Assembly: GCA_965235115.1 (NCBI GenBank)
Contig: OZ249436.1
Span: forward strand, 29,142,001 to 29,206,000
From: Laetmonice hystrix
Taxonomy: Eukaryota
Direction: 5' to 3'
Length of the DNA: 64,000 nucleotides
Position numbers and translations under genes: made by a program. Of this stretch, positions 1-64,000 are shown one piece after another (the stretch's first letter is position 1; each line of letters starts with the position of its first letter). The notes beneath the pieces are model-generated. The model made no database searches, had not been told where the DNA came from, and was given only the letters and a program-made list of their open reading frames with translations.

Positions 1-1036
1 TAAAACTTATTTTCCCCTCAATTGGTTGTCAGAGCTTTTGTTCATTAGTGGAAGACAGAGAGGGCCCATAAAGGCATTATTTAGACAGTACAATTCTACC
101 GTTGTCATGAAAGGCAATAAATTGAAACCAATCAGGAATATTTTATAACAAGATTATTCTTTGACTACTTAGATGCTTAAGACTTTCGACACGAGCGTGC
201 AGTCTGATGTCCCCTATGCTTCCCTGCCTTTTTGTCAAATTGTAGTTAATTTATTGTGAATGGTGAAAGTAACAAAAGCGACTAAGAAGAACTTGGAGGT
301 AGGATACAGAGTCCAGTAGAGCCATAGGTAGAGGACCAACATTCAGACATTAGTACACTATATGCAAGAAAAGAAATTTTTAAAAATTCTTGATTTGACA
401 CCCCTGCAAAAATAGGAAGTTTTTACCCCGAAAAAAATATTGTTTAAAGTCCAGAGACCCCAGAATTTCCCCAAATGGACTTCCAAATGAAAATCATGAA
501 AGTCATGGCCCAGGTAAGGAAAAATGAATGAAAGTCCTGAAAAAATGTAAAAATAAGTTTAGGAACAACTCATACACGTGTATAGCTGCCATTTTCGCCT
601 TTTATTAACACCTAAATAAATTATTTTCCCCATTAAAATAAAGGAAAATAAATCGTGATAATGATTGATGTTCTTTATTTAAGTCACTTTGGTATACAGT
701 ACCTGCCACAGTTTACATAGGATAACAAAATCATTGAGGCTTTACTCCAAAATTAGCCCTGTATACATATGGTCAGTAAACAGTTTTTGGTCTGAAACCT
801 ATTTGTTCATCAGTATAAACCTGGTTATTTTCCAAATTGTATAGAAATAAACCTGGTTATCTCCCAAATCTCTAGGATTTCCAGATCTCTAAGAGTGATA
901 GACTCACAATGAGGTTATTATATAATTCATTGGTCCCTGACATTTAGCACCATAGGTGGCAGTCACTACATGGTCCGTCCCACCTTTTTATTAATTCTTT
1001 AAAATGCGATAGTGATGAGGAGTTCTTGATTTCCAT

Positions 1037-1960
1037 TGGCAGTTCGTTCCAAAGTTTATTATCCAAATACCTTATGCTTTTAAATCCATATTAAACAGTT
1101 TTGCACCTATTCTGTGTCAATCTATTCTTGTCTCTGAAAGTATAATATGTAATACGTATTTCAAACACACATTTATATATCTCAATGGATCACGTTTTAA
1201 TTATCTCTATTAGCAGTGTATTCTTATTAGTTTTACTTAATAAATCACTATAAGAAGACGAGAAGTAAGTCACAAATTTCAAGACAGCTTTTCAAGTTTT
1301 GACATTCTTCCTTTGCCACTGAGCATCCATACCCGAGGACAGTATGTGAAGTTTGACTGAATAAAAGAATCATATATGACCTGTTTTGTTCAAGAATTAA
1401 GATTTTGCAATATTCGAAAAAGTGCATTTAACAGATTTCCCGTCTTTCTACATATTCTGTCAATGTGTTTCTCAAAACTCAAATTCTTGTCAACATCAAT
1501 ACCTAGGATGTTTACATAGTCTTCACTATCGATTTCATAATTTGCTACTGTAAATTTAGATAAACCACGTGTGTATTTCCCAATAACAATAGAGTCAAAT
1601 TTTTCAGGATTTGCTTTCATACCATTTACATGGAACCATTAGAAAGTTTTTGTACATTAGTTTTCCAGTGTAGCTTTTATGTCATCAATAACTGAATGAC
1701 ACGACACGACTCATGATAAAAGTCGTTGATGAAGAGGTTAAACATCATGAGCCCAAGGACTGAGACTTCGGGCACACCTTTGGTGACAGATAACCATTTA
1801 CTGTGTGAGTCCTTGACCTTGTCACATTGTTTTCTGTCTTGGAGGTAGTTCCACATAAGAGAGTAAGCACTGTATTTCATACCATATGCCTGAAGTTTGG
1901 CAATTAGTAGACCATGTGGAGTTGCATAAAAAGCCTGAGAAAGGTCCCAGTGCCTGCCAT
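1037..1960 (-). pseudogene. Degenerate non-LTR retrotransposon (CR1/L2-like) reverse transcriptase, 3' fragment
   Basis: Frameshifted minus-strand pieces carry LINE RT motifs: PHGLLIAKLQAYG, KGVPEVSVLG..FNLFIND, ANPEKF and ILGIDVDKNLSFEKHI. The C-terminal motif YGFKSIRYLDNKLWNELP lies near 1037-1090. Confidence 0.85.
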
Positions 1961-2762
1961 ATGAAATGAGCAGGGGAGCCATCAATCGCTCCCGTATGTC
2001 ATGTCAGGGGAGCTGAAGGGGAGTGATACCTACAACTTGATCATACGGCGGATACACCCCTCCCCCGACTCGAAAATCAGGAATCATTTTCACAATCTTT
2101 TCCATTTTCACAATCTTTTTCTTCAAAAGGATTCTCTTTTCTACTCCACAAATTGAAGATATATATCAATTGGCCAAATGTAAAATAGGATACAGTCCCC
2201 AGTGTATAAGAAAATGGTGAAAACACGAGCATTTTACTTTCCATAAATGATTCTGGGAAGTTGATATTCTCTGTCCATCAAGTGGGAAGAAATTCATTAT
2301 ATTTGAAATTCCATATCTGATTCATGATATTTGCTCATTAAACATTATTAGGACTTCTGACAAAACTAATGAAAGCATATTCTAATGAAAACCTGATCCC
2401 AGAATTTGAAATGTATAAAGGCAGAAACCACATGTACCCAAAACATATTTTTTCTTATAACAGCTGCCCACTGTAACAAGGGAGAATCCCTTCAAACAAC
2501 ATTAAGTGTCTCCAGTCATGCCCAAGGACATGCCTTTTAAAGCACTAGTTACCATATAATCAGGGGTAGATGACTGTCAGGATCCATAAATAGAGTAAAA
2601 CTCATTATAAGAGAAAGGATATTACTTTTGGTCAAAAGGCATTCTCCTGGATTATAGTTTGGTAATTAAATAAGGTAATTGTTTCAAGGTCCAGCCAGTC
2701 GAGCGTCAGTTCCGTTTCGAAGCTCTTGTTTTGATTTTCAGTGGTGCGTGCTCATCGATTAC

Positions 2763-3116
2763 GGGGGGGTCGGGATGGTCGAGTGGTCAAGGAGCTCACT
2801 TTCGGATCTTTAGGTCTCTGAAGGGAGACCAGTTCGAAACCCATAGCTGCTCAGGAAAACTTTCATTGACTTTCGGTCATGTTGCCTTCCAAAGTGCAGC
2901 CGACTCGGTTATCAATTGCAGGCCGTGTGGATTTCTGTCTTTAGGAATAGGCACGTACAAGACTCATTGCTGTCTTTCGATAAGAGTTAATGGGGTGACC
3001 ATGCAGCATTTTTCTGCCTTCTCATCTCATAGATTCGATCACCATCACCGCCCTTGAGACAAGCTTGGCCATTAACTAGGGCGTAAAGCAAACGAATAAA
3101 CTGGTCAATAAACCAA
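2763..3116 (+). mobile_element. tRNA-derived SINE
   Basis: A-box TGGTCGAGTGG (2776-2786), B-box-like AGTTCGAAAC (2831-2840) and tail GGCGTAAAGCAAAC. An 11-bp TSD, TCATCGATTAC, lies at 2752-2762 and 3117-3127. Confidence 0.8.
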
Positions 3117-3208
3117 TCATCGATTACATTGCTGTAATTTCGATAAGAGTAGTCAAGAGGTGACAGTGGTGCTCTAACTCCTGAGCTTCTTCAAAAGTGC
3201 TACTAGTA

Positions 3209-5504
3209 CTAGTAGTCTGAAAACTCGAATCCTGTGTACTGGCCATCAGGTGACGGAAACTCTTTCCGGATCCGAAGTACAGCACAGGCTGGGATTACTC
3301 GGCGGATCCCCCGTCCAAGTCGGCGGTGCACCCACCAGGTGAACTGTCGATAGGCAGCCAAACGATATGCACTGAAAATGAGATTGAGACATTTAGTTGT
3401 TGGTCGCATGTCAGAAACTGGCTACCCAAAAAAAGGTGGATGTGTTACAAATCTTTCATGGAGAAATTTACATTTTTTTTTCGTCAAATAATGGCCCTAT
3501 TGTGGAAAATCATATAATCATAATCTATTAAAATATAATGTCACTTGAGAAGAAAACAATCTGGTACGATTATTTGTTGAATATGTATCTTGTGGAATCT
3601 GATCATTTTGACAGTGGTGAATATTTTATGTAACCACTTAAAAGTTTTAAAATATCAAAAGGAACCGCTTTCTGAGAGCAGGTCTGATGCATTATGGGAT
3701 GAGTCCCAGATTGGCCCCCATGTAATTGAAAGCATCATATATTTCTGGTCATAACTTTTGAACTGTTTGATTTTGATGAGTTTTTGATCGATTTTGTCAA
3801 ATGCTTAAATCTTTCTTGTGGTTTCATTTTCTTCAGAGTTCCATTATAGTATCGCAATCCAATGATCTGAGCATTGGCGAGTATTTGTACTTGATCTTCA
3901 GGCACTGACTCGCGATTATTTTGAGTACTCGGATAATCGTTACAGCCCTAATCTCTAATACATCACAAAAAAACATAATATTGGCCAGGCGAAAACTCCA
4001 GACCCAGGGCCCAGTTAGAATTCTAATGGTCGCCCCCTAAGTACCTTACTGGCTCAGAGACAGTCAGAGTCAAAGTCAGACTACATAATGTTAGATGTTG
4101 ACATGACTCCTGATGATGTAGCACCCTAGCAGGTCTCATCATCTCATTCTGTGCTACAATATGAACATGCAGGTTTATTAGACCAGCTTTAGAACAATGG
4201 CATTTAATTTTAATTAGACATGACAGTCCTGAACAATCTGCTAGTGGCTGGTCTCTTTACTTTAGTCAGATTAGCCTGTCATGGGTGGACTGGAACATGG
4301 GCATCCCCAGAATTTTTTTCCGGGGGGGGGGGGGCACAACCTGACATGAAGGGCAGATGAAAGCCAGGGGGTCTGGGTGGCCTCCCCCAGAAAGAAATTG
4401 AGATTTTGAAACCTAAATACTTGAATCAGGTGCTGTATTTTTATCTAAAATTAATTAATTTAGTACATTTCCTTCCTTCTATTTTCCAGGGGGCACCCCT
4501 TTGCCCCCCTACACCCATGGACTGGAACTCAGTTATACCCTAGGCTGAGCCCACTATCCACTTATCACTACTCAGGCCTGCAGCCACAGGGGGGGGGGGG
4601 AGATTTCGGGGCAATCCCCTCAATTATTTTGCCCCTCCCAGATTTTTTTCGACATTGCCTGTTTCCTACACTAAACAATTATCGCCTCCCCCCCCCCAAG
4701 GAATGTGCTTGCCCTCCCCCTCCCCCCCCCCACCCCCAAGGCTGGGATCAAGCTGCCAGGTGGTCGGGCTCCCAGGGTTGGCCTGTCGCCCACTCTGACA
4801 CGTGTCATTACATAATTTAATCGGTTGCCGATGAGGAAGGCGAGGGAACTGTAGGAGTTTGTTTTCGAGACGATTAATTTTCATGTCTTTTTAGTTTTGG
4901 AATATTCACATTATTCTTAAATTTATACACAGTGGACACTTAAAATTAAATTAATTTGACTATCCGACACTGACTGTTCACATCGGACTTTGACCAGCCC
5001 CAGGACACATTGACTGTGTTGGACACTTTGGTTATCAGACACATTGACTATAAATAATTCATCCTGGCTACGGGCCCGTTCCGACTGACGTACATCTACT
5101 GTGTAGATTTCTAGACAACTACTAGTAGTAGAGTAGACAACAACGACAACCTACCGATTACTCACTGGCTCCTCGACAGGAACACCTCGCATGTCCTTCA
5201 TTGCCACCATAGCTGTCCAAAGCACGTCTTTGTCCAGCACAACTCTCTCGAAACTTTGGTGACTTGTCACACACAAAACACCCTTGGCAGCACACATCGA
5301 TGACACTTGGGACAGTTCCACACAACAAATGCACTCATCTTGTGTTGGCATGATCCCACACTGACTGCACCGGCACCACTGCAGTGATGTCCTCCTGTCC
5401 TCTTCCTGATCATTCCCTTCAGAGTCAGAACTTGACAACTGTTCGGCATCAGTACAGGGCTCCAGCCGCTTTGGTTCAAATGAGTATGGCTGCAGGACAC
5501 TCAT
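3209..5504 (-). CDS. Stand-alone P2X7 cytoplasmic-tail (ballast, Cys-rich Zn-binding)-like protein, 2 exons, ~170 aa
   Basis: Exon 1 is 5504-5155 (MSVLQPYSFEP...WCRCSQCGIMPTQDECICCVE...CVTSHQSF...LDKDVL) with donor CG|GTAGGT. Exon 2 is 3371-3209 after TTTTCAG and reads (R)AYRLAAYRQFTWWVHRRLGRGIRRVIPACAVLRIRKEFPSPDGQYTGF. The phase-2 junction joins in frame (513 nt total). Confidence 0.85.
4296..4519. mobile_element. Non-autonomous hAT-type MITE in the intron of the P2X7-tail-like gene
   Basis: Termini are CATGGG...CCCATG. A perfect 8-bp TSD, GACTGGAA, lies at 4288-4295 and 4520-4527. Confidence 0.7.
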
Positions 5505-5784
5505 TTGGAAACAATATGGATAAAAACTGGCGATAAAATGTGGACTAGCTCTCTTGATTGTATGCGTTCTCGTGAAATGGCGTCGAAACCGGAACCAACA
5601 ATACGTCACAACATCACGTGATCAGACAGCAGCCATGACGACCGTCTGACGGTCGCTTGTGGGTCAATACGGACAGTTATTTATAAAAGATTGTTTCACG
5701 TATTCTAAGGGTCATTAAATGATGAGTAGTGACGTAAATTGTTTGTAGGTGTATGGAAAATGACTAGAGAACTTTTTGGGGGGC

Positions 5785-5802
5785 AGGTAAGTTCCCCTTT
5801 AA
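5785..5802 (-). mobile_element. Possible Kolobok-type transposon terminus
   Basis: The minus strand reads TTAA|AGGGGAACTTACC (TTAA target plus purine-purine start). It lies about 290 bp upstream of the P2X7-tail-like ORF. I did not find the partner end in the window. Confidence 0.4.
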
Positions 5803-6942
5803 CTCCTAGACCCTGTTGACAACCAACTAGCAGAAACAGGGTCTAGGTTCCTGGACTACTAGTACTACTACTAGTAGTTACAAATAAGTTATCTAATAAT
5901 TCCAATACAGGTGCCTATCCATCGCCTACATCAAAGATTCCATACCTACTATTACTATAGACAGTAAATATCGCCTGTACTCATATTATTTAGCCTAAGG
6001 CTAAACAAGATTTGCTTACAAGGTAACTTCCTCGGTCCAATGTTCCGGTCCGATCTCCCACAACACTGTCTCTCTGGCCATCGGTTCGGTGGTACAGGTA
6101 TCGCTACAATAACTTGAATAAGTGAGTAAGTTGTTATTTTTTCCAAGGTAATACGTTCAATCTTTTCCCATTAGGTGACGAAAAAAGGTAGAAATATTAA
6201 AATCAGAAGACAATATATCCATATTGATGGAAATTATTAAAGTACATATAGTTTGTGTATGCTAATCTGTGCTTAAACTACGTCTATGAGTACATCGTAG
6301 CAGGGATACCTCTAACTTTCACCGGCTTCCGGTTGACGTATTCCACTTCCAGCATGTTCAGTGGTGGTACTGGTACTACAGTCTACAGTGGTAGTGACTG
6401 TGTCACTGGCCTGCAAGTTCAACCCAGTTCAACGTCAAGCGAAGTAACATTCTGACTTCTTTAGATTATACATTAGTACGGTGAGAATGGTTCATCCAGC
6501 TTTCATTTGAGACGAATTTGTTTTGTAGCAACTGAGACTGAGTGAGGTCGAGGAGCAGTGCCTAGCCTAGCCTAGCCCTAGCCCTAGCCTGCCTAGGCTA
6601 AGTAAGGCTAAGCCAGGCCCAAGGCTAAGGCCCTAAGCTGAGGCTGATGTATGATGATGTAGTGATCATCATTCACTCAGTCTCAGTCTCGGCCCAGCCA
6701 GACCATCAGGGCCCGTTAGTTCGAAAATTCTCGAGTTGTTCTTAAACTTACTCAACTGTCCTGAGAATAATTACTCAACTCAGTCTCACGTATTCTCAGC
6801 GGTACTGCCGGTAGTTCGAAAATTCTCAAGCTGAGCAAACTTTCCTGATTTCTGAGAACACGCACACGGGTTTAAGTTACGTCACTAAAAATAACAAACG
6901 GCGATGTCACAAATAATAGGGCTCCTGTTCCACTGGCTGCGT

Positions 6943-7272
6943 GGGGGGACCGGGGTGGCGCAGTGGTTAGAGCACGGGACCTTTGATCCAAGGGTCCTGG
7001 GTTCGATCCGCGGCCGCGCCAGACTTTCCTGCATAAGCAGTGCTGCCGACTGCTTTATCAAAGGCCGGCCGTGTCACGATACGTCTATGTGGAGGGGCAC
7101 GTTAAAGATCCCTTGGCACCTATCGATAAGAGTAGGGGTTCGCCCGATGCCAGGTTTCCTCCTATCATCTCATTATCACCCAATGGATTTCACCGACTGA
7201 GTTAGTTACCTTGTTCTCGCCCTGAAATAGCTGAAATACTGCTGACTGGGCGTTAAACACCAACTACTCACT
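6943..7272 (+). mobile_element. tRNA-derived SINE
   Basis: A-box TGGCGCAGTGG (6956-6966), B-box GGTTCGATCC (7000-7009) and tail GGCGTTAAACACCAACTACTCACT. A 13-bp TSD, CCACTGGCTGCGT, lies at 6930-6942 and 7273-7285. Confidence 0.88.
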
Positions 7273-8197
7273 CCACTGGCTGCGTCAGAGGCACGATGTA
7301 CAAACAACGGACGCATGACTGACTCACGACAATCGCACACTCCTGCGCACGACTTGCGGCCGACGCGTGTACATCGTGCGACCACAGGGTTTCCTGCAGG
7401 CCCTTTTTTGAGGGAGACTGCCCCCCCCCCCCATTATTCAGCTCTTCCCCCCCCCCTAAAAAAAAAAAATTCCAAGGGGAAATATTTTGCTTAACTCTCT
7501 GTAGTCTCTCCCCCCCCCCCCCCAAACTCGCACCATCCCCCCCCCCCCCAAAAAAAAGTCGAAAATCTCCAGGAAACCCTGGTCCATCGTGCGCCGTTGT
7601 AATCTGTTCTACTGGCTGCGGTCGAGGTTGTGCACAACGTTTTTACTACCGAATACAGGATTAATACTACCGAATACAGGTTAAATACGACTGAATACAA
7701 CTCCAAATGGATGAAATACACAATCGAAATACAACCAAATCTATATCTACGAACGAGAAAAGCCATCGCGAGGCCGTTGTAGCCAAAATATCAAACATGT
7801 TTGATTTTGACGTGCGCTCAGCGCGGGCAGAATTTATTTTAAGCTCTGAAACGGTCTGAAGGAATCATCGCCACGTTCGCCAGATTTGGTGAGAATTATA
7901 TTCCCCAAAATTGGCGATCGCCAATCTTAGTAAAACGGGCCACTGTCGCCAGATAACGTCACAATTATGTATCTATTTTGCCATTGTCGCTTGTCTAATA
8001 GTCCTCACTGGCACAGAGCCTCGCTTTGGGTGACAACACTGACGTCAAAATGGCAGACGTAAACAAACCCGGGTCAAAACTCTGAAATTCTACACCCTTG
8101 AAACTAAAAAATTACACACCGTGAGCAAGCATCCTCCTTAGCTGGCTCCAGAAACAATCATTGCACAACTGGGTCCTTTTGATTAATTGCAGCCGCA

Positions 8198-11100
8198 ATG
8201 TCGGAGGCAAATACTACAGAGATAATTGGGGAGTCGCAGGCTTGTGGAGACGTTGTTGTGGACAAACAGAAAGTCGACGATGTACCTTTACTAACAGACA
8301 TGATGCCACCTGACAAGGAGGGGAACTGTAATGCTGCTAACCCAGATACTTCTGTGGAATCTGAAGACAAGTTCCCCAAGGAAAAGGATGAAGAATGGAT
8401 GGATGTCCTAGGGAATGGAAAGCTCCTTAAAAAGGTATGTTAAGCATATTGAAAGCAGGCACGGCCGATTACGATTGTAATCGGCCCTGTGATTGTAAAC
8501 AGAAGAAGTTCATTCGCAGGGAATGAAATTCTTTTAGAGCTGGCACCTTCTGAATTTGTGTCTGTCACAGGCGAATAGAGACTTAGTGAGGTAAAATAGT
8601 GTCAAGGATGGAAAGATCTGTGCATTTCAAAGGAACATCCCTAAGCTTCTGGGAGAAATGTCGGTGGAAACTGTAGGCCTCCACACACTTGGGCAGTTCA
8701 CGCCGCGATTTGACGTCGCGTGAAACGCCCGGCGTAACCACTGGGCGTTTCGCCGTGCGATAAATGGTTCCCACTTGCGCGGAAAACGCACGCGGTCATC
8801 GCTGGCTGTTTACAAAATGGCAAAATGCAAATTGTCATACTGTTTCTGTGCATCTTTATAGGAGGGACATTGTTTGCCGTATAGGCAGGGATTATTCTCG
8901 GTTTCCACTATCAACTGTTCGGTTTTCTGGTCCTTTTACTTCCGCCCATCCTGCTGGCTGGTAGATGATAAAATGGAATACAGATCAACCTGGAATCATT
9001 AGGTGCAAGGTGGTCTGACCACAGATACTGGATGCCTATTGGCTAAATGGATGATCGGTCGAGGCAACACGCCGCGTGATACGCACAGAAACGTATTCTG
9101 AGGTTTCGGTCATTTCACGCTGCGGTCGCAATGCGTGTTTTTTTTAATTGTAATTCTATTATGGGTTACAACGCATTTTCGCGACGCGTTTCACGCGACG
9201 TCAAATCGCAGCGTGAACTGCCCAAGTGTGTGGAGGCCTTTAGGCTGTGTTTGTGTATCTTTAAACTTAAAATTAAACAGGAATACTGATATCATAACTC
9301 AAATCGGTGATGTCCTTAATCTAGGGACTTGTGTGCTAACATGCCTCAATGAGATATCATATGTACATATGTTTTTTTGTGATTGCGCAGGTATACCAGG
9401 ATGATACCTTTTGTCCAAAAATGGCTGCTCATGTTCTGTCCTTTAATATACTATCCTCAAATCTGACTTGTCATGTAAATCTGTCAAATAATTTTTATTT
9501 AGCCAGGTTAAATCAGACTTTGACACATGTTTTGATCAGGTCCTGCAAGCGGGAAAAGATCGTTCCTCTAGGCCTGTCCAAGGTGAAGTGGTTGTAATAA
9601 GTACGGTCGGACACCTAGATGATGGGACAGAAGTAGATAAGAACGACATACTTTCTTTCACATTAGGTGATGGTGATGTCATCCAAGGTAAGAAAATCCT
9701 CGGCTTCCTTGTAAGTGAATGGTTTCTAGTGCTTGGAAAGGATGCAAGGGAGCACTGGTAGAATATATTCATATATTCATATTAATATATTATAATTATT
9801 AATATAGAGGCCAGAATTGATATGAAAAACATTCAATGCCATAAAATACGTCGGTGGTGAGTAGGTAAACATAAATCTGAACATTTGATGGTGATAATAC
9901 TCCCGTTAATGTGTAATAATAAGCAAAAGTATGCTTAACATAACATGCTTTTGAATCTTGATTTCACTGCAAAATTTGTGTGTTGTACTTTGATTTACAG
10001 CTTTTGATCTTTGCTGTGCCTTAATGGGAGATGGGGAGAAAGCAGAGGTGATCACAGAACCTGTTTATGCTTATGGAGAGGTTGGAAGGTAAAGATTTCT
10101 CTGCAACAATGATACTTACGGATCCAGAGTTTTGGATCAAAGGCAAAGGGAAATCTGGCAATTGTGGGGAAATCCAACAAGGTCAATTTAGGAATGAAGG
10201 ATTGAATTGACATGTATTTAATACCTGTAAGACAAGTACAACTCAAATGGCCTAATTTCTGTGTACCAGTAACTTTGAGGAGTTTTTTTGTAAACACCAT
10301 ATTTTCTTATGGCCTGACACATTGAAAGGATTCTCAACATCCTTTTGAATCACTGAAACTCATTTTTCTAAATAACGATTCAGGATCGTGAAATCGCAGA
10401 GATTTTTTGACATCCATTTTAACCACTTGCCGGCAGGATTAATGTTTAATTATCTGACCCCCTGGTCGGATTAATTCTGTAAATTACATGTATTTTAATG
10501 AGAAAATCTTTGCGTATATATACATCATCCGTTAGAATGGAAGGTTCAATGCATGCGTGTATACACGTCATCTTCCGGGAAGTGGTTACATGTTAATATC
10601 TTCTACACTTCAGAAGTACTCCTGAGGAAAGTATTCCAGGTAACAGTCGGATCACATACCAGATTGAGCTGTTGAAGGTGGAAGGTGCCATTGACTTTGC
10701 CAAACTCGCCATTTCTGACAGACTGGAACAAGCGTAAGTACATATTGCAGTTGTATTTATGAAACATGGATTGTAAACTCTTCAGGGGATTCAAGTGTGA
10801 TGTCACTTAAACTATATGGATATTAATAGTGTAGTCAAGTGCCTTGGTCAAAGCAAAATGAATGTTTGATAGACTTAGTTATGATTTACCAGGTTATAAT
10901 GAACATATTTTAAACTGAAGACCCCAACTGACAGAATCTACGTCCAATGTCCAATTTGGATTAGGCTTGATGAGAAGGGGCCCTCATGGGGGTGTGATAC
11001 ACATGCCCTAGAATCTATTGAAAGAGAGTAACTATTCATTTTCTGAATATATGATGATATATGGTATCGTAGCTACCATTCGTGTATAAAATAACAGGTG

Positions 11101-14100
11101 AAAAGTAGTTTGATATAGATAGGCCTACCATTTTGTCAATCAATTTTGCATGAGTATCCTTGATTGCTTGAGATTACACATGTTCTGCTTCAAGAATGGT
11201 TCATGATGTTCTAGAAGTTAGCCATTTGAAGGTAATCTTATATACTTAATCTTATCAGTGATAAGAAGCGTGAAAGAGGTAACTACCTGTATACAAGAGC
11301 AGAGTATCCAGGATCCATCAATTCTTACACAAAGTAAGTACTTTAACCTATATGTTGATCGTTAAGCACATGGCCACTGACTAAAACTATTTAAAGAAAA
11401 GGTGACTTTTACTTACATATTTCCAGGGTTCTAGCTAGGCCTGTTTTCGCATATCGGCCCGATATGCTGAGTTTTTGCCCCGATACGTGACCCAAATCAC
11501 CGATACACTGTTTCAGGCCTGATATGGGACAAAATCACTTATAAGCTATTTAGCTGAGAAGGATTCCTGCTTTCCACCACCCTCACCTTAGAATGGAAGT
11601 GTGTTTTATTCGCTCAGATTGCACCAAATTACATCCGTTTTTTCCGAAATTTTCTGGGGAAGGCCCCCCCCCCCATACCACCACCACACAAGGGGCAACC
11701 ACTCTCGCACCCTCCCCTGCCCGGCACAATGACGCGCAACATATTCCTAGGCCATTTCCGCTGGTTACCCCCATGCTGACATTTTTTTCTAGCTAGAAGT
11801 TGACTTCATAAAGTTTCCTCATTCTAACTTCAGGGGTTAAAAAGGGGGGGGGAGATATAATGTAATCCCTCTAGATTTGCCTTACATTAGCATGGGAGGC
11901 AGGTATCTCGTTCCATAGGACCCCCATGTTTATATAGAACACAGTCTTTGCAGTTTGAAAATTGTATGGAATTTTATTTCGACCAAGATTTTAGGATGTG
12001 AAAACCCGGCAATTTAAGTCCGGTGAGAATGGTTTGTTTGACAATTTATCATTACATAATACCCAGTCCAGGTTTGGTCCTATAAATAATGGGGGAAAAA
12101 TTGCTTCACAGGGCAGTACGTATCCTGGACGACAGTGGTGAAACCCACACTGAAGCAGCCGGAGAACTGCAAAAACTAGTTGATATGCGTGTTAAATGTT
12201 ACAATAATCTTGCTGCTGCACAACTTAAGGTAAGTGTATTTTAAAAAGTAGACTGTTCAAATGGAGTTAATATGTGACAATTATGAAGTATTATTGCCAA
12301 TAGGGGCGGAACGATACATTTTTTTGGCGATACAATAACATATTGCAATAGAGAGGCCAAAACAAGATTCACCACACAATTCTTTTAAACATAGTAAAGA
12401 AATTATCATTTGTTCATTTTTGTCTTTGAAAGAATTTGTAAATAAATTCATATTGTAGCTACAGATGTTGTTCCTTTGCCATTTCTCTATCAAAAAGAAT
12501 AACATGAACTTGATGTGACACAAAACTCAGACATAATATATCATGAACCACATGTATAATTTTAACATTAGACAAAATGTTCGAATGCACTTCAATGCAG
12601 GAGGATAGCCCATGAGCCCAACCCTGTGCTGGAACATATACTACAATCATTGACCCTTTAACCCCCAAGTTTTTGAGGCCGAGGACTCTCTCCAACGTAG
12701 GCTCCATGGAAAAAATCGCCAAAAAAAGTTTTTTCCACATATCCATCATAATGACATCATCATTAGATTCTGAGGGCTATAAGTCATAAACCGTGCAAGA
12801 TAGACCCATAATTACTATTGAAGACGAATAGGAAGTCATACATGCTCTTTCAATTGACACTGTACTGGAACCCCCAATCGGGAATCGGGGACATCCCAGG
12901 CAGTTACCACAAGAAGTTCTTTCAAAGTTTGAACATACCGTCGTTTGTATTTTCGTTTCTTTTACATTGCAACTCCTCGCATCGAGGTAAAAAACCATCA
13001 GCTTTCGCCGGTCGTGCGGATGACCCGTTCTCTCGCGAGATCTCCTCCCGAGATCAGACTGTGGTGTCGCGGTATATTTAGACTTACTAAAACTAAACCA
13101 AGTCTCTCAGTTGGTTCCAGAACACTCCTCGCCTGGTTTTAGGATAAAATCACTACTAGTGAGTCTTGTGGCTGTAGAAAGTCTCTGTCCACATATTGTC
13201 TATAACAATACTCGTTAACTAAACTACTGTAATCTCTACAGTCCAATGTTAGGAACTAAAATTGTGGACGAGTTATGAATGATAAGGTTATTAATGCAGG
13301 TCTTCGTTTTGAAGCAGCAACACAAGTTCGGTAACAGGGCGAGCGTAGACCCGCTTGACGCCATCCCGCGCTGTCTGAACGCGGACCTTGCGGACCTGTT
13401 TGTCACTGCTGGGTAAAGTTTCAATGACACGTGCGTAGGGCCAGTCATTGCGATGGGTGGTGTCCTTGAGGAGCACAAGGTCACCCACTTGCAGATTGCG
13501 CTGATGGGCCTGCCAGCGCTTTCGCGGTTGGAGTGTAGGCAGGTACTCCTTCCGCCAGCGGCTCCAGAATAATTGAGCAAGATGTTGGACCCGTCGCCAC
13601 TGGCGTCCACAGGCGTTTGCTGCATGAGTGAAGTCTCCTGGGGGTGGCCCTATAGGGCTGGACTTCATGGTAAGTATAGCAGCTGGCGAAAGAACTTCAG
13701 GGCTGTCTGGGTCCGATGACACTGCGACCAGAGGCCGACAGTTGATAATGGCTGACACCTCAGCCATGAATGTGGAAAGAAGTTCATGCGTTAGTGGCAC
13801 CTTCGTTTCTCGGAGAATGGAGTCCAGGATGCGTCTACTCACACCGATAAGGCGCTCCCAAGCACCTCCCATATGCGATGCATGGGGCACGTTGAACTTC
13901 CACTGCATGCTGTTCTGTGTGAGATAGGTCTCTAGAGTAGTCTTGTCCATTTCCCTTAGCGCCTCATTCAGCTCTCTTGAGGCTCCAATGAAATTGGTGC
14001 CACAGTCAGAGTAACAGCATTTCACCTGGCCACGTATGGCCATGAACCGGCGAAGGGCGTTGAGAAATGATGAAGTAGTGAGTTCTTCAATCAATTCAAT

Positions 14101-17100
14101 GTGGACAGCCCTCGTGGCCATGCATGTGAACAACACTGCCCACCGTTTACTATGGCCTCCAGTGCTGCGTGTCCGCCGAGTAGAAACGGTCCAGGGGCCA
14201 AACACATCTAGGCCGACATGGGTGAAGGGTGGTGAAGGCGTGGTCCTTTCTGGTGGGAGATCTGCCATGCGTTGTGTTGTGTGGACTGCTCGCAGCTTCC
14301 GGCAGGTCACACACTTGTTCAAGATGTCAGATATTAAACGTTTTCCTCCCACGATCCAGTAGCCCTGCGTGCGGACAGCTCCGGCCGTAATCTGACGTCC
14401 CTGGTGACGCACATTCTGATGCACGTTGCGCACAATCAAGGTTGCGATGTACTGGCGTTTGTGTAGTAGAATGGGGTGTTTCTCCTTGTCCTCTAGGTCT
14501 GAGAGATCAAGGCGGCCACCAACTCTCATGACTCCGTACTTGTCTAGAAAGGGGCTCAGTTTGTAGAGGGTGCTTCCCTGGGAAACTTTACCATAGCGTT
14601 GCAGATGTTGGATGTCTGACTTGAAGTCGTCCTGTTGTGCTGTCTTGATTATCAGTAACGCGGCACCTTCCATGGTCTCAACTAACCACTCGCTACGGGG
14701 ACTGACATGCAGCTGGTTGGGCGTAGTCTTGGAAGACTTGTAGAGACGAATAAAGTGCATCAGCATGGCGATGGCTTTCACGAGTGAGCTCCAGCTTGAG
14801 AAGCGAGTGAAACGTTTTGAACCAAGATGTTCCTCGGCCTGAGCTGTGACCGTTGCTGCAGTGCGAACTTCAGGGTCATCCTGTGGAGTCACATAGGGTA
14901 GGCTGGTGCACATGTTTACCTGTGAGGCATGCAGAAATCTGGGGCCTTGCAACCATGAAGAGTTCATCAATTCGTGTGCCTTGACGGAGCGTGTTGCCAG
15001 GTCTGCCGGATTGACATCCGTTGAGACGTAGTGCCACTGGGGGGGTGTGCTGGTTTTGCGAATACGTTGCACCCTATTCGCAACATAGACATAGAATCGT
15101 CTGGACTCGTTTTGTACGTAGCCCAGCACCACCTTGCTATCCGTGTAGTAGCTGACTGACGTAAGTTGTATGTCCAACTCGTCAAGAATGGTGTCCGCCA
15201 GTTCCACTGCTAGAACTGCTGCGCACAGTTCCATGCGGGGAATTGTTATGGGCTGAGCTGGTGACAGCTTAGCTTTCCCAGCCACAAACTGGACTGTGAC
15301 CCTGTCTTTGTCGTCGCATAGGCGTAGGTATCCACAGGCTGCGATTGCTTCTGTAGATGCGTCACAGAAGACATGTAGCTCACGATGAGAGTTGAGTGAC
15401 ATGGGATGTTTGCAGTAGGCTCGTGGAACGTAAACCTCGGAGAGGTCCACGAGAGAGGTGCACCACCTTTCCCAGCGCTCCCTGAACTTGTCCGGCAATG
15501 GCTCGTCCCAGTCGAGTGGCTTGCCATCTGGTCCAGCTGTCGTCATCTGGCGCAAGAGAATTTTTCCCTTGATGATCACCGGCGCGGCCAAGCCGAGAGG
15601 GTCGAAAATACCATTTACCAGGGATAGAACGCCTCGCCTTGTGTAGCATTTGTTGATGTCAGGCGCTTTGAAGACGATTTGATCGCTATGAAGATCCCAA
15701 TACACACCAAGTGAGCTCTGTATTGGAAGGGTGTCAGCACTAAGGTCCAGGCTCCGTAGGCTGGGTGCATGTTCAGACTGCGGAAAGTGCGACATTACTT
15801 CCATGCTGTTTGAGGCTATTTTGTGAAGATGAAGGTTGGCTGTTGCCAGCATCTCCCTGGTACGCGTCAGGAGATCTATGGCCTTTTCTGCTGTGGGAAG
15901 ACTTGTCAGCCCATCGTCGACATAGAAGTTGTGCTCCACAAACTGTCGTGCGTCCGCGCCGAACTTGCTTTCATTGAGCTCCGCGGTCTTGCGCAATCCA
16001 TAGGCTGCGATGGCAGGGCTTGGACGATTGCCAAAAACATGGACCTTCATACGGTGCTCACAAACCTCCTTATCAGGGTTGTTGTCCTTGAACCATAGGA
16101 ATCTTAGCCAGTCGCGATGGTCCTCTTGTACGTAGAAGCAGTAGAACATGTGTTCCACATCGGCCATGATCCCAACAGGCTCCTGGCGGAATCTGAGGAG
16201 TACTCCAAAGAGCGAGTTGTACATGTCTGGACCTGTAAGGAGTGCCTGGTTGAGTGATTTTCCATTCCAGGTGGCGCTGCTGTCAAAGACTATACGTAGG
16301 TCTTTAGGTTTGCGGGGGTGGAACACGCCAAAATGAGGAAGGTACCACCGAGGGCGAGACTCTCCAGTGTTGGAACCTGGTTTGATGGCTTCAGCATGAT
16401 CCCTTGCGAGCAGCTTGCCCATGCATTCCACATACCGCTGCTTCAGTGCTGGATTTTTATTGAAGAGCTTGCAAAGACACTTGAGACGATTCATTGCCAT
16501 GCACCTGTTGTTCTCCAGGGAGACGGTGTGTTTGAAGGGTAGAGGGGCGACCCAGTATCCTCTGTCATCCTTGACAAACACATCCCGCATGATTGTCATG
16601 AATTGTCGGTCCTCGTTCGACAGACCAGGTTTATCATCATTCTTTGTTTTGATGAACACATCTCGGCCTATGCTGTCTTCTGTTTTGCAGCTACTGTTAA
16701 TGTCTGGCAGAGTGCCGGATAGCGAGTGTGAGTCAGTGACAGCATCATCGCGTAGAAGGATGCGATTGGAACAAGGAGAACAGAGAGATGGTCTCCCATT
16801 GTCAACAATGTGGGTCCGGTAGACGTCGATTTTGTCAGGCTTGTGCATTCCCTTGAGGCAGATGTCCCCCACAATGACCCAGCCGAGATCAGTACGTTGT
16901 GCCCACGGAGCATTTGCTGGTCCATTACGCGACTCCCTAACTTTAAGAAGTTGTGGTGCATCCCTGCCGATGAGTAGCATGATTTCCGCCTCTGCGCGGT
17001 AAGGTGGGATTTTAGTTGCGATTGGGCGCATGTGACTGTAGATTTTAGCGACATCAGCAGTGGGAATCTCAGACCGGTTGCTAGGGATAACGTTACATTC

Positions 17101-20100
17101 TGTGATTGTCGGAAGCGGCAACTGCGTGGTGCCATCGATGGACTCAATGACCAGATCATTTATACGCCTCCCTAGTGCAGCACTTGAGCCCGCACATGTT
17201 CGCAGTTCATAAGGGATAGGCTCATTGTGACAGTTAAAGTAACTAAAGAGTTTACTGCTGGCGAGGGAACGGTTGGACTGGTCGTCCAGTACTGCATACA
17301 TGGTGAGGACTTTGGTTGGGTTTTTGGCACTGTAGACATTGACTAGACATATTTTGGAGCATGACCTGTTGCTAAACCCACTCTTGGCACAGATCTTGGT
17401 GCAATTGTTGACAATCTTCACTGGCTCCCCGCTGTAGACTTGGCGGGACCCAGATGCTTGAGTTTTACCTTGAGAGCATGGGTGAAGCACCGTGCAGTGC
17501 TCAGTACTGTGGCAGTCAGAACACTGTATGCGCTCGTTGCAGTCGGCAGTTACATGTTGAGTTGATGCTGTACACCTGTTGCAAATTCCCCACTGGGTGA
17601 GAAGTTGCATCCTGGTATCAATGGACTTTGCTTTAAAGGCTCTGCAGTCAGCTAGCAGGTGATTTTTAGTGTTATGGAGCATGCAAGCTTGCCTTGGGTC
17701 CATCAATGACTGCGTGCTGTGTGAACCGTACCTTTCCGGTTTCCTTTGTGAAGTGTCATTAGATGCACTGGGTCTCACGTTCGTCTTGTTGACCCGAACT
17801 GTACCATAGGTTGGTCGTGTGCCTCCAGTTGGACGATACACGTTGCTTGGAGCAAACCGGGGTGCTTTTGTTGTAATTGGAGTGATTTGCAGGCTCAGGT
17901 CATTCCAGATATTGGATAATCGTCTGAGAAAGGCTGCTAACTCAGAAAATGGGGGAAAGCTTCCTCTATACAACTCCTTATACTTGAAGGCTTCGGCCCT
18001 CCAATTGTCCACTACAGGCGGTGGAAGTTTGGCTACGATAGGTTTAATAAACTGAGGCGTATCCAACGCTGCAAGTCCACCAAGAGAACCATCATTTTTA
18101 GCTGCTTCCACTTCCTCGACTATGTCGCTAAATCTCTGCAAGCCTGGCCCATCCCGTGATGCCACAGTAGGTAGTTGCTCCAGCTTCCGGATGAGTGCTT
18201 GCGTTACAGCTTCATCACTACCGAAGCGCTGGTATAGACGTCCCCATGCTTCACTTAGACCTTTGTCCGGATTGGCTATGTATGCCCTACTAAGCCGCTT
18301 CACCATCTGTTGAGCCTCAGACCCCTCAGCCATGTGCTCAGCCATCAGATTTAACTGTTCATCTGAAGAGAGTGGAACATTTTTTATCATGTTGCAGAAG
18401 GATAATCTCCAAATCCTGAAGTCCTCTGCTTTGTCCTCAAATTTAAAGATTTTAGAAGATACCAAGTCTTGCCGTAGTAAATACTCGCCAAGGTTTTTCA
18501 TGGACGAAACCATAGCTGCACTTCCCTCGCCTTCCACTCGTTGCATTTCATGTGGGTAGGTGGGAGAGGAGAGATGTGGAGAGACACAGCCTGCAGTCTG
18601 CCGAGTGTAGGCCTGGTCAGCTGCTGTGCGTGGTTGATGACTGATCCCTGGTGCAGTCATGGGTGGCATAGTTGGTGACGTGGTGTTACCCTGACACGGC
18701 ATGTTTGAGACAGCTGGTTGCATTATAGATGGGTACGCAGATGATGAGAGACGTGGCGAAACTTGGCCTGTAGTCGGCTGAGTGCGAAACTGGTCAGCTG
18801 CTGGGTATGGTTGATGACCAATCCCTGGAGCAGTCATGGGTGGCATGGTCGGCGACATGGCGTTACCCTGACGTGGCATACTTGAGACAACTGAAGGTTG
18901 TGTTATAGGTGGGTACACAGATGATGAGAGACGTGGCGAGACGTGGCCTGCAGTCGGCTGAGTGCGAAACTGGTCAGCTGCTGGGTATGGTTGATGACCA
19001 ATCCCTGGTGCAGTCATGGGTGACATGGTTGGCGACATGGCGTTACCCTGACGTGGCATACTTGAGACAACTGAAGTTTGTGTGGTTGACATACCTGTGG
19101 CAAGTGACAACTTCTGTGGAGATTCATGACATGGGCTGTGATAATGCTCATTCATGGCTGCTGTGGTTGTGAAAACTTCATTATACTGGCTGGGTGCTGA
19201 CTGTCCCATGTCCAGGTCACCCATGTACACTGTGCCCTTTGTGGGTGAGACACCCGTCACTGAGTCTGAAACCTGTCGATCAGCAGGTAAGTCAATGTTT
19301 GGCGTACTGACCTTAATAGGTTGTCCCTGAGCTTCATCAGTACCTGAGAACATTAGGTCCACCTTTTCAGCCGGTGTAGGTAGCTGAGACACGGGCATGC
19401 ACTCATCGACGCCTCCACCTTCAAGGTCACAGAACGCTTCCTCGATAGCCCGGAGCCGTGCGTCTGCTACCGCCGCTTCTTCCTCGAGATGTAACCGCTC
19501 GACCTCTAACTGGCGTGCCGTGGCTTCCAGTTGAGCCTGAGCCAACCTACCTCCGCTGGCTGCTCTAGTTTTGGCTTCCGCAGCCTTAGCTCGAGCTTCC
19601 GCTATGACAGTTGATGACTGTGATGAGCTGGATGAGCCGGTATGCGACCGTGAACAGCGAGATGCTGACATCGTTCCGGGCGATAATGGGTGTGGTTAGC
19701 TGTGCTACACGTGGTATTCACGTGGTTGGATTGTCGGCGCTCGACTCGGCGATGTTTGCTAGGTTTTTTACTGTACTGGAACCCCCAATCGGGAATCGGG
19801 GACATCCCAGGCAGTTACCACAAGAAGTTCTTTCAAAGTTTGAACATACCGTCGTTTGTATTTTCGTTTCTTTTACATTGCAACTCCTCGCATCGAGGTA
19901 AAAAACCATCAGCTTTCGCCGGTCGTGCGGATGACCCGTTCTCTCGCGAGATCTCCTCCCGAGATCAGACTGTGGTGTCGCGGTATATTTAGACTTACTA
20001 AAACTAAACCAAGTCTCTCAGTTGGTTCCAGAACAGACACCAAGATTTATGACGTATGACATAAACAGCACCACGTGGCGGATGGTTTTCCAGCCGGGGT

Positions 20101-21875
20101 ATTTTTTCATAGTCGGAGTGACTGGTATACTGGTGGCTGGGGTTATGGGTTAATCTGACGTGTAGTTTCATCAATTTCTTCAAAATGATTTTTTTTATAA
20201 TACTTAGGGATGTGTATTACGATTCATATCATGCCCCCCTCCACACACACACCCACACACACACGAATCCGTGATACCCGGAATTCTATGGTGAATTGTT
20301 CCGCCCCTAATTACCAAGGCATATGTTACATTGTCTCAATTTACTTGTGGTGAGATATAGATTTTCCGAAAAGGTGACTAGAGAGCAGTGCTTCCAACAG
20401 AATAAACACTGGTTTATCAAACTTTTCACATGGTGACAATCTATGACAGTTATTCTGGTGACATTACTTTTCAGATAGAAATGTATGATGCAGCCATTAA
20501 GTCATGTGAGAGTGTTCTGAGTGTTCAAGCAGACAATGTTAAGGCTCTGTTCCGTAAGGGCAAGTGTCTGGCAGCCAGAGGTGATACACAGGATGCAATC
20601 TCATCCATGAAAAAGGCCCTAACACAAGATCCAGCGAGCAAGGTATGTCGTAGCGAACGAGACTGGTTGGATTTATTTTTCTTGAGCTCAGGATAGCAAA
20701 TATAGAACTTTGCAGTTGTTTTTTTTAAGATTTCGTACTGATCATATATGTCATACTTTGTTATAAGTCTTTATAAATCGTACTCTTTCATTTTAGTAAA
20801 TAATCCCATTTGAGCTAGTACAATTCTAACATGACCTGTTTAATGTGCTTCTCTTTTCTTGAGTCACGTAAAAGGGGGGAATTATTGTCTGGCTAGGCTG
20901 GCAAGCCCCGATTTAGCATGTTCCTTATGATCTCTGCTTGTCGGCTTTGTAGTTCTTTCCCTTAACGTTGACTGTGTGAAATTTATGGTGGTAAAAAGAA
21001 AGATAGGATCTGTTAATAATATTTACTTACCATCGTTTTTCAAGGTTTCTAGTGGAAATGAAAAAAACTGATGTTTTGTTATTGATTATGCATATATCTT
21101 TTTTTCTCTCTCTCTCTCTCTCTCCGTCATTTTAATGACAAAGATTATCCACAATGAGCTTTCTCGGTTGACCAACAAGCACAAGACACAGGAGAAGAAG
21201 GTCCGTGCCCTGTACCAGCGCATGATGGGCCAAGATACAAACTCGGCAAAAAACAAGGCAGCCGAGAAACAGGTACAGTGAGCCCTCAGGTCTGACTGAG
21301 AGAAAAGAGAAATGATACACTTGTGTCACGATTTCAAAGTATCATGCTACATGACAAATGATACGTAACACAATATTTCTCAATGAAACTAAAAACGTAC
21401 TATGCTGAAAATGAATAGGAATAAAATGCATCGGTTTAAATTTCAAACATTTTAATAGCTGAGAGGTGGCAAGCAGTACCTTATATCCTTATAGCCTTCA
21501 GGTTTTTCTTCAAGAATAATTAAGTTTGTCAAGATGTAATTCAGTTATGGAAATCCTTTTCATCCAGATTAGCAAAAATGGAAAAATTTGAAAATTTCAT
21601 AGAAATCTTAGAAATCCACATCCTGGAATTCAGATACACGTACTTTTATTCAGTCATGGTCTCATTCTGTGTCATCTCCGGACTTCTACAGTGGTCCTGT
21701 GCAGTAGGGCTTAGTCGCGAAAAAGTCATGAAATGACTCTTGTAATAACCATGGCAAACGTATAAGTCTCTTTGTGTATTTTCAGGTACCCTCCTGGGTG
21801 TGGGTTACTGGTACAGCTGGTGCTGCTGTTCTGCTGTCAATGGGGATTGCTGCATACCGATACCTTCATGTTTAA
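8198..21875 (+). CDS. FKBP8: Peptidyl-prolyl isomerase FKBP8/FKBP38-like (FKBP domain + TPR + C-terminal membrane anchor), 9 coding exons, ~390 aa
   Basis: Exons 8198-8434, 9540-9687, 10001-10088, 10614-10733, 11259-11333, 12112-12229, 20475-20642, 21144-21272 and 21786-21875. All introns are GT-AG and phases are consistent (1173 nt). FKBP motifs: EWMDVLGNGKLLKKVL, FTLGDGDVIQAFD, YAYG. TPR motifs: KRERGN, KCYNNLAAAQLK, DNVKALFRKGK. The protein then has LYQRMM and a hydrophobic tail WVWVTGTAGAAVLLSMGIAAYRY. Confidence 0.93.
8675..9239. mobile_element. MITE with ~50-bp terminal inverted repeats (PIF/Harbinger-like ends)
   Basis: AGGCCTCCACACACTTGGGCAGTTCACGC.GCGATTTGACGTCGCGTGAAACGC at 8675-8728 has its reverse complement at ~9186-9239. 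The TSD is not clean. Confidence 0.75.
10423..10585. mobile_element. Short piggyBac-like MITE remnant
   Basis: Imperfect TIRs: TTAA|CCACTTGCCGGCAGGA at the left and TCTTCCGGGAAGTGG|TTAC at the right. Confidence 0.45.
12861..13124 (-). repeat. 3' LTR of BEL/Pao element
   Basis: Direct repeat of 19772-20035; I saw no differences by eye. Confidence 0.95.
13291..19671 (-). CDS. BEL/Pao Gag-Pol polyprotein (Gag with Cys/His knuckles, aspartic protease, RT, RNase H, integrase), 2126 aa
   Basis: Uninterrupted ORF with three Gag Cys/His clusters and protease YAVLDDQSNRS. RT motifs are WYLPHFGV, RIVFD and FYVDDGL. Pao RNase H motifs are LHVFCDAS, TIPRMEL and NPADLATR. Integrase motifs are HHCC, GLDVFGP, SDCGTNF and GGAWERLI. 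Confidence 0.97.
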   Translation of the reverse strand: MSASRCSRSHTGSSSSSQSSTVIAEARAKAAEAKTRAASGGRLAQAQLEATARQLEVERLHLEEEAAVADARLRAIEEAFCDLEGGGVDECMPVSQLPTPAEKVDLMFSGTDEAQGQPIKVSTPNIDLPADRQVSDSVTGVSPTKGTVYMGDLDMGQSAPSQYNEVFTTTAAMNEHYHSPCHESPQKLSLATGMSTTQTSVVSSMPRQGNAMSPTMSPMTAPGIGHQPYPAADQFRTQPTAGHVSPRLSSSVYPPITQPSVVSSMPRQGNAMSPTMPPMTAPGIGHQPYPAADQFRTQPTTGQVSPRLSSSAYPSIMQPAVSNMPCQGNTTSPTMPPMTAPGISHQPRTAADQAYTRQTAGCVSPHLSSPTYPHEMQRVEGEGSAAMVSSMKNLGEYLLRQDLVSSKIFKFEDKAEDFRIWRLSFCNMIKNVPLSSDEQLNLMAEHMAEGSEAQQMVKRLSRAYIANPDKGLSEAWGRLYQRFGSDEAVTQALIRKLEQLPTVASRDGPGLQRFSDIVEEVEAAKNDGSLGGLAALDTPQFIKPIVAKLPPPVVDNWRAEAFKYKELYRGSFPPFSELAAFLRRLSNIWNDLSLQITPITTKAPRFAPSNVYRPTGGTRPTYGTVRVNKTNVRPSASNDTSQRKPERYGSHSTQSLMDPRQACMLHNTKNHLLADCRAFKAKSIDTRMQLLTQWGICNRCTASTQHVTADCNERIQCSDCHSTEHCTVLHPCSQGKTQASGSRQVYSGEPVKIVNNCTKICAKSGFSNRSCSKICLVNVYSAKNPTKVLTMYAVLDDQSNRSLASSKLFSYFNCHNEPIPYELRTCAGSSAALGRRINDLVIESIDGTTQLPLPTITECNVIPSNRSEIPTADVAKIYSHMRPIATKIPPYRAEAEIMLLIGRDAPQLLKVRESRNGPANAPWAQRTDLGWVIVGDICLKGMHKPDKIDVYRTHIVDNGRPSLCSPCSNRILLRDDAVTDSHSLSGTLPDINSSCKTEDSIGRDVFIKTKNDDKPGLSNEDRQFMTIMRDVFVKDDRGYWVAPLPFKHTVSLENNRCMAMNRLKCLCKLFNKNPALKQRYVECMGKLLARDHAEAIKPGSNTGESRPRWYLPHFGVFHPRKPKDLRIVFDSSATWNGKSLNQALLTGPDMYNSLFGVLLRFRQEPVGIMADVEHMFYCFYVQEDHRDWLRFLWFKDNNPDKEVCEHRMKVHVFGNRPSPAIAAYGLRKTAELNESKFGADARQFVEHNFYVDDGLTSLPTAEKAIDLLTRTREMLATANLHLHKIASNSMEVMSHFPQSEHAPSLRSLDLSADTLPIQSSLGVYWDLHSDQIVFKAPDINKCYTRRGVLSLVNGIFDPLGLAAPVIIKGKILLRQMTTAGPDGKPLDWDEPLPDKFRERWERWCTSLVDLSEVYVPRAYCKHPMSLNSHRELHVFCDASTEAIAACGYLRLCDDKDRVTVQFVAGKAKLSPAQPITIPRMELCAAVLAVELADTILDELDIQLTSVSYYTDSKVVLGYVQNESRRFYVYVANRVQRIRKTSTPPQWHYVSTDVNPADLATRSVKAHELMNSSWLQGPRFLHASQVNMCTSLPYVTPQDDPEVRTAATVTAQAEEHLGSKRFTRFSSWSSLVKAIAMLMHFIRLYKSSKTTPNQLHVSPRSEWLVETMEGAALLIIKTAQQDDFKSDIQHLQRYGKVSQGSTLYKLSPFLDKYGVMRVGGRLDLSDLEDKEKHPILLHKRQYIATLIVRNVHQNVRHQGRQITAGAVRTQGYWIVGGKRLISDILNKCVTCRKLRAVHTTQRMADLPPERTTPSPPFTHVGLDVFGPWTVSTRRTRSTGGHSKRWAVLFTCMATRAVHIELIEELTTSSFLNALRRFMAIRGQVKCCYSDCGTNFIGASRELNEALREMDKTTLETYLTQNSMQWKFNVPHASHMGGAWERLIGVSRRILDSILRETKVPLTHELLSTFMAEVSAIINCRPLVAVSSDPDSPEVLSPAAILTMKSSPIGPPPGDFTHAANACGRQWRRVQHLAQLFWSRWRKEYLPTLQPRKRWQAHQRNLQVGDLVLLKDTTHRNDWPYARVIETLPSSDKQVRKVRVQTARDGVKRVYARPVTELVLLLQNEDLH
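18541..19080 (-). repeat. Three ~180-bp (60-codon) tandem repeats inside the Gag N-terminal region
   Basis: SSMPRQGNAMSPTM.PMTAPGIGHQPYPAADQFRTQPT.G.VSPRLSSS.YP occurs twice almost exactly, plus a third diverged copy. Confidence 0.9.
19772..20035 (-). repeat. 5' LTR of BEL/Pao element
   Basis: Direct repeat of 12861-13124. Confidence 0.95.
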
Positions 21876-21976
21876 GGGTTCATCGGCTTTAAACTGTGGG
21901 GATTCGTGGACCAGTCTCACAACCTTTGTCCTGCATGAAGGCACATGATCACTTCATTAGATAATATTGATTAATA

Positions 21977-22483
21977 CAGTAAAACTTGCATAAGTAGGAT
22001 TCAAGTGGACCAAGCGATTTTATCTGAGTTAGCCGAGAATCCCACTTATCTGATCATCATTTTTGGATCTTTATAGGAACTATGGTAGATGAGTAGTAGA
22101 AGTCATTAAAACAAACGTTATTTGAGCCCAAGATCAACACTGGATAATGACAACGTCTAGTCAAAACTAAACAGAGAAGTGGTCCACAGCGGCATGATTT
22201 AGTCGGCGTTCAACTTACGGGGAAGTCTCGTACTTTGTGCGCCATTCTGGGGAAACCCCTTCTAAATGTGCTGCCGCTCCGACTTAGGGGAGGTAAAACA
22301 AGGGAATTTGGCTGAAATGTCCGAAGCATTTTCTCCGAGGTGAGCAAAGATCCGACTTAAAAAATCTGACTTATGCATAGATTTTCACAGAGTAAAACAT
22401 TAGAAGTCATCCGTACCACGGAACTTTGTCCGAGATGAGCAAAGATCCGATTTATGCGCGTCCGACTTATGCGAGTTTTACTG
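21977..22483. mobile_element. Tc1/mariner (pogo/Tigger-like) MITE downstream of the FKBP8 stop
   Basis: TA|CAGTAAAACTTGCATAAGT at the left and ACTTATGCGAGTTTTACTG|TA at the right, with a TA TSD. Confidence 0.8.
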
Positions 22484-23790
22484 TATCTTGAATAACAATG
22501 CAGTAAGAATGTTTTTTGACAAGAAGATGCCAAACATACCTGAACATGGGCATCTACTTGAGACATATAGACGGGTGTCGTGCCGATTTTCCTATACATG
22601 TTTTGTACTGTATATTATATTGCGTTTTTTAAGTTAAAAGTACAGATGAAAAATCTTTTTGGTCTGGGGACAATTATCATAAATTATTTAAATCAACATA
22701 CCCCAAAGTTTACCAGCCATTTATGAAGAGGCAAACAGATACCAGAGTACTGCAGGACCTCATAAAATAGGTCAGTGTTTTAGGACGGATCGCGTTCCCC
22801 GATTCCACCTCCACTGAGGAAAAAACGGTATATACAAATAGAGTACAAATAACAGCAGCTCAATCAGTATCCCACTCTCTTATTCTTGAAGCTCATTGAC
22901 CCCCTCAGGAAACTGAAAGGTAGTGTCCATGGAAAATAACAGGAATTTAGAGGTTTTTTAAATATTGATTTGTTATTTGGTATTTTAAAAACAATGCAAT
23001 TCTTACTGCAATCAGCCTACACAATGGTATTACGTGCCTTTAACAAATGTCGCACTGAATTTGTGTACGTCTTTAAGATGTGAATGACAGTAATCCTGTG
23101 TTTTGCGTAGAAACTTGGTGGCAGTAATGAAACGGAAGGAATGACAGCAATTGGTCTGGTGTCTGCAGGCTCAGGCAATGTTAAACCAAGTGTATTATTA
23201 AATAGAATTATCTTCTTTATATTTGTTGTTCCTTTGACCCAAATTATTAACTGTCGTGGACTTGAGTTAAGTGGCAAACGTTATACAATCCTTGCAGAAA
23301 AATCAATTCTGTTGCGAGAGGGGTTGTAAACCAGCACTACCCCTTGTGCATGGAATTTACATTAAATCTGTAGTGTTTAGAATGTTTTCAAAATGTAGAG
23401 CAGACTTTGCGTTGGGTTGACTTTTACTTACAGATGCAGTTAGGGTATTTTCAGTCACTGCCACTCGGTGCAATCTATGTATAAGCCTGACATTTCATCT
23501 TGGAGACGTCAAGTCGATGTTAAGGTACATGTGTACGTACATGTAATTGGAGACAGAGATTATGTGTGACTTGCAGGAATGGGGTTGTGTGTCAGATAAT
23601 ATTGATTATTGTAGTTTGGTTAATGAAAGATTTGGTATGAAATTCATTGGCAGGGCAAATGTACGGTTAGTATGAAATTTGGGAATTATTGTTACGCAGT
23701 GCATATAAATGAGAAAACATGAAAGTACTCTACTTTATGTGGTGAGATCATCAAGGTACATCTTATAGTGCCTACTTGTATCCCATTGAA

Positions 23791-23803
23791 CCACTAGGTG
23801 GCT
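23791..23803 (+). promoter_or_regulatory. CTCF-like motif
   Basis: CCACTAGGTGGCT matches the CCASYAGRKGGC core. Confidence 0.4.
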
Positions 23804-24196
23804 ATATTCCAGTAGCGACATTCCTCATCCCATCATCATGGTCATTGATAGAAATTTCACGAGACAAACGGAGAACTAGCAATCATGCATCAAGTTTACT
23901 GATAATGTAAATAGGACTAATAATAATGGTTATTTGTAGAGTGAATGATTGTGTGCTCGAGTGTCACCTTTTGTAACAACATTGTTTGAATTTCACTGTT
24001 AATGGCTCGAAAAATGCGCTGGCTAGCCAAAAAGGCCAGTGCGAAAATTGTCTTGGGGTATATAGCCCATCATCATCATAGTTCTATGGAATTAAATCAT
24101 TCAATCAAGCTGCATGTGTCGGATGCACTTTTTTCAGTTCTAGGGTACGTTACCATGAATTTTCTACCTGTATTGTATTGGAATGAACTTGATTTA

Positions 24197-26560
24197 TTTT
24201 GGAAAGCAGGTTCCTCGTTGCATGGTTACGGGGGGGGGGGGGGGGGGGGATTTTGCTAAGGAGGACGGGGGTCGGCAGAGTCAATTCAGAGAATTCTTTG
24301 AGGAAAACAAAGAAAAGAATTGTTGCAATGGGGGTAAACCCCCAAACTCCCCACTCCCTGGCTCTTCGCCTGATCTGTGCTGCGTCACATTAGCAAAATA
24401 GGCTATAAATCCCTCAACCTTGGGCGCATGACCTCATTATAGCTACTCCTATTAAGCGGTGTAGTCCTACTGCCTGGTATACATAGGCCTACTATAGGCC
24501 TAAACTAGCAACAACACTTTTAAATATAGAATGCTGCCACTAATTACCTCGGTACTGGAATTTGAGTATCTGAGTATTTGAGTATTTTCGAAATCTGTGG
24601 GCGAAATCGGATATTAATCGACTCGTATATTGTAGGCCAAAATTCCATCATGTGTTTCAGTCGTCATCGGGGATAAAGGGTTCACTACATAGCTAGATTT
24701 ATAACGAGGCATGTCCGGTATCCGCCACATGATGAGAGAGGGGAGGTCCACAACGAATCTGCACTTTTAGCTGTAGCCAATAGTTTAGGCAGAAACATAA
24801 AGAGTATGTAGTGGTGTGCAAGTTTATGCTCATGTTAGCGTTTCACCACGCGGCTGTTTTGGGACACCTCTCTCAATTGTTGTTTCTTTGCCCGCTAACC
24901 ACCAGTGTATTCGATGAGAGTGAGTGGGAAAAGTTGCTCGGTCTGGGCTGCCGTATAGTATTGTATTGTGGTTATTAATTCATGGTAACTTCCCCACGAA
25001 ATTTGTGAGTAGGGGTTAGGGTTAAGGTTAGGGATAGCGATATGTTTTTGGAAGGTCTAGGGACCGGGGTTATGGCTTAGGGATAGTAATAGATAGGCCT
25101 ACTTGGGACCAAAGTTCGCGAGTTTAAAGTTGCCATGAATTATCTACCTGTATTGTATTGGAATTAGGGCCTAACTTGATTCTTAGCTCTTCACTGATGC
25201 CGTATTGTCTATGTAATCATTGCAGATTGTGACCGGTGAGGATTGCACTGGTGACTTTTTTAGTCTTCCTGGAAATAATGACTTGGTGGTGCGTGGTGCA
25301 GCTTCGGTTTGACCGTTCCTCCACTTTGCCGGTTTCTTGCCGGTACAAATCGGCATTTTAAATGCTTAGAGGATCTATATTTAAGCTTATATAGTTAACT
25401 TTGGAAGTCTGTCGATAATGTATTTTAACCGTAATACATACTATACATGTTTAAACTTTCTAAAAATCAAAGTATGACACTGTAGCCTACAGGATTTGAT
25501 AAGGGGGTCCACCTAAACAAAAATGTCCTCGCTACGCTCGGCATGTTTTGATTGTTACTGTACGAATGCATCTTCATAAAAAAAAAAGTGATGTAAGGCG
25601 GAGAAAGAGAAATTCCCGGTTTGTGGTACGCGCGCGCGTCACTTCAGACGGCGCGCATCAGTGCTTTTTTTTCTTGACCTCAGCATGGATGACTGTGTGA
25701 ATTGTGCTGCCACCTAGCGGTAAAGCTTGAAACTAACCATTGTTGTAATGGATTATTTCATTAACACTGCAACGGAATTGTGTTACAAGTATTGAAAGCG
25801 ATGACAGCAAAGGTCATGGTCCTTGTTTATGAGTTCATTTTACGTGATAATTCTTATTAGGCTTACCGTTTTAGCCAGCTGTCGCCCAAATAAAAAAATC
25901 TTTAAAAAAAACAGCATCACCGCAACAGTTTTATAATGTTCTTCGGACCAGAAACCGGGAATCATGCATACGAAGACAAATGGATGTAAAATTTCGACAA
26001 GTGCAGAAAATACTGAAGAATCCTTCTACCTCTTTATATATGACCACATGGTTTTGGGGCAGCAGATCACAGATAATATCGTGTTCTTGACATGAGAATA
26101 ACAACAACAAAAGAGAAAAACGGGCAAAAGACGATCACTTTTCTCAATTCAATGGAAAATATCCGATTTCGCCCACAGATTTCGAAAAGACTCAAATACT
26201 CAGATACTCAAATCCTAGTACCGAGGTAATTAGTGGCAGCATTCTATATTTAAAAGTGTTGTTGCTAGTTTAGGCCTATAGTAGGCCTATATGTGCAGGC
26301 AGTTGGGCTACACCGCTTAATAGGAGTATCTATATGAGGTCATGTGCCCCAGGTTGAGGGATTTATAGCCTATTTTGCTAATGTGACGCAGCACAGATCA
26401 GGCGAAGAGCCAGGGAGTGGGGAGTTTGGGGGTTTACCCCTATTGCAACAGATCTTTCCTTTGTTTTCCTCACAGAATTCTCTGAATTGACTGCCGACCC
26501 CCATCCTCCTTAGCAAAATTTCCCCCCGTAACCATGCAACGAGGAGCCCGCTTTCCAAAA
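24197..26560. repeat. Large inverted repeat: ~400-bp arms (24197-24614 and ~26159-26560) around a ~1.5-kb spacer
   Basis: TTTTGGAAAGCAGGTTCCTCGTTGCATGGTTACGGG...CTGTGGGCGAAATCGGATATT is mirrored on the opposite strand. The ORF track shows near-identical spurious peptides on both strands. Confidence 0.88.
25704..25720 (-). promoter_or_regulatory. CTCF-like motif
   Basis: The minus strand reads CCGCTAGGTGGCAGCAC, a close match to the extended CTCF consensus. Confidence 0.55.
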
Positions 26561-27083
26561 TGATGGATCTGCGCTTGATATGATAATGTTGCCATATAGG
26601 CCTAGGCCTAGATCTCTACAATTAAGGCGGGGCGCGCCTGCAAAATCTGCATCCGAAGCGCTGTTAGGCCCCAAAAAAAGGAAAATTCCCGTTTTTTGGT
26701 CTGAAGAACATTTCAAAAGTGACGCAGTTCTTTCTTTTTTTTAAAGATTTTTTTTGGGGGGTGACAGCTGGCTGGAAAATTATTACAATAGGCCTAGGGG
26801 GCCTACTGTAGGCATGATGCTGTAGGCCTCATTGCATATTGCTCGAAGCCTATTAGACTTTATCCAAGAGATGGGCACTAAAAAGATATTTTCAACGACT
26901 TCGCTGTTTTGTCTGACTCACTCTGCGACACGTTTAAATCTATTATTTTCCTAGGCCTATAGCCTATCCCCATACAGCGCATATTTGGTCTCATCTTCAA
27001 AATCATCACCTTGACGATGTTAGCCGGAGACCCTTGCAACACATTGGCCAGTAGCCTAATTTTTTTCAATGATTTGAATAGGA

Positions 27084-27153
27084 TTTCATTCATTCATTCA
27101 TTCATTCATTCATTCATTCATTCATTCATTCATTCATTCATTCATTCATTCAT
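27084..27153. repeat. (TTCA)n microsatellite
   Basis: About 17 perfect TTCA units. Confidence 0.95.
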
Positions 27154-27679
27154 CGTATAGGCTACAACACAGTTAAAACAAAATTAGATCTACCCCCCCC
27201 CCCCCAAAGACCCGTTAAATTTATCTCCGCCGGTAGGTCACAAGGGCCCAGTTCCTAAACACTTCTCAGATGCTTAAGTTTGGCTGGTCTGCTTTGACCA
27301 GCCAATCAGAAGCGTTACCTTAAGCTGAACCTTAAGCAAGATTTCAAGTTTTTAGGAACTGTGCCCTGTCTTTTAATAGGCCTATTAGGCCCCTATTTGT
27401 AACACATTTTCTTTACGTTTTCAGGGGACCCATTTTCCCGCCAACAAATACAGGCCTAGATGACTACGGCATAAATTGTGCCACATTAATTTGCTGAATT
27501 CCGAAAAACGCGAAGCTAAAGCTGTCCGAGTTTTGTAGTCCTACATACATTTGACTAATTATTGAAATCTTAACTAAAAGGCCGCCGTCCTATCCTCTTG
27601 AATCGGTTCGCGCGGAAACTGTAAAGTCTGGAAACCAAATAATAACCGATCCCTCCAAATATAGGTCAAGCACCTGCTC

Positions 27680-27692
27680 CCACCAGAGGGCG
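27680..27692 (+). promoter_or_regulatory. CTCF-like motif in the GC-richer putative promoter region of the zinc-finger locus
   Basis: CCACCAGAGGGCG matches the CTCF core. Confidence 0.5.
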
Positions 27693-28939
27693 TGCTTGAA
27701 GAGGGAAGCGGCGCTGCTTTGATGGAAGAAGAACGGTCACCAGTCTCCTTAATATTTGACGATTTTACGTCACTGGTACGTATAATTTACTAGATCTGCT
27801 GCTAAGCGACGCCTAACTGACCAGAGATACTGGAGGTATCCAGTTGAGAATTGAAAAACGCAGAAATATGTTTATATCTGCGATTGAAATATGGGCCGGT
27901 TGTGTTCGAGGGGTTTGGGCCTCGCACAATGGCGGCGGAGGGCCGTGCGCAAAGTAATTAACATATTCTATATGCGGGTCCGCCACTTTCGTACTAACGG
28001 TTGGTTCGCTATCCATGGACCGGTTGTGGTCGACCCGAGTTGTATGGTAGCCGGGGCGTTCGCCTAAAACGAAAAGTATAAGGGTGCTGGGTGCTCGACG
28101 TGGTAAGGATAATATAGTTTTTCCAAGGTGTGAGGGGAATTTATACATGTAGCCTAGTCTATATTATGAGCACCGAGATTGCACTCCAAAAATTATGAAC
28201 ATAAATTTGCATGAAATATGTCTGCTGGCCAAGAAAAAAAAAACCCCGCTTTTGGAACGGGTTGGCGGCCATTTGCTCATATATATCGGCATCAATAAGA
28301 CGGATGATGCTATCTTAGTATTTGAAGAAATGTCCGTTATTCTTGGTGACTCTAGTATAGAAGAGGTATACATTTTATAGTACCGTGATTACTGGAGAAT
28401 ATGTGATGTGGAAGTCGCCATAAATAGGCATTAAGACCAGCGTCCTTTGTCATACCAAAATGGCGGGAAGGTGGAGAGGGGACGCGGACCGGGGACGCCA
28501 GTTCCCGCCGGCGTCGGTGAAGTGGCGTTGATACCAATCATGATTCAGATTGCAGACGTGTAGGCCTTTACCGTTTACGGTAATGAAGTATTCCACTGGC
28601 AAGTGTAGTAATACTTAGACAGTCTCTGTTGAACCACGGGTTTATTTTTAGAGCTAATTATTAAAACCCTAGACGGTAGATTTAGTTGCTTCTCCGCTTC
28701 GCTCCTGACTAGTAGTAGGGTTGATTCATTAGCATTTAAACAAATGATGGAAGCAGATTTCGTGGTAGGCTTCCATTTCCGATTTTTAAAAACAGGGTTC
28801 ACAGCCAACCTGGAAAACCTGGAAAATGACTTCGTCTTTTGGTATACAACTTGGTATACATCCCTAACAATTACTTTTAATTATCTATTAAAAAGGGGAG
28901 GAAAGGATGGCTGTGAGGGGAGAAGGGAGGCCATCGTGT

Positions 28940-29116
28940 CAGGGGCGGATCTAGGGTCTATTTTCAGGGGGGGTCCGAGGGGGGTCCAGCATAAAAAGGG
29001 CAGATCGAGGGGGGTCCGTTGTAAATCAATAAGGCATTTTGGTTATAAAAAATTAAATTTGGCTAATCCGAGGGGGGGTCCGGACGTCGCCGACACCCCC
29101 CCTGGATCCGCCACTG
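28940..29116. mobile_element. Short MITE
   Basis: TIRs CAGGGGCGGATCTAGG and CCTGGATCCGCCACTG, with CGTGT on both flanks. Confidence 0.6.
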
Positions 29117-30070
29117 CGTGTTAAACTTACATAATGCATGTTTATGCTTGCAATTACGATTTATTGAAGATGTTTCAAGCAAGAAATAGGTCAGAATGAT
29201 GATCCTAGAATTTTTAACTTCCATCAGAGAAAAGTCAGGGAATTTTTTCCCAATGAAATGCTGGGAACCCTGAAAAAGTAAAAGTATTGCTGTAAGTAAA
29301 GTCTAACATGCAGTTGTTTGCTGGCTTATGTGGGCAGGATGAAAAAAACAATTTTTCTGTGTGTTCTGACTGGCACATATATCGGGAAGTTCGGCAGGAA
29401 TAAAAAAAAAATTTTAAATTCCAATTCTATTTTTTTCTACTTTTGCGGACCCGTAACCCAAACAATCAAAAAGTGTAAGTTATAGCGAAGGAAAGTCATT
29501 CGGAGACCACTTCATACATGATTTAGAACAAAGGACCTGGGTTATTGGTAAGTTAACCAGAAAGTCATGCCCACTTGCCAAGTGCCACTCAGAGTAACTC
29601 TCTCATCTTTGCATAATGCTAAAAAAGTCATAGTCTGCAGTGAAGCAGAGATCTGACTGTGGCTTGACCAGTCTTTAGAAGACCTGGATCAAAGTTGACT
29701 TGACCGGTTGACAAAAAAAGTCGCTGAAGATATTGATTACCACAACTACTGATCAAAATTGATTTTGATTAGCAGTTTGAAGATTTTGATTAGTACAAGG
29801 GCATAGACAAGGGGGGATTACAGGAGCACCAATTAACAAGGACTGACTGTACCATATATTAGCGGTTGTCGCTAATCAAAATTTTCAAAACAAAATGTGT
29901 GCTGTGCACCAAACTCTTTTTACCTGCATTTTAATAAATGATTTTATTGTTATTTTCAGGTGCTAATTGGATGTCTGAGTGACCTTTGCACTTGCCATTT
30001 TTAAGTCGGAAAGAAGTTGGGCAGCAACCATCTGAAGTATTTATATAGTTTTTAAAAAAATCGAGTCAAG

Positions 30071-64000
<33,930 letters not shown>

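Follow-up and report, generated by a model that had tools for sequence, protein, structure and literature searches.

The window analysed here (64,000 nt of the Laetmonice hystrix assembly GCA_965235115.1; contig OZ249436.1, called C1 below, positions 29142001-29206000) very probably holds the single constant coding exon of one gene together with the first 40 of its 87 alternative terminal exons, one of these cassettes being used per mRNA. Judged from the sequence, the donor at 30865 would be joined in phase 0 to a single cassette acceptor in each mRNA, and the products would have the N-terminal domain and low-complexity region in common but differ in their terminal pair of C2H2 fingers. Joining would occur mostly in cis from one upstream promoter, with unused downstream cassettes left in the 3′ UTR or removed by polyadenylation. 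The products are presumably transcription factors, DNA binding by the cassettes being expected from their membership of the C2H2/TGEKP family. Since two fingers read only ~6 bp, we propose that the constant domain may oligomerise or recruit cofactors, as the BTB domain does in lola. All junction evidence comes from related species and from further loci of the same family; the junctions in L. hystrix itself, and the use of all 87 cassettes, are predicted.

The constant exon and its surroundings comprise the following features:

29960..30865 (+), constant exon, with 111 nt of 5′ UTR and 265 codons; acceptor, ATG and donor read in the sequence
30071..30244 (+), unnamed conserved N-terminal domain of ~58 aa, with a predicted helix (3-23) and beta-hairpin (29-41/44-55)
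30245..30865 (+), low-complexity acidic/Ser/Gln region with IKQE and IKLE motifs
30863..30871 (+), splice donor TCG|GTAGGT, phase 0, at a position common to paralogs and homologs
30866..35095 (+), intron up to the first cassette, 4.2 kb, CpG-poor

The acceptor (TTTTCAG before 29960) implies an upstream non-coding first exon and promoter. A conserved PGCSSW motif lies just 5′ of the donor, and a frame read through the donor meets a stop ten codons on. At the DNA level the exon is single-copy in the genome (627 Mb in 35 contigs were searched). The original prediction had described an exon with its start codon at 30071, a phase-0 donor at 30865 and neither a DNA-binding nor a BTB domain. Reading of the sequence agrees on the start codon, the donor and the lack of any zinc finger within the exon, and the 265-aa constant region matches no Pfam family at E <= 1, BTB included.

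Downstream, 87 intact two-finger cassettes lie on the same strand over 76 kb, from 35096 to extended position 111,111 (C1:29253111; extended positions continue the window numbering past 64,000), the end having been located in 200 kb fetched 3′ of the window. A two-finger regex found 86, and a tblastn sweep with all 86 cores added one that the regex had missed, intact, at extended position 107806; two weak single tblastn hits were left out of the count. The original prediction had given 40 or more. Those starting in the window are listed from acceptor to stop, all cassettes having been found by regex:

35096..35422 (+), cassette 1
35516..35797 (+), cassette 2
36809..37093 (+), cassette 3
37583..38038 (+), cassette 4
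39154..39471 (+), cassette 5
40061..40447 (+), cassette 6; acceptor 40097 likelier by likeness to cassette 5
40681..41034 (+), cassette 7
41283..41705 (+), cassette 8
41760..42017 (+), cassette 9
42160..42450 (+), cassette 10
42741..42902 (+), broken relic cassette, finger 2 and linker only; tblastn and read runs
43317..43562 (+), cassette 11
43685..43918 (+), cassette 12
44319..44609 (+), cassette 13
44813..45184 (+), cassette 14
45235..45495 (+), cassette 15
45751..46008 (+), cassette 16
46076..46387 (+), cassette 17 (TAG acceptor)
47145..47447 (+), cassette 18
48104..48382 (+), cassette 19
48829..49146 (+), cassette 20
49279..49521 (+), cassette 21
49846..50082 (+), cassette 22
50297..50530 (+), cassette 23
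51526..51792 (+), cassette 24
51927..52166 (+), cassette 25
52953..53192 (+), cassette 26
53553..53786 (+), cassette 27
55011..55244 (+), cassette 28
55882..56121 (+), cassette 29
56621..56896 (+), cassette 30
57395..57643 (+), cassette 31
58001..58237 (+), cassette 32
59071..59322 (+), cassette 33
59404..59670 (+), cassette 34
61257..61520 (+), cassette 35
62427..62675 (+), cassette 36
62902..63126 (+), cassette 37
63232..63444 (+), cassette 38
63546..63776 (+), cassette 39
63841..64000 (+), cassette 40, running past the end of the window to its stop at extended position 64113

The regex and a six-frame scan thus recover the predicted 40 same-strand cassettes from 35096, 39 of them complete, with no finger pair on the minus strand of the window; 47 more lie beyond it. 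Each counted cassette encodes, as had been described, two C2H2 fingers joined by a 7-residue TGEKP-type linker and then a stop (Pfam finds zf-C2H2 twice in cassette 1), with finger 1 insertions or a deletion in a few (e.g. 2, 6, 32, 38 and 39). The claim that none is broken holds for the 40 counted but not for the relic at 42741-42902. Gaps between cassettes go down to 48 nt, many being under 150 nt and some reaching 2-4 kb, and the predicted joined products measure 330-416 aa.

Positions 29000-48900 are evenly covered by three genomic-looking runs from one sample, and the part of the array within them is therefore no assembly artefact. These runs behave as genomic DNA, with no splice joints over that interval. 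No RNA data set was listed as matching 29900-36000, a weak query in that most of it is intron. In each of the three runs, contigs contain a joint from 42693 to 42989, at part of the depth, that skips 295 nt with the relic cassette; in this one sample it is possibly a deletion allele.

For each cassette, every AG in the 260 nt before finger 1 was given a simple pyrimidine/CAG score that was blind to frame. In 78/86 cassettes the AG that scored best kept phase 0 relative to the fingers (p 1.3e-28 by a binomial test, 1/3 being expected), bearing out the claim that the acceptors share the finger frame, and in 75/86 it was also inside the open frame. The mean in-frame acceptor score was 6.9, against 4.8 +/- 1.5 in 2000 random windows. 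The chosen in-frame acceptors nearly all read TTNCAG, with 85/86 at each of -6, -5 and -3, letters that the score rewards.

This phase agreement bears on whether each cassette is instead a small finger gene of its own, with a separate promoter and either a non-coding first exon or a spliced leader, the constant exon joining no cassette beyond the first or second. If the first exons were non-coding, frame would not matter, yet 78 acceptors are in phase. An ATG stands exactly at the acceptor in 29/86 cassettes and some Met precedes finger 1 in 61/86, so many could in principle be translated alone, and most sampled relatives have one finger end. Against this, 25/86 have no Met between acceptor and finger 1 (16/86 have none in the whole upstream open frame); these need an upstream phase-0 coding exon, and only the constant exon offers one. 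The array shows no enrichment of strong donors (15 sense versus 9 antisense over 80 kb), the gaps go down to 48 nt, and 56/56 non-finger cassettes of the family (below) lie behind a constant exon. Independent genes are accordingly highly improbable. The original prediction had leaned on most cassettes having no ATG at the acceptor. That is so, although 11/40 in the window have one (12 if cassette 6 starts at 40097), and with some Met before finger 1 in 30/40 the start-codon argument is decisive for only 10/40 (25/86 of the array). The hexamers AATAAA or ATTAAA occur in 47/85 gaps only, with a strand bias that is weak or absent (63 vs 42; 32 vs 45), so there is no clear sign that each cassette has its own poly(A) site.

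The cassette starts are themselves biased: T stands at +2 in 71/86 and A or G nearly always at +1, making the first residue Met, Val or Ile. This bias, absent from the neighbouring array behind C1:29427022, could permit finger-only products if the coding exon were skipped.

The Cys and His residues are invariant in the 78 canonical cores, and the helix positions are the most variable; the residue combinations at the base-contact positions -1/2/3/6 are distinct in 86/86. Between cassettes the median core identity is 49%, with saturation at synonymous sites (median pS 0.88). Over the nine disjoint closest pairs (pS <= 0.45; Nei-Gojobori), dN/dS is 0.34, with 0.70 at contact positions and 0.28 outside them. 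The fingers are under purifying selection, and the base-contact positions change faster. Of 11 allele differences falling in cassettes, nine change a residue, two are silent and none creates a stop (from 14 of 40 differences listed, with 33 further). Similarity declines with distance along the array and 49/86 best hits are at most three places away, from which we conclude that the array grew by local tandem duplication.

These data weigh against an array that is mostly a silent reservoir, or whose choice is made by somatic DNA deletion that moves a distal cassette up to the constant exon, or by stepwise re-splicing along the array, a group of readings that we consider very unlikely. The relic cassette and the possible deletion allele do indicate turnover, and 22/86 cassettes start with GT, which could rebuild a donor after joining. 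A strong donor match, however, is present in only one of those 22 (cassette 4), a silent reservoir sits badly with 86 intact frames at such divergence and such a dN/dS, and DNA rearrangement with the three runs, in which no listed joint over 29000-48900 links a cassette to the constant exon or to the intron behind it (one sample, in contigs that drop rare variants).

With alternative terminal exons of one gene as the preferred reading, a sub-mode is that internal promoters and trans-splicing to the constant exon give the same products, which is possible but on the whole rather doubtful. To reach cassette 87 in cis, splicing must pass 86 good acceptors over 80 kb, and some inter-cassette gaps, at 2-4 kb, are wide. 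According to the accessible text of one source (PMC13490949), every one of the 30+ mod(mdg4) isoforms arises by trans-splicing, and lola uses both cis and trans joining. Against it, cassettes always lie downstream on the strand of the constant exon (86/86 here, 56/56 for the ~220-aa domain described below), an arrangement that cis joining requires and trans does not, and many gaps are under 150 nt. Strand and order favour joining in cis.

Beyond the original prediction, the analysis brought out a conserved domain in the constant exon itself, a family of such loci, and a non-finger domain in sister arrays. A search with the N-terminal domain gave 1185 cluster representatives at E <= 0.001, the sole named homolog being from the annelid Ridgeia piscesae, which makes an annelid host probable, and the domain occurs in at least 39 places in the genome, at least 31 of them on contig C1. 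The N-terminal part of five homologs matched no Pfam family at E <= 0.1. An AlphaFold2 model of 60 residues consists of a helix plus a beta-hairpin; among five models the best reached pLDDT 83 and the rest 53-63. Foldseek gave no match to it at E <= 0.001; the best fold match, a pseudopilin (Z 4.1, rmsd 2.5, 53 aligned), and MADS-box chains (Z 3.3-3.7) are in the range of common arrangements. A PDB sequence search returned just two rows at E ~2, and an Atlas search was blank. Two copies folded together to look for self-association, with the alignment unused, scored 0.02, which points neither way. Beyond residue 60, a [VIL]KxE motif, the SUMO consensus, is present in 318/365 homologs, a count that includes many near-identical rows and is without a shuffle control.

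Evidence on the junction comes from these relatives. Among the homologs fetched, 340/365 have no finger and 25/365 are finger-bearing; most are genomic ORFs that end shortly past the donor. At the junction, [DE]x-V-[GSR], as a translated donor would give, stands in 22/25 of the ORFs of the closest homologs. Both read-through and finger-bearing forms, diverging exactly at the junction, were found in nine of 30 protein clusters checked. Eight of these nine have a single finger end. In the ninth, two proteins (P0318 and P0369, on contigs of 1024 and 1137 nt) share 222/223 constant residues and then continue into different finger exons, while a third (P0368) reads into the intron after residue 223; P0318 and P0369 could be two recent gene copies. 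In contig L059 the constant region runs directly into a finger exon; further on come an acceptor that was not used and another cassette homologous to the first. The finger-bearing contigs are probably RNA, judging by their intron-less joins. The predicted reading as alternative terminal exons thus gains support from the phase statistics, the shared donor position, the spliced and read-through forms of relatives, and the relative with two ends. Many-ended loci are likely to be under-represented in such data because unitig-type contigs break at branch points. The metagenome loci (80 kept of 203) are mostly short with at most two cassettes each, so no large array is visible in another species.

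Several observations on the relatives stand apart from the junction. Three proteins on contigs of 61-566 kb (P0255, P0271 and P0272) have the constant region of the family and HTH_psq (PF05225) in one genomic ORF, perhaps a retrocopy or a fusion; HTH_psq is a domain type also used by some Tramtrack-group BTB proteins. Dozens of closely alike constant-region proteins (P0171-P0265), several on equal-sized contigs, resemble the Ridgeia protein, which suggests that in this lineage it was the constant exon that multiplied. A metagenome contig (L081:12727-14397) has a tandem of two near-identical single-finger cassettes 3′ of a constant exon, possibly an array at its birth. One single-finger cassette of the mixed array behind C1:29327427, described below (L024:7140-7754), is closely like the lone finger exon behind the constant exon in metagenome contigs L035, L037, L040, L042, L045, L046, L048, L052 and L055-L057, a hint that this is an old, conserved end.

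Within the L. hystrix genome, the 87-cassette locus is the largest member seen of a multi-locus family. The 10 best paralogous exons, picked by eye, all have a phase-0 NNG|GT donor near the frame end (GTR in 9/10), and same-strand cassettes lie 3′ of each of the six among them that were read. The array behind C1:29427022 has 30 cassettes in the part read, with a phase-0 acceptor in 27/29; 10-kb samples behind four other paralogs hold 5, 4, 2 and 3 cassettes, some of them three-fingered. In a sister array, several cassette frames open directly after an in-frame TAG acceptor. Two constant exon pairs are divergent and a few kb apart (C1:47052068 (-)/C1:47055023 (+) and C1:20789170 (-)/C1:20797294 (+)), the former with its own cassettes behind each exon.

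The array behind C1:29327427 (C1:29332711-29364598, +) is mixed, with 8-9 single fingers, two finger pairs and seven copies of a ~220-aa domain; 16/18 acceptors are in phase 0. This domain has 56 matches in the genome, 56/56 of them on the strand of a constant exon and 1.7-51 kb 3′ of it, with 10 such exons involved, where the strand-space within 60 kb downstream of a constant exon is 0.2%; 17 lie behind C1:19946373 and 17 behind C1:46642311. In contig L063 it is in one frame with the N-terminal domain. It has no Pfam match under E 0.1 and no PDB sequence match, and an Atlas search gave leads under 0.9 only. Its model has a ferredoxin/RRM-like alpha-beta fold. Rep origin-binding domains are among the structures that resemble the model (Z 5.7-6.7, rmsd 2.9-4.5, 95-163 aligned), a likeness that may serve as a lead only, the best match overall being an unrelated enzyme (Z 7.6).

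The idea that most TGEKP linkers in the genome belong to constant-exon arrays was rejected. Among 72 that make up three codon-defined subsets of 1806 strict matches and were assigned by eye, only 19 were behind a constant exon and 53 were elsewhere; on contig C1 the figure was 19/20. Another kind of finger repeat is seen at C19:12096759-12128545 (-), where nine near-identical finger-linker matches lie ~3 kb apart with no constant exon listed nearby.

The locus appears to work like lola and mod(mdg4), though by sequence it is not a BTB gene. As in lola, there is one constant N-terminal region and there are many alternative 3′ exons, mostly with C2H2 fingers of their own: a constant region with one donor is followed by same-strand, one-phase terminal exons, each with a stop, that are putatively distinct DNA-binding modules. 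Lola has 20 protein isoforms, 17 with a unique finger motif, in the part of the source available (bioRxiv 10.1101/132027). The differences are that Pfam detects no BTB here, that there is one coding constant exon, that there are 87 cassettes and not 20, and that many paralogous loci bear arrays. Mod(mdg4) has a constant front and 30+ variable ends, most with FLYWCH domains, as far as the accessible text describes it (PMC11426971); sister loci here likewise carry more than one kind of end domain, but the ends are C2H2 pairs, single fingers and the unnamed ~220-aa domain. The same accessible text reports that Tramtrack-type BTB was not found outside arthropods in a search that included annelids and molluscs.

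Clustered protocadherins and UGT1A also combine tandem variable exons with one constant part, the variable 5′ exons being chosen by promoter and the exons at the 3′ end being constant; their layout is the mirror image of the array here. In the KRAB and ZAD families, rapidly diversifying C2H2 fingers are attached to a small N-terminal domain that is restricted to one lineage. FiNZ has the same arrangement, in the accessible part of its description (PMC10547256). KRAB, ZAD and FiNZ families duplicate whole genes with long finger arrays, whereas here the terminal exon alone is duplicated and each product has two fingers; a KRAB, ZAD or SCAN assignment is also at odds with a constant region without Pfam match and with two fingers followed by a stop. 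The metazoan survey in the accessible text of that paper counted only ORFs with at least five fingers (PMC10547256), and it would therefore be blind to two-finger cassettes.

No description of such a locus was found in open-access full text, with supplements and subscription papers outside that scope; RNA-supported annotations of related genomes may list such isoforms unremarked. We lean, with little better than even confidence, towards the view that an undescribed family of loci exists in annelids, perhaps in other lophotrochozoans too, in which the lola design evolved independently. An unnamed constant oligomerisation domain would be combined with interchangeable terminal exons, 87 here and some hundreds over ~40 loci, that supply two-finger, one-finger or ~220-aa nucleic-acid-binding-like ends. 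Exon choice cell by cell and the mixing of isoforms through the shared domain would then amount to a combinatorial code for DNA recognition, one overlooked by gene annotation and by surveys of fingers. The design of a constant front with a variable DNA-binding end has so far been tied to the arthropod Tramtrack-type BTB domain. If the view is true, it evolved at least twice, here on an unrelated unnamed domain, with four times the ends of lola and at many loci, and transcription-factor counts for these animals are wrong, because ORF callers go no further than the donor and ORFs with two fingers are passed over in finger surveys. The locus offers a compact test bed for how the spliceosome chooses among 87 competing last exons, and the family offers two conserved unnamed domains for characterisation.

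Upstream of the locus, the final exons of a gene for a TPR protein whose C-terminal tail is hydrophobic lie at window 20477-21876 (+), 8 kb from the constant exon; by their sequence they are consistent with the FKBP8 gene named in the original prediction. Upstream of these exons, an unbroken 2134-codon frame at 13291-19695 (-) has matching flanks (12777-13106 and 19718-20017), and presumably represents a Bel/Pao-type LTR retrotransposon. Two segments (~24200-24620 and ~26160-26560) appear by eye to be mutual reverse complements and may form a foldback or MITE-type element. The patches rich in CpG at 25500 and 27500-28500 are candidate promoter sites for the gene of the constant exon.
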